A stretch of 54,618 nt of DNA, taken from contig JAGXFS010000068.1 of the NCBI GenBank assembly GCA_024637275.1, positions 1 to 54,618 on the forward strand, in the 5' to 3' direction. Positions 1 to 54,618 of the stretch are shown here, piece after piece. Each line of letters starts with the position of its first letter. Positions within the stretch are counted from its first letter, which is position 1. The notes under the pieces were generated by a model, which did not search any database, had not been told where the DNA came from, and worked only from the letters and a program-made list of their open reading frames with translations. The position numbers were made by a program, and so were the translations under genes. The stretch is from Acidimicrobiia bacterium. Lineage in GTDB: Bacteria; Actinomycetota; Acidimicrobiia; Spongiisociales; JAENVV01.

Positions 1-1
1 T

Positions 2-712
2 CCGGAAGTCCAGCCGACTTATGCGGGTTATGTGGCGTGGCGGGCGATCACTCACGAGGCGGACTTGAGTCATGAGACTCAAGCGCTGCTTCGCGATGCC
101 ATGGTGTACCAGGTCCTCGAACACAGCCACATCCTGGCGTACGCAATCCCCCATCCCGATGGCAGAACGGTGCCAGGACAGCGGATCATCAACTCGGTCT
201 GGTATCGCAATTACGCCGAAGGTGGTCCCTATGAGTCAGTCATGACCGGCGTTGACGGGCGACGCCGAACCGGAACCATGCCTCCTGGAACGATCCGCTC
301 CGAGTTCCTGAACGAAATGTGGGTCGCCGCTGACGAACTTCTGGCACCGCAGCTACGTGAGGTTGTCACGGCGTGCCGGGAGCCAATGATTCAGGCCATC
401 TTCGATCTAGAAACGCCCCGGATGGTGTTCGGGCGGGTCTGTATCCTCGGTGACGCGGCATTCGGGCTGCGACCGCACGTGGCCGCAGGTCAGGCGAAGG
501 CTTGTGCCGATGCATGGTCGCTGCGTTCTGCGCTGGTCGAGGTGGACCATGACCTCGACGGAGCTCTGGCTCTATGGGAGCAACGTCAACTCGTCCTGGG
601 ACGCACTGCTTCAGCCAGGACTCAAGACATGGGTCATCGATCTCAGGTGGCTGGCACCATGACGCCCGGCGACCCCGCCTGGAAGTTCGGACTTTGGGAA
701 GCGGGCAACTGA
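2..712 (+). CDS. FAD-dependent monooxygenase, 2,6-dihydroxypyridine 3-monooxygenase-like (5'-partial, runs off window start)
   Basis: Frame is open from base 2 (PEVQPTYAGYVAWR). It has the flavoprotein hydroxylase GD motif RVCILGDAAFGLRPHVAAGQAKA. Confidence 0.8.
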   Translation, partial: PEVQPTYAGYVAWRAITHEADLSHETQALLRDAMVYQVLEHSHILAYAIPHPDGRTVPGQRIINSVWYRNYAEGGPYESVMTGVDGRRRTGTMPPGTIRSEFLNEMWVAADELLAPQLREVVTACREPMIQAIFDLETPRMVFGRVCILGDAAFGLRPHVAAGQAKACADAWSLRSALVEVDHDLDGALALWEQRQLVLGRTASARTQDMGHRSQVAGTMTPGDPAWKFGLWEAGN

Positions 713-716
713 GCGG

Positions 717-1019
717 CTAGACGAGACTTATCGTCACTCGCACGACGTCACCGGTATCGACCTTGGCGGAATCTCGTACCGATCGTTTGACCGGCAATAC
801 GTACGACCTCGCCTCCTTGCTGGGAAAGATGGAGGTTCTCCATTCGACCGATCCGATCCGGGCGACCACTTTGACGGACCCAAACCCGGGGCGACGCGGA
901 ACCAGGTCGCGGATTTCCTCGGCGTCGGCGCGGTGAAGAGTGACGAATACCCAGGCGGCCTCGGCGTCTGCTTCGAACAATTCGCCCTCGAATGAAAAGC
1001 TCGGTCCGGAGATCGACAC
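717..1019 (-). CDS. DUF1905 domain-containing protein
   Basis: 100 aa with family-like pattern AWVFV...GFGSVKVVARIG..WRTSIFP...YVLPVKRSVR...GDVVRV. Confidence 0.8.
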   Translation of the reverse strand: MSISGPSFSFEGELFEADAEAAWVFVTLHRADAEEIRDLVPRRPGFGSVKVVARIGSVEWRTSIFPSKEARSYVLPVKRSVRDSAKVDTGDVVRVTISLV

Positions 1020-1030
1020 CGCTTGCTTCT

Positions 1031-1660
1031 CTAGTCCCAGAGTGTGGGGTGAAGCGAAACAGGTTGCGGGATCGGTTGATCCCCAGGTTCGGTCGGCCCG
1101 ACCAGTCGCTCGACCAAAGACGCCCAGTCGAACCCGTCAGTTATCTCCGAGGCTCGCAGCTCCACCAGACAGTTCGTCGGCACGTACGTAGGCAAGATGA
1201 GATCCAGGATCTGTTCGATCTCGTCGCGGAACTTCTGATTTACGCTCCTGACCCCGTCGACTTTCAGAGGGACGTCTGGGAGAAGGCGGACAAAGAGATC
1301 GTAAGTCCCGGCCCATCGGCGAATCAGCGGCTTCACGTCGAAAGGATCCTCTCCGCCGGTTGCTCGAAGGAAATACGCAAAGTTGTCCACTACCGCCCGG
1401 TCCGTTACGAGAACGTCTGCTCGGGTGCGTAGCTCAAGCTCTTGTTGGATCTGCGCCATGATGACCCAGAGCTGGGCTTCGGGCGTCGACCCCTCATTGA
1501 GACCAAGTGGGTTGAACCTGATTACTTCTCGACCTACCTCGACGCTTCGGCCACTACGCCCGACTGCGCCAGCAAACGAATGTACGGCGTTGGTCTTCCG
1601 GACCGAGTGGGAGCCAATGAAGGCGATTTTTCGAGGCTGAGCTGTCACCGACCTGCCCAA
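1031..1660 (-). CDS. P-loop NTPase of NadR/AAA_28 (nucleotide kinase-like) type with degenerate Walker A
   Basis: KIAFIGSHSVRKT (Walker A-like), LVTDRAVVDNFAY (DR motif), YDLFVRL, DGVRS. Confidence 0.65.
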   Translation of the reverse strand: MGRSVTAQPRKIAFIGSHSVRKTNAVHSFAGAVGRSGRSVEVGREVIRFNPLGLNEGSTPEAQLWVIMAQIQQELELRTRADVLVTDRAVVDNFAYFLRATGGEDPFDVKPLIRRWAGTYDLFVRLLPDVPLKVDGVRSVNQKFRDEIEQILDLILPTYVPTNCLVELRASEITDGFDWASLVERLVGPTEPGDQPIPQPVSLHPTLWD

Positions 1661-1709
1661 TCCGGAAAGGTCGGTGCTTGAAATCCCCGTGGTGGCTTTC
1701 GGCCTTCGG

Positions 1710-2144
1710 TCAAACCAGTGCGTCGGTAGGAACGGCTACCACAGGAAGCTCGCTGGCAAGGAGGAGCTCCTGAACCTTGCTGCCGAGCAGGAACTTGCCG
1801 ACGCGTGAGCGGCGGCGCATGCCGACAACCAGGATGTCGTGGTCGATTTCGCCAACGGCTTTTTCAATTTCTGCGATGGTATCGCCGACCCGGATCGATA
1901 CCGCGTCAATGGCATCGGGGATGTTCAGGGTTTGGAGTTTGGCAGCGAAGTCGCGCTTGGCTTCCTCCATCATGACGTCGACATAGCGGCTCTGACCTGG
2001 GACCTGCTCGCGCGCTTCTCGCTCCTCATTCGAGATGACATGGAGAACGTGAAGAGAACCCCCGGTTGTGGCAGCCAATTGCGCCCCAAACTCGATTACC
2101 TTTCCGGAGCCTGCGCCCCGGTTCGCTGCTACTAGCACTCTCAT
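1710..2144 (-). CDS. Universal stress protein (UspA family)
   Basis: MRVLVA... N-terminus and DILVVGMRRRSRVGKFLLGSKVQELLLASELPVVAV C-terminal USP motif. Confidence 0.9.
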   Translation of the reverse strand: MRVLVAANRGAGSGKVIEFGAQLAATTGGSLHVLHVISNEEREAREQVPGQSRYVDVMMEEAKRDFAAKLQTLNIPDAIDAVSIRVGDTIAEIEKAVGEIDHDILVVGMRRRSRVGKFLLGSKVQELLLASELPVVAVPTDALV

Positions 2145-2192
2145 CGTCCACTTCTCTCATTCGGATGTGCTTAAAACTACACCCATTCAGCC

Positions 2193-3542
2193 GTGGCCGA
2201 ACGACCTCAGAATGCCTCAATGCTCGACCGCGCAAACGACCGGCTGCCGAGCTGCAGTACTCTGCTGGGCATCAAGACTCCCATTCGCCCACCGACTCGC
2301 CCCGAGCACACCGCAGCTGACGATTGGTCCGGTCTCGGCCATCTCGTATCCCTGACCGTTCAACGTCTTACTGACCCGGTCGAAGGGATGCACCGCGCCA
2401 TCTCAGATCGGTGGTTTCGTTTGGGAGGTAACCAGATTCAACCGGTCGCTTGGGTCTATCAAACTGTGACCGCTGGAATCTACGGATCGGTAAGGGGTGC
2501 TGGTTCGGCACTCGGTTCGGCTCTGTCCGTCGGTGCCGCCGTCGTGCAGCGAACGAGGCCAGTGCCCCTCCTGTGGAGGTCCGGACCGGGCAGTCGGGTC
2601 CAGGCCGTTGCCAATGGCGTTTGGGGGGACCGATTTGTCGGCATGGAGAGCCCACTGTCGATCGAGATGGCTTTTCGCGGCCGTCATGGAGACCCGATAG
2701 TCCTCGACCCGGCCGCTGATCACTCAAGTGTCGAACGTCCGAAGCGGCGGTTGGCAGTGCTCATTCATGGGCTTGCTGAAACCGAGGCGATCTGGCGCAT
2801 CTCGACCCTCCCCGACACCGAGGATTCGGGCCTTGCAGCAGCCCTCACCGAGGATGGCTTCACGCCACTTTTGCTGCGATACAACAGCGGGCGTTCGGTC
2901 TCTGAAAACGGACAGGCACTAGCGGCATTGCTCGATCAAGTAATGGCGTCCTGGCCCGTCCCGATCGAGGAAATCGCGTTGGTAGGCAACTCGATGGGTG
3001 GCCTCGTAGCACGGAGTGCGATGCAGGCAGGTCAGGTGGCTCGACTCGGGTGGCCAGCTGCCGTCCAACGGCTGGTCGCTGTCGGCTCACCCCACCTGGG
3101 GTCGCCGCTCGAAAAACTCGCAGCAGGCGCATCGCGTGCTCTTCGTTTCGCCCCTGAGACTCGGCCGCTGAGCCACTTCCTCGAATCACGTAGCCAGGGC
3201 ATCAAAGATCTCCGCTCCGGCGCCATTAACGATGATGAAGTGCGGGCCGCACGATCTGTGGAGCACTTCGTGTCGTCTCAACCGGCCGGCGTAGAACATC
3301 TTTTCATCGCGGGGGTCGTCACGGCAGACGTTGACCATCCGGTGGGAATGATGCTTGGGGATCTCATCGTCCGGGCGAAGAGCGCCACCGGCCGAGGTCG
3401 GTCGAGATCGGTTGAAGCAAAAGAGGCGGTTGTATTGGGCGGACGCAGGCACTTCGACCTCGCTGGCGATCCGGATGTCATAAGCCAGGTTCGAAAGTGG
3501 CTTTCCCCCGACCCGCATCCAGCCGATGCCGAGGCTACCTAA
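2193..3542 (+). CDS. Alpha/beta hydrolase (PGAP1/lipase-like); start uncertain
   Basis: VLIHGL oxyanion motif, nucleophile elbow GNSMGG, GSPHLGSPLEK, GDLIV (Asp), HFDL (His). Confidence 0.8.
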   Translation: MAERPQNASMLDRANDRLPSCSTLLGIKTPIRPPTRPEHTAADDWSGLGHLVSLTVQRLTDPVEGMHRAISDRWFRLGGNQIQPVAWVYQTVTAGIYGSVRGAGSALGSALSVGAAVVQRTRPVPLLWRSGPGSRVQAVANGVWGDRFVGMESPLSIEMAFRGRHGDPIVLDPAADHSSVERPKRRLAVLIHGLAETEAIWRISTLPDTEDSGLAAALTEDGFTPLLLRYNSGRSVSENGQALAALLDQVMASWPVPIEEIALVGNSMGGLVARSAMQAGQVARLGWPAAVQRLVAVGSPHLGSPLEKLAAGASRALRFAPETRPLSHFLESRSQGIKDLRSGAINDDEVRAARSVEHFVSSQPAGVEHLFIAGVVTADVDHPVGMMLGDLIVRAKSATGRGRSRSVEAKEAVVLGGRRHFDLAGDPDVISQVRKWLSPDPHPADAEAT

Positions 3543-3756
3543 GCGAATCGTTGCCAGGGTCCCATGCGGTTCAGTTGCTGACATTTGTGTCGGCGGACTG
3601 TCACGCCCAACCTTCATTTCGATGCCCACGCAGTCGTCCAGGAAGGCAAAGGGGGCCTTGAGAGCTCGACAGTGGTTCGGTCCTACTGACGTGTCGAATC
3701 GCCCGGTAGCAAGCGTGGGTTGTGGGGTGTGGATGCGGGAAAGTAGCTTCAAATGA

Positions 3757-3912
3757 CCCAACAAGAAACCCACGGTGCAAATCGCCCTTGATTCAACGGA
3801 CGATGGTCGAACCAAGATATCCGTGGCACACGAACGCTTAGAGAAGTTTGAGGAGGTCGAGCAGTGGAAGTTCTACTGGTCGGAATGGCTTCAGGCTATC
3901 GACTCCCGCTAG
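3757..3912 (+). pseudogene. Orphan C-terminal gene fragment (SRPBCC/DUF4287-like tail)
   Basis: Manual translation gives PNKKPTVQIALDSTDDGRTKISVAHERLEKFEEVEQWKFYWSEWLQAIDSR*. This resembles the final strand-strand-helix of SRPBCC-type proteins, with no convincing upstream coding part. Confidence 0.45.
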
Positions 3913-3933
3913 ATCGCCGGGCCGACAAAGTTG

Positions 3934-5739
3934 TCAGTTGGCTGGCTCAGAACGAGTGAGGATGATGGCCGTGTAGGGCGCCAGGCCGACGGTAAGCGAC
4001 GCAGGCATACCGTCGAGTGACGAGGGTCTAGCTTCGGCCTGTGTGGCTCCGGATCCTTCGTAGCTTTCGTGATACACGGGAGCGTCACCATCGAATACGA
4101 CGTCCCACGTGCCTTCTGACGGGGCACCGATTGAGTAGGCATCGTGGCGTTGCTCGGCAAAGTTGGCGACTACGAGAACATCGTCGTTGGGCCCGCTCTT
4201 GTCCCAGCGGTAGAAAGCGATCACTTTGTCGGTCTGGTTGACATGATGAACCCGGACATGCTGGCCGGTAAGGCCAGCCGTCCGTCCGTCGACGTTGCGG
4301 CGGAGTCCGATCAGGTCGCGGTACATGCGCACGACGCCCGACTCGGTGTCGAGTCGGGCCCAGTCGATCGCATGGTCGTCACGAAACCATTGACCCTCGA
4401 GTAGTTCTTGACCCTGGAAGATCATCGGAATCCCGGGAGCGGTGAAGACCAGAGCCGCGCCAAGCGCGGCGCGTTTTCGAGCGTGCCATCCGCTCGCATT
4501 GCCTGGCCAGATCTCCTCAGGCAGGCGGGCACTTCCGTTGGCCACTTCATCGTGTGACTCGGTGTAGATGACCCGCCGGAATCCGTCATCGCCGTAGCGA
4601 TGATCGATCGCCCGGGCCACCGACGTCATGTCGCGGCTTTGGTCGTCGCGGATGGTGAGGACCGAACGGATCGGATGCACAAAACGCGAGTCCCATTGGG
4701 CATCAAACCCCGCTCCCCCATTGGCCGTGGTTTCTGTAATGGCGGCCTCGCCGAGCAAATCTTCTGCTATCGATACTTTCCACGGCTGGCGGGAATTGAT
4801 TTCGTCGTTGATCCATTGCATCAGGGTCCAGCCGTCTTCGAGGTTGGCGCCGGGATCCGACCCGCCCCACACGTTGCGAATGTGGGCAGTCGCGTCCCAG
4901 CGCAGGCCATCGACGCGATATTCTTCCAGCCACGTCAGAGCGTTGTCGCGGATAAAGGTTCGAACTTCGGGCCGGGCATAGTCGGGCCGGGTGTGTCCCC
5001 ACGGCGTCTGAGCTCGCCAGTCGTTGTAGAAATAGATGCCGCCACCATCATTCTCGCTCCAACCATCGAAGCGCCAGAGGTCGAGATCGGACGGTCCGAA
5101 GTGGTTGTAGACCACGTCCATGAATACGGCCATGCCCTTTTCGTGTGCGGCCTTGATGAACTGCTTGAAGGCGTCCGGTCCGCCGTAGTTTGACTCTATT
5201 GCGAATGGATGTGCCGGGTTGTAGCCCCAAGATCGCTCGCCGGCGAACTCCATGGGTGGCATCAACTCGATCACGTTGATGCCAAGGCGCTGTAGGTGCT
5301 CGAGCCGTTCAATGGCCGATTGAAAGTTCCCGGCGCTCTCGCCTGGCTGGTCGGTAAACGTACCCAGGTGGAGTTCGTAGATAACCATCTCATTCCACGG
5401 TGGGGTCCGGTAGTCGTCCGGCACCAGCCAGGGATCGCCATCATGGGGATAGATCACTCCGTTGCCAACGCTGTTGGTCACCTGCCGTACATAGGGGTCC
5501 ATGCGGAGCATCGACTCGCCAGCAGTGATAGAAAACTTGTATTCGTGACCCACCAGGGCGCCCTCGACCCGCTCGGCCCAGTACCCGTTGTCCTCTCGCA
5601 AAAGGGCATCTGCCTCGGGAGACCAGTCGTTGAAGGTGCCTACGACCGAGACCTCTTGGGCATTTGGTGCCCAGACTCTGAACGTTGTGCCAGTGTTGTC
5701 CGGGATTGCCCCCATCCCCGCAGAGAGTTCAGCGGCCAT
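3934..5739 (-). CDS. GH13 alpha-amylase family enzyme with N-terminal CBM48 (GlgB/TreZ-like)
   Basis: FRVWAPNA, IYELHLGTF, WGYNP, DVVYNH and catalytic DGLRWDA / IAED / ESHDEV motifs. Confidence 0.9.
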   Translation of the reverse strand: MAAELSAGMGAIPDNTGTTFRVWAPNAQEVSVVGTFNDWSPEADALLREDNGYWAERVEGALVGHEYKFSITAGESMLRMDPYVRQVTNSVGNGVIYPHDGDPWLVPDDYRTPPWNEMVIYELHLGTFTDQPGESAGNFQSAIERLEHLQRLGINVIELMPPMEFAGERSWGYNPAHPFAIESNYGGPDAFKQFIKAAHEKGMAVFMDVVYNHFGPSDLDLWRFDGWSENDGGGIYFYNDWRAQTPWGHTRPDYARPEVRTFIRDNALTWLEEYRVDGLRWDATAHIRNVWGGSDPGANLEDGWTLMQWINDEINSRQPWKVSIAEDLLGEAAITETTANGGAGFDAQWDSRFVHPIRSVLTIRDDQSRDMTSVARAIDHRYGDDGFRRVIYTESHDEVANGSARLPEEIWPGNASGWHARKRAALGAALVFTAPGIPMIFQGQELLEGQWFRDDHAIDWARLDTESGVVRMYRDLIGLRRNVDGRTAGLTGQHVRVHHVNQTDKVIAFYRWDKSGPNDDVLVVANFAEQRHDAYSIGAPSEGTWDVVFDGDAPVYHESYEGSGATQAEARPSSLDGMPASLTVGLAPYTAIILTRSEPAN

Positions 5740-5811
5740 GAGTTTCAGCGCTCTCGGGCGACGGGTTCGAGTAGATCAAGTGATGCATCCGGTCATCCTG
5801 CCATGTGCGAG

Positions 5812-6273
5812 CTAGAGAGATGCGAAGAATCGGGCAGGCACGCCTTCAGCTCCCTCGAACTTGAGAAACGCTCCGAAGAAGGCGAATCGGGTGCCGTCGG
5901 TCGGCAAGGCCGAGAGATTGGTGAGGGACTGCATCAGAACAGCCCCTCCTCGGCCAATGATGTGGTGGACCACGAAATCTTCGGGCGAGTAGTCAGTCTG
6001 CTTCGCCGAAGATTCCGGGAAGCAATCGAACCCGATTGCCGTCACGCCGGTTGCTACCAGCCATTGCGCCGCCTCCGGGCTACACGATGGCGAACCCACG
6101 TAATAGTCGGGGAAAACGCCCCAGCTGCGATCAGTCCAACCGGTGCGGACCAGCGCAATCTCGCCTGGCTCGGGTCTGGCGTTGCATCGTTCGAGGTCGG
6201 CCGGCGTGATGATATGGCCTTCGGCGAGTTCACCGAGATCGAGAACCACTGCGTGCCCGCAGGTACGCGACAG
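5812..6273 (-). pseudogene. Cyclase family (kynurenine formamidase-like) protein, 5'-truncated
   Basis: LSRTCGHAVVLDL...IALVRTGW...AAQWL...IGFD...LTNLSALP...GAEGVPARFFA matches the C-terminal part of the family. The N-terminal HxGTHxDAP metal motif is absent. Confidence 0.75.
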
Positions 6274-6680
6274 ATGAGCTGGGATGCTTCGATAAGGGCC
6301 GATATGGCGCCTACCCGCCAGACGAGTGGCCACAGTCGCTGAAGTCTCTTGAACAGCAGTGGTAAGAGGATCCCCAGGGGCGCGAGGAGCAGCAGATTGC
6401 CAATGATGTTGTATGACGCCAAGCCAACGCTGGTGTCGCGGATCAGCTGAGTGATGCTTGCAAACGGGACGAAGTTGTAGCTGCCGTACCACGAATATAG
6501 GACGATACCCATGGGAAAGAACGTGAAATAGAAGACGAGAAGTGACCACAGGAAGAGTGCCAGCACTACTGCTTCTCGAACAACGTCGGCTCCTTGGCGA
6601 CGCCAAATAATGATGCGCCAGACCGCCCATATGACGATTGCCAATGCAATGAATCGTGGCGGCTCGAATGTGACCATCAT
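6274..6680 (-). pseudogene. VanZ family membrane protein, 3'-truncated
   Basis: YNFVPFASI...NIIGNLLLLAPLGILLP...SALIEASQLI. Similarity stops before the expected R-x-x-D-x-D-D-x-x-x-N helix. Confidence 0.75.
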
Positions 6681-6772
6681 CGAAGGTACCCCTGGCTGAG
6701 TTCAATGAGAACTGTGACGGCGATCATAGGACTCATCCACCGCTGCTCGATCAAAGTACGACCAGATGCTTT

Positions 6773-7729
6773 TCAGTGCGTTGGGAGCCGGGCCAGCGCC
6801 TCGAGCACCGCTGCCGGGAAACTGTCTTGACTGCCATGGCCCGCGTCATCGAGGACGTGGAGTGCCCCAGTCGTCCAACGCTTATTGAGTTCCCAGGCGG
6901 TGTCGAGAGGGCTGCTGACGTCGTACCTTCCATGGATCATCGTCCCGGGTATACCGTTCAGTCTCGGGGCTTCAGCAAGGAGTTGGCCTTCGGGAAGGAA
7001 CGCTCCATTTCGCCAATAGTGGGTCACGAGGCGGGCGAAGAGGTAGCGGAATGCAGGGTCTTCATACTGGGGGCTCGGCTTGTGACCGGGTGTAAGCGAC
7101 ACATGGGCATCTTCCCAGGCGCACCACTCCATGGCGGCGTAATGGCGGAGGTCCGGGTCGGGTGCGTTGAGCATTTCGCCGTACGCGTCGACGAGCGGCA
7201 TCGACCGGTATTCGGGCGGGACGGCCTGTGAGAATCGCTCCCACTGCTCCGGAAAGATCCGCCCGACGCCTTCAGTGATCCAGGACACTTCGCGCTGAGT
7301 CGTCATGGTAACGAGACCCAGCACGAGCCCTCGGACTCGATCCGGGAAAGATTCCGCGTATGCCAGCGACAAGGTGGTTCCCCAGGAGAAGCCGACGACA
7401 TGCCAGCGATCGATCTGTAGGTGCGTTCGGAGTCGTTCGATGTCTGCGATGAGGTGGCCTGTGCTGTTGACGCTGAGGTCAGTTGCCGAGTCGCCAGCGA
7501 GTGGGCGGCTGCGTCCGGAGCCACGTTGGTCAAGCAGCACGGCACGGAACCTGGCGGGATCGAAGAGTCTCCGCTGGCCCGGCGAGCAGGCCGAACCCGG
7601 ACCTCCATGCAAGAAGAGCACCGGCTCTCCTTCGGGGTTGCCGCAGGTCTCCCAGTACATCCCGTTTCCATCGCCAACATCCAGGAGGCCGCTCTTGTAC
7701 GGTTCAATGGCGGGGAAATATTCGACCAC
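6773..7729 (-). CDS. pip: Proline iminopeptidase (S33)
   Basis: YWETCGNPEG, LHGGPG, DQRGSGRSRP, GFSWG nucleophile, HGRYD, AGH. Confidence 0.92.
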   Translation of the reverse strand: MVEYFPAIEPYKSGLLDVGDGNGMYWETCGNPEGEPVLFLHGGPGSACSPGQRRLFDPARFRAVLLDQRGSGRSRPLAGDSATDLSVNSTGHLIADIERLRTHLQIDRWHVVGFSWGTTLSLAYAESFPDRVRGLVLGLVTMTTQREVSWITEGVGRIFPEQWERFSQAVPPEYRSMPLVDAYGEMLNAPDPDLRHYAAMEWCAWEDAHVSLTPGHKPSPQYEDPAFRYLFARLVTHYWRNGAFLPEGQLLAEAPRLNGIPGTMIHGRYDVSSPLDTAWELNKRWTTGALHVLDDAGHGSQDSFPAAVLEALARLPTH

Positions 7730-7839
7730 ACCACGCAGTGTAGGTTCGGAACCTGGCGATGGCCCGTTTGACCGTCTAACCTTGACTCATCCACTCGCGT
7801 GGCTTAACGAAGGACCGGTCTGAGAGATGGCCGGTCGAA

Positions 7840-7870
7840 AGAAGAGACCTTGCTGAGCAAGGTCTCTTCT
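7840..7870 (-). terminator. Intrinsic terminator-like hairpin downstream of marR
   Basis: Perfect inverted repeat AGAAGAGACCTTGC-TGA-GCAAGGTCTCTTCT, 11 bp after the marR stop. Confidence 0.75.
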
Positions 7871-7881
7871 GGTTTTGCGGT

Positions 7882-8358
7882 TCAGGTTGTCTGGTTTTGC
7901 ACTCGAAGTATCAACGTTTCGCAGATGTCGCGAAGCTGTTCTTGCTGAGATGCTGATAGAGGGCCAAGCACCACGCGCCGGACTTCGTTGACGTGACCGG
8001 GGGCGGCCTGCTCGATTGTCTGGCGACCCAAGTCGGTCAAGATGGCGATCTGGCCGCGACCGTCGGTCGGGCATTGTCTCCGCTCGATCCATCCGTTCGC
8101 TTCCATCTTGCGCACTGCATGACTCAGGCGACTGGGTGAATACTCAAGGAGGTCTGCCAGGTCACCCATTCGGGCTTGGTAGTCAGACGCTTCAGAGAGT
8201 GCAACGAGCACGGCGTAATGGGCATGCCCCATGTCGGCGTCGCGCATGAGTTGCCGATCGAGAGCGCCGTCAACGATGCGACTCGCCAGGTTGAAGGCTC
8301 GCCAGGTGGCCTGCTCCTCGTCGCTTAGCCACTGAACTTCGGCGATGACCGGGCTCAT
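7882..8358 (-). CDS. MarR family transcriptional regulator
   Basis: WLSDEEQATWRAF...YAVLVALSE...RMGDLA...SRLSHAVRKME..GWIERRQCPTDGRG. Overlaps the dioxygenase stop (ATGA). Confidence 0.93.
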   Translation of the reverse strand: MSPVIAEVQWLSDEEQATWRAFNLASRIVDGALDRQLMRDADMGHAHYAVLVALSEASDYQARMGDLADLLEYSPSRLSHAVRKMEANGWIERRQCPTDGRGQIAILTDLGRQTIEQAAPGHVNEVRRVVLGPLSASQQEQLRDICETLILRVQNQTT

Positions 8359-9230
8359 GCGAACTGAACCGAGCGCTTGGCGAACCCGAACTGGTAGTCG
8401 TCGATGACGGTTGTCGGGGCAAGTTCGGGATTGGTGGCGGCGCCAAGAGCGATGAACAAAGGAGTGAAGTGCTCGACTGTTGGATGGGCGTAGGGCATCC
8501 CCGGCGCCTTGTTGTAGTTGGCGAGGGTGTCGAAATCTCCGCTGGCGAGCGCCTCAGCGACCCAGTGATCGAATTCTTTCGACCATCCGGGGATTGCGTT
8601 GTTCTCGAACATGTCGCGAGTTGCGAATGGAAGGCCGTGGGTCATGAATCCGGACCCGATGATCAGAACGCCCTGGTCCCTGAGCGGTTGGAGGCGTCTC
8701 CCAAGATCGAAAAGGCGCTCAGGGTCGTGGGTTGGCATGCTCAGTTGGAGGACCGGAACGTCGCCATAGGGGTACATGACTTTCAACGGCACCCAGGCGC
8801 CGTGGTCAAGACCCCGGCTCGTATGCTCGTGTACGGGTTCGGTGTCCGGCATAAGTGCGGCCACTTGCCGGGCGAGGTCTGTCGCGTCTGGGGTTGCGTA
8901 CTGCATTGCGAAGTACCGCGGTGCGAACCCTCCGAAGTCGTATACGAGTGGCGTGCCAGCACCGGACGCCGACAAGCTCAGCGGGGCAGACTCCCAGTGG
9001 GCGCTGACGATCAGGATTGCTTTCGGTTTTGGCAATGACTGTGACCAATCAAATAGCTGATCGATCCAGTGCGGATCATCAAAAACTGGCGGAGCTCCGT
9101 GGCTCAGGTAGAGCGCTGGCATCGGACCGGACTCGGTCGTCCAGACTGGCTGGGTTGCACTTCCGGGAGCCCTGGTAGCGACGAACCTATCGAATGCTTC
9201 ACCGGGATTGACCGGATTCATGATGGACAT
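8355..9230 (-). CDS. Class III extradiol dioxygenase (LigB/DODA/YgiD-like)
   Basis: LYLSHGAP, VSAHWE, YDFGGF, RGLDHGAWVPL, GSGFMTH, AHPTVEHFTPL. The ATG at 9230 has an AGGAG RBS. Confidence 0.9.
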   Translation of the reverse strand: MSIMNPVNPGEAFDRFVATRAPGSATQPVWTTESGPMPALYLSHGAPPVFDDPHWIDQLFDWSQSLPKPKAILIVSAHWESAPLSLSASGAGTPLVYDFGGFAPRYFAMQYATPDATDLARQVAALMPDTEPVHEHTSRGLDHGAWVPLKVMYPYGDVPVLQLSMPTHDPERLFDLGRRLQPLRDQGVLIIGSGFMTHGLPFATRDMFENNAIPGWSKEFDHWVAEALASGDFDTLANYNKAPGMPYAHPTVEHFTPLFIALGAATNPELAPTTVIDDYQFGFAKRSVQFA

Positions 9231-9251
9231 GCCAACTCTCCTGGTAAATAT

Positions 9252-9294
9252 TTGAACGTTCAACATAATACCACGAGCTTCCTTGAATCGTCAA
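9252..9294. promoter_or_regulatory. Two TTGA-N4-TCAA palindromes, putative MarR operators
   Basis: TTGAACGTTCAA (9252-9263, perfect) and TTGAATCGTCAA (9283-9294) lie just upstream of the dioxygenase-marR operon. Confidence 0.6.
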
Positions 9295-9425
9295 CTATTC
9301 CATCGAAGGTGCTTGACCCGAATGATCACCAGATGGCCCTGTCCGGTGGGTAGGTCACTTGATAGACTTCCATCATTCCCTGATGCCAGCGGGGCAGGCG
9401 GGGTAATCGAACGAGGGGGTTCGTC

Positions 9426-10844
9426 ATGCGTCGACTGAACACGGTTCTACTGGCAGCTTTCGTTGTGCTTGCACTGTTCGCTACGACGGTCGCCGCACAA
9501 CCCGTGACACCAACCGGTACGTTCCAGGATGACAATGGCAACGTCCACGAGGCCGATATCGAAGCGATTGCCGAGGCCGGGGTGACGGTCGGGTGTAATC
9601 CTCCGGCGAGCGATCTGTACTGCCCCACCGCTTCGGTCACACGCCAACAAATGGCCTCGTTTATCAAGCGGGCGATCACTCTGGCGCCGTCTGCGGTGGA
9701 CGCGTTCACCGACGACGCCGGATCAATACACGAGAACGATATCAACGCGATCGCGGCCGCCGGCATCACCTTCGGATGCAACCCGCCGACGAACGATCGG
9801 TTCTGCCCAACCAGTCCCGTTACCCGGGCCCAAATGGCCTCTTTCCTGGTGCGAGGATTCGGCGTCGCTCCTTCGGCGGTTGATGCCTTCGCAGATGACA
9901 CAGGGCTCGTGCATGAAGCAGATATCAACGCGATCGCCGCCGCGGGTATCACGTTCGGATGTAATCCCCCTGCCAACGATCAGTTTTGCCCGACCGGACT
10001 GGTAACCCGGGCTCAGATGGCGTCGTTTCTGACGAGAGCGATGGATTTAACACCGCTGCCGCCACCGTCGGTGAGTGAAGCGAACCTGGCTCGAGTCTTC
10101 TTCTTCCTTGATCAGCCGACTGGCGGACCTTTCCTGGCCACCACCGCCCGTTATGGTCACGATCCGGTCACACCAGAACTGGCGGTCGATCATCTCCTGA
10201 CCGGTCCAACCGATGCCGAGAAGGCTCAGACTCCATCGTTCTCCTCGACTATTCCTACCGGAGTCGTCCGCAACGGTCCGGTAACCGTGTCAGCCGGGAC
10301 CGCCACCGTTGATCTATCAGAGAACTTCGACGATGGTGGAGGTACCGCCTCGATGACCGGGCGGCTCGCCGAGTTGACGTTCACGCTTACGGCCTTCGAC
10401 ACGATCGACAAGGTCAAGCTGGAGTTGGACGGTGTCCCGGTGACGGTGTTCTCGTCTGAGGGTCTCGTCCTCCCTGTTGATGGACTGGACCGGGCATACT
10501 TCCTTCCGACCATGACAGACCCGCTTGGTGCAGGCGTTGTCGCCGAGGTGAGTCCGGAGAGCCCGGCCTGGTTCGAATTCGTCGAGAGTCCCATCGAGGT
10601 GCGCGGACTGAGCCGTACGTTTGAGGCGACGGTTTCTTGGGCGTTGTTCGACAACGACGGTCTCGAACTTGCGTCGGGGTTCGCGACGACCGGTGGGAGC
10701 GGTCCGGAGTTCGGCGCGATGTCAATCGATATTTCTTACACCGTTCCCGCCCCCGAACTAGGTACGCTTCAGGTTTGGTGGGACTCCCCCAAAGACGGAG
10801 CCGCAACCGATCTACGCGAAGTCGCCGTCTGGCTCATGCCGTAG
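9426..10844 (+). CDS. Secreted protein: 3 SLH-like repeats + GerMN domain + Gmad2 Ig-like domain
   Basis: Signal peptide; 3x FxDD..HE.DI.AIA.AG(I/V)T.GC...CP...VTR.QMASF; GerMN-like LLTGPT.AE...ATVDLS..F..GGG...LTFTLT.F; Gmad2-like VESPIEVRG.SRTFEATV. Confidence 0.8.
   Translation: MRRLNTVLLAAFVVLALFATTVAAQPVTPTGTFQDDNGNVHEADIEAIAEAGVTVGCNPPASDLYCPTASVTRQQMASFIKRAITLAPSAVDAFTDDAGSIHENDINAIAAAGITFGCNPPTNDRFCPTSPVTRAQMASFLVRGFGVAPSAVDAFADDTGLVHEADINAIAAAGITFGCNPPANDQFCPTGLVTRAQMASFLTRAMDLTPLPPPSVSEANLARVFFFLDQPTGGPFLATTARYGHDPVTPELAVDHLLTGPTDAEKAQTPSFSSTIPTGVVRNGPVTVSAGTATVDLSENFDDGGGTASMTGRLAELTFTLTAFDTIDKVKLELDGVPVTVFSSEGLVLPVDGLDRAYFLPTMTDPLGAGVVAEVSPESPAWFEFVESPIEVRGLSRTFEATVSWALFDNDGLELASGFATTGGSGPEFGAMSIDISYTVPAPELGTLQVWWDSPKDGAATDLREVAVWLMP
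9519..10049 (+). repeat. Three intragenic 183-bp (61-aa) tandem repeats encoding SLH-like domains
   Basis: GATATC anchors at 9555, 9738 and 9921 give an exact 183-bp period. Confidence 0.9.
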
Positions 10845-10888
10845 GGCGTCGTCCGTAGCGCAAACCTAATTCGATCAGGAGGCGTGAC

Positions 10889-11054
10889 ATGCAACGGACC
10901 GTCGTCAGAGTGCTGCTCGGGGCAGCGGCTGGGGCTGGGTGACCTGGCGGCGGCCTCGGTGATGACGGTATTTCTGATACCTGGGGGTTTAATTATCGGA
11001 GGTGGGCTTGGCTTCTGGAGGACCCGCCGTCGAAATGCCAGCGTTCAGCCTTAG
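10889..11054 (+). pseudogene. Possible disrupted small membrane protein
   Basis: AGGAGG RBS, then ATG MQRTVVRVLLGAAAGAG*. It continues in another frame as GDLAAASVMTVFLIPGGLIIGGGLGFWRTRRR...*. Confidence 0.35.
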
Positions 11055-11095
11055 CGCTGAAGTGGGACCGCCGGATTCAGGCGGTTCCTTGTAGC

Positions 11096-12257
11096 GTGGC
11101 CCTAATGAACGATCCCTTGATAGCCGGGCGGATGACTTTCGTCGCCGACCATATGTCAATCCTTGGTGCCATTGCCAACCGTTTCGCGAGCGAAAGGCCG
11201 TTCGAGGACATGACGGTAGCCACGCGCATTCATGTTGAACCCAAAACGGGTGTTCTGCTGGAGGCGATGGCGGCCGGGGGTGCTCGAGTTGTCGCGATGG
11301 GCAACAAGGCGACAACCGACGATGGCGTCGCCGAGTACCTTATCGAACGCGGGATCGAAGTTCTTGGCGCCCGGGCTGACGATGACGCCACCATTCAGAG
11401 CCACATGCGCGACCTGGTCGCATCGAAGCCGGACCTGCTCCTCGACAACGGCGCCGAGATCATTGAACTGCTCGTCGCAGCGGGTCAACCAGTCCGCGGA
11501 GCGACCGAAGAGACAACCTCGGGGGCGATCACGCTACGAGGTCCGCTCGCAGGTCGTGTTCCCTTCCCGGTCCTGGTGATCAACGACAGCCCTCTCAAAG
11601 CGATCGTGGAGAACAAACACGGTGTCGGTCAATCAGTCATCGAGTCGATCAGGTCGGCGACCAATCTCCTCCTCCACCGACGGCGGCTCGTAGTTATGGG
11701 GTACGGCTGGTGTGGCAGAGGCATCGCCCAGTACGGCCGCGCTGCGGGAGCTGATGTGGTTGTGGTCGAGCCAGATCCGATCAAAGCACTTGAGGCCGCC
11801 ATAGACGGGTTTCAGGTGTCGACACTCGATATTCAGGCACCGATGGGTCACGTCTTTGTGTCGGCGACCGGGCATCCCGGCGTGATCACCGTTGGTCACA
11901 TGGAGCAGATGAGAACGAACGCCGTGCTGGCGAATGCCGGGCATTTCGACAACGAAATCGACATGATCGCGCTCCGGAGCGTTGCCGAACCGTCTGATCG
12001 AGGAGCCGACATCACCCGGTATCGGTTCCCGACTGGTACGGCCATCGATTGTCATTGCCGAGGGCCGCATGGTCAACCTCGCTGTCACGGGCAGCCGCGG
12101 GAACTCGATCGAGATCATGGACCTCGGGTTCAGTCTCCAAGCGCTATGCCTTGAACGACTAGCGCTCGATCCCGGGAGCTGCCCGAACGGTGACCAACCC
12201 GTTCCGGCCGATATCGACGATTGGGTTGCCGCCGCGATGGTCGAAGAACTCAGCTGA
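11096..12257 (+). pseudogene. ahcY: Adenosylhomocysteinase (short type), frameshifted near 12049 (real lesion or sequencing error)
   Basis: IHVEPKT, LDNGAE, GATEETTSG, INDSPLK..VENKHGVGQS, GYGWCGRG, NAGHFDNEID. The C-terminus VIAEGRMVNLA..GNSIEIMDLGFSLQ is in another frame because of one extra T in GATTGTC. Confidence 0.88.
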
Positions 12258-13035
12258 TCGGTTTCTGCGCCCGGAAGTAGGCCGGACGTAGCTGCCCCTG
12301 ATCGAGGACAACGGTCAGTGCTCGCCAATCCTCGATGAAATGGTCGCGTCGCTCCTGACCAAGTAGATCGGTCATTTTGGCGAACCACTCCCCCCTCATA
12401 CGGCTGTATTCTTGGTGGGCGATGTCCCGGTAGCGCTCGTTGTCATCGTCGCCGGAGATCGACGAAAAGCCAGCCTGGCTCAGCATCGTGAGGTAGTTGT
12501 TCAGGTGGTCCATGGCGTAGTGCAGGCCCTCAAGTTCGAACCAATAGTGCATTTCGGGGGTGTATGGATCGGTGCCTCGCAACCAGTCGTAACCCAGCAG
12601 CCACCCGCCTGGTTTGAGCGTTCGAAAGATCTCCGCAAACAATGCGGGCTTGTTCGCAACGTGGATGATTGCCGCATGGGTAAATACGTGATCGAACCGT
12701 TCGTCGGCAAAGGGCAGCCCGCTTACCTGGCCGAGCTGATAGGAAATGTCGAGCCCGGCGGCGGCCGCCCGGGATTCAGCCCTCTGCAAGAGGGAAGGCT
12801 CCAGGTCTATCCCGGTAACCCTGGCTCCGTGTTCTCTGGTGAGAACGAGGTCGGCGCCTCCGATTCCACAGCCGAGATCGAGTACTTCGGTGCCCGACAG
12901 ATCTACCGCACCGACAGTGCGATGCACACTGGCGGTGCCGCCCGGAGCGAGAAAGCCATCTCCCCAAACCAACTCGAGTAGGCCGACCAGTTCGTCGTCA
13001 TACTCCTCGTCGCCATCCTCTTGGCTGGGCGTCAT
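12250..13035 (-). CDS. Class I SAM-dependent methyltransferase, phosphoethanolamine/glycine-sarcosine N-methyltransferase-like
   Basis: LELVWGDGFLAPGG, VLDLGCGIGG, FDHVF..AIIHV.NK..LF..LKPGG. Start taken at ATG 13035. Confidence 0.8.
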   Translation of the reverse strand: MTPSQEDGDEEYDDELVGLLELVWGDGFLAPGGTASVHRTVGAVDLSGTEVLDLGCGIGGADLVLTREHGARVTGIDLEPSLLQRAESRAAAAGLDISYQLGQVSGLPFADERFDHVFTHAAIIHVANKPALFAEIFRTLKPGGWLLGYDWLRGTDPYTPEMHYWFELEGLHYAMDHLNNYLTMLSQAGFSSISGDDDNERYRDIAHQEYSRMRGEWFAKMTDLLGQERRDHFIEDWRALTVVLDQGQLRPAYFRAQKPIS

Positions 13036-13048
13036 CTCGCTAGGCCAG

Positions 13049-13426
13049 CTATTTCGGTGGCTTCTGCTTCGTCTTTTGCTTGGGCTCTTTCGGGGGCATG
13101 GCGGCGGTGTGCTCCATAGCCCGATGCACCCAGGCATCGACGCGCTCGTCTCTGGTGTCCCGCCACTGGGGAGGCAGAGACACATACTCCTTCATCGGGC
13201 GCCCAGGCGGACCGAACGGTCCCGCCCCCGGTATGGCCAAGAGGTCGGCCCTCGACGGTTCGTCGAGTCGGACTCCGACATCGGAGCCAAAGAGACCACA
13301 GAACATGTTGCCGTTCACGAATGCGGCCAGGTTTCCGAACGTCGGTTTGATGTCGATGCCGGGCAGGGTCTCGACGAGGGAACGGAAGTATTCCTTGTCG
13401 CCTTCGGCGGGCTTGGCGATCTCCAT
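13049..13426 (-). CDS. TfoX/Sxy N-terminal domain protein
   Basis: KPTFGNLAAFVNGNMFCGLFG..VGVRL...PFGPPGRPMKEYVSLP. Confidence 0.85.
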   Translation of the reverse strand: MEIAKPAEGDKEYFRSLVETLPGIDIKPTFGNLAAFVNGNMFCGLFGSDVGVRLDEPSRADLLAIPGAGPFGPPGRPMKEYVSLPPQWRDTRDERVDAWVHRAMEHTAAMPPKEPKQKTKQKPPK

Positions 13427-13481
13427 ATCAGGCCCTCAGTTGGTCGGTTGCTTAGGTTCGAGCCTACTTTGAGAGCGCGAT

Positions 13482-14576
13482 CTAGGCCGGGCCGCGCCGT
13501 TCCAGGTAATAGCGGGTAAAGGCGTGGGCGATGAAGTCTTTGGGTGCGAAGATGCCCTGGGTGAAAGCGCGAGAGTTGACGCCTTTTTGGGCTCGGGAGC
13601 AGATATCGTTGTCCTGGCGGGTCACCAACTCCGTGAAATCAATGACGTGGCTGAGGTCATATTTGGGGTCGTCGAGCGTTTCGGGCGGCACGAGGTATTC
13701 CATGACGATCGTCGTATGTTGGGCGCTGCGTGCAATGAGACGGGTGGTGGTGATCACCGAAGCATTGATATCGAACCAAACGTTCGGGAACACCGCTGCT
13801 CCGTAATACGACTCCTTGTCGAGTTCCGTCATGCCTCCGATGATCGGGAGGTCCGGGGAACCGGCCGGCGCGTAGGCGGTCACTCCGGCGAGCATCGCCA
13901 CTCCCCCGTCGCTTCGGGTCTCGTCTACCACTGACCCGGTTCGATACGTAGGAATGATCTCGACGAGTTCCGGGTGCACGGTCGGACAGTGCAGACATTC
14001 CGAATAGTTCTCAACGAGAATCTTCCAATTGGACTCAACTTCACTCGTCGTCACGGCGGCGATGCGCAGTGATGCGAGATCGAGATGTTCGAAATCGAGC
14101 GGGCTTTCTGGCGTCTCTTTCAGCCACTGCATGAGGGGCGTCGGCTGGGCAGCAAGGCAGACGAAAATGAAGTTCTGCCAGGAGTCAACCGCCACCGGCC
14201 ACAGGGACAGCTGGCTTCGATCGATCTCGTCCACTCCTACCCGCGGGGTTGCGACCAGCGTCCCTTCGAGGGAGTAACTCCAGGCATGGTACGGGCAGGT
14301 GATCGCGCCTCCGAACCCGGAACCGGAGGATTCGCACAGCTGAGAGCCCCGGTGGCGACACACGTTGTAGAACGCCTGAAGCTGCCCGGACTTGTCTCGA
14401 ACGATCAGGACGCTCTCGTTGCCGATGTCGACTACGAGACGATCACCGGGTGCCGACAGGACCTCTTCGCGCCCGGCATACATCCACTCGTTGCTGAAGA
14501 TCGTCTCACACTCGAGTTTGAATATTTCCTCCGAGCGATAGTCGTCGCCCGGGAGTGTGTGCATGGGGGCTGACAT
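13482..14576 (-). CDS. Rieske non-heme iron oxygenase alpha subunit (GbcA/Stc2/choline monooxygenase-like)
   Basis: NVCRHRG...CPYHAW Rieske motif; NWK..ENYSECLHCPTVH and QD iron ligands; AAGGAG RBS before ATG 14576. Confidence 0.9.
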   Translation of the reverse strand: MSAPMHTLPGDDYRSEEIFKLECETIFSNEWMYAGREEVLSAPGDRLVVDIGNESVLIVRDKSGQLQAFYNVCRHRGSQLCESSGSGFGGAITCPYHAWSYSLEGTLVATPRVGVDEIDRSQLSLWPVAVDSWQNFIFVCLAAQPTPLMQWLKETPESPLDFEHLDLASLRIAAVTTSEVESNWKILVENYSECLHCPTVHPELVEIIPTYRTGSVVDETRSDGGVAMLAGVTAYAPAGSPDLPIIGGMTELDKESYYGAAVFPNVWFDINASVITTTRLIARSAQHTTIVMEYLVPPETLDDPKYDLSHVIDFTELVTRQDNDICSRAQKGVNSRAFTQGIFAPKDFIAHAFTRYYLERRGPA

Positions 14577-14614
14577 TATGGTCTCCTTGCTGAGGTCCTG
14601 AGATAGCGGAAGTT

Positions 14615-16204
14615 CTATGGTTTGGCGTCCTTGAGGATCTGCGACGCTGCAAGCTTGCCGGGTGCTCCCATCACGCAGCCGCCTGGGTGCGTGCCAGATC
14701 CACATTGGTAGTAACCCTCGATCGGAGTTCGATACTGGTTCCAACCGGGAGCAGGGCGGAAGAAGAACATCTGCGGCGCGAGGAATTCGCCTCCGAAGAT
14801 ATTGCCCTCCGACAGACCAACGACGCGTTCAATGTCGAGGGGGGTCACGATCTCCCGATGGAGGACCAGGTCGCCAAATCCAGGGAAGTGTGATTCAAGA
14901 ACCGCCTGAACGGTATCGCCAAACTTTTCTCGTTCCGTGTCCCAGTCGGAGCCCTTGAGGTCATAGGGGGCGTACTGGATGAATCCGGACATGACGTGCT
15001 TGCCGGGTGGCGCCATGTCGGGGTCGACGGTCGATTGAAAACACGCATCGATGTAGGGCCGTTGCGAGTACCAACCGTACTTGGCGTCATCGAAAGCTCG
15101 TTCGAGGTAGTCGAGGGAGGGGCCGATGTTTGTGAAGCCGCGAAACTGGTCTGCTCGATCACCGAGGGCCGGGAACTTGGGTAGTCCGTCGAGCGCGAAG
15201 TTCACTTTCGCTGAAGTGCCCTGGAACCTGAATCGGTTGATGTTTTCGACCAGATCAGACGGCAGTTCTCTCGGGTCGACGAGTTCGAGGAAGGTCCGGC
15301 GCGGATCGAGTGCGCTGACGACGATGTTCGCCGAAAACTCGGTCCCGTCTTCGAGTGCGACTCCAGTGGCTTTGCCGTTGCTGGTGATCACCCTCGCAAC
15401 CGGGGACTCGAGACTGATCTCGCCGCCAAATCCCTGGAATGCCCGTGCCAGCACCTGGGTGAATCCGCCGTTCCCGCCTTTGTGGAACGCCCACGACGAT
15501 TGATCGCCATCGTGTTCGCCCATGTAGTGGTACAAGAGCACCAACCCGGAACCCTGCGATCGAGGGCCGACTTTGGTTCCAATGATCCCTGAGGACGACA
15601 GCGTGGCCTTGAGTATTTCACTCTCGAAGTAGTCGTCGAGGAAATCGGCCGCGCTGCCGGTCAACAGTCGTACTGCGTTGTGCAGTACGCGTGGCTCGAG
15701 ATCGCGCATGTGCTGGGCGAGCGACGCCATCCTGACGAGTTCCTCTGGATCGCGGCTAGTGATATCAGGCGGGATGTTATCGAGCAACGGTTTGATCGCC
15801 CGGCAAACCCGGTTGACGTCGTGCGAATACTGGTCGTAGGCGTCGGCATCGTGCTTGGAATGGCGACGGATCTCGGCAATGTTCGCTTGATGGTCTTGCC
15901 CGAGAAGCAGGTAGTTGCCGTCCTCCATCGGAGCAAAGGTCGACTCCATGAGGAGTGGCTTGAAGCCATATTTGACGAGTTCGAGTTCGTGGATGATGTC
16001 GGGCCGCAGCAGACTCAACGCGTACGAGAACGTGGTGAACGAGAAACCCGGATAGAGCTCTTCGGTGATGGCGGCTCCCCCGACGAGATGCCGCCGTTCG
16101 ATCACGAGTGTCTTCAAGCCCGCTTTGGCCAGGTAGGACCCATTTACGAGACCGTTGTGGCCACCTCCCACGATGATTGCGTCGTATGTCCGGTCATTCG
16201 CCAT
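14615..16204 (-). CDS. FAD-dependent oxidoreductase, phytoene desaturase-like/PYROXD2 family
   Basis: DAIIVGGGHNGLV, ERRHLVGGAA, TPLDIER..GL..GNIF, YRTPIEGYYQCGSGTHPGGCVMGAPG. Confidence 0.88.
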   Translation of the reverse strand: MANDRTYDAIIVGGGHNGLVNGSYLAKAGLKTLVIERRHLVGGAAITEELYPGFSFTTFSYALSLLRPDIIHELELVKYGFKPLLMESTFAPMEDGNYLLLGQDHQANIAEIRRHSKHDADAYDQYSHDVNRVCRAIKPLLDNIPPDITSRDPEELVRMASLAQHMRDLEPRVLHNAVRLLTGSAADFLDDYFESEILKATLSSSGIIGTKVGPRSQGSGLVLLYHYMGEHDGDQSSWAFHKGGNGGFTQVLARAFQGFGGEISLESPVARVITSNGKATGVALEDGTEFSANIVVSALDPRRTFLELVDPRELPSDLVENINRFRFQGTSAKVNFALDGLPKFPALGDRADQFRGFTNIGPSLDYLERAFDDAKYGWYSQRPYIDACFQSTVDPDMAPPGKHVMSGFIQYAPYDLKGSDWDTEREKFGDTVQAVLESHFPGFGDLVLHREIVTPLDIERVVGLSEGNIFGGEFLAPQMFFFRPAPGWNQYRTPIEGYYQCGSGTHPGGCVMGAPGKLAASQILKDAKP

Positions 16205-16213
16205 GTTGGATCC

Positions 16214-17410
16214 TCACGCAGTCTTGTGGGGTGGGCTATAGAAGGGCATCTGGGTGGTAGTGGCTTTGACTTGCTGCCACTTGTGATTGATGGTGACTTC
16301 GAGGTTGACCTGGTGACCGGGTGTGCTCAACTCGGGAAGCACCCGGGCGATGGCGATGTGCCGCTGGACCATCGGTGAGTACATCAGACTGGTTGCATAC
16401 CCAACCGGCTCTGCCGCGTCGTCATACAGGATCGACTCGTAGGCGCCAGGCAGATGGTCCTTGGGAGGCACCAGACCATTGCGGTCGTAGAGGTTGAACC
16501 AATCTTTCCAGTCGATCAGTAGGCCAGTCAGATGCCAGCGTGAACCGGCCGCGAGTTCGCGCCGGATCGCCTGCCGGCCAATGAAGGGGCGTTCGTTGTC
16601 GTCGATGCTGCGCAACATCCATCCGAGACCTAGTTCTAAAGGTGTTGTGCGGTCCGCGTCGGTCCAGGCATACCGTGACGATGAGAAATCGACATCGATC
16701 AAAACCAGTCCGGCCTCGATGCGGGTCATCAGCAGTGCCGTTTCTCCGAACGGCAGGACGCCGTAGCCGTCGCTGGCGTCGGCCACCGCATCCCAAAGCG
16801 CCAGTGCATTGGCGTTCTCCACCCAGATCTCATAGCCGAGATCACCTGTGAACCCGGTGCGAGACACCGTTACCGGAGCACCACCGATCTTCGTCTCGAT
16901 CGTCTGGAAGTACCGCAAACTCTCGATCTCGGGACTTAGCTTGGTGAGGATCTCTCTCGATTTGGGTCCCTGCAGAGCCAGCGCCGCCACTTCGTCGGAT
17001 ATGTCGTCAATCGTGACATCGAGACGCCCGATCCGATCCTGGAAATAGGCGAGGTTCGGTTCGGCGGCACTGAGGAGGAAGTCGGTTTCGGATTGGCGGA
17101 TCACCACTCCGTCTTCAATGAGATATCCATCATCGTCGCACCAGATCGTGTACTGAGCATGACCGGGCCGGCATTTGCGGATATCCCGGGTCAAGAGCCC
17201 CCCCAGGAACGTCTCCGCATCCCGCCCGTGGATCCGGTATTTGTAAAGGGGCGAGGTGTCGAACATTCCTGCGCTATTGCGAACGGCGAAGTATTCGAAC
17301 TTCTCGGAGAGTTGATACCGCTGCGCAGAAAGGTATCCGGCCCAGTGAGACCAAAGTTGCGTGGTATTGAGCACACTGGTCCGCTCGTGGAAAGGGGTGT
17401 GACGAGCCAT
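16214..17410 (-). CDS. Aminomethyltransferase (GcvT-like, THF-binding) family protein
   Basis: TPFHER, EYFAVRNSAGMFDTS, LQGPKSR, VSRTGFTGDLGYEIW, RIEAG, PFYSP. AGGAGG RBS before ATG 17410. Confidence 0.9.
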   Translation of the reverse strand: MARHTPFHERTSVLNTTQLWSHWAGYLSAQRYQLSEKFEYFAVRNSAGMFDTSPLYKYRIHGRDAETFLGGLLTRDIRKCRPGHAQYTIWCDDDGYLIEDGVVIRQSETDFLLSAAEPNLAYFQDRIGRLDVTIDDISDEVAALALQGPKSREILTKLSPEIESLRYFQTIETKIGGAPVTVSRTGFTGDLGYEIWVENANALALWDAVADASDGYGVLPFGETALLMTRIEAGLVLIDVDFSSSRYAWTDADRTTPLELGLGWMLRSIDDNERPFIGRQAIRRELAAGSRWHLTGLLIDWKDWFNLYDRNGLVPPKDHLPGAYESILYDDAAEPVGYATSLMYSPMVQRHIAIARVLPELSTPGHQVNLEVTINHKWQQVKATTTQMPFYSPPHKTA

Positions 17411-17488
17411 GGACCCTCCTATCGGATGCATTTCAGACAATACTCTTTTTGTTGGACACCCGCTCAACTGGCCAACTACTGTCAAACC

Positions 17489-18247
17489 ATGAGGAGAATG
17501 AATCCGGAAGACCGCCGTGAGGCCATCATCGACGCCGCAATCGAGGTGGCGATCGAAAAAGGCCTCGGCGCTACCACCGTGCGAGACGTTGCAGGCCGCA
17601 TGGGCTCCTCCAGTGGATTGATTCATCACTATTTCGATTCGATGGACCTGGTCCTCGCCGGCGCGTTTCGCAAGGTGGCTGAGAAAGACCTGGCGACGTC
17701 ACGCGATGAACTCGCGGCTCTCGATGACCCGGTTACACAGCTCGCCCATTTCGTAAACACTTACTTCTCTCCTGATCGCGACTCGGCGTTCCAGTTCTGG
17801 CTTGATGCTTGGTCCGAGGCCGGACGCAATGGAGCCCTCCAGCAGGCCTCCAGTTCGCTGAATATCGACTGGCAGCAGACGCTCCTCACGATCATCGAGT
17901 CGGGGGTTGCCTCAGGCGACTTCGAGTGCTCAGATCCGCTTGGCGCGTCCTGGAGTACCATCTCACTCCTCGATGGCCTTGCCCTCCAGATCGTGGCACA
18001 CCGGACGGTGCTCAGCCGCGATCAATCGATCCTGTGGGCTGCAGCAACGATTGAGCGCGACCTCGGCCTGCGGTCTGGCGCTCTCATTCACGAGGCAGCC
18101 CCGTCGGAGCGGCTTCGCCATAATCACTTCAAGATTACTCAAGCCCCTAGAGCCGAACAGAGACCGCCATCGAAACCAAACCGCATGCAAGCGAATAGCG
18201 GGATGGGTGCAGCGCCAAGCGTTGAGACCCGGCCCGGTACTACTTAG
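17489..18247 (+). CDS. TetR family regulator (BetI-like C-terminal domain)
   Basis: RREAIIDAA...GLGATTVRDVA..MGSSSGLIHHYF HTH; WLDAWSEA; LLDGLALQ. Divergent from the GcvT-like gene. Confidence 0.88.
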   Translation: MRRMNPEDRREAIIDAAIEVAIEKGLGATTVRDVAGRMGSSSGLIHHYFDSMDLVLAGAFRKVAEKDLATSRDELAALDDPVTQLAHFVNTYFSPDRDSAFQFWLDAWSEAGRNGALQQASSSLNIDWQQTLLTIIESGVASGDFECSDPLGASWSTISLLDGLALQIVAHRTVLSRDQSILWAAATIERDLGLRSGALIHEAAPSERLRHNHFKITQAPRAEQRPPSKPNRMQANSGMGAAPSVETRPGTT

Positions 18248-18258
18248 GAGGACCTCCC

Positions 18259-19548
18259 ATGGCATTCCATCCCCGGCAGAACTACCACGCGAGCTCGAAA
18301 TCCCAGGGTATGAGCAGACGCGACTTCATCACGCGGGCGGCAGCGATGGGATTGGCGTTCCCAACTCTGTCCGCCTTCCTGGCCGCGTGCGGGGACGGCG
18401 GGGCCACCGATGCAGTCCAGGTGGTCATCGGGTCGCCCGCCAACCCGGTGACCCAACCCCTACTTGACAGCAACCAGATGATCAGTTCTGGTCTGCCTGC
18501 CGAGGCAGGCCCACTGCGTATCTACAACTGGGCGGACTACCTTAACCCGGAGACCATCCCTCTGGCTGAGGAGGCATTGGGTACGTCGATCGAGCTCACT
18601 ACGTTCTTCAACGAAGAAGAAGCCCTCCAAAAGCTGATCTCGGGCGAAGTGAACTTTGACGTGTTCTTCCCGGTTGCTGGCTCAATTCCCAAGGTGGTTG
18701 CCGGCCAACTCATCCAGCCGCTGAATCACGAATACCTGCCCAATCTGTCCAACATCTGGCCGCAACTAGCGGACCCGTTTTACGACAAGGGGAGCCAATA
18801 CACAGTGCCCTATACGGTCTATTCCACCGGGATTGCCTGGCGCAATGACATGGTGGACGACGCCGACGTCACCGGCATCGACAACGCCTGGGACGTTTTC
18901 TGGAACCCGAAGTACGCCGACATTCCGGTAGGTCTCTACGACGACTTCCGGGAAACCCTCGGTGCGGCGCTCTACCGGAACGGTGTCACCGAAGTACACA
19001 ATGCAACCCAGGCGGAAATTGATCAAGCAACGGCCGATCTGATCGAACTCATCGACCTCACCGACATCAAGTACACGATTGACGGGGCCTACGCCGGAAT
19101 CCCGGAAGGCCGCTTCGGCGTCCATATGGCCTGGTCAGGCGACATGGTGTCAGCGCCGTATTACTTCCCGGAGGACGGCGATCCTTCTGTGACTAGGTAC
19201 GCCTGGCCGGCCCAGACTGGCTCCTCGGTTCACGGTCAGATCTCGAGCGACACGATGACAGTCTTGAAAGGCTCCGAGAATCCGGTGCTGGCGCACCAGT
19301 TCCTTAACTTCATGCTCGACGAAGACCAGGCATTGACCAACTTCGGGTGGGTTGGATATCAGCCACCACAAAAGGGCCTCGACGTCGACTATCTCGTTGC
19401 CGATGAGTGGGTACCCGAGTATCTCTCGTCGGCGATCGTGCGGCCAGAGGACTTCAGCGATCCGCGGGCGTCCGTGCCCATCGCGTTGACCGCGGACCAA
19501 GAGGCCAAGCTTCTCGATGCGTGGACGAAGGTGCAGTCGGGCGGATAG
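18259..19548 (+). CDS. Polyamine-type ABC transporter substrate-binding lipoprotein (PotD/PotF-like), Tat-exported
   Basis: SRRDFI Tat motif, LAAC lipobox, LRIYNWADY, YTVPY, AWSGD, LAHQFLNF. Confidence 0.88.
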   Translation: MAFHPRQNYHASSKSQGMSRRDFITRAAAMGLAFPTLSAFLAACGDGGATDAVQVVIGSPANPVTQPLLDSNQMISSGLPAEAGPLRIYNWADYLNPETIPLAEEALGTSIELTTFFNEEEALQKLISGEVNFDVFFPVAGSIPKVVAGQLIQPLNHEYLPNLSNIWPQLADPFYDKGSQYTVPYTVYSTGIAWRNDMVDDADVTGIDNAWDVFWNPKYADIPVGLYDDFRETLGAALYRNGVTEVHNATQAEIDQATADLIELIDLTDIKYTIDGAYAGIPEGRFGVHMAWSGDMVSAPYYFPEDGDPSVTRYAWPAQTGSSVHGQISSDTMTVLKGSENPVLAHQFLNFMLDEDQALTNFGWVGYQPPQKGLDVDYLVADEWVPEYLSSAIVRPEDFSDPRASVPIALTADQEAKLLDAWTKVQSGG

Positions 19549-19583
19549 GTACGTCCATCTCGATGAACAGGTGATCGGACTCG

Positions 19584-20507
19584 ATGGCGTCAAACCTTCA
19601 ATCCGCAGAAACTGAGGCGGTCGGCCAGAAGACGTGGATATGGCAGGCGTTCGCCATGCCGGGCGTCGTGTGGCTTATCGTCCTGTTTGTCGTGCCGTTC
19701 TATGCCGTGATTTCCGTGGCAATGGGCGACATCGACCCGATCTTCCTCAAACCCCAGCCGGAATGGAATCCGCTGGCCTGGGACCCGAGTGCGTTTGGGG
19801 CGGTATTTGGAGATCTGTTTGGTGGGCAACTGGGCAAGATCGCCGTGCGCACGATGGGTTATGTTGCCTCCGCGTCCCTGCTCTGCGTCGCAATCGGTTA
19901 CCCGGTGGCGTACTTTGTTGCCCGGCGAGTAGAAAAGCACAAGGCGCTCTGGCTCTTGGCCTTGCTTGCTCCGTTTTGGATCAATTACTTGATGCGGATG
20001 TTGGCCTGGGTCAACCTGCTGAGTCCGGATGGATGGGTGAACAAGGCCATTGCTTTGTTTGGTTTCCCCGAGCAGAACTGGCTCAGTGGACGGGCGATTG
20101 TCGTAATCCTGGGTCTGGTCTATGGCTATATCCCCTACTTCATCCTGCCCCTATACGCGGCCCTGGATCGCATCGACACGCAGGTCATCGAAGCGGCCAA
20201 AGACCTGGGGGCCAGCCCGCGACAGGCATTCCTGCGCGTCACGGCCCCAATGTCGAAGCAGGGAGTGCTAGCCGGGCTCGTGATCATCATGCTTCCTATG
20301 TTTGGCGACTATTACACGCCGAACCTGCTGTCGGGTTCACCACGAACTCGCATGATCGGGAACCAGATTGATCAGTTCATCAATCAGACCACCAGTCAGG
20401 GCGGCCAGGGCGCCGCATTGACGCTCGTTCTTATGGCGTTTGTAGCGATTCTGATGGTCTACTACCTCATCAATATTTCACGCGTGACCCAGAAAGCTCG
20501 CGAATGA
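19584..20507 (+). CDS. Polyamine-type ABC transporter permease (PotB-like)
   Basis: IGYPVAY, PFWINYLMR, EAAKDLGA (EAA loop). Confidence 0.88.
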   Translation: MASNLQSAETEAVGQKTWIWQAFAMPGVVWLIVLFVVPFYAVISVAMGDIDPIFLKPQPEWNPLAWDPSAFGAVFGDLFGGQLGKIAVRTMGYVASASLLCVAIGYPVAYFVARRVEKHKALWLLALLAPFWINYLMRMLAWVNLLSPDGWVNKAIALFGFPEQNWLSGRAIVVILGLVYGYIPYFILPLYAALDRIDTQVIEAAKDLGASPRQAFLRVTAPMSKQGVLAGLVIIMLPMFGDYYTPNLLSGSPRTRMIGNQIDQFINQTTSQGGQGAALTLVLMAFVAILMVYYLINISRVTQKARE

Positions 20508-21379
20508 CGATCAAGGCCCGACTTGCCAATCCGTGGGGACGGCCCAGGTTCCTGAGGATCGCGACGCTAATTTACATCGCCTGGTCGCTGATCCCCGTAC
20601 TGATCGCCATTCAGTTCTCGTTCAACGCTGGACGGTCCAGGAGCACCTGGCAAGGCTTCTCGCTGCGCTGGTATCTCTACGACGCCGGGTCGGTCCTCAA
20701 GGACGATTCCCTGCTTCTGGCACTCGTTCAGAGCTTGCGACTAGCCGCGCTCACGATGCTCGTTGCGGCTCCGATCGGGATCGCCCTCGCGATTGGTCTT
20801 GCCCGCTGGCGAGGGCGAGGCGTCAAGGCCGCCAGCTTCCTTATGCTCATTCCGCTCGTTACGCCCGAGATCGTGATGGGCGTCGCACTCTTCCTCGTAT
20901 TTGCGAACCTGTACGACTTCGTCGCGTTCGGAACATGGGCCCAATTCCTCGGGCACGTCACGTTCTCCATCTCGTTTGTCGTGATCATCGTGCGGGGACG
21001 TTTGTTCGCGATCGGCCGTGACTACGAGGAAGCAGCGATGGATCTGGGCGCTTCGCCATTCGAGGCGATGCGCCGGGTGCTGCTGCCGATGCTCGCCCCG
21101 GCCATCGTGGCATCGTTTGCGATCGTATTTGCCCTGTCCATTGACGACTTCGTGATTAGCCAATTCCTGGCAGGCGGTGCCTCTTCGATCACCATACCGG
21201 TGCGGCTGTACTCGGGTGCTCGTTTGGCTCCTCCCCCGTCACTCAACGCACTTGCGACCCTTTTGCTCGTAACCACCATGCTCGCTGTTGGCTCGGCCGG
21301 TTGGGCAACTCGACGGTACAACCGCCGCGATGGGGGTTCGGAGTCCGCGGTCCAGGCGGTAGCCCACTTTGAGATCTAG
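20504..21379 (+). CDS. Polyamine-type ABC transporter permease (PotC-like)
   Basis: FSFN..WQGFSLRWY, PEIVMG, EEAAMDLGA, SIDDFVIS. ATGA overlap with the upstream permease. Confidence 0.88.
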   Translation: MTIKARLANPWGRPRFLRIATLIYIAWSLIPVLIAIQFSFNAGRSRSTWQGFSLRWYLYDAGSVLKDDSLLLALVQSLRLAALTMLVAAPIGIALAIGLARWRGRGVKAASFLMLIPLVTPEIVMGVALFLVFANLYDFVAFGTWAQFLGHVTFSISFVVIIVRGRLFAIGRDYEEAAMDLGASPFEAMRRVLLPMLAPAIVASFAIVFALSIDDFVISQFLAGGASSITIPVRLYSGARLAPPPSLNALATLLLVTTMLAVGSAGWATRRYNRRDGGSESAVQAVAHFEI

Positions 21380-22479
21380 CTGGGGAGTGCCGGTTCGACC
21401 GGATCAGCTCTGCTCGTCCGAGGCACGACCCACACCGCGTCGGGCGGGACGCCGAGCGTAAGCGAATCACCACGTTTGAACGAAACCGCGTGACCGTCGT
21501 TGGGAACCGAGGCCTGGATCTCGCCGAGGCCAGGGACGTTGATGAGTACGTGGAGGACCGAGCCGAGATACACCACCCTATCGATCGTCCCGTGAACGTT
21601 GTTGGCTTCGTGGCCGTCGAGTCGAATCCGTTCCGGTCGAATACAGACGCTGACTTCGCCGCCGCCATTGACCATGCCCGCGCTAGCTGTCAGCTGCTGC
21701 CCGCCGACGGACACGACACAGGAAGCCCCATCGTTCGATGCAATAGTTCCGTGCAACAGGTTTGATAGGCCGAGAAAGTCTGCGATATAGGTGCTCGCAG
21801 GACGCTCGTAGACATCGGCGGGTGATCCGAGCTGTTCGATCTTTCCGTGATTCATCACGGCCAGCCGATCTGACATAGTCAAAGCTTCTTCTTGGTCATG
21901 CGTCACGTAGATGAATGTGATTCCAACCTGCTCCTGGAGTGCCTTTAGTTCGACCTGGAGTGCTTTGCGCAGCTTGGCGTCGAGAGCGCCAAGCGGTTCG
22001 TCGAGGAGCAAAACCGATGGGTTCAAGACGAGAGATCGTGCGAGAGCGACCCGCTGTTGCTGGCCCCCCGACAGCTGCGTCGGTTTTCGTTTATCGAGTC
22101 CACCCAGCCGTACCAGTTCGAGAGCGGCGCCGACCTTCTCGGCAACTTCGTGCTTTGGTACATCGGTATAGCGGAGACCGAATGCGACGTTGTCACCGAC
22201 CGACATATGCGGAAAAAGGGCGTAGCTCTGGAATACGGTCGAGACTGGCCGCTTGTGGGGAGGGATCTCAGCCATGTCAGATCCGTCGAGCTGTATTTCT
22301 CCCGTAGTCGGTCGCTCAAATCCCGCCACCATCCGCAAGGTGGTTGTCTTTCCGCAGCCCGAAGGGCCGAGCAAAGAGAAGAACTCGCCAGGTTCGATGT
22401 CTAGATCTATACCGTCAACGGCAACGATGTCGCCAAACCGCTTCGATAGATTGACGAGCTTGATCGCACCACCAGACAT
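21376..22479 (-). CDS. Polyamine-type ABC transporter ATP-binding protein (PotA-like)
   Basis: GPSGCGKTT, VFQSYALFPHM, LSGGQQQR, LLLDEP, VTHDQEEA, C-terminal TOBE-like region. Confidence 0.92.
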   Translation of the reverse strand: MSGGAIKLVNLSKRFGDIVAVDGIDLDIEPGEFFSLLGPSGCGKTTTLRMVAGFERPTTGEIQLDGSDMAEIPPHKRPVSTVFQSYALFPHMSVGDNVAFGLRYTDVPKHEVAEKVGAALELVRLGGLDKRKPTQLSGGQQQRVALARSLVLNPSVLLLDEPLGALDAKLRKALQVELKALQEQVGITFIYVTHDQEEALTMSDRLAVMNHGKIEQLGSPADVYERPASTYIADFLGLSNLLHGTIASNDGASCVVSVGGQQLTASAGMVNGGGEVSVCIRPERIRLDGHEANNVHGTIDRVVYLGSVLHVLINVPGLGEIQASVPNDGHAVSFKRGDSLTLGVPPDAVWVVPRTSRADPVEPALPS

Positions 22480-22560
22480 GGTGCGAGGCTAGCGGTGATA
22501 GCCAGAACCTGCCTTGGTAAATCATGCAGAAGCGTCAACAGATTCGCGTAGTGTGGGGCT

Positions 22561-23763
22561 GTGATTCCAGCACCATTGCCAGCCGAAGCAATTGAAGCGA
22601 TTCTCAAGACCGACGGCACCAATCGCACGCTCCCATCGATGGCGTATGCGTCCGAGGAGGTGTTCGCATGGGAACAGGCCGAACTGTTCGACGGCGGGTG
22701 GGTATGTCTGGGCCGGACCGACGATCTGTTGTCGCCCGGTCAGTTGCGAGCGATCGAATTCGGCAAAGAAACAGTGCTGTTGTCGCGCCCCGACCAAGGT
22801 GCCATAACCGGTTTTTCCAACGTTTGCCGTCATCGGGGCCACGAGCTAGTTCCGGTAGGCAAGGCAATCGACGCCAGGCAGATCAGATGTCCCTACCACT
22901 CCTGGGCTTACCGCATGGACGGCACACTCAGGACCGCCCCAACGTTGACGCAGAGCCCTCGCTTCGATGAAGCGGACTGGTCACTTCACAGGTTTCGGGT
23001 CGACGATTGGCATGGCTGGCTGTTCGCCAACAGTTCGGGGTCGGGTCAGACGCTCGCCGATACGATGGGATCGCTCGGTGACGTGATTTCAAGCTATGAG
23101 CCAAACCGTTTGGTCACGGTCGCCACCCATGCGTATGAAATCGCCGCCAATTGGAAGCTGATTGCCGAGAATTACCTTGAGTGTTACCACTGCACCACCA
23201 TCCACCCGGCACTCTGTGAAGTGACGCCTCCCAGTAGCGGCCGGACCCTTCACTCAGACGGCATGTGGTGCGGAGGGACGATGGATCTCAAGCCACACGC
23301 CGAAACGATGTCTTTTAGTGGCGACTCTGGAACTGCGCCTTTCCGAAATCTTGATCCGACTCTTGCCCGAGAGATCCTTTACCTGTTGGTGATGCCGAAC
23401 CTGTTCGTGAGCGCCCACCCCGATTACATCATGACCCACCGGATGCAGGCCCTGTCGCCAGGTCGTACCCACGTCGTATGCGAGTGGTTGTTCTCGCCGG
23501 AATCTGTCAACCAACCGGACTTCGACCCTAGCTACGCCGTCGACTTCTGGGATTCCACCAACCGCGAGGACTGGACAGCTTGCGAAGGGGTACAACGAGC
23601 TACCGCTAATCGCGGCTTTCAGCCTGGACCACTCAGCAGTTGGGAGTCTTCGCTTGCCAAGTTCCATGCGATGCTCGGGCGGGCGTATCGGGGCGACGGG
23701 TTCGTTCCTCCGCCAACCGTCGAGTGGGATCCGTACCTGGAGGGGTCCCAGAACGCCCTATAG
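22561..23763 (+). CDS. Second Rieske non-heme iron oxygenase alpha subunit (GbcA-like)
   Basis: NVCRHRG...CPYHSW; ANWKLIAENYLECYHCTTIHP; FWDSTNRED. Confidence 0.9.
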   Translation: MIPAPLPAEAIEAILKTDGTNRTLPSMAYASEEVFAWEQAELFDGGWVCLGRTDDLLSPGQLRAIEFGKETVLLSRPDQGAITGFSNVCRHRGHELVPVGKAIDARQIRCPYHSWAYRMDGTLRTAPTLTQSPRFDEADWSLHRFRVDDWHGWLFANSSGSGQTLADTMGSLGDVISSYEPNRLVTVATHAYEIAANWKLIAENYLECYHCTTIHPALCEVTPPSSGRTLHSDGMWCGGTMDLKPHAETMSFSGDSGTAPFRNLDPTLAREILYLLVMPNLFVSAHPDYIMTHRMQALSPGRTHVVCEWLFSPESVNQPDFDPSYAVDFWDSTNREDWTACEGVQRATANRGFQPGPLSSWESSLAKFHAMLGRAYRGDGFVPPPTVEWDPYLEGSQNAL

Positions 23764-23920
23764 ACGTGCGCTGTGGCTGCGCCATGATCGCCAGAATGTT
23801 CAAACGGCGAGTCGTGACGTAGGATGTGGCGCGTCTTCAGGGGGGATATTGACGGATGCCAAAAATTAGCTCAACCGCGACCGGGAGTTCACCGGTGGAA
23901 TCGTCCGAAGTGAGGTCAAG

Positions 23921-24847
23921 ATGTCCGAACTGTTGACGATTCCTGAGCTCCGGATGACGCACCTCCAGCAGCTCGAATCTGAGAGCATTCACATTATTCG
24001 TGAGGTGGCTGCGCAGTTTGAAAAGCCCGTCATGTTGTACTCGATCGGCAAAGACTCGTCCGTGTTGCTCCACCTGGCCCGCAAGGCATTCTTCCCTGGC
24101 AAGATTCCCTTCCCGCTCATGCATATAGACACCACGTGGAAGTTTCGTGAGATGATCACGTTCCGGGACCGTATGGCTGAGGAGATTGGCTTCGAACTGG
24201 TTGTCCACACCAACCAGGAAGGCGTTGCACAAGGCATCAACCCGTTCGATCACGGCTCGAAGAACTACACCGACATCATGAAGACACAAGCGCTCAAGCA
24301 GGCGCTGACCGCCGGTGGCTACGACGCGGCCTTTGGAGGGGCTCGACGCGACGAAGAGAAGTCCCGGGCCAAGGAGCGCGTATTCAGCTTTCGCGATCAG
24401 CATCACCGATGGGACCCCAAGAACCAACGCCCCGAGCTGTGGAGCCTCTACAACGGCCGGGTGCACAAGGGCGAGAGCATCCGGGTATTTCCGATCAGCA
24501 ACTGGACCGAACTCGACGTTTGGCAGTACATCCACCTCGAGGAAATTCCGATCGTGCCGCTCTACTACTCCGCAGTACGCCCCGTTGTGGACCGCGATGG
24601 GGTGATCATCATGGTTGACGATGACCGTTTCCAGTTCAACGATGGCGAAGTGCCCGAAATGCGATCGGTTCGTTTCCGTACGCTCGGTTGCTATCCCCTG
24701 TCCGGTGCCGTTGAATCAACAGCCGATACCCTGCCGGAGATCATTCAAGAGATGCTCCTCGCGACGCGTTCAGAGCGAGAAGGTCGTGTGATTGACTACG
24801 ACCAGTCGGGTTCGATGGAGGAAAAGAAGCGGGAGGGCTACTTCTAA
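23921..24847 (+). CDS. cysD: Sulfate adenylyltransferase subunit 2
   Basis: [54 protein letters not shown]. Confidence 0.97.
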
Positions 24848-26766
24848 TGAGCCACCAATCTGACCTTATCGCCACCGATATCGATGCCTACCTCGCGGAA
24901 CACGAGAATAAGGACCTGCTTCGCTTTCTGACCTGCGGCAGCGTCGACGACGGTAAGTCGACATTGATCGGTCGCCTGCTCCATGACTCGAAAATGATAT
25001 ACGAGGACCAGCTCGCGACGTTGCAGGTCGACTCGACGACGATGGGATCCGCTGGCGATCAGGTGGACCTGGCGCTCCTTATGGACGGTCTCAAGGCCGA
25101 GCGTGAGCAGGGCATAACGATTGACGTGGCGTATCGCTACTTCTCGACGGCCCGTCGAAAATTCATCATCGCCGATACTCCCGGACATGAGCAGTACACC
25201 CGGAATATGGTCACCGGAGCATCCACCTGCCAGTTGGCCATCATTCTGATAGACGCCCGTCGGGGGGTTCTCCCCCAAACCAAACGCCACAGCTACATCG
25301 CCAGTCTGCTCGGCATTCGCAATGTGGTGGTTGCCATTAACAAGATGGATCTTGTTGACTGGTCCGAGGACCGGTTTAACGAGATCCGAGAGTCCTATCT
25401 CGAGTTCGCCAAAGGATTGGATCTCGGGACCCCATACTTTCTCCCCATGTCGGCCCTCCTTGGTGACAACGTCGTAGAACGAGGAACGTCGCTCGAATGG
25501 TTCACCGGACCGGCACTTATGGAGCATCTCGAAACGGTCCATGTGGTCAGCGAAATCGACTTCGAACGCTTCCGGATGCCGGTACAACTCGTTCTGCGCC
25601 CAAACCTTGATTTCCGGGGTTTCGCCGGGACGATCGCTTCGGGGGTGTTGCGGCCCGGAGACCCGGTCATATCGCTCCCTTCCGGGGTGGGCTCAACGGT
25701 CGAGCGGATCGTCAGCTTCGACGGGGACCTGGACCTGGCTGGAGCCGGGCGTGCGGTAACCGTGACACTGGCCGACGAAATAGACATAAGTCGCGGGGAC
25801 ATTCTCGTCAAAGCAGGTCAACAGCCGCTCAAGGCCCATGACGTCGATGCCATGATTGTTTGGATGGCTGATGCTTCCCTCAAACCCGGCCAGCAATACT
25901 TGCTCCAGTCGACGAACGGCTTCAGCAATGCGACGGTTGCCGCGATCCGGCATCGGGTGGACATCAACACACTCGAGCGTGAGCAAGCATCGGAACTGGG
26001 GCTCAACGACATCGCGTTGTGTTCGATCAGGTCGGACCGTGAGCTGCTGTTCGACCCCTACGCAGAGAGTCGTCAGACAGGATCCTTCATCCTCGTAAAC
26101 CGCCTCACGAATGCCACGGTCGGGGCGGGGATGATTACCGGAGCCGCGTCGGCGTGGGATCGGACCCCTGAGGCCGGCCTTGTACGGCACATATCGGGCA
26201 TCGAAGATGCCGAACGGGCCATTCGGTACGGTCAGCAACCGTGCACCGTGTTGCTCACCGGCCTGACTGCCGCCGGTAAGTCGACCATTGCAACAGCCCT
26301 GGAACGCGAGCTATTCGATCGTGGCAAAGTTTCGATCCGCCTCGATGGCGAAAACGTCCGGATGGGGATCAGCCGGGACCTTGGCTTCAGTGCTGAGGAC
26401 CGCTCCGAGAACTTGCGCCGCGTTTCGGAAGTTGCCCGCCTGGTCAACAATCAGGGTCTGGTCGCCGTAGCCGCCCTGGTCGCTCCCAATTCCGACGTCC
26501 GGAGCAGAGCCCGGGATCTCATCGGCCCACAGCGGTACATCGAGGTGTTCCTTGACACTCCCGTTGAAGTATGTCGCCAGCGCGATCCCAACGGGTTGTA
26601 CGAAGCCGCTGATCGAGGAGAGATCCAGCATTTCCCCGGAGTATCGGCCACCTATGAACGCCCTACGGACATGGACCTGCGGTTGGACACTTCAGTACAG
26701 AGCGTCAGTGAATGTGTGAGCGAGATCTTGCGGGTTCTCGGAGAACGTGGATTCCTGCGTGGATGA
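24847..26766 (+). CDS. cysNC: Sulfate adenylyltransferase subunit 1 fused to an APS-kinase-like domain
   Basis: [44 protein letters not shown]; C-terminal [17 protein letters not shown] domain. Confidence 0.95.
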
Positions 26767-27352
26767 CCGTCCTGTCTCATCGAATATTGTTCGCAGCCAT
26801 GGTCAGGTAACCCCTGAAGATCGGGCGGCTCAGCTCGGTCATAAGGCGTATACCGTCTGGTTCACGGGGTTGTCGGGATCTGGCAAGTCGACCCTCGCGT
26901 ATGCGGTTGAACGGTCTCTCATTAATCGAGGAGTGGCGGCCTACGTGCTCGACGGAGACAACATCCGCTTCGGGCTTAACCGGGACCTGGGCTTCTCTGC
27001 CGAAGACCGGACCGAAAATATTCGACGTATTGGGGAAGTTTGTCGGCTCTTTCAGGACTCCGGACTCATCGTACTGACCGCATTCATCTCACCGTACGCG
27101 GCAGATCGCGACGCAGTCCGAGCGATACACCCGGAAGGACGTTTCATCGAAGTGTACGTCGACACGCCGCTGGAACTGTGTGAATCACGCGATGTCAAGG
27201 GCCTTTATGCGAAAGCCCGAGCGGGCGAGATTCCGGAATTCAGCGGAGTGTCGGCACCCTATGAACCGCCCGGGCGGCCTGAGATCCGGGTGGACACAAC
27301 GCTCCCACTCGACGACTGCGTGCGTCAGATCGTTGAAGCGCTCGACCGCTGA
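26759..27352 (+). CDS. cysC: Adenylyl-sulfate kinase
   Basis: [46 protein letters not shown] start overlaps the end of cysNC. Confidence 0.95.
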
Positions 27353-27612
27353 GCAAGTCCGGATTGGTCAGGGAGCCGGAACCCCGAATTTCTGAGTCGC
27401 ACTCGATGTTGATGGTCACCACTTCCGAAACTCCCCCACCTTGACGTGGAGGGTGTAGTCACGGACTTCTAGAGTCCCCGGCGAAGTGGTCGTCTCTTCG
27501 ATGAGTGCAGCGGTTTCGATTTGGTACCGACCAGGGATCCGACGCTCCATGAGCAATGCAGTGAAACCTTTATGCGAGAATCTCCAAAGACTCAGATTGG
27601 AACAGAAGCGTC

Positions 27613-28416
27613 ATGTATGAATCGTTAGGTGGAAAGGTGGTTCTGGTCACCGGGGCAGGTTCCGGCATCGGGAGAGCTATCGCTGAGCGGTTTGGCACCG
27701 TGGGTGCCAGGGTCGTCGTCAATGATGTAGACGCTGGCAAAGCGCAAGAAGTTGCTGAACACATCGCCTCTGTGGGTGGGTCGGCCATGGCGATCCGGGC
27801 CGACGTCTCAGACGGTACCGACGTCGCCGATATGTTTGCGACGCTCATGGAAGAACACAACAGGATTGATGTGCTCGTCAACAACGCCGGGTTGGTCGGT
27901 CCAATGCTGCACTTCTTCGAAGCAGACGAAGCCTGGTGGCGCCGGATTATCGACGTCAACCTCACCGGTCACTTCCTATGTTCCCATCGGGCCGCCCGGA
28001 TCATGGCGAAGGCCGGGGGTGGAGCAATCATCAACATGAGCTCGGGCGGCGCGACGCAGTCGCACCGTTCTTTCACTGCCTACGACGCAACGAAGGGCGG
28101 GATCGAGGCGCTCACCCGTGCAATGGCCCTCGACCTTGGACCGTACAACATTCGGGTAAATGCTCTCATGCCTGGCTCCATCGACACCAGCGGCCTGCCG
28201 ATCGAAGACAGGATCTTTCGTGGAGAGAACGTACCCTTGGGTCGCATCGGCGAAGCCTATGACATGACGGGCGCTGCCCTCTTCCTGGCATCCGACGATG
28301 CCTCCTACATCACGGGGGACGTCCTGAAAGTCGACGGCGGAATGACCGCTCAGCAACGCTCCGCCACCGTCGACATCATGCCTCCTTCCGGTTTTCCCCG
28401 GATCGAAGACCTCTAA
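27613..28416 (+). CDS. Short-chain dehydrogenase/reductase
   Basis: TGAGSGIG, NNAG, S...YDATK catalytic residues, IRVNALMPG, VDGG. Confidence 0.92.
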   Translation: MYESLGGKVVLVTGAGSGIGRAIAERFGTVGARVVVNDVDAGKAQEVAEHIASVGGSAMAIRADVSDGTDVADMFATLMEEHNRIDVLVNNAGLVGPMLHFFEADEAWWRRIIDVNLTGHFLCSHRAARIMAKAGGGAIINMSSGGATQSHRSFTAYDATKGGIEALTRAMALDLGPYNIRVNALMPGSIDTSGLPIEDRIFRGENVPLGRIGEAYDMTGAALFLASDDASYITGDVLKVDGGMTAQQRSATVDIMPPSGFPRIEDL

Positions 28417-28432
28417 GGAGATGTGAACGGCA

Positions 28433-29617
28433 GTGCAGACCTCATACGATGTCGTAATCGTGGGTGGGGCGTTGATGGGGAGCTCGATTGCGTACTTCTT
28501 GAGCGAGAATCCCGACTTTGGCGGCTCGATCCTGGTCGTGGAACCGGACCCGACCTACGAAAACGCCCAGAGCACCCGGTCGGGAAATAGTTTCCGCGAA
28601 CAGTTCTCGAACCCGCTCAATATCAAAATCAGCCAGTTTGGACTTGAGTTTCTTGATGACTTTGAGCATCGTGTCGTCGTCGACGGCGACGTCCCAGACC
28701 TGAACTTCCGTGGCACCGGATATCTGTTTCTCGCCACAAACCAGGAAGGTTTAGCCCGACTGGACGCAGACCATCTCGTGCAGTTGGCGGAGGGTGCCGA
28801 CGTTCGTATGCTCACCCCTGACGAAACGCAGCGTCAGTTTCCGTATATGAGCACCGACACCCTGGTTGGATCCCGCTTCGGTAGCGAGCGTGAAGGCTCG
28901 ATCGACGGATGGGCTCTCTTGCTCGGATTCCGCCAGCGAGCCAGACACAACGGGGTCACGTACGTCGCCGACCGGGTCGTGGGACTCGATCGTGATGGCG
29001 ATCGCATCGCTGCCGTACGCCTTGCCTCGGGCAGCGTCGTGCCGTGCGGGTACGTGGTGAACGCGGCAGGAACTCGAGCGAAGGTCATTGCAGACATGGC
29101 CGGGCTTCCATTGCCGATTGAGCCGAGATCCCGGACCACGTTCGTGTTCGATTGCCGGCAACCGATTGAAGAGAACGTGCCCCTGACCGTGACTCCAGAA
29201 GGAGTCCACTTCCGGAGAGAACGCCAGCACTATGTAACCGGCGGTGTGCCACTCGATGACCGGCCCGTTGACTACGACGATCTTGCCACTCGTCACAACG
29301 AGTTCGAGGAGATTGTCTGGCCGGTCCTGGCGAAGTATGTTCCCCAGTTCGAGCGCATCGCCGTTATGGCCTCCTGGGGCGGCCAATACGCGTACAACGT
29401 GCTCGACCACAATCTTGTGATTGGTCCGGCCGAGTCTCTCGTCAACCTCATGTTTGCCAACGGGTTCTCGGGTCATGGTCTCCAACAGTCACCGGCGGTC
29501 GGGCGCGGGATTAGCGAACTCATCACCTACGGTGAGTATCGGACGCTCGATCTGTCGCCACTTGGCTACGAACGGATCGTGCGCAATGAACCATTCGTCG
29601 AGTCGGCGATCATCTAG
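28433..29617 (+). CDS. FAD-dependent oxidoreductase (DAO/sarcosine oxidase beta/FOXRED1-like)
   Basis: DVVIVGGALMGSS, GYLFLA, VNAAG, ANGFSGHGLQQSPAVGR. Confidence 0.9.
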   Translation: MQTSYDVVIVGGALMGSSIAYFLSENPDFGGSILVVEPDPTYENAQSTRSGNSFREQFSNPLNIKISQFGLEFLDDFEHRVVVDGDVPDLNFRGTGYLFLATNQEGLARLDADHLVQLAEGADVRMLTPDETQRQFPYMSTDTLVGSRFGSEREGSIDGWALLLGFRQRARHNGVTYVADRVVGLDRDGDRIAAVRLASGSVVPCGYVVNAAGTRAKVIADMAGLPLPIEPRSRTTFVFDCRQPIEENVPLTVTPEGVHFRRERQHYVTGGVPLDDRPVDYDDLATRHNEFEEIVWPVLAKYVPQFERIAVMASWGGQYAYNVLDHNLVIGPAESLVNLMFANGFSGHGLQQSPAVGRGISELITYGEYRTLDLSPLGYERIVRNEPFVESAII

Positions 29618-29686
29618 CGGGAACCTTCCGCAGTATTGGAACGTCCCAAACGGAAAGCCCGACCCTGTCGTGCTGAGGAGGGGCCA

Positions 29687-30289
29687 ATGCAACCGATTCA
29701 TCGTTCCGCAAAGACTTCGACTGATCCGCGGGACTCGAACTTCGATGATGGGGAGCGGCGACAGCAGTTCGAAGCGATCTACCGGGCTACCTACGAACCT
29801 CTGCAAAGGTATCTGCGGCGCAGGACCACTCTCGACGACGCAGAAGAAGCCCTCGACGATGTGCTTCTTGTTCTTTGGCAGAAGTTGCCGGCGCTTATTG
29901 AGGATGACTACCTCCCCTGGTGCTATGGCGTGGCGCGCCGTACGCTCGCCAACCGACGCCGAAGCCACCAGCGACGAATCCGCCTACTCGATCGGCTAAC
30001 CAGGGAAGCTGCGCTACCTGAAGTTCACGAAGAAGCAGGGCTCGACGACTACCCACAATTGGCGAGTGCTTTCCGTCAACTTGGTGAACAAGACCGCGAG
30101 GTCCTCCGCCTGTGGGCCTGGGAGGGTCTAGAAGCGAGGGAGATCGCGATCGTATTGGGCGTCACGGCTAACGCTGTCAGCCTTCGCCTGTCCAAAGCAA
30201 AAAAGAAGTTGGGTCGACTGATCGATGGACAGAATCCGGCCGGTGCCGGACATAGAGAGGTTAAGAACAACGGAGAGTATCCATCGTGA
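29687..30289 (+). CDS. ECF RNA polymerase sigma factor
   Basis: Region 2 DAEEALDDVLLVLW..W.YGVARRTLAN; region 4 L...DREVLRL.AWEGL...EIA.VLG..ANAV.LRLSKAK. Confidence 0.9.
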   Translation: MQPIHRSAKTSTDPRDSNFDDGERRQQFEAIYRATYEPLQRYLRRRTTLDDAEEALDDVLLVLWQKLPALIEDDYLPWCYGVARRTLANRRRSHQRRIRLLDRLTREAALPEVHEEAGLDDYPQLASAFRQLGEQDREVLRLWAWEGLEAREIAIVLGVTANAVSLRLSKAKKKLGRLIDGQNPAGAGHREVKNNGEYPS

Positions 30290-30891
30290 ACGACGAACTG
30301 CGCAACCGCATCAACCGCCTCGATCCGATGCACTCCGGTGTTCCGACCGAACCACCGACGACCCCGTCGTCCATACGCCGAATGGAGCGTGTCATGTCAA
30401 CAAGCACTCAGCAAGCCCCCACCCGGGTTCCAGAACCCAACAAACGATGGGTTCCTGCTCTCGCAACCCTGGTCGTGGCAGCGGTAGCTGTCGGCGCGTT
30501 TATGTTCTCCGGATCGGGTGGAGACTCCCAGCCGGTTGCCGGCCCCCCGCTTCAGCTGTCCCTCGGCGAAGACAATGCGCTGTCGTCATGCATCATGTTC
30601 GACGTCGCCATTCTTCGGGATGCCCAGGTAGCGTTTGAAGGCACCGTGACGTCCGTAGACGGCGCTCAAGGAACGCTGGCCGTCGATCACTGGTACAAAG
30701 GTGGTGACGCAGCCGAAGTGGTCTTGACCGGCGGATCAGAGGCCATGGTCTCCCTCATCGGCGCCTTCCCACTCGAGGTCGGGAGCAGCTACCTGATCAC
30801 CGCTACTGGTGCCAACGTCAACTTCTGCGGCTACAGCGGACCGGCCACCCCAGAACTGCGAGGCTACTTCGACGAGGCGTTCGGCGCCTGA
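30286..30891 (+). CDS. Putative anti-sigma factor (single TM, Cys-containing extracytoplasmic domain)
   Basis: GTGA overlap with the sigma gene; short N-terminal cytoplasmic part; TM RWVPALATLVVAAVAVGAFMF; two Cys in the outer domain. Confidence 0.6.
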   Translation: MNDELRNRINRLDPMHSGVPTEPPTTPSSIRRMERVMSTSTQQAPTRVPEPNKRWVPALATLVVAAVAVGAFMFSGSGGDSQPVAGPPLQLSLGEDNALSSCIMFDVAILRDAQVAFEGTVTSVDGAQGTLAVDHWYKGGDAAEVVLTGGSEAMVSLIGAFPLEVGSSYLITATGANVNFCGYSGPATPELRGYFDEAFGA

Positions 30892-30907
30892 ACCAAACCT
30901 GGCCAAA

Positions 30908-30945
30908 GAAACGGGTGGAGAGTTCTACAACTCTCCACCCGTTTC
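30908..30945 (+). terminator. Terminator-like hairpin after the sigma/anti-sigma pair
   Basis: Perfect 17-bp stem GAAACGGGTGGAGAGTT-CTAC-AACTCTCCACCCGTTTC. Confidence 0.75.
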
Positions 30946-31016
30946 GCGTGCGATGGGAGTCGCCGGGGTGGTCGTCGCAGCGCATAGACTGCGTCGAGAG
31001 ATCGTGGAGGAATGGC

Positions 31017-31364
31017 ATGGCAGGCGTGAAGCGTCCCGTAGTCGACAACATAGAGAGCACGGCACGGGACCACCTCGCTAATGAACGAACATTCTTGGCT
31101 TGGGTGCGGACCTCCTTGGCCGTAGTGGGGCTCGGGGTACTCGTCGGCAAGCTGGTCGAATCCGACGGCGTCGTTGCGGAAGTCCTGGGTTTACTTATGA
31201 TCGCATTCGGGGCTGGCATGCTTATCTACGGCATTACCCGGTTTGAACGTGTAACGGCGCTGCTCGATGAGCATAAGTTTGCCTCGGCCAGGCGTGGGCC
31301 GCTCGTTTTAGCCGCGCTAGGGATCATTATCTCGGTGGGAGCGGCGATCCTTCTCCTCGTCTGA
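31017..31364 (+). CDS. YidH/DUF202 family inner membrane protein
   Basis: ARDHLANERTFLAWVRT signature and three hydrophobic helices. Confidence 0.92.
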   Translation: MAGVKRPVVDNIESTARDHLANERTFLAWVRTSLAVVGLGVLVGKLVESDGVVAEVLGLLMIAFGAGMLIYGITRFERVTALLDEHKFASARRGPLVLAALGIIISVGAAILLLV

Positions 31365-31366
31365 GG

Positions 31367-32254
31367 TCACCGGCCCGAGAGTACGGCTAGAGCAAGACCA
31401 AGGATGGTGAATACCAGAGTCGTGACTGCACCGGCGGTCGCCAAGCTGTAGCGGTTCGATCGCACCGCCCACAGAGTTAACCATCCTGGAGCGACCGCGG
31501 TGAAGGCGAGGGTCGCTGGCCGGCCAAGACTCCCGAATAGGACTCCGGCGGCGAGGAGGGCTGCGCCACCCAGGAACGCCAGACCGATCAGAACCTCGGT
31601 TGCCCTTCGACCTATTCGTACTGCCAGGACTCGCTTCCCGGCTGCCCGATCCGATTCTATGTCCGGGATCTCGAAGGCCAGCATCGTTGCGAAGTGGACC
31701 GGGAACAGGACCGCGATCGAGATCAATAATGGCGAGGACGGTGCACTCCCCTGACTTGTGGATCCGATAAGTGGGACGGCCCCAATTACCACTGCGGTTG
31801 TTGCCGCTTCGCCCCATCCGGTCCCCAACAGTCGAATCGGAGGCATCGAATACATCCAGGATATGCAGAGCGCTCCGAGGCCGATCGCGGCTGCCGCCGG
31901 ACTGAACGTCCACATCGCAAGGGCCGTGATGATCGTGACGGCCGATGTGATCTGTCCGGCCCGAAGGGCTATCCGTGGGTCGATGCGTCCGGTCAGCAGC
32001 ACCCCACTACCACCGGAGAATGCGGTCCGATTGGTGATACCTACGTCAACAAATCGATCGGCGTACTCGTTCAAGAAATGGGCAGTCAGCTGCGCAGCCG
32101 TGACCATGAGTTGGCCGGCCAGGTAACGATCGGCGCTGATAGGCGACGCCGTGGATGCACCGAGGGCGTACGCCAGCACCCCTCCCGCCAGGAAGTGGGG
32201 ACGACTGAGGATCAAGAGGTCGCGCAAAGATGCAGTACTCCCTTTTTGGCTCAC
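31367..32254 (-). CDS. UbiA-superfamily prenyltransferase (MenA-like)
   Basis: RPHFL, NEYADRFVD...FSGGSGVL, YSMPPIRL...GWGE, DIESDRAAGKR. The GTG at 32254 overlaps the stop of the upstream peroxiredoxin. Confidence 0.85.
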   Translation of the reverse strand: MSQKGSTASLRDLLILSRPHFLAGGVLAYALGASTASPISADRYLAGQLMVTAAQLTAHFLNEYADRFVDVGITNRTAFSGGSGVLLTGRIDPRIALRAGQITSAVTIITALAMWTFSPAAAAIGLGALCISWMYSMPPIRLLGTGWGEAATTAVVIGAVPLIGSTSQGSAPSSPLLISIAVLFPVHFATMLAFEIPDIESDRAAGKRVLAVRIGRRATEVLIGLAFLGGAALLAAGVLFGSLGRPATLAFTAVAPGWLTLWAVRSNRYSLATAGAVTTLVFTILGLALAVLSGR

Positions 32255-32748
32255 GCCAGAGATCGCAAAGCCTGGATAACGGGGTCGAGGAGTGGTAATT
32301 CCTCGGCATTTTCGGTGCTCCAGGCGTACCGGACCGTACCTGCCCCATCGATGACAAAGATCGACCGTTTCGCAAGGCCAACGTGGCCCTTCCACTCCTC
32401 GTAGCGAACCCCGAAGGCTGCCGATATGGTGCCATCCCAGTCCGACAGCAGCGGAAAGCCGATTCCGATATGCTGAGCGAAGGCCATCTGGGAAAACGTA
32501 GCAGTAACGGCGATACCGACCAGGTCTGCACCGAGCGACTTGATCTCACCAGCGACCGACCCCAACTGGGTCAGCTCCGTGTTTCAGTAGTCACCAAAGT
32601 CAAAGACGTAGAACGCTATGACAATCGGCTTTCCCGGAGTTCGGCTGACGGAGCGGTTGAAGGTTTGGCGTAGCTCGAATTCTGGCGCTCGGGCGCCCAC
32701 TGACAAACTGCCTGTCGAGGCAGCAGACGAGAACCGGTCGTGCTCCAT
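32251..32748 (-). CDS. Peroxiredoxin (AhpC/TSA, AhpE-like) with in-frame UGA at the peroxidatic Cys position: candidate selenoprotein, 165 aa
   Basis: Manual translation from ATG 32748 gives ...LSVGARAPEFEL...GKPIVIAFYVFDFGDY[TGA 32586-32584]NTELTQL...FPLLSDW...AKRSIFVID..GTVRYAW. The ORF track reports only the part after the UGA. Confidence 0.85.
32555..32575 (-). promoter_or_regulatory. Putative bacterial SECIS hairpin
   Basis: GCUGACCC-AGUUG-GGGUCGGU: an 8-bp stem (2 G-U pairs) starting at +9 after the UGA. The apical loop is 16 nt from the UGA, with G in loop position 2. Confidence 0.6.
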
Positions 32749-32890
32749 AGGCTGATCCTACGCGAGACAGCTCCTGGCAAGCACCGCTGTCAGGGAGCGC
32801 TTCTCATGCGTGGCCGGGTCCTGACTCGAACCTTTGAGCCTCCCCGGCCGTCCTCAGGTGGCGTTCAGCCGGGATGATTAGGGTCACACC

Positions 32891-33628
32891 GTGCCGATGC
32901 CCAATAATGCCGCCCCTCTGCCAGCCACGCATCTCGGGTTGTCTCGGCCATTCGGTTGGGTCCTCGTGGTGATCTCGCTTGTCGCCCTTGCCTGCCTGTA
33001 TGGATGGATTGTTCTAACGCATCCCGAGACTTTTGGACTCGATTCGCGGATCCACGATCTTGCGTCGCGCGGTGCCCTGCCTGGTCGCGGCCGTGCTCTG
33101 GCTGCCGTATCCGAGGGCACCAACACGGGTCCTCTCTCTGTGGCCTCGGTTGCCGTAGCTGCCGGGATTGGAGTTGCCTTCTCCATGCGGCGAGCGGCGG
33201 TGTTCGCCTCGATGGTCGGCTTGAGTGCCTTGACCGTCACCGTCCTCAAAGCAGTAGTCGCTCGCAGTCGACCTGATGCCGGAGCGGAAGTGCTTGCGTC
33301 GTTCGCCTGGCCCTCTGGACATTCTGCCGGTGCCCTCACATTCGCCCTAGCGGTGACCGTCACCCTGTATCGGATTGGTCCAAAACCCGGCCTTGTGGCG
33401 GCGATCGGCTTCATACCTGCCGCACTCCTGGTCGGTTACAGCCGCATCTTCCTGTCGGTGCACTGGTTCTCTGACGTCGTAGCCGGGTTTGCAGTCTCCG
33501 TTTTCGCGGTTGGCCTGGTTCTGGCCGTTCAAACCAAGCGAGTGTCAACTGATCGGCACCGACCAGTCATAGCGTACGGAGCCGTCCTGGTGGCCGTTAG
33601 TGTCATGGTGACCACGGGACTGCGTTAG
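32891..33628 (+). CDS. PAP2 family membrane phosphatase
   Basis: KAVVARSRP, AWPSGHS, SRIFLSVHWFSDV motifs. Confidence 0.92.
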   Translation: MPMPNNAAPLPATHLGLSRPFGWVLVVISLVALACLYGWIVLTHPETFGLDSRIHDLASRGALPGRGRALAAVSEGTNTGPLSVASVAVAAGIGVAFSMRRAAVFASMVGLSALTVTVLKAVVARSRPDAGAEVLASFAWPSGHSAGALTFALAVTVTLYRIGPKPGLVAAIGFIPAALLVGYSRIFLSVHWFSDVVAGFAVSVFAVGLVLAVQTKRVSTDRHRPVIAYGAVLVAVSVMVTTGLR

Positions 33629-33636
33629 GCGGCTTA

Positions 33637-34263
33637 ATGAAATCTCTATTTGGGAACCGGCGTCAATCGGGCACCAAGAACGGTGCGTTGTACGACTCAA
33701 AACGGTACGCGCTGCTGAATCGATGGGACCCGCGGCATATGGTGACGGTTGCCACTCATCTTGATCCACGCGCCGGTGACCGGATTCTCGAAGTCGGCTG
33801 CGGTCGCGGCCACTTGACCAAGCGGCTACGTGATCTTGGGGCCGATGCCGTTGGGATCGATGCCAACCCGCACGCCGCTGCTGAGGCCGTAACTGAGGGT
33901 GTATCTACCGGGAACGCCGAAGCTCTTGACTACCCGGATGACACCTTCGACAAGATTGTCTCGGTACACGCCATCGAACACATACCCAATATCGAGGCGG
34001 CCTTTTCGGAGATGGCCCGGGTCCTGAAGCCGGGCGGTAAGGCTCTGTTTATCTACCCGGCCGAACCGATCCAGGGTATCTGGGCGGTTCCGACCGCCAT
34101 CGTCCTTCATGGCAATCCGCTCAGGGCGCGTGACGTGCACTGCAACTGGCTGTGGCCATCGAAAGTGCAGGGCATTGCTGAACCGACCGGTCTGGTTCAC
34201 GACCATTCAAAGTTTATGCTCCTTTCCTCACCGCAGTTCGTTTCGTTGTTTTTGAAGGTTTGA
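33637..34263 (+). CDS. Class I SAM-dependent methyltransferase
   Basis: ILEVGCGRG, GNAEALDYPDDTFD, EMARVLKPGG. Confidence 0.9.
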   Translation: MKSLFGNRRQSGTKNGALYDSKRYALLNRWDPRHMVTVATHLDPRAGDRILEVGCGRGHLTKRLRDLGADAVGIDANPHAAAEAVTEGVSTGNAEALDYPDDTFDKIVSVHAIEHIPNIEAAFSEMARVLKPGGKALFIYPAEPIQGIWAVPTAIVLHGNPLRARDVHCNWLWPSKVQGIAEPTGLVHDHSKFMLLSSPQFVSLFLKV

Positions 34264-34404
34264 GCCAGTCGGATTAGTTGCGAGCTACGAACCCGGTTCT
34301 GGCCGGCCATCACTGGGACGATCGGCCGGAATCGGGGGCCCGAATCAGCTAACGTTCAGGTTGGACCGGCCACACTGGTGGATGGGCAATGCAGGGAGGG
34401 CGTC

Positions 34405-35052
34405 ATGGATGCAGCATTTGGCGGTATCTACGTCATCACTGCGTACTTCCTGGGGGCTATTCCCGTTGCCTATCTCTACGGCAAAGCCCGCGCTGTCGAC
34501 CTTTCTTCCTCTGGCTCGGGAAACCTCGGGGCTGGCAACACCACCCGCCTGCTCGGGGCGAAGGCCGGCGCTCTTGTTGCACTCCTGGACGGAATGAAAG
34601 GACTGCTCACAGTCTTTGCCGGTCGGTGGTTGGGTTTCGGGACCAGCGTGATCGCGGCTGGTGCCCTGGCATCGGTTGCTGGGTCAGATTGGTCCGTCTT
34701 TCTTGGGCGTCGATCGGGCCGCGGGCTAGCAACGTCGTCGCTGGCCATGCTGGCTTTCGATCCGATTGCCGTCCTGTGGCCCGGTGTTTGGTCGGCGATC
34801 GGATGGAAGATCGGCGGAGGGATCTCCGGATTCTTCGGCTGGACTTTTATCTGGTTGGCCGCCTACGGGTTGGGTCGCCCAACGGAAACTGTATTGCTCG
34901 GCGCCGGCATGGGCCTCCTCATGATCATTCGCAGAGCCCAGGGGAACTTGAACGATCCGGATCAAGACAATCCCCTCACCCGTATTCTCTACGACACGGA
35001 CCGTCGGCAGCCGTCACGAGAACTGGCTACGGGTGACGGCTCGTTGGCCTAG
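34405..35052 (+). CDS. Glycerol-3-phosphate acyltransferase PlsY-like protein
   Basis: AYFLGAIP, GSGNLGAGNTTR, LLDGMKG, GRGLAT. Some motifs are divergent (GSDWS in place of GHxxP). Confidence 0.75.
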   Translation: MDAAFGGIYVITAYFLGAIPVAYLYGKARAVDLSSSGSGNLGAGNTTRLLGAKAGALVALLDGMKGLLTVFAGRWLGFGTSVIAAGALASVAGSDWSVFLGRRSGRGLATSSLAMLAFDPIAVLWPGVWSAIGWKIGGGISGFFGWTFIWLAAYGLGRPTETVLLGAGMGLLMIIRRAQGNLNDPDQDNPLTRILYDTDRRQPSRELATGDGSLA

Positions 35053-35104
35053 CGGGCGACTCGTCGCGCCTCTCCGAATCGACCGACCAGCGATTTGTCC
35101 ATTG

Positions 35105-35133
35105 TTGTATAAACAAATTCAGCGTCCTAGGGT
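35105..35133 (+). promoter_or_regulatory. Putative HutC/GntR operator overlapping the -35 of the hisD-hut promoter
   Basis: TTGTATAAACAA (35105-35116) is a GntR/HutC-type TTGT-N4-ACAA palindrome. TAGGGT (-10-like) at 35128-35133 follows a 17-bp spacer. Confidence 0.65.
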
Positions 35134-35159
35134 AGAGCTCATCCCAAAGCGGCCGGCCC

Positions 35160-36461
35160 ATGTCAATTGAGATTCAGACAACTCGACTTGCGGAGCTCAG
35201 CCCCGAGCAAGCCCGCCAACTCGTTCGCCGGTCGGCCGTAGCTAGTCCGGAAGTGCACCGGGCCGCGCAAGAAATCTGTGAAGCAGTCCGAACCGGGGGC
35301 GATGAAGCTCTGGCGTCCGCCGGACTTACCTTTGGCGGGGGTCGAACCCATCCGACTGTCACGCATGACGAGATGGAACAGGCATGGAGCGCTGCCAGCC
35401 AAGAGATACGAACCGCCATCGAACACTCGATGCGCAATGTTGAGTTCTTTCATTCCCGGCAGCGCCCCACGGACCTTACGGTTGAACCGGTTGCAGGGGT
35501 TCGAATTGATCGGAAGTGGTCTCCGCTGCGATCGGTTGGGGCGTACGTACCTGGCGGGAAGGCCGCCTATCCGTCTTCGCTAATAATGACGGTTGTGCCG
35601 GCGATGGCGGCTGGCGTCGGCAGGATTGTTGTCGCCTCCCCGGCCATGGCTGACGGTCGAATCGATTCCACCTTGCTGGCGGCGGCGTTTCGTCTCGGGG
35701 TTTCGGAAATGTATGCCATGGGTGGCGCCCAGGCCGTAGCTGCGCTGGCCTACGGTACGGAATCGATCGACCCGGTAGACAAGATCGTCGGCCCCGGCAA
35801 CGCCTACGTAACGGCTGCCAAGCTCATAGTGCTTGGAGTTTGTGCGATCGACATGCCGGCCGGGCCTAGCGAGGTATTGGTTATCGCTGACGGCTCGGCT
35901 GATCCTGAAGTGGTCGCGGTAGATCTACTGTGCCAGGCCGAGCACGGCCCCGACTCGCCCGCCCTCCTCGTAACCGATGACGAATCTCTGGCGCACAAGG
36001 TCGTCGAGCACATCAACCGGATGCTGCCAGAGCTCGATCGTCGAGACATCCTCGCTCAGGCGCTGACGCGCCATGGTCTGATCGCTCTCGTGGAGACAAT
36101 CAGCGACGCTCTGTCATTCGCCAACGACTTCGCAGCCGAACATGTCACGGTTCTCACCGAGTGTGCCGCCGACGACGCCGCATTGATTACCTCAGCCGGA
36201 TCCATCTATGTCGGGCACTGGTCCCCGGAGGCGGCCGGCGACTATGCCACCGGGGCTAACCACGTACTGCCAACCGGTGGGCTTGCCCGATCCATGAATC
36301 CACTTGGTATCGAGGATTTTGGCACCTGGCGCCAGGTACAAACGCTGACCGAGCCCGGGCTGCGGTCGATCGCGCCGACTATCGCAACGCTAGCCACGGC
36401 CGAAGGTCTCACCGCCCATCGGCTGTCGGTTGAACTGCGATTACGGCCATCAGGGAGCTGA
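35160..36461 (+). CDS. hisD: Histidinol dehydrogenase
   Basis: GAYVPGGKAAYPSS, GGAQAVAALAYGT, KIVGPGN.YV.AAK, IDMPAGPSE, QAEH, AEH, GDYATGANHVLPT. Confidence 0.93.
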   Translation: MSIEIQTTRLAELSPEQARQLVRRSAVASPEVHRAAQEICEAVRTGGDEALASAGLTFGGGRTHPTVTHDEMEQAWSAASQEIRTAIEHSMRNVEFFHSRQRPTDLTVEPVAGVRIDRKWSPLRSVGAYVPGGKAAYPSSLIMTVVPAMAAGVGRIVVASPAMADGRIDSTLLAAAFRLGVSEMYAMGGAQAVAALAYGTESIDPVDKIVGPGNAYVTAAKLIVLGVCAIDMPAGPSEVLVIADGSADPEVVAVDLLCQAEHGPDSPALLVTDDESLAHKVVEHINRMLPELDRRDILAQALTRHGLIALVETISDALSFANDFAAEHVTVLTECAADDAALITSAGSIYVGHWSPEAAGDYATGANHVLPTGGLARSMNPLGIEDFGTWRQVQTLTEPGLRSIAPTIATLATAEGLTAHRLSVELRLRPSGS

Positions 36462-36464
36462 GCG

Positions 36465-37178
36465 ATGCCGACGCCGAAGTACCAGATCATTGCAGACCGG
36501 ATCCGCTCTGAGATCCTCAATGGGACCCTCTCGCCGTTGGATCAACTCCCTACCGAACACGAGATGAGCGACGCGTACGGCGTCAGCCGGGGAACGATCC
36601 GCACAGCGCTCGGAGAACTGAGTGCCGAAGGGCTTGTTCGGAGCGCCCAGGGCAGCGGCAGCTATGTGTCAGCCGCCTCGCCGATGACCCGGTACTTCTC
36701 GTTGAGTTCGTTTGATGACGACATGCGTGCGGCCGGACGGACCCCGAGTACGGAGGTGCTCGCTGCTGAACCATTGCCGGCCGACGAGGGAAATCCTCTC
36801 AAGGTGAAGGCGGGAACTCCCCTCATCCGACTGCGCCGGCTTCGCCTCGCCGATGGTCGCCCGATGGCGGTTGAGGAACGCCGGATCGTCGAAAGTCTTT
36901 GCCCGGGCCTCTTAGATGAGGACCTGGCGCATCAGTCCGTTCACTGGTTGCTTACCGTCAAGTACGCCATACAGCTGGTCCGCATCGAGCACGCTGTGGA
37001 AAGGGGAAAGGCGTTGCCAGATGATGCCAGGACTCTCAAGATCAATCCCGGAGCACCCGTGCTGACGATTGAGCGACTGACGTACACTCAGGATGGAGAG
37101 GAGTCGCTCCTCCCGGCTGTCTGGTTCCGTTCGGTTCACCGCGACCACCAACCGAATTTGGAAAGGACTTCCCTATGA
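36465..37178 (+). CDS. hutC: GntR family regulator with UTRA domain (HutC-like)
   Basis: [18 protein letters not shown]...[18 protein letters not shown] and a UTRA-like C-terminus. It lies within the hut operon; the symbol is by context. Confidence 0.8.
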
Positions 37179-38836
37179 GTGGCCCCCGACCCGTCCGAGC
37201 CCCGCGAGGGTCTGAACTGTCCTGCAAAGGTTGGGGGCAGGAAGCTGCCCTGCGAATGCTCATGAACAACCTTGATCCTGAGGTAGCCGAACGCCCGGAT
37301 GACCTCGTTGTTTACGGGGGAACCGGAAAAGCTGCCCGGTCCTGGGAGGCATTTGATGCCATCGTTGCGACATTGCGCCGGCTCGAGGACGATGAGACCC
37401 TCCTTATCCAGTCTGGCAAGCCAGTAGGGGTCTTTCGGACCCACGAATGGGCGCCACGGGTCCTGCTCGCCAACTCGCTGCTGGTGCCGGAGTGGGCGAC
37501 CTGGGACGAGTTTCGCAAGTTGGAAGACGCCGGCTTGACGATGTACGGCCAGATGACCGCCGGTTCCTGGATCTACATCGGGACGCAAGGTATCCTCCAG
37601 GGCACCTACGAAACGTTTGGCGCCATCGCCGACAAACGGTTCGAGGGCTCGCTGGCCGGCACCATTACGCTCACCGCGGGCCTGGGAGGGATGGGTGGAG
37701 CCCAGCCGCTCGCAGTGACCATGAATGAAGGGGTGGCGCTCTGCATCGAAGTAGATGCCCACCGCGCCAACCGTCGTCTCGAAACTCGGTATCTCGATGT
37801 GATCGCCGACAACCTCGACGAAGCGATCGCTCAGTGTCTGACGGCTCGGGACGAGCGTCGGCCACTGTCTGTGGGGGTGGTTGGGAACGCCGCCGACGTT
37901 TTGCCCCGGCTGCTCGAGCTTGACTTCCCGGCCGATATCGTGACCGACCAGACGTCCGCACACGATCCGATGAGCTACGTGCCGAATGATCTAACCGTTG
38001 AGGCCGCCGCCCAGATGGCCGACGAGGCCCCACAAGAACTGATCAGGCGCGCCCGGCTGGCCATGGCTCGTCATTGTGCTGCGATGGTTGGTTACCTCGA
38101 CCGCGGAGCAGAAGTCTTCGACTACGGGAACAGTCTTCGCACCGAAGCCAAACTCGGAGGCTTCGATCGAGCATTCGACTATCCGGGATTCACACCCGCC
38201 TACATCCGTCCGCTCTTCTGCGAAGGCAAGGGGCCGTTCCGGTGGGTCGCACTTTCCGGTGACCCCGCCGACATCGCCGCCACCGACCGGGCAGTTCTAG
38301 AGGAGTTCCCTGACGATGCTGGCCTCGCTCGGTGGATCACCATGGCGTCGGAACGGGTGGCGTTTCAAGGATTGCCGAGCAGAATCTGCTGGCTGGGATA
38401 TGGCGAACGGCGTCGTCTCGGTCTCCGCTTCAACGAAATGGTGCGCTCTGGTGAACTATCGGCGCCAATCGTCATCGGACGCGACCACCTCGACTCGGGA
38501 TCGGTTGCGTCTCCCTACCGCGAAACCGAAGCCATGCTTGACGGATCCGACGCCATCGCCGACTGGCCAATTCTCAATGCGTTAGTCAACACGTCTAGCG
38601 GCGCATCTTGGGTCAGCGTTCACCACGGTGGCGGCGTCGGCATTGGACGCTCGATTCACGCAGGGATGGTCGTTGTGGCCGATGGAACCGACCTGGCGGC
38701 GCAGCGACTCGACCGTGTGCTGACTTCCGATCCCGGAACCGGAGTCATGCGTCACGCCGATGCCGGATATCCGATCGCCAGGGACGTAGCCGAAAGTCGC
38801 GGTATCGACCTTCCCATGATCACTGGAACCCCGTGA
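37175..38836 (+). CDS. hutU: Urocanate hydratase
   Basis: [66 protein letters not shown]. Confidence 0.98.
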
Positions 38837-40167
38837 CGGAGTGGTTCGCCCCCTACGCCTGGTTGGGAGGCCCAGACTTCGCCAGTGACGTGTCGGTCGC
38901 AGTAGCCAACGGTGTCGTAGCTTCCGTTGACATCGGCGCGAGACCCGGTCCCGAATCGGTCAGGTTGGATGGGATCATCCTTCCCGGTCTAGCCAACGTC
39001 CACTCGCATGCATTTCACCGGGTAATCAGAGGTCAAACACACGAATCCGGAGGAGATTTCTGGCAGTGGAGGACGGCCATGTACGCCGTTTCCCAACTTC
39101 TCGAACCGGACTCCTATCGAGCTCTGGCCGGGGAGGTGTTTGGCGAAATGCTTCGATCCGGCATTACCGCAGTTGGAGAGTTCCATTATGTTCACCATCA
39201 GCCCGATGGGCGACCTTATGGCGAGGCCCATGCGATGGAGCGAGCTCTGATCGACGCAGCTACTGATGCCGGGATCAGGATGACCCTTCTCGACACGTGC
39301 TACTTGGCCTCCGACGTTCGCGGGGCGCCGCCACTGCCTGAACAATCGCGCTTCGCCGATGCATCTGCCGACGATTGGTCCTTGCGAGTTCTTGAGTTGG
39401 AGAGCCTGATCACGTCTCCGACGATCAAGCTGGGAGTGGCCGCCCATAGCGTGAGAGCGACCCCCCGTCCCGCTCTGGAGGTGGTGGCGGACACGGCAGC
39501 AACCTTGGATTGTCCGGTTCACGTTCACGTCTCTGAGCAGCGGGCGGAGAACGACGCTTGCCTGGCTGAACACGGAATGTCCCCCACCCAGCTCATCAGC
39601 GCCTGCGGGTTATTGAACGATGCCTCGACTGCCATCCACGGCACCCACCTCACGGGCGATGACATGAAGCTTCTGGCGGATTCAGGTGCTGGAGTCTGTT
39701 TCTGTCCAACCACCGAACGTGAGCTCGGCGATGGAATCGGCCCGGCCCGCGAGCTACGCGATCTTGGAGTTCCTCTGTCACTCGGAACGGACAGCAACGC
39801 GGTGGTTGATCTTTTTGAGGAAGCTCGCTCGCTCGAACTCAACGATCGCTTGCGCCTGGAGCGTCGTGGGATCCACTCCCCCGTCGATCTTCTTCACAGC
39901 GCAACGACCGCCGGGTTGGAGGCGTTGGGGTGGGGAACCCATGCACCGCTGGGGGTTGGGTCACCCGCAGATTTCCTATCGGTCGCCACCGGAACCGACC
40001 AGGGCACCTTCGAACCTTCCGACGGCGTTGGTGCCTTGCTGTTTGCAGGACCGTTGCCGGTAACCGACGTCGTCGTAGGAGGTCGCCACGTGGTCAAGGA
40101 GGGCCTCAATCGCAATGGGCAGTCGAGATCGGGACTTGCCAGCGCGATCCGGGGGTTCCTGCGATGA
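38833..40167 (+). CDS. hutF: Formimidoylglutamate deiminase
   Basis: [66 protein letters not shown] overlap with hutU. Confidence 0.93.
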
Positions 40168-41387
40168 CCTATGACCTCCTGATTACACAAGCCACGGTGG
40201 CAACTATGCAGCCTGATGGACTCCCTTACGGGCTGATCCGGGATGCCTCGATTGGGATCACCGACGGACTGATTTCGTACGTTGGTCCGAACGACCCCGC
40301 ATTGTCCGCCGCAATCGAGCGAGACGTCGGTGGCAGGCTCGTTACTCCGGCCCTCATCGACTGCCACACGCATATTGTTTTTGGAGGAACACGCATAGGC
40401 GAATTCGAAGACCGGCTGGCTGGCAAATCGTATGCCGATTTGGCCGCTGAGGGTGGCGGAATCGTGTCTACTGTCGGGGCAACAAGGGCCGCGACCGACA
40501 TTGCCCTTTTCGATGGTGCCGCTGAACGTATGGGCTGGATGTTGCGTAGCGGTGTTGGGACTATCGAGATCAAATCGGGGTACGGGTTGAACCATCGCGA
40601 CGAGCTCCGCATACTTCGTACGGCACGACAACTCGGACATGTGGGACCCCAAAGGGTTGTTACGTCTTTGCTCGCCGCCCATGCCGTGCCGCCTGAGCAC
40701 CGTGACGACCCGGATCATTACGTCGCGGAGATATGCCAGGAACTGATTCCTCAAGTCGTCGAGGAAGGACTGGCAGACTCCGTCGACGCGTTTTGTGAGG
40801 GGATTGCCTTCTCAAACGCCCAGGTCCGCGAAGTGTTCACCGCCGCTCAAGAAGCCGGACTCCCTGTCCGCCTCCATGCCGACCAACTCACCGACGGTCA
40901 GGGAGCCGCTCTCGCAGCTGAATTCGGCGCCCTGTCCGCCGACCATCTGGAACATGCCAACGAGGAGGGGTTGCGGGCCATGGGTAGGGCTGGAACCATC
41001 GCGGTTCTCATCCCTGGCGCGTCCGTGTTCCTCGACGAAGCCAACCTTCCAAACATCCAAGCAATGCGGCGGTTTGGCGTACCCATGGCTGTGTCAACCG
41101 ACCTGAACCCGGGAACCTCTCCGTTGGCCTCGCTCCAAGCCGCCATGTGGCTGGCGACTGCGCGATTTCGGCTTACGCCCGAGGAATCCCTCGCCGGTAC
41201 CACCAGAAACGCCGCCGCGGCGCTCGGACTGGCGGACACCGGCACCATCCAGCCGGGTCTACGGGCAGACCTGGCGCTGTGGGCTACCACCGACCCGGCC
41301 GCTCTCGCGTACTGGCTAGGGGCGCCGCTCTGCGAAGCGGTCTGGATTGCAGGAGTGTCGGCATACGAGGCTGGTAACGATGATTAG
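40164..41387 (+). CDS. hutI: Imidazolonepropionase
   Basis: LIDCHTH, GGGIVSTV.ATR, EIKSGYGL, DAFCE.IAF, HADQL, SADHLE, TDLNPGTSP. ATGA overlap with hutF. Confidence 0.96.
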   Translation: MTYDLLITQATVATMQPDGLPYGLIRDASIGITDGLISYVGPNDPALSAAIERDVGGRLVTPALIDCHTHIVFGGTRIGEFEDRLAGKSYADLAAEGGGIVSTVGATRAATDIALFDGAAERMGWMLRSGVGTIEIKSGYGLNHRDELRILRTARQLGHVGPQRVVTSLLAAHAVPPEHRDDPDHYVAEICQELIPQVVEEGLADSVDAFCEGIAFSNAQVREVFTAAQEAGLPVRLHADQLTDGQGAALAAEFGALSADHLEHANEEGLRAMGRAGTIAVLIPGASVFLDEANLPNIQAMRRFGVPMAVSTDLNPGTSPLASLQAAMWLATARFRLTPEESLAGTTRNAAAALGLADTGTIQPGLRADLALWATTDPAALAYWLGAPLCEAVWIAGVSAYEAGNDD

Positions 41388-41964
41388 AACAATCCCGCAA
41401 ATCGGCGATCCGGTTCTCCGGGCCGCCAACCTGGAAGTTTCGGTAGAGGCGGTCAACAGCGCCGAGATTCAAACGCTGATCGATGACATGATCGAAACCA
41501 TGCGTCACGCCAACGGAGCAGGAATTGCCGCTAATCAGGTTGGCGTCAATTTGAGGGTTTGCATCATTGGCGTAGAAGCCAATGAGCGATACCCGTACAA
41601 ACCGGCGCTACCGCTCACCGTCCTCGTCAATCCGGTCGTTCATCAGATCGGCACCGAGACGTACTTGAACAACGAGGGCTGTTTGAGTGTCCCGATTCGT
41701 GGCGACCTGCTCCGCATGATGTCCATCAAGGTCCGCTCATGGGATCGCACCGGCCGACCATTCGAACAGATTTACCGGGGATTGAGCGCCGGTACCGTCC
41801 AGCACGAGGTCGATCACCTGGATGGCAAGCTCATTCTCGACAGGGTCACCGACCCGACCTCCTTTTCTACCTGGGAAAACTTCAGGGCACATGAATATGA
41901 CCGGTTCGTCGATCGAATTCAGCCGGTGATCGCTGCCACCGAGCCAAGAACGGAGCCAGCATGA
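41380..41964 (+). CDS. def: Peptide deformylase family protein embedded in the hut operon
   Basis: All three PDF motifs are present: GAGIAANQVG, EGCLS, QHEVDHLDG. It overlaps hutI by 8 bp and hutH by 4 bp. Confidence 0.93.
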   Translation: MIRTIPQIGDPVLRAANLEVSVEAVNSAEIQTLIDDMIETMRHANGAGIAANQVGVNLRVCIIGVEANERYPYKPALPLTVLVNPVVHQIGTETYLNNEGCLSVPIRGDLLRMMSIKVRSWDRTGRPFEQIYRGLSAGTVQHEVDHLDGKLILDRVTDPTSFSTWENFRAHEYDRFVDRIQPVIAATEPRTEPA

Positions 41965-43493
41965 GCGATGTCATCCTTGAAAGCGACAGCCTGACCCAGG
42001 CCGACGTCGTGCGCGTCGCCAGAGACGGTGCGACTGTATCGCTCGGAGACGATGGACGCCTCGCCATGGACGCCTCGGCCGCGGTCGTGGACGCCTACGC
42101 GGCCTCGGAAACACCTGTTTATGGTGTGTCCACCGGGTTTGGTGCGCTCGCCGCGACGTTTATACCGGCGACACGACGCGAAGAACTCCAACTGTCCTTG
42201 ATTCGCTCCCACGCCGCCGGCATGGGACCACGGGTGGAGGAAGAAGTCGTGCGAGCGATGATGCTCCTCAGGGCCCGGTCGCTAGCCATGGGCTACTCAG
42301 GAGCTCGCCCCGAGATCGTTGACGCATACCTGGGAATGCTCGATGCAGGCATCACTCCGGTGGTGCACGAATATGGTTCCCTCGGAGCCTCAGGAGACCT
42401 CGCGCCGCTCGCGCACATCGCATTAGCGTTGATCGGCGAGGGCACCGTAACCGTCTCAGGCACCGATAAACCGGCAGGCGATGCTCTGCGGGAGGCAAAC
42501 GTCGAGCCGGTGGTGCTACGAGCGAAGGAAGGCCTGGCGCTGATCAACGGCACTGACGGGATCCTCGGGATGTTGATCTTAGCGCTCCACGACCTCGAAG
42601 TGATTCTGGCTACCGCCGACGTCATCGCCGCTATGACTGTGGAGTCTCTTCTCGGCACTGATCAGGCATTTCGCGCCGAACTGGTCGCGCTCCGTCCTCA
42701 ACCCGGCCAGCAAGTCGCCGCTGCCAACATGACGCTCGTCCTCGCCGGATCCGAGATCGTCGGTTCGCACCGGCATGACGACGTTCGAGTCCAGGACGCG
42801 TATTCCTTGCGCTGCACCCCTCAAGTGCACGGCGCCGCTCGCGACACGTGGACCTACGTTTCCCAGATTGCCGAAAATGAGCTCCGGTCGGCGATCGACA
42901 ATCCCATGGTGTTGCCGGACGGTACGGTTGCGTCCTGCGGGAATTTCCATGGCGCTCCAGTCGCCCTTGGCTGCGACTTTTTGGCGATCGCCGTGGCAGA
43001 AGTCGGATCGATCGCCGAACGACGGCTCGATCGAATGCTTGACCCGGCCAGGTCACATGGGTTGCCTGCGTTTCTCACGGAAGACCCGGGGGTGTCCTCG
43101 GGATATATGATTGCTCACTACACCGCCGTGTCGATGGCCGCCGAGAATCGCCGCCTGGCCGCCCCGGCGAGCGTCGATTCGATGCCCACCTCTGCAATGC
43201 AGGAAGACCATGTTTCGATGGGGTGGGGGGCGGCGCGCAAGTTGAGGACGGTCGTGGACAACGTCGCACGGATTCTTGCCGTGGAATTACTTGCCGCTTG
43301 CCAGGCGTTGGAGTTACGTGACCCACTTACCCCGGGCCCGGTCACGACGGGGGTACTTGGTCTTGTCCGACAGCACATAGACCATCTCGGTTCGGACCGG
43401 ACTCTGGCGCCCGAACTCGAGGTGGCCACCAAGCTGGTTCGATCGGGCGCGATACGCGACGCGGCGCAGAACGTCGCAGGTCCCTTGAGCTGA
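41961..43493 (+). CDS. hutH: Histidine ammonia-lyase
   Basis: VYGVSTGFG, LIRSHAAG, GSLGASGDLAPL (MIO), KEGLALING, VQDAYSLRC.PQVHG, GNFHG, QEDHVSMG. Confidence 0.97.
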   Translation: MSDVILESDSLTQADVVRVARDGATVSLGDDGRLAMDASAAVVDAYAASETPVYGVSTGFGALAATFIPATRREELQLSLIRSHAAGMGPRVEEEVVRAMMLLRARSLAMGYSGARPEIVDAYLGMLDAGITPVVHEYGSLGASGDLAPLAHIALALIGEGTVTVSGTDKPAGDALREANVEPVVLRAKEGLALINGTDGILGMLILALHDLEVILATADVIAAMTVESLLGTDQAFRAELVALRPQPGQQVAAANMTLVLAGSEIVGSHRHDDVRVQDAYSLRCTPQVHGAARDTWTYVSQIAENELRSAIDNPMVLPDGTVASCGNFHGAPVALGCDFLAIAVAEVGSIAERRLDRMLDPARSHGLPAFLTEDPGVSSGYMIAHYTAVSMAAENRRLAAPASVDSMPTSAMQEDHVSMGWGAARKLRTVVDNVARILAVELLAACQALELRDPLTPGPVTTGVLGLVRQHIDHLGSDRTLAPELEVATKLVRSGAIRDAAQNVAGPLS

Positions 43494-43577
43494 TGCCAAT
43501 CTGCCACCTCCCGAGGCGACCCGAAATCGGGGCCGAGAACACCTGGTTGCTAGCGGGAATGGTTTAGCTTGACAGAT

Positions 43578-43985
43578 GTGACGAACGATCAGCGCTCCGG
43601 GTTCCGGTCATCAGTACTGCTCGGGCTCGTTCTCTTCCTGCTGCTGGGCGCCTGTGGCGAACAAACCAGACCGACCGTCGCGCAGTGGCAGCCCAAATGG
43701 CAAGCGGTGCGCGCCTCCGTCCCGGAACAACCTGCGGCCGGCGACCAACCCGAAGCTGCCATGTGCAACGAAACACTTGGCACCTTGCGAACCATGCGAC
43801 CTGATCTATCGCCGACCCCGGACCGGGCGATAGACGAAGCAGTACGGGAGTGGTTTCAGATTGCCGAAGACGCCTTCTTCGAGTGCCCGCCGAGAAGCGG
43901 ACCAATCGAGAGCTTCGCGGACGCGTATGCCGAACTCCTCCGATTGGAAGCAGAAATTGACCTGGTTCTGGAACTCGACAGCTGA
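43578..43985 (+). CDS. Hypothetical lipoprotein
   Basis: Hydrophobic stretch plus LLGAC lipobox; helical domain with two further Cys. Confidence 0.6.
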   Translation: MTNDQRSGFRSSVLLGLVLFLLLGACGEQTRPTVAQWQPKWQAVRASVPEQPAAGDQPEAAMCNETLGTLRTMRPDLSPTPDRAIDEAVREWFQIAEDAFFECPPRSGPIESFADAYAELLRLEAEIDLVLELDS

Positions 43986-44048
43986 TCGCGGTCGAGCTGA
44001 CGTTCGACTATCATTCTTCGGTTGTCCTGATGCCCGGAGGCACAAGAT

Positions 44049-45944
44049 TTGTCGAACCAGAATGGCCACCAACGCGCTAGCCGCCCGGCCCTCGCACTAG
44101 CCGCCCTCGGAGTGGTCTACGGCGATATCGGGACTAGCCCGCTCTACGCGTTTCGTGAGTCGCTGCGTGGCGGGGAGGGGATACCGGTCGTTGAGTCCAA
44201 CATCCTCGGCGTGCTTTCGCTGATGGTGTGGTCGCTCATCATCGTCGTCACCATCAAGTATCTGTTGGTGGTGCTGCGGGCTGACAACCATGGAGAGGGC
44301 GGAATCCTTGCCCTCACTGCGCTAATTCTTCCCCGCACGACGCGTACGACGCCGTATCGCCTGATCTTTGTGGTGATTGGCCTATTCGGGACGGCCTTGC
44401 TGTATGGCGATGGCATGATCACGCCTGCCATTTCGGTTCTTTCTGCAGTTGAGGGTGTCAGCCTCGCTGCCCCTGCCCTTTCCCAGTGGGTCATTCCGTT
44501 GGCAGTCGTCATTCTCGTCGCCTTGTTCTCGGTGCAGCGGTTCGGAACCGGCAGGGTGGGAGCGGTGTTCGGGCCTGCCATGGTCGTCTGGTTTGGTGTC
44601 CTCAGCGTCCTCGGCATCGGTTCCATAGCCAAGAATCCGGGAGTCTTTCGGGCGGTTTTGCCGACCTACGGCTTCCAATTCTTCTTGGAGAATGGTTTTC
44701 GCGGTTTCCTCGTGCTCGGGTCCGTTTTTCTGGTTGTTACCGGTGGCGAAGCCCTATACGCCGACCTCGGTCACTTCGGGCGCCGGCCGATTCAACTCGG
44801 ATGGTTTCTCGTCGTGTTCCCTTCGCTCATCCTCAACTACTTCGGGCAGGGCGCCTTGCTGCTGAGAACTCCTGAGGCGATAGAAAACCCCTTCTTTCTG
44901 CTCGCTCCCTCGTGGGCACAGTGGCCCATGACAGGATTAGCGACGGTCGCCTCGGTCATTGCCTCTCAAGCACTCATTTCGGGCGCCTTTTCGATTACCA
45001 CCCAGGCCATCAACCTCGACTATGCGCCCCGGTTCCGAGTCGTTCACACCTCGGTCACCGAGCGGGGCCAGGTGTACGTACCTCATATCAACTGGGTCCT
45101 GTCGATCGCCGCGGTCGGCTTGGTGATCGCGTTCGGTACCTCGTCTGCCCTCGCCGCGGCATACGGTGTCGCCGTCACGATGACCATGTTGATCACGACG
45201 ATCCTGTTCTTGGTGATGGCCCGGCTGCGCTGGCATTGGTCGTGGCCGAAAGCCCTGGCGGTCACGACTCCTTTCTTTGTCGTCGACTCGGCCTTCCTGG
45301 GAGCCAACCTCTTCAAGATCCCTCAGGGTGGGTGGTTTCCTCTCGTCATCGGCCTCGGCGTGTTCACGCTGATGGTGACTTGGCGAACGGGAAGGCTGGC
45401 AATGCGCGACGAGGCGCTCCCCCGACGACTCCCGCTCCACCGATACATCAAGTCATTAAAGGCCCACCCACCGGTCAGAGTGCCGGGTACGGCCGTGTAC
45501 TTGCACCGCCGCCCCGGGGTGGTGCCACCATCGCTGCTTGCGAATGTTCACACCTTCCGGGTGCTTCACGAGGAAATGGTGATCGTGAGCGTGGTGATCT
45601 CCGACGACGCGCACGTGCCGCGGGCACGGCGTGACAAGATCCGACATCGGGATCTAGGTTTCCACGAGGTCGAACTCCACTATGGATTTGCTGACCGCAT
45701 CGACGTGCCTGCCGACCTCCAGTCGATTGTGAACTCGCATTTGAGCTTCTCCCACAACCAAACGACCTACTTCCTTGGTCGGGAAACGTTCGAGCCTGGA
45801 CGGCGCCATTGGATTCTCGGCTTACGCGATCGATTCTTCATCGTATTGCACCGCAACGCCCGGGATCCTGCGGATGCCTTCCAGCTTCCAGCCGATCGGA
45901 CTCTCGGTGTCGAGACCCACCTGCGGTTTGCTGACGCACCGTAG
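44049..45944 (+). CDS. kup: KUP/HAK/KT potassium transporter
   Basis: GVVYGDIGTSPLY, DNHGEGG, GDGMITPAISVLSAVEG, GGEALYADLGHFG, AAAYGVAVT. Confidence 0.97.
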   Translation: MSNQNGHQRASRPALALAALGVVYGDIGTSPLYAFRESLRGGEGIPVVESNILGVLSLMVWSLIIVVTIKYLLVVLRADNHGEGGILALTALILPRTTRTTPYRLIFVVIGLFGTALLYGDGMITPAISVLSAVEGVSLAAPALSQWVIPLAVVILVALFSVQRFGTGRVGAVFGPAMVVWFGVLSVLGIGSIAKNPGVFRAVLPTYGFQFFLENGFRGFLVLGSVFLVVTGGEALYADLGHFGRRPIQLGWFLVVFPSLILNYFGQGALLLRTPEAIENPFFLLAPSWAQWPMTGLATVASVIASQALISGAFSITTQAINLDYAPRFRVVHTSVTERGQVYVPHINWVLSIAAVGLVIAFGTSSALAAAYGVAVTMTMLITTILFLVMARLRWHWSWPKALAVTTPFFVVDSAFLGANLFKIPQGGWFPLVIGLGVFTLMVTWRTGRLAMRDEALPRRLPLHRYIKSLKAHPPVRVPGTAVYLHRRPGVVPPSLLANVHTFRVLHEEMVIVSVVISDDAHVPRARRDKIRHRDLGFHEVELHYGFADRIDVPADLQSIVNSHLSFSHNQTTYFLGRETFEPGRRHWILGLRDRFFIVLHRNARDPADAFQLPADRTLGVETHLRFADAP

Positions 45945-46010
45945 CTGCCGCAGACTGGTTACTACCATGCCACCCGCTTCCATCTGTGACCGACCCGTTA
46001 GGTAAACCTG

Positions 46011-46856
46011 ATGCATCTTGTTTTGGCTGGCATCGGTGCAGTTGTCGTTGGAGCCGGCGACTTCTCCGGTGGCACAGCCGCGAGGCGAGATTTCCCCCAT
46101 CCAGTCGCTGCGCTCAGTTTTCTCGTGGGTGCGATCGGGCTCCTGGCATTGACGCCCATGTTCGGTGGTTCACCCGGAACGGCGGATATGACCTGGGGTG
46201 CGATTTCCGGGGTCGGGGGCATGATCGGGGTCTTTACCTTGTACCGGGGTTTCGCATCGGCGCCGATGGGTTTGGTTTCACCGATTGCCGCCCTTGTTGC
46301 CGTAATGGTGCCCGTCGTGGGAGGCTTGGTTCTTGGCGAGGACCTTGGAAGGTGGGGGGCGCTTGGATTGGCCGTCGGATTGTTCGCGGTGGTTCTGGTG
46401 TCGATCACGCCGGCGATTGGACTCAGCCGCCAAACCCGCCTCTCTGGAGTGGCCCACGGCCTAATCACCGGACTCGGCTTCGGTGTCCAGCTACTGGCGT
46501 TGGCGCTCGTCGGTGACGAAGCCGGGCTCCTGCCCGTCGTCGCCAGCCGCGCAGTTGCCTTCTTCCTGCTCGGAGGCTACCTCGTGTTCACCGGGCGGCG
46601 CCTCATCCCCAATCGGGCGGCACGTCCAATCACTGTCACTGCCGGCCTGTTGACCGCCCTCGGCAACCTCTTGTATTACCTGGCAGTTGGAGTCGGGCCG
46701 ATCGCCATCACGACCGCCGTGTATGCGCTGTTTCCGGTTTCTACTGTGGTTATGGCAAGGCTGGTGCACCATGAACGCCTCCCGGCGCGCCAACTCGTTG
46801 GGGTTGGCCTGGCGATCGCTGCGGCGGCAATCCTGGCGGGTGCCTCGGTCAGCTAG
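46011..46856 (+). CDS. DMT/EamA family transporter
   Basis: About 10 TM in two repeats; GAGDFSGG, GLVSPIAA, YALFPVSTV...HERL...QLVG. Confidence 0.85.
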   Translation: MHLVLAGIGAVVVGAGDFSGGTAARRDFPHPVAALSFLVGAIGLLALTPMFGGSPGTADMTWGAISGVGGMIGVFTLYRGFASAPMGLVSPIAALVAVMVPVVGGLVLGEDLGRWGALGLAVGLFAVVLVSITPAIGLSRQTRLSGVAHGLITGLGFGVQLLALALVGDEAGLLPVVASRAVAFFLLGGYLVFTGRRLIPNRAARPITVTAGLLTALGNLLYYLAVGVGPIAITTAVYALFPVSTVVMARLVHHERLPARQLVGVGLAIAAAAILAGASVS

Positions 46857-46880
46857 ATCCCGCGCTTGAGAGCTTGGAGT

Positions 46881-46932
46881 TTGTCCAGACAACGGATAGT
46901 ATTTGTCTTGACAAATTTCTGTGCTCTAACCT
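46881..46932 (+). promoter_or_regulatory. Tandem GntR-type palindromes and promoter upstream of a small ORF
   Basis: TTGTCCAGACAA (46881-46892), ATTTGTCTTGACAAAT (46901-46916) and TAACCT (-10-like) at 46927-46932. Confidence 0.55.
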
Positions 46933-46943
46933 TGGAGGCCGTT

Positions 46944-47093
46944 GTGGCCCGAATCTTCTCCGCCCGAACCTGGCTCGATCGTCGCTGGGATACCTGGCGT
47001 GACGCGGTCGAAGTCCGGTTCGCCAACGAATCGAGCCAGGGTTCGTGGGACCTCGTGTCGTCATCCACCGAAGCCCGCTACGCACACCGCTAG
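46944..47093 (+). CDS. Putative small protein (49 aa)
   Basis: GGAGG, then GTG, reading VARIFSARTWLDRRWDTWRDAVEVRFANESSQGSWDLVSSSTEARYAHR*. A promoter precedes it and a GACCGC-CCGA-GCGGTC hairpin follows. Confidence 0.4.
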   Translation: MARIFSARTWLDRRWDTWRDAVEVRFANESSQGSWDLVSSSTEARYAHR

Positions 47094-47126
47094 ACCGCCC
47101 GAGCGGTCGGTTTCGGCTGGCGTGTC

Positions 47127-48515
47127 CTAGTTCATTACCTCACTATCGATCGTCCGTCGGCGCGCCCGGCTCACTCCGTAGAGGAGTCCGCTCAACGCCA
47201 GGGGCATTCCTATTGCGAGGGGCAAGACTCCTCCAGGGTTGATCCGGAAGAACTGCTCAACGGTCAGATGGATCCCCTGGCTTGATACCGGTTGGGATGT
47301 CTCCCCTGCCGAAGCAGGTGACGCCAGGGCCACCATGTACACCAGGTAGTCGCCCTTGATAATGGCGTTGACTTCCCATTCGAGGACTGCCTGTCGGCTT
47401 GCGTCGACCTGTTCGATCGTTTGTGCCCGCAGCGGCGACCAATCCTCCGGATCGACCGGATCACCATCGCCGAGGTTCACGATGTTCATCGCGACGATCC
47501 ACGGACCAATCTCATCTTCCGGTACGGTAACCCGGGTCTGGAAGTTGATCGTGTCACCCGTCTTGACCTCTTGGGATGACAGGTCGACGTCGATAGTCAG
47601 CTGTCCAGTTGACTCTTGGAGAGCCTGGGACGGGGAGGCCGTTGCGAGTGCGATTGTGCACATCACCAACGCGAGCACTACCGCTCCCCTCCCGCGTGCG
47701 AACAAAGCGCCGATTCCTGGCGGGTCGAGTCGCAAGGCCCGGGGAGCGACCAGACCGAGGCCCAGAACCACGAGAACAAACATGATCATCGGCGATACCA
47801 GCCAGGAGACCAATTCGTCGAATGCCGCGTTGCTCACCAGAAGCTTGTCCAAGAACTGATTGACGGCATCCAGAGGATTGACCCTCCTGATGAGTTCGCC
47901 AACGACGCCTGCCTGGGCGCTCCCTGGTAGCTGGGTCGGGACAAAAAAGAGAATGTACACGAGCAGACTCGTCGAAAGCGACGCTTTGTTGGTTGCGCTC
48001 ATCACGCTCACGAGAACCCCGAACCCGGTAAACGCCGCCACGATGATCGTGCCGACGAACCCCGTCCACACGAACGCAGAAACGAATGTGGCACCATCCG
48101 GGGCGATGAGCAACAGGTAGCCCCCGGCCACGGCCATGGCGGCTGGCCACGGCGACAGAGCCGCCAGGTACTTCCCGATCACGACGTCGCGGCGGCGCAC
48201 CGGCGTGAGCAGCAGGCTCTCGATCGTGGTTCGCTCCCGTTCACCACTAATTGTGTCTGCGCCAAGTACGAGTCCGAAGAGGAGGCCCACCGCCAGCGTG
48301 GTTTTCACCATCAAGAAGAGCGCCTCAGCGGGTGGTGTGAGACTGAGTTCCTTGTTGGTTGCAAAAAGGAACGCCATCACGCCGAGCAAAAGGCTGAAGA
48401 GGATGAGGAAGATGATCGCTTTCCCACCAATCCACAAATCGCTGAGTTCGCTCCGAAGGACGATCCTCCACCCCGCTTTGGGTCGCCCTTCGCTCCGCTT
48501 GTGCTCGTTGGTCAC
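47127..48515 (-). CDS. ABC-2 type exporter permease fused to a C-terminal extracytoplasmic beta-rich domain and TM anchor
   Basis: GADTISGERERTTIESLLLTP...GKY permease motif and about 6 TM, then a signal-peptide-like helix, a domain with VDPEDWS, a TM and an RARRR tail. Confidence 0.8.
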   Translation of the reverse strand: MTNEHKRSEGRPKAGWRIVLRSELSDLWIGGKAIIFLILFSLLLGVMAFLFATNKELSLTPPAEALFLMVKTTLAVGLLFGLVLGADTISGERERTTIESLLLTPVRRRDVVIGKYLAALSPWPAAMAVAGGYLLLIAPDGATFVSAFVWTGFVGTIIVAAFTGFGVLVSVMSATNKASLSTSLLVYILFFVPTQLPGSAQAGVVGELIRRVNPLDAVNQFLDKLLVSNAAFDELVSWLVSPMIMFVLVVLGLGLVAPRALRLDPPGIGALFARGRGAVVLALVMCTIALATASPSQALQESTGQLTIDVDLSSQEVKTGDTINFQTRVTVPEDEIGPWIVAMNIVNLGDGDPVDPEDWSPLRAQTIEQVDASRQAVLEWEVNAIIKGDYLVYMVALASPASAGETSQPVSSQGIHLTVEQFFRINPGGVLPLAIGMPLALSGLLYGVSRARRRTIDSEVMN

Positions 48516-49474
48516 GAGGCGACTCCCTCGGTGAGGCTCAGGAACACTTCCTCAAGGCGGCTGGCTTCATTGGTGAAGGCAACGATATCTACTCCGGCCG
48601 CCAGCAGGGATCGCAAGAGTTCCCGACGTATCTCCAGTGTTTGGTCCGGATCTTCAGTTCCGAGCTCTACTTCGATTCGACCGTCTACCTGGGGATCCCT
48701 GGAGACCGTGAACCGTTCACTTTGCAGGACTCTCACGGCTTCGTCGACGTATGGTGGATCTACAACCACCGAGAATCTGACCGCGCCCTTACGGGCAGTC
48801 ACGTCTTCGACCCGACCGTCGGCCACTACCTGGCCTTCGTTCAGGATGATTACGTCGTCGCATACGCTCTCGACCTCGGCGAGTTGGTGACTGCAGAAGA
48901 CCACCCCGGCTCCTCGCTCCCTTGCGATGCGCTGGATGATCTGAACTAATTCCTGTTGACCCCGTGGGTCGAGACCCAGGGTCGGCTCGTCCAGGAAGAC
49001 CACTTGGGGGTCCCCGAGCAGGGTTCGGGCAATACCGAGCCGCTGACGCATGCCGCGACTGTACGAGCCGATCAGCGAGCTGTGGCGTCCTCCCAGTCCC
49101 ACTTCGGAGAGCAGACTGAGCGCTCGATCCCGACTCTCTGTGCGGGACCGCCCGTAGTGCTCGCCAAAGTACGTCAAGTATTCGAGGGCGGTGTTTCGTC
49201 CGGGAAAGCCGAGGCTTTCGGGAAGGACCCCGATGCGTTGACGGATGCCGTGGGGATCACTCGAATCGATGCCGGCCACTGAGAAACTACCGGTGGTTGG
49301 TTCGATGATGGTGGTCAGGATCCGGATTGCGGTCGTCTTGCCAGCCCCGTTCGGGCCTAGGAAACCCAGGATCCGGCCAGCTCCCAATGTGAAAGACAGG
49401 CCTCGGAGCGCCTGTCTTTGTCCATAGGTCATACCCAGTTGGGTGGCAGTCAGAACTTTTTCTCCGGCCTGCAT
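48512..49474 (-). CDS. ABC exporter ATP-binding protein
   Basis: GPNGAGKTT, YSRGMRQRLG, FLDEPTLGLDP, SHQL. Confidence 0.93.
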   Translation of the reverse strand: MQAGEKVLTATQLGMTYGQRQALRGLSFTLGAGRILGFLGPNGAGKTTAIRILTTIIEPTTGSFSVAGIDSSDPHGIRQRIGVLPESLGFPGRNTALEYLTYFGEHYGRSRTESRDRALSLLSEVGLGGRHSSLIGSYSRGMRQRLGIARTLLGDPQVVFLDEPTLGLDPRGQQELVQIIQRIARERGAGVVFCSHQLAEVESVCDDVIILNEGQVVADGRVEDVTARKGAVRFSVVVDPPYVDEAVRVLQSERFTVSRDPQVDGRIEVELGTEDPDQTLEIRRELLRSLLAAGVDIVAFTNEASRLEEVFLSLTEGVAS

Positions 49475-49554
49475 GGGATCCCCCTCGAACTCGTGAACGA
49501 GAAGCTAGCCAACCAGGCTGAACGCAACCTGACAGATTGCCTCTTTGTTGGCGC

Positions 49555-49786
49555 CTATGCCGGTTGTGCGGTGAGTCTGGGTCGGGCGATGGCGAAGAAG
49601 AGTACGGAGCCGATGAAGGGAAAAAAGAGAACGACCGCAACCCCACACGAGCTGAACCATTCCTGACGCATCCCAAGCAGCGTTGTCGGTTCGGAGGATT
49701 TCCACAAGCGCCAAAACCATGAACGCCAACCCGGCAATAGCAAACACTCCGATTAGGGAAGCAAACAAACTCAATGCCACTCTCAC
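49555..49786 (-). pseudogene. Small PLDc_N/DUF2516-like membrane protein with a frameshift in a G4 run (49641-49644)
   Basis: Removing one G joins ...ALVEILRTDNAAWDASGMVQLVW to VAVVLFFPFIGSVLFFAIARPRL. Confidence 0.65.
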
Positions 49787-49937
49787 TCCTGAGATCGTTG
49801 GGGCACCAAGGCATCGGTACCCCGTTCCAAGTGCTACACATCAGACGCAGGAGATGCCCGAAAGGCTCTAAGAAATTCCGAACTATTGTTCGGTTTTTCG
49901 ACCACCCGAATGGCACCCGGGTACACACCGTTCCGGG

Positions 49938-51164
49938 TTAGCGGATACCGATGTTCAGCGTGTCATCGGTGGTGGCTGGAACCGAGTCATGCGGTAGACG
50001 CTGAAGTTTGGGCTGTGCCTTGCGCCGACGTTTGGCTGGAACCAGGTCGCGCATTGATTCGAGCTTGCCAAAGCACAAAAGGCGATCGTGTTCCTCCAGG
50101 ACCCGGGTGCTCTTTGGGTTCGGTATCACCGTTGTGCCTCGAGTGAGGGTCAACACCGCGATGTCGCGCTCACGCAAGCCTGATTCGTCGATCGTCTTGC
50201 CGAGAATATCGGCGCCCTCTCGGACGTGGAGCTCAGCGACCCCGTATCCAGTTGAAACAGTGAGCCGCTGCCGAATATCGAGTTCGGGAAAGTCCACCTG
50301 GCTGGCGATGTAATCGACGATGGCACCGGCTATATCGAGATCGGTCGCTCCTTCGATCCCTTCCAGTCCCGGTGAGCTGTTGACCTCCATGACCAAGGGT
50401 CCGTGGTCGCTCTCGAGCATGTCGACCCCGGCTACCCGGAGGCCCATGATCTGGGCGGCTTGGACCGCGACACGTTCGTATTCAGCGTCGAGTTCGACAA
50501 CCTGAGTTGTTCCGCCTCGATGTACGTTCGAGCGGAATTCATCGCCGACCGCGCTCCGGCGCATGGCCGCCACGACCCGATTGCCGATGACAAACGCTCG
50601 GATGTCCTTACCTTTACTCTCGGCGATGAACTTCTGGATGAGGACGTTCTGCTTGGTGCTCTGGAGGGTCTCGATGACCGCTTCCGCGACGCGTTTGTCA
50701 GGGGCCAGAATTACACCGATCCCCTGAGTACCTTCCAGCAGTTTGATGACTACCGCTTCGCTTCCGACTTGTTCAATGGCGGGGAGCACATCGGCTCGAT
50801 CTCGAACGAACATGGTGGCCGGAATCCCGATGTCATGACGAGAAAGGATTTGAATGGACCGAAGCTTGTCCCGAGAGTTGGCGATCCCGGCAGCCGTGTT
50901 TGGCGTGTAGACGTCCATTTGCTCAAACTGGCGTACAACTGCCATCCCATAGAACGTGATGGAGGTTCCGATTCTCGGCAGGATCGCATCAAAGTCGCCG
51001 AGTTGCTTGCCCCGATATTGCATGTCCGGGACATCCCCCGACAGATCGATGGCGAACCGAAGAGTGTTGAGCACCCGCACCTCATGGCCCCGCTCAAGCG
51101 CGGCGGTTTTGAGACGCTGGGTGCTGTAGGCGTGGGGGGCACGCGAGAGTACGGCAAGTTTCAT
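49938..51164 (-). CDS. rimK: RimK family alpha-L-glutamate ligase with C-terminal TrkA-C (RCK_C) domain
   Basis: YSTQRL, ILPRIG.SITFYG, SRDKLRS.Q, IKLLEGTQGIGV, EFRSNVHRGG, EVNSSPGLEGIE; then GKTIDESGLRERDIAVLTLTRG...P....LEEHDRLLCFG. Confidence 0.92.
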   Translation of the reverse strand: MKLAVLSRAPHAYSTQRLKTAALERGHEVRVLNTLRFAIDLSGDVPDMQYRGKQLGDFDAILPRIGTSITFYGMAVVRQFEQMDVYTPNTAAGIANSRDKLRSIQILSRHDIGIPATMFVRDRADVLPAIEQVGSEAVVIKLLEGTQGIGVILAPDKRVAEAVIETLQSTKQNVLIQKFIAESKGKDIRAFVIGNRVVAAMRRSAVGDEFRSNVHRGGTTQVVELDAEYERVAVQAAQIMGLRVAGVDMLESDHGPLVMEVNSSPGLEGIEGATDLDIAGAIVDYIASQVDFPELDIRQRLTVSTGYGVAELHVREGADILGKTIDESGLRERDIAVLTLTRGTTVIPNPKSTRVLEEHDRLLCFGKLESMRDLVPAKRRRKAQPKLQRLPHDSVPATTDDTLNIGIR

Positions 51165-51625
51165 TGGGGCTGTTCCTTCTCTGGCTTACTAGACAACACG
51201 TACGAACGGCTGGGATGGACGAGGAATTGTTTTCGGATAGCTGACCGACCGAGCAACATTCGAAAACCCATGTCGTCGCGAGATGTGAGGGTGATTTCGA
51301 TTGGCCACTTGACCTTACCGATCCTGGCAGTCGTCTCGATGACGGGCCTCAATTCGGACTTGCCATTCGACGAGCGTACCTTTCGGAAGCCGGCGACGTC
51401 GCAGGTGACCGAGCGGGCATGGAGACCGGACCGTTGCTCGGGATGGATCTCAAAGGTGGCAGTGGTTACCCCATCGTTCTCGGAAATATGCAATCCGAAG
51501 GCATGAAGGGCCGACGTGCGCGCGCCCGTGTCGATCTTGGCTTTGATTGGCCGATCGATGAGGTCGATGAGGTCGACGAACTCCCGCCAGCCGATCACGG
51601 GTCTCGACTTCTTACGGGTAGCCAT
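51161..51625 (-). CDS. RimK-associated retropepsin-like protease (RimB-like)
   Basis: IGWRE, KAKIDTGARTSALHA, VRSSNG..E.RPVI, LTSR..MGFRMLLGR. ATGA overlap with rimK. Confidence 0.9.
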   Translation of the reverse strand: MATRKKSRPVIGWREFVDLIDLIDRPIKAKIDTGARTSALHAFGLHISENDGVTTATFEIHPEQRSGLHARSVTCDVAGFRKVRSSNGKSELRPVIETTARIGKVKWPIEITLTSRDDMGFRMLLGRSAIRKQFLVHPSRSYVLSSKPEKEQPQ

Positions 51626-51670
51626 CGAGCATGAGTATCACACGGCGGAACCGACGCGGCAAGCTGCCGA

Positions 51671-52093
51671 CTAGGGGAACTGGAGCGAATTGCCCTTTCG
51701 AGTTCGCACGCGGGTCATGACGGCCTTGGCCACACACTCCCTCTGATCCAAGCCAGCGGCGATTCCCATCGGATAGTGGATCCCGCCGAGCACCCGGGAA
51801 TTGGCAGCCTCGTAGGCCGCCCGCCCACGGTGAGGAGAAGGAACGGGACGGGTAGCCGGTGGTGGACGTGTCGGTGAACCCGGGACCGAGGATGGCGGTG
51901 AGGGTGGTCGCGGCGGCGGCCGAACCAACCGAGTGACCGGACGTGGAAGGTTGGTTCGATACTTCTCCGTCCAGCACGACGTGAACCCGTCGGCCACGGC
52001 AATCCCATGCATCGCAAGGAGCTCGACAGCCCTCGCCAGGTCGAGGCCGAGGTCACTCATCAGAATGTTGGTGATCAGCGTCCAGGACGGTGG
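51671..52093 (-). pseudogene. Decayed vanadium-dependent haloperoxidase (PAP2 superfamily) C-terminal remnant
   Basis: Motif 1 ADGFTSCWTEKYRTNLPRPVT, motif 2 TSGHS and motif 3 EAANSRVLGGIHY are spread over different frames. The N-terminus is absent. Confidence 0.75.
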
Positions 52094-52603
52094 CTAGGAG
52101 TCGTCGAGCTTGACTTCGATCAATCGTCCAGTATCGACGTCGTACACGAAACCGCTGATGTGGTCCTTGTTGGGGACGAAAGTCGTCTGGTGGAGACGCC
52201 TCATTGACTGGCGGGTGTCGGCATACGGATCCGTAAATGCCTCTACGGCCCACTGCGGCCGAACGCCCAATTCGGCTTCCAGGGCGGACTTGAACTCGTC
52301 GTCGGTGACCTTTTCGAGGCCACAATCGGTGTGGTGGATCAGGACGATTTCTGCAGTCCCCAGGACTCGCTGAGACAAACACAGGGATCGGATGACATCA
52401 TCGGTTATCACGCCACCAGCGTTGCGAATTACGTGCGCCTCGCCGTTGCGAAGACCAAGAATCTCGAAAACGTCCATCCGCGAGTCCATACAGGTGACGA
52501 CCGACAGCTTCCGACTCGGCGCTACGTCCAGATGAACGCGCCCGTGTCTTTCTGCGTGGGCGTCGTTGTGTTGGAGAAGCTCGTCGATATTCGGTGAGAA
52601 CAT
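52094..52603 (-). CDS. Beta-class carbonic anhydrase
   Basis: VTCMDSR, HVIRNAGG, HHTDCG zinc ligands, GFVYDVDTGRL. Confidence 0.95.
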   Translation of the reverse strand: MFSPNIDELLQHNDAHAERHGRVHLDVAPSRKLSVVTCMDSRMDVFEILGLRNGEAHVIRNAGGVITDDVIRSLCLSQRVLGTAEIVLIHHTDCGLEKVTDDEFKSALEAELGVRPQWAVEAFTDPYADTRQSMRRLHQTTFVPNKDHISGFVYDVDTGRLIEVKLDDS

Positions 52604-52666
52604 GGCGATACGGTAGCGGAGTCACACCCGCGGCATGGCTCGGCTACACCAACCCCGGTCTCAAAA

Positions 52667-52712
52667 CGAAGATGGACGCGTCCGAATCGTGGGTTCGGAC
52701 GCGTCCACTTCG
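52667..52712 (-). terminator. Terminator-like hairpin downstream of the sugar transferase
   Basis: 14-bp perfect stem TGGACGCGTCCGAA-N7-TTCGGACGCGTCCA, extendable by CGAAG/CTTCG. Confidence 0.7.
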
Positions 52713-52741
52713 CTCGTGGGGGTCTGCTACGCAGCGGCCGG

Positions 52742-53617
52742 CTAGAAGGAACGCTCTCCCTTGACCAGCGCCAACGGCGTCATCACCATCAGATAGAGAT
52801 CAAGCCAAAGGCTGCGACATCCAACGTACGTGAGGTCGAGCCGCATACGCTCCTCGAATGAGGTCTCCGATCGGCGGAACACCTGCCAGAGACCAGTGAC
52901 TCCGGGAGCCACCGAATTGCGATGCTTGAATGCCTCAACACTGAGTTCGGCGATTTCCTCGTCAACGAGTGGACGAGGACCAACCAAAGACATCGAGCTT
53001 CCAATCACATTGAAGAGCTGTGGTAGTTCGTCGAGGCCCGTCCGGCGTATAACCCGACCGACCGTCGTGACCCGTGGGTCGTTCGGTGACTTGTAGACCG
53101 GCGAACTGGTCTTGAACTCATCGAGAGCGATCTGATCAAGGATGTCCTCCTTGGAGATATCGCTGCGCATCGACCGGAACTTCCAGACCTTAAAGCGCTC
53201 ACCGTGGCGGCCTACCCGCTCGTGACGGTAAAACACCGGCCCGGGCGACGTTGCCTTGATGGCGATCGCGACCGGAATCATGATTGGCGTCGCCAGCAAA
53301 AGGATCACGAGTGCACCGAGAACGTCGAGGATACGCTTGGCGTAGAGGCCAGCCTGCTCGACGATCGGAGATATCTGTGTCCGCACGCGCAGTTCGACTG
53401 TGCGTGGACCGATCGCAGCGAACGGTAATTGAAGTTTCACTGAATGGATCGCCGACGAGTCGGTCAGATCTATTTCAGTGGTTTCCCCCTGTTGTGTGGC
53501 GAATCTCGCCCACGTTCGGGCATACGGCGATGCCCAGTTTCCCCCCGCCACATTGCCTCCCAGCGGTAGTGACCCTGACTGGCCAACCCCGTATCGAAAC
53601 CCTGGTCCCCCGAGCAC
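52742..53617 (-). CDS. Bacterial sugar transferase (polyprenyl-phosphate phosphoglycosyltransferase); start uncertain
   Basis: KRILDV, SPGPVFY...RVG, KFRSM, DPRVT.VGR.IRRTGLDELPQLFNV, MSLVGPRP, PGVTGLWQV. Confidence 0.92.
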   Translation of the reverse strand: MLGGPGFRYGVGQSGSLPLGGNVAGGNWASPYARTWARFATQQGETTEIDLTDSSAIHSVKLQLPFAAIGPRTVELRVRTQISPIVEQAGLYAKRILDVLGALVILLLATPIMIPVAIAIKATSPGPVFYRHERVGRHGERFKVWKFRSMRSDISKEDILDQIALDEFKTSSPVYKSPNDPRVTTVGRVIRRTGLDELPQLFNVIGSSMSLVGPRPLVDEEIAELSVEAFKHRNSVAPGVTGLWQVFRRSETSFEERMRLDLTYVGCRSLWLDLYLMVMTPLALVKGERSF

Positions 53618-53765
53618 ATCTCTGCGCTCAAACCATAAGCCTCAATAGTTGGCCACTTACATGTTGCAACTCCACTCTAACATCACACTCTGCGTGGTGG
53701 GTGGATTTATATCGCGGCCTATAATGCCCCCCTACAAGGGCTTTGTCCAAAAAGGGGGCTTTTTA

Positions 53766-54494
53766 GTGGCCGTGCTGTGTTATCACTCTGTGTGCGATGC
53801 CTGGTCTAGCCCGTTGGCGATGAATTCCGCCACCTTTTCTCAGCAATGTACCTGGCTGGCGAAACGTACCGACACGGTGGATCTCGCTCGTGCGGTAGAC
53901 CTCATGGACCGCCGTGGTCGACTTCCGCGCGGTGTATCCACGCTCACTTTTGACGACGGTTTTGCCGACAATTTCGACACTGCCTTACCGGCTATCAAGC
54001 GCTCCGGACTGGCCGCGTCCATCTTCGTGGTAGCGGCCACCCTTGATCGGGGTCACCAGGTCGACTGGGTTGACGATCCACCGACATTTACGTTGGAGAC
54101 TCTGACCCGAGATCAGATTCAGTCGATGGATGCTGAAGGCATCGACATCGGCTCGCACTCGCTCTTCCACAAGGACCTCACAACCTTGACGTACGAAGAG
54201 TGCGTAGAGGATCTCACTACCAGCCGGCTGATACTTGAAGAAATCCTAAGCAAACCGGTCCCCTATCTCGCGTATCCGCGCGGCTTGTGGAACGAAACCG
54301 TGGCAAAGGCAGCTCAAGCGGCCGGGTACTCGGGGGCTTTCAGCCTCCCCGTTGGACCAGAACCGGTCGGGGCGTTCTCGATGCCGCGCATCGGGATCTG
54401 GCGCGACAACGGGCCGCGGGAGTTCTGGCTTAAGAACACCAGGTCCTATCAGTCCGTCCGGACCTCGCGGCTCTACCAGCTTGTCGGAAGATGA
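53766..54494 (+). CDS. Polysaccharide deacetylase (CE4/NodB); start uncertain
   Basis: VLCYHSV, LTFDDG, IGSHSLFH, LAYPRG. Confidence 0.88.
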   Translation: MAVLCYHSVCDAWSSPLAMNSATFSQQCTWLAKRTDTVDLARAVDLMDRRGRLPRGVSTLTFDDGFADNFDTALPAIKRSGLAASIFVVAATLDRGHQVDWVDDPPTFTLETLTRDQIQSMDAEGIDIGSHSLFHKDLTTLTYEECVEDLTTSRLILEEILSKPVPYLAYPRGLWNETVAKAAQAAGYSGAFSLPVGPEPVGAFSMPRIGIWRDNGPREFWLKNTRSYQSVRTSRLYQLVGR

Positions 54495-54618
54495 CCGGCG
54501 GCGGCGCTGATGACCGAATCGATCTCGGAAACGGTCCGGTCGAGGGAATGTTCGCTTAGCGCCCTCGAGCGAGCGTTCGCCGATAGGAGCTTGCGGAGTT
54601 CGTGATCGGTGAGCAGAA
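54473..54618 (-). CDS. Glycosyltransferase (GT4-like) C-terminal end, 5'-partial
   Basis: Manual translation LLTDHELRKLLSANARSRALSEHSLDRTVSEIDSVI...* matches the GT-B terminal helices. It lies in a polysaccharide gene context. Confidence 0.65.
   Translation of the reverse strand, partial: LLTDHELRKLLSANARSRALSEHSLDRTVSEIDSVISAAAGHLPTSW

Follow-up and report, generated by a model that had tools for sequence, protein, structure and literature searches.

The window analyzed here is a contig of 54,618 nt (JAGXFS010000068.1) from an Acidimicrobiia bacterium (GCA_024637275.1). On its minus strand, a frame that begins with ATG at 32748 and ends with TGA at 32253-32251 is open throughout, with one in-frame TGA at codon 55 (context FYVFDFGDY-U-NTEL) as the sole interruption. 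The features of this locus are as follows, in window coordinates:

31367..32254, minus strand: downstream gene for a UbiA-family prenyltransferase (Pfam UbiA, 79.6 bits)
32251..32748, minus strand: candidate selenocysteine (Sec)-containing gene of the peroxiredoxin (Prx) fold, 165 codons plus the stop TGA
32251..32565, minus strand: 104-aa ORF that gene callers report instead of the whole gene (ORF list; database protein P0002)
32555..32575, minus strand: bSECIS-type hairpin (5' arm 32575-32568, loop AGUUG 32567-32563, 3' arm 32562-32555)
32584..32586, minus strand: in-frame UGA, codon 55, read here as Sec, at the column of the Prx peroxidatic Cys
32755..32760, minus strand: -10-like hexamer TAGGAT, which ends 6 nt before the ATG and includes an in-frame upstream stop (TAG)

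The gene and its annotation

A preliminary description of this DNA had proposed a continuous 165-aa Prx frame from the ATG at 32748 that contains no Cys and is truncated by standard gene callers. The sequence bears out all of these points. The encoded protein has zero additional Cys and no resolving Cys. The 104-aa fragment begins with a TTG (32565) that falls within the hairpin loop, and an entry of a large protein collection (P0002) corresponds to this fragment with 100% identity over 63% of the query. Such truncation is general: 119 of the 120 database matches listed span just 51-65% of the full-length query, and in public collections the family is represented almost exclusively by pieces of ~104 aa that carry the names "redoxin domain-containing protein" or "peroxiredoxin".

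This ATG may plausibly be a leaderless start: all seven loci of the genus have a -10-like hexamer (TAGGAT, TATGAT or TAAGAT) at the same distance from the ATG. Downstream, a candidate GTG start of the UbiA-family gene would overlap the stop codon of the Prx-fold gene (GTGA); no NCBIfam equivalog was reached by this UbiA-family protein. The two genes are adjacent in 7/7 genus loci and in none of 21 other loci, and no neighbor common to the whole Prx-fold family was found. One neighbor cluster comprising 25 loci was rejected because it proved to be an antisense ORF of the Prx-fold gene itself.

Conserved UGA, SECIS-type hairpin and Sec machinery

After removal of duplicates, 31 distinct orthologues were collected (50-82% identity), three of which come from other classes of Actinomycetota. 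All 31 have TGA at the codon-55 column, and none of the close homologues has the TGC or TGT that a damaged Cys gene would predict. Exactly one TGA was present in each of 13 strong matches from 41 related genomes, each of 19 matches from a sample of 401 genomes of the class and each of four matches from a sample of 401 genomes of the phylum. At the thresholds used, no TGC/TGT form of the gene was detected in these 41 + 401 + 401 genomes, and a Cys orthologue was thus not found in about 840 genomes. The preliminary description had also considered that sequencing reads might reveal TGC; the same TGA was seen unchanged in the contigs of three other studies, which covered four runs. Both halves of the gene are under purifying selection, with a median dN/dS of 0.34 for codons -36 to -1 relative to the UGA (300 pairs) and 0.22 for codons +1 to +95 (352 pairs).

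The hairpin downstream of the UGA was found as previously described, with an 8-bp stem and an AGUUG loop. Its eight pairs are uninterrupted (two are G-U wobbles), the stem-loop energy is -12.4 kcal/mol, and the loop begins 16 nt past the UGA with G at its second position, followed by U. According to the Fig. 2 legend of PMC13188914, the bSECIS model comprises four constraints: a 3-9 nt loop on a 4-16 bp stem, a G at loop position 1 or 2, a UGA-to-loop distance of 16-37 nt and an MFE of -7.5 kcal/mol or lower. The window hairpin agrees with all four constraints in this published form, as do 26 of the 28 orthologue hairpins tested, the other two failing in energy only.

Judged from one sequence, the hairpin stands out from chance to a slight degree only. 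Shuffled versions of the 71-nt stretch fold just as well (z = -0.11), and stems of 8 bp that close a loop of 4-5 nt occur with a frequency of 0.0013 at a fixed genomic position and 0.021 within any of 17 offsets. The weight of the hairpin evidence lies in its conservation across the 31 orthologues, all of which have an uninterrupted stem of 5-9 bp and, 16 nt after the UGA, an AGUU(G/C) loop. The loop codons do not vary at synonymous sites: CAG is used for codon +6 in 28/28 sequences and UUG for codon +7 in all 22 that have Leu, while UUG is a minor codon in Leu columns elsewhere. The Gly codon covaries at its third base with codon +5 at its first. Pairing in the tetraloop register is seen in 77.1% of cells, compared with 36-45% in slid controls, and both-sided changes occur in four of seven pairs. 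The covariation score was 0.254 versus 0.137 ± 0.018, and none of 500 shuffles reached the observed value. In one orthologue (L072), a Gly-to-Glu replacement is compensated by changes in the opposite hairpin arm. De novo prediction by RNAalifold recovered only three pairs at the core, and the consensus energy was weak (-1.64 kcal/mol), because different lineages use two registers. An Rfam scan of window positions 31000-34000 returned chance-level matches only.

The search for Sec machinery in this genome, which the preliminary description had called for, was successful for selA, selB and selD and gave no hit for the tRNA gene selC. Both selA (355 bits) and selB (325 bits) scored above the curated cut-offs, and so did two selD genes, each of which has its own in-frame TGA (SHGAG-U-ACKL). 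Neither ARAGORN (41 tRNAs) nor Rfam found tRNA-Sec in this 90.6% complete assembly, whose best Rfam match (46.6 bits) is a tRNA-Ser. On the other hand, tRNA-Sec was detected in 5/5 congeners (76.3 bits), and the sequence that flanks tRNA-Sec in these genomes matches the terminal 277 nt of a contig of the present assembly (C90). The tRNA-Sec locus of this genome thus appears to fall just beyond a contig end. Co-occurrence of the Prx-fold family with selA carries little weight, because selA is common in the class and the phylum (275/401 and 265/401 genomes of the two samples, respectively). In one carrier from outside the class (G781, unpublished, 91% complete), selA was undetected and a TGA-containing selD was present.

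Fold, active site and relationship to known selenoproteins

The assignment to the Prx fold made in the preliminary description was supported by the Pfam AhpC-TSA model (PF00578; 86.9 bits versus a cut-off of 26; 1.3e-24) and by full-length matches of the family profile to solved Prx structures, among them 2ywn (2.2e-30), 2cx3, 3hjp and AhpE (1xvw). Based on these sequence profiles, the protein is predicted to be of the Prx (AhpC/TSA) fold and nearest to the 1-Cys/BCP-AhpE-like group. Codon 55 had been placed at the peroxidatic Cys, and this placement holds in the profile alignments and among the orthologues: U lies on the peroxidatic Cys (Cp) of 2ywn and 2cx3, and Cys occupies this column in 132 of the 140 database relatives that cover it. 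The nearest Cys proteins show 36-41% identity. In a quick tree that included 28 family members and left out the three out-of-class sequences, the 28 formed a group of their own (SH-aLRT 98).

The catalytic Arg is retained, as had been noted from the sequence. R128 (AKRSIFVID) aligns with the catalytic Arg of 2ywn (LAKRAVFVID) and is found in all 28 family members; Arg is present in 120 of the 132 Cys-containing relatives. The predicted motif reads V-x-x-x-G-x-x-U instead of P-x-x-x-T-x-x-C, with V48 at the Pro column and G52 at the Thr column in 28/28 members. The replacement of Pro and Thr by Val and Gly stands when compared with solved structures and the 140 relatives; the suggestion that the chemistry may differ as a result is weakened, as the relatives themselves have Val in 15/140 (Pro in 100/140) and Gly in 18 of 140 (Ser in 65 and Thr in 40). 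Gly at the Thr column together with Cys was found in 16 of 132 relatives. Since Val and Gly also occur in Cys relatives, this rewriting is not specific to Sec. Two further substitutions are rarer: A80 replaces a near-universal Ser (Ala in 3/132 relatives) and T82 a near-universal Asp (Thr in 0/132). The family also has invariant residues of its own (R27, F30, G63, W104 and WKGH), and the U-N-T-E of the window protein is U-x-x-E in 26/28 members.

The closest solved structures are archaeal Bcp1/Bcp4-type Prx (2ywn/4g2e, 3hjp and 2cx3) and Mycobacterium tuberculosis AhpE (1xvw), with E values from 2e-30 to 3e-22. They resemble this family in whole-length match, size (~155-165 aa), Cp position and Arg, and differ from it in having Cys, the canonical P...T...C and S-x-D, where this family has A-x-T. 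Among selenoproteins, PrxU is reportedly the Sec peroxiredoxin of Eubacterium acidaminophilum, said to have been described by Sohling and colleagues in 2001. Its model, NF040737, is the top-scoring NCBIfam model for the window protein; however, NF040737 covers 233 positions and represents the typical Prx type, and the window protein is not a PrxU member because it scores 48.1 bits versus a cut-off of 270. It is not a member of Prx-SUH (NF045827, CxxU) either, with 21.3 versus 298 bits and no Cys. Prx-like thiol:disulfide oxidoreductase selenoproteins (UxxC/UxxU) share the same Pfam domain and are also present in related Acidimicrobiia, such as the UxxC form of L069 and L070 (FLRGDW-U-PYC), but they have a different redox motif and form a different clade, whereas the window protein has U-x-x-E and no Cys.

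Sec-containing Prx are catalogued as pfam00578/COG1225 (Bcp) with the motif TxxU in Table 2 of PMC2398784 and in the tables of PMC9312934 and PMC13188914. They share with the present family the AhpC/TSA fold, Sec at the peroxidatic Cys, the Arg, a SECIS directly downstream and Cys homologues at the same column. The difference lies in the motif, PxxxTxxU in the catalogued proteins and VxxxGxxU here, and GxxU matches none of the Sec-Prx types given in these catalogues (TxxU, UxxC, UGC, UxxS and CxxU). We found no literature on a Sec peroxiredoxin in Acidimicrobiia, and survey supplements might list members as "Prx" or "Prx-like". Likewise, no literature coupling the PxxxTxxC motif with selenocysteine was found.

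Interpretation and significance

It is very likely (probability about 0.9) that this gene encodes a genuine Prx-fold selenoprotein in which UGA codon 55 specifies Sec. The product would most likely reduce hydroperoxides; we infer the Sec insertion, the activity and the reductant. The conserved UGA, the covarying hairpin and the presence of selA, selB and selD support the preliminary proposal of a selenoprotein with Sec at the peroxidatic site. In the proposed mechanism, SelB carrying Sec-tRNA(Sec) would be recruited by the hairpin within the coding sequence, whose loop lies 16 nt after the UGA, and decoding of codon 55 as Sec would yield the 165-residue protein. A hydroperoxide would then oxidize the selenolate to a selenenic acid, and an external thiol partner may reduce the latter again.

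Since the protein lacks two of the four active-site residues canonical for Prx, it should not be taken for granted that it is a peroxidase. One possible, though somewhat unlikely, reading is that the protein is a real Prx-fold selenoprotein with another role, such as thiol/selenylsulfide exchange, action on another oxidized substrate or a redox relay. The invariant V48 and G52, the A80 and T82 substitutions and the family's own set of invariant residues all point in this direction, as do a 2026 review, which considers the PxxxTxxU motif essential for the hydrogen bonds made with the peroxide substrate, and the lack of a fitting type among the catalogued Sec-Prx motifs. However, Sec sits exactly on the Cp column with the catalytic Arg kept, the names given by the depositors identify the closest solved relatives as active peroxiredoxins, and conserved gene neighbors give no pointer to another pathway. 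In addition, the Thr column is tolerant in this clade, as Ser is the commonest residue there and Gly occurs together with Cys.

It is also conceivable, albeit rather doubtful, that these proteins represent a selenium-dependent Prx-fold lineage, in which Sec made Thr and Pro dispensable and the active site was rebuilt (V48, G52, A80, T82 and WKGH). Sec, being already deprotonated and highly nucleophilic, would not need the activating Thr. If true, such dependence would explain why no Cys orthologue turned up in the genomes searched.

Readings that dispense with Sec fare worse. That a selenium-free route decodes the UGA as Trp, Cys, Arg or Gly, or that the locus makes two separate polypeptides, is very improbable. 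Single database proteins do have Arg (P0011) or Trp (P0166) at the Sec column, each one base from TGA, and it is true that Sec insertion is something we infer here. On the other hand, TGA is not reassigned in these organisms, because 18 of 28 orthologues also terminate with it, and the conserved SECIS-type hairpin, the frozen loop codons and the complete selA/selB/selD set are specific to the Sec route. Judging from the full-length profile match, the 54-aa N-terminal and 104-aa C-terminal pieces would each be an incomplete fold. Finally, the notion that an ordinary Cys peroxiredoxin gene gained its TGA by nonsense mutation or through a mistake in sequencing or assembly, which might draw on the missing tRNA-Sec and on annotation pipelines that take TGA as a stop, has a negligible chance of being correct and is already contradicted by the data, including the TGA in every orthologue, even at 50% identity and in other classes, its recurrence in the contigs of other studies, the absence of TGC/TGT forms at the thresholds used and the dN/dS well below 1 on either side.

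The family is widespread in uncultured Acidimicrobiia and occurs in some other Actinomycetota, and according to run labels its sources include cold-spring, soil, sediment and beach-sand metagenomes. A curated model of the family would correct many annotations. Known Sec peroxiredoxins are catalogued, in the tables cited above, as TxxU/PxxxTxxU; here, Sec and the Arg are kept without the Pro and Thr, in a family found only in Sec form. In biochemical terms, the family makes it possible to test directly whether selenium is able to stand in for the hydrogen-bond network that activates Prx. If the selenium-dependent reading were true, the family would be a natural experiment that bears on the roles of the Prx active-site residues, and the substrate range or the reductant of these proteins may differ from those of Cys peroxiredoxins.

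The reading frame and its interruption

The preliminary description of this DNA had proposed a hidden Prx-fold selenoprotein, and its account of the sequence was confirmed in every statement. From ATG 32748 one frame runs through 165 sense codons, with the TGA at codon 55 (FYVFDFGDY-U-NTELTQLG) as its only interruption. The read-through product matched Pfam AhpC-TSA with 86.9 bits (cut-off 26) as well as Redoxin, and contains no Cys. It had also been stated that gene callers shorten this gene: the public-collection protein for this contig is indeed a fragment of 104 residues. Its TTG start (32565) sits within the loop of the hairpin listed below.

Features of the proposed Sec-Prx gene and its surroundings
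32748-32251, minus strand: Sec-Prx gene, terminator TGA at 32253-32251
32586-32584, minus strand: in-frame TGA, codon 55
32575-32555, minus strand: hairpin, 5' arm GCUGACCC, loop AGUUG, 3' arm GGGUCGGU
31367-32254, minus strand: UbiA-family prenyltransferase gene, downstream
32891-33628, plus strand: PAP2 phosphatase gene, upstream and divergent
33637-34263, plus strand: class I methyltransferase gene
34378-35052, plus strand: PlsY-type acyltransferase gene

We consider this a genuine Sec-encoding gene (probability about 0.9). SelB and a SECIS element would direct Sec insertion at the peroxidatic position, and the product would be a 1-Sec, BCP/AhpE-like Prx-fold protein.

Active site, relatives and predicted function

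When the profile of 28 orthologues was compared with solved peroxiredoxins, the best full-length matches were the archaeal Bcp-type structures 2ywn/4g2e (2.2e-30), 2cx3 and 3hjp, followed by M. tuberculosis AhpE (1xvw, 2.6e-22). In these alignments the U column falls on the peroxidatic Cys (Cp; FYPAAFTQVCTKEM in 2ywn), and V48, G52 and R128 fall on the Pro, Thr and Arg columns, in agreement with the earlier claim that the catalytic Arg is retained while Val and Gly replace Pro and Thr of PxxxTxxC. Searched against 1.84 billion representatives, the profile had 11,606 matches at E <= 1e-3. Among the 140 relatives that span the Cp column within the best 150 of these matches, the Pro column held P in 100 and V in 15, the Thr column S in 65, T in 40 and G in 18, the Cp column C in 132 and the Arg column R in 127. 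P0182 and P0188, both Cys proteins, have V, G and C together, which indicates that the rewritten motif is a trait of part of this Prx clade and not due to Sec alone. The nearest Cys proteins among the best matches listed were P0125 (41% identical, CxxxxC arrangement) and P0133 (36% identical, FYVFDFSGDC).

A quick tree was built from 134 rows, comprising the 28 Sec sequences and 106 matches of 140-200 residues spanning the Cp column, with shorter, longer and fragmentary matches left out. The Sec sequences formed one group (SH-aLRT 98) in a neighbourhood of non-canonical-motif relatives that was weakly supported (87-89). Among the nearest non-Sec neighbours, the pair P0178 and P0223 has V-H-A at the Pro, Thr and Cp columns and thus lacks any redox residue there. 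In addition to V48 and G52, several residues invariant in the Sec-Prx family are rare among the Cys relatives.

Family-invariant residues and their occurrence among 132 Cys relatives
R27: 6/132
F30: 2/132
G63 (invariant among the 28; Glu in orthologue L072): 7/132
A80: 3/132 (Ser in 122)
T82: 0/132 (Asp in 110)
W104: 5/132
W119: 15/132
K120: 11/132
H122: 14/132

Absence of Cys extends to 23 of the 28 members, the other five having one or two at non-conserved positions; since no Cys is conserved, a resolving Cys does not belong to the mechanism of this family.

The presence of Sec at the peroxidatic site of Prx is already known as a general phenomenon. Catalogued families include Prx (TxxU), Prx-like UxxC/UxxU, UGC-containing Prx-like, cd02970 UxxS, Redoxin-family UxxC and Prx-SUH CxxU (PMC2398784 Table 2, PMC9312934, PMC13188914). 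The gene described here resembles a Sec-peroxiredoxin gene in the way it works, and profile matches place its protein in the AhpC/TSA superfamily. The protein departs from the canonical Prx motif at two of four residues, and its motif (GxxU, then xxE) falls outside the motif definitions of all families listed in these sources. Its scores are also far below the cut-offs of the PrxU model available in NCBIfam (48.1 bits vs 270) and of Prx-SUH (21.3 vs 298). Literature searches returned nothing on selenocysteine, peroxiredoxin and Acidimicrobiia together, nor anything pairing PxxxTxxC with selenocysteine, although survey supplements might include such proteins under 'Prx'. Related Acidimicrobiia genomes contain another gene of the Prx fold, distinct from this one, that also has a TGA in frame (L069, G021:C1:867100-868400; L070, G011:C22:800-1900); its context, FLRGDW-U-PYCNGQL, is of the UxxC kind and matches the catalogued selenoprotein type Prx-like thiol:disulfide oxidoreductase. 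Many one-TGA matches of this UxxC type occurred among 41 related genomes, and the same query found none in the window's genome.

Genes around Sec-Prx in the window are of membrane-lipid or quinone type. A candidate GTG start of the UbiA-family gene, for which no specific equivalog was reached, overlaps the Sec-Prx stop (GTGA). The UbiA and PAP2 arrangement was present in 7/7 loci of the genus and 0/21 other loci, and no other neighbour was common to the Sec-Prx loci across the family. As neighbours are not conserved beyond the genus, the context gives no functional lead. In all seven genus loci a -10-like hexamer (TAGGAT, TATGAT or TAAGAT) ends 6 nt ahead of the ATG, a position compatible with a leaderless mRNA.

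Because the fold is that of Prx, Sec takes the peroxidatic position and the Arg is kept, peroxide reduction is somewhat favoured as the function: the selenolate would be converted to selenenic acid, which would then react with an external thiol. That the protein performs some other selenium-based redox chemistry is possible, though distinctly less probable.

Conservation of the UGA and the Sec machinery

Genome searches were translated through stops. Exactly one TGA was present in each of 13 strong matches (E <= 1.6e-48) among the 41 related genomes. The same held for all 19 matches with E <= 1e-25 among 401 genomes sampled from the class (all in the same order), and for all four matches, of which three belong to other classes, among 401 genomes sampled from the phylum; a named-contig scan added three further sequences. 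After removal of duplicates, the TGA occupies the same column, FYVFD(F/Y)Gxx-U, in 31/31 distinct orthologues (50-82% identity), or 28/28 without L032, L051 and L073, whose genomes are flagged unpublished. At the thresholds used, the three samples yielded no orthologue in which this column holds Cys. Within the genus, 7/8 genomes carry the gene, the exception being G003 (68% complete), and a stop-tolerant search found it in 0/14 genomes of other genera of the same taxonomic family; thus, its distribution is patchy.

Median dN/dS was 0.34 upstream of the TGA (36 codons, 300 pairs) and 0.22 downstream of it (95 codons, 352 pairs). As 18/28 orthologues also terminate with TGA, this codon is not reassigned genome-wide. 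Such comparative data contradict non-Sec read-through or split polypeptides, which we regard as very improbable. They likewise contradict a pseudogene or error, including the read error or TGC/TGT homologues considered in the preliminary description, and this reading can practically be discounted: no TGC or TGT form was found in the three genome samples at those thresholds, and 32584-32586 is covered, with no difference listed, by contigs of four runs that belong to three studies, none of them the probable source.

In a collection of 5.8 billion proteins, the read-through query had 217 matches, and 119 of the 120 listed span only 51-65% of it; the fragments P0002, P0009, P0015 and P0109 all start past the TGA. 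The single full-length match among those listed, P0011, has Arg at the Sec column and lies on one 1.7-kb contig. In or near the family, P0166 has Trp there (FYQFDFGDEW), and the codons of both are one base from TGA; these may be real substitutions, read errors or translation under another code. In one orthologue, L030 (G028:C11), the open frame extends about 130 residues beyond the Prx domain, resembling by eye a RidA/YjgF-type domain; if so, it would be a fusion or lost stop in that genome only.

The window's genome (2.95 Mb, 184 contigs, 90.6% complete; the window is contig C107) contains most of the Sec machinery that the preliminary description had proposed to look for. Genes for selA (355 bits) and selB (325 bits) adjoin each other on C80, and there are two selD genes (386 bits each), each with its own in-frame TGA in the context SHGAG-U-ACKL, the known Sec position of SelD. 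The two selD copies (C58:4016-4945 and C51:5-928) are near-identical, and two stable hairpins follow the TGA of each; the gene may really be duplicated, or the MAG may contain strain-level redundancy. The remaining component, tRNA-Sec (selC), was not found in this assembly by ARAGORN (41 tRNAs found) or Rfam RF01852 (top match, 46.6 bits, tRNA-Ser(UGA)). A tRNA-Sec with anticodon UCA (76.3 bits) is present in 5/5 congeners. Since the sequence flanking it there corresponds to the final 277 nt of contig C90 in this assembly, the gene has most probably been lost to an assembly gap.

A candidate SECIS element

The 8-bp hairpin whose AGUUG loop begins 16 nt after the UGA was found as described, with uninterrupted pairs including two wobbles (-12.4 kcal/mol). 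In this one sequence it does not stand out statistically: the 71-nt stretch has no folding advantage over its shuffles (z = -0.11), and stems of 8 bp closing a 4-5 nt loop occur in the G+C-rich genome with a frequency of 0.0013 at a fixed position and 0.021 at any of 17 offsets. An uninterrupted 5-9 bp stem with loop AGUU, AGUUG or AGUUC is present at the same offset in 31/31 orthologues. The published bSECIS consensus calls for a loop of 3-9 nt on a stem of 4-16 bp, a G within the first two nucleotides of the loop, a spacing of 16-37 nt and an MFE <= -7.5 kcal/mol (PMC13188914 Fig. 2 legend). Of the elements tested, 26/28 conform to this consensus on all four counts, and L026 (-5.0 kcal/mol) and L056 (-7.0) fall short in energy alone, with only the uninterrupted stem counted.

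The RNA is under constraint too, and not just the protein. All 28/28 sequences have CAG as codon +6, and codon +7 is UUG in 22/22 Leu sequences (UUC, Phe, in the remaining six); other Leu columns mainly use CUG and CUC. The third base of Gly codon +8 covaries with the first base of codon +5 (U-A 9, U-G 8, G-C 4, G-U 2, A-U 1), and in the four A/G cases the register is shifted by one. When all 31 sequences are aligned, 77.1% of cells pair in the tetraloop register and 4/7 pairs show changes on both sides. Slid controls reach 36-45%; the +1 slide (69%) is the alternative pentaloop register. The covariation score was 0.254 vs 0.137 +/- 0.018 in shuffles (reached by 0/500), but slid controls are fairer because related sequences can exceed shuffles. 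In L072, where Gly63 is Glu (GAG), the opposite arm reads CUC, not UCC, and pairing is kept. By contrast, unguided RNAalifold recovered no more than a 3-pair core at this site with a weak consensus energy (-1.64 kcal/mol), an outcome that reflects the two registers and the short element. Taken with the UGA and selA, selB and selD, the hairpin supports the interpretation as a Prx-fold selenoprotein.

The annotation error is solid and correctable, and it affects a widespread environmental family. The Sec-Prx family is also a promising system for studying the role of the Prx active-site Thr and Pro once selenium replaces sulfur.
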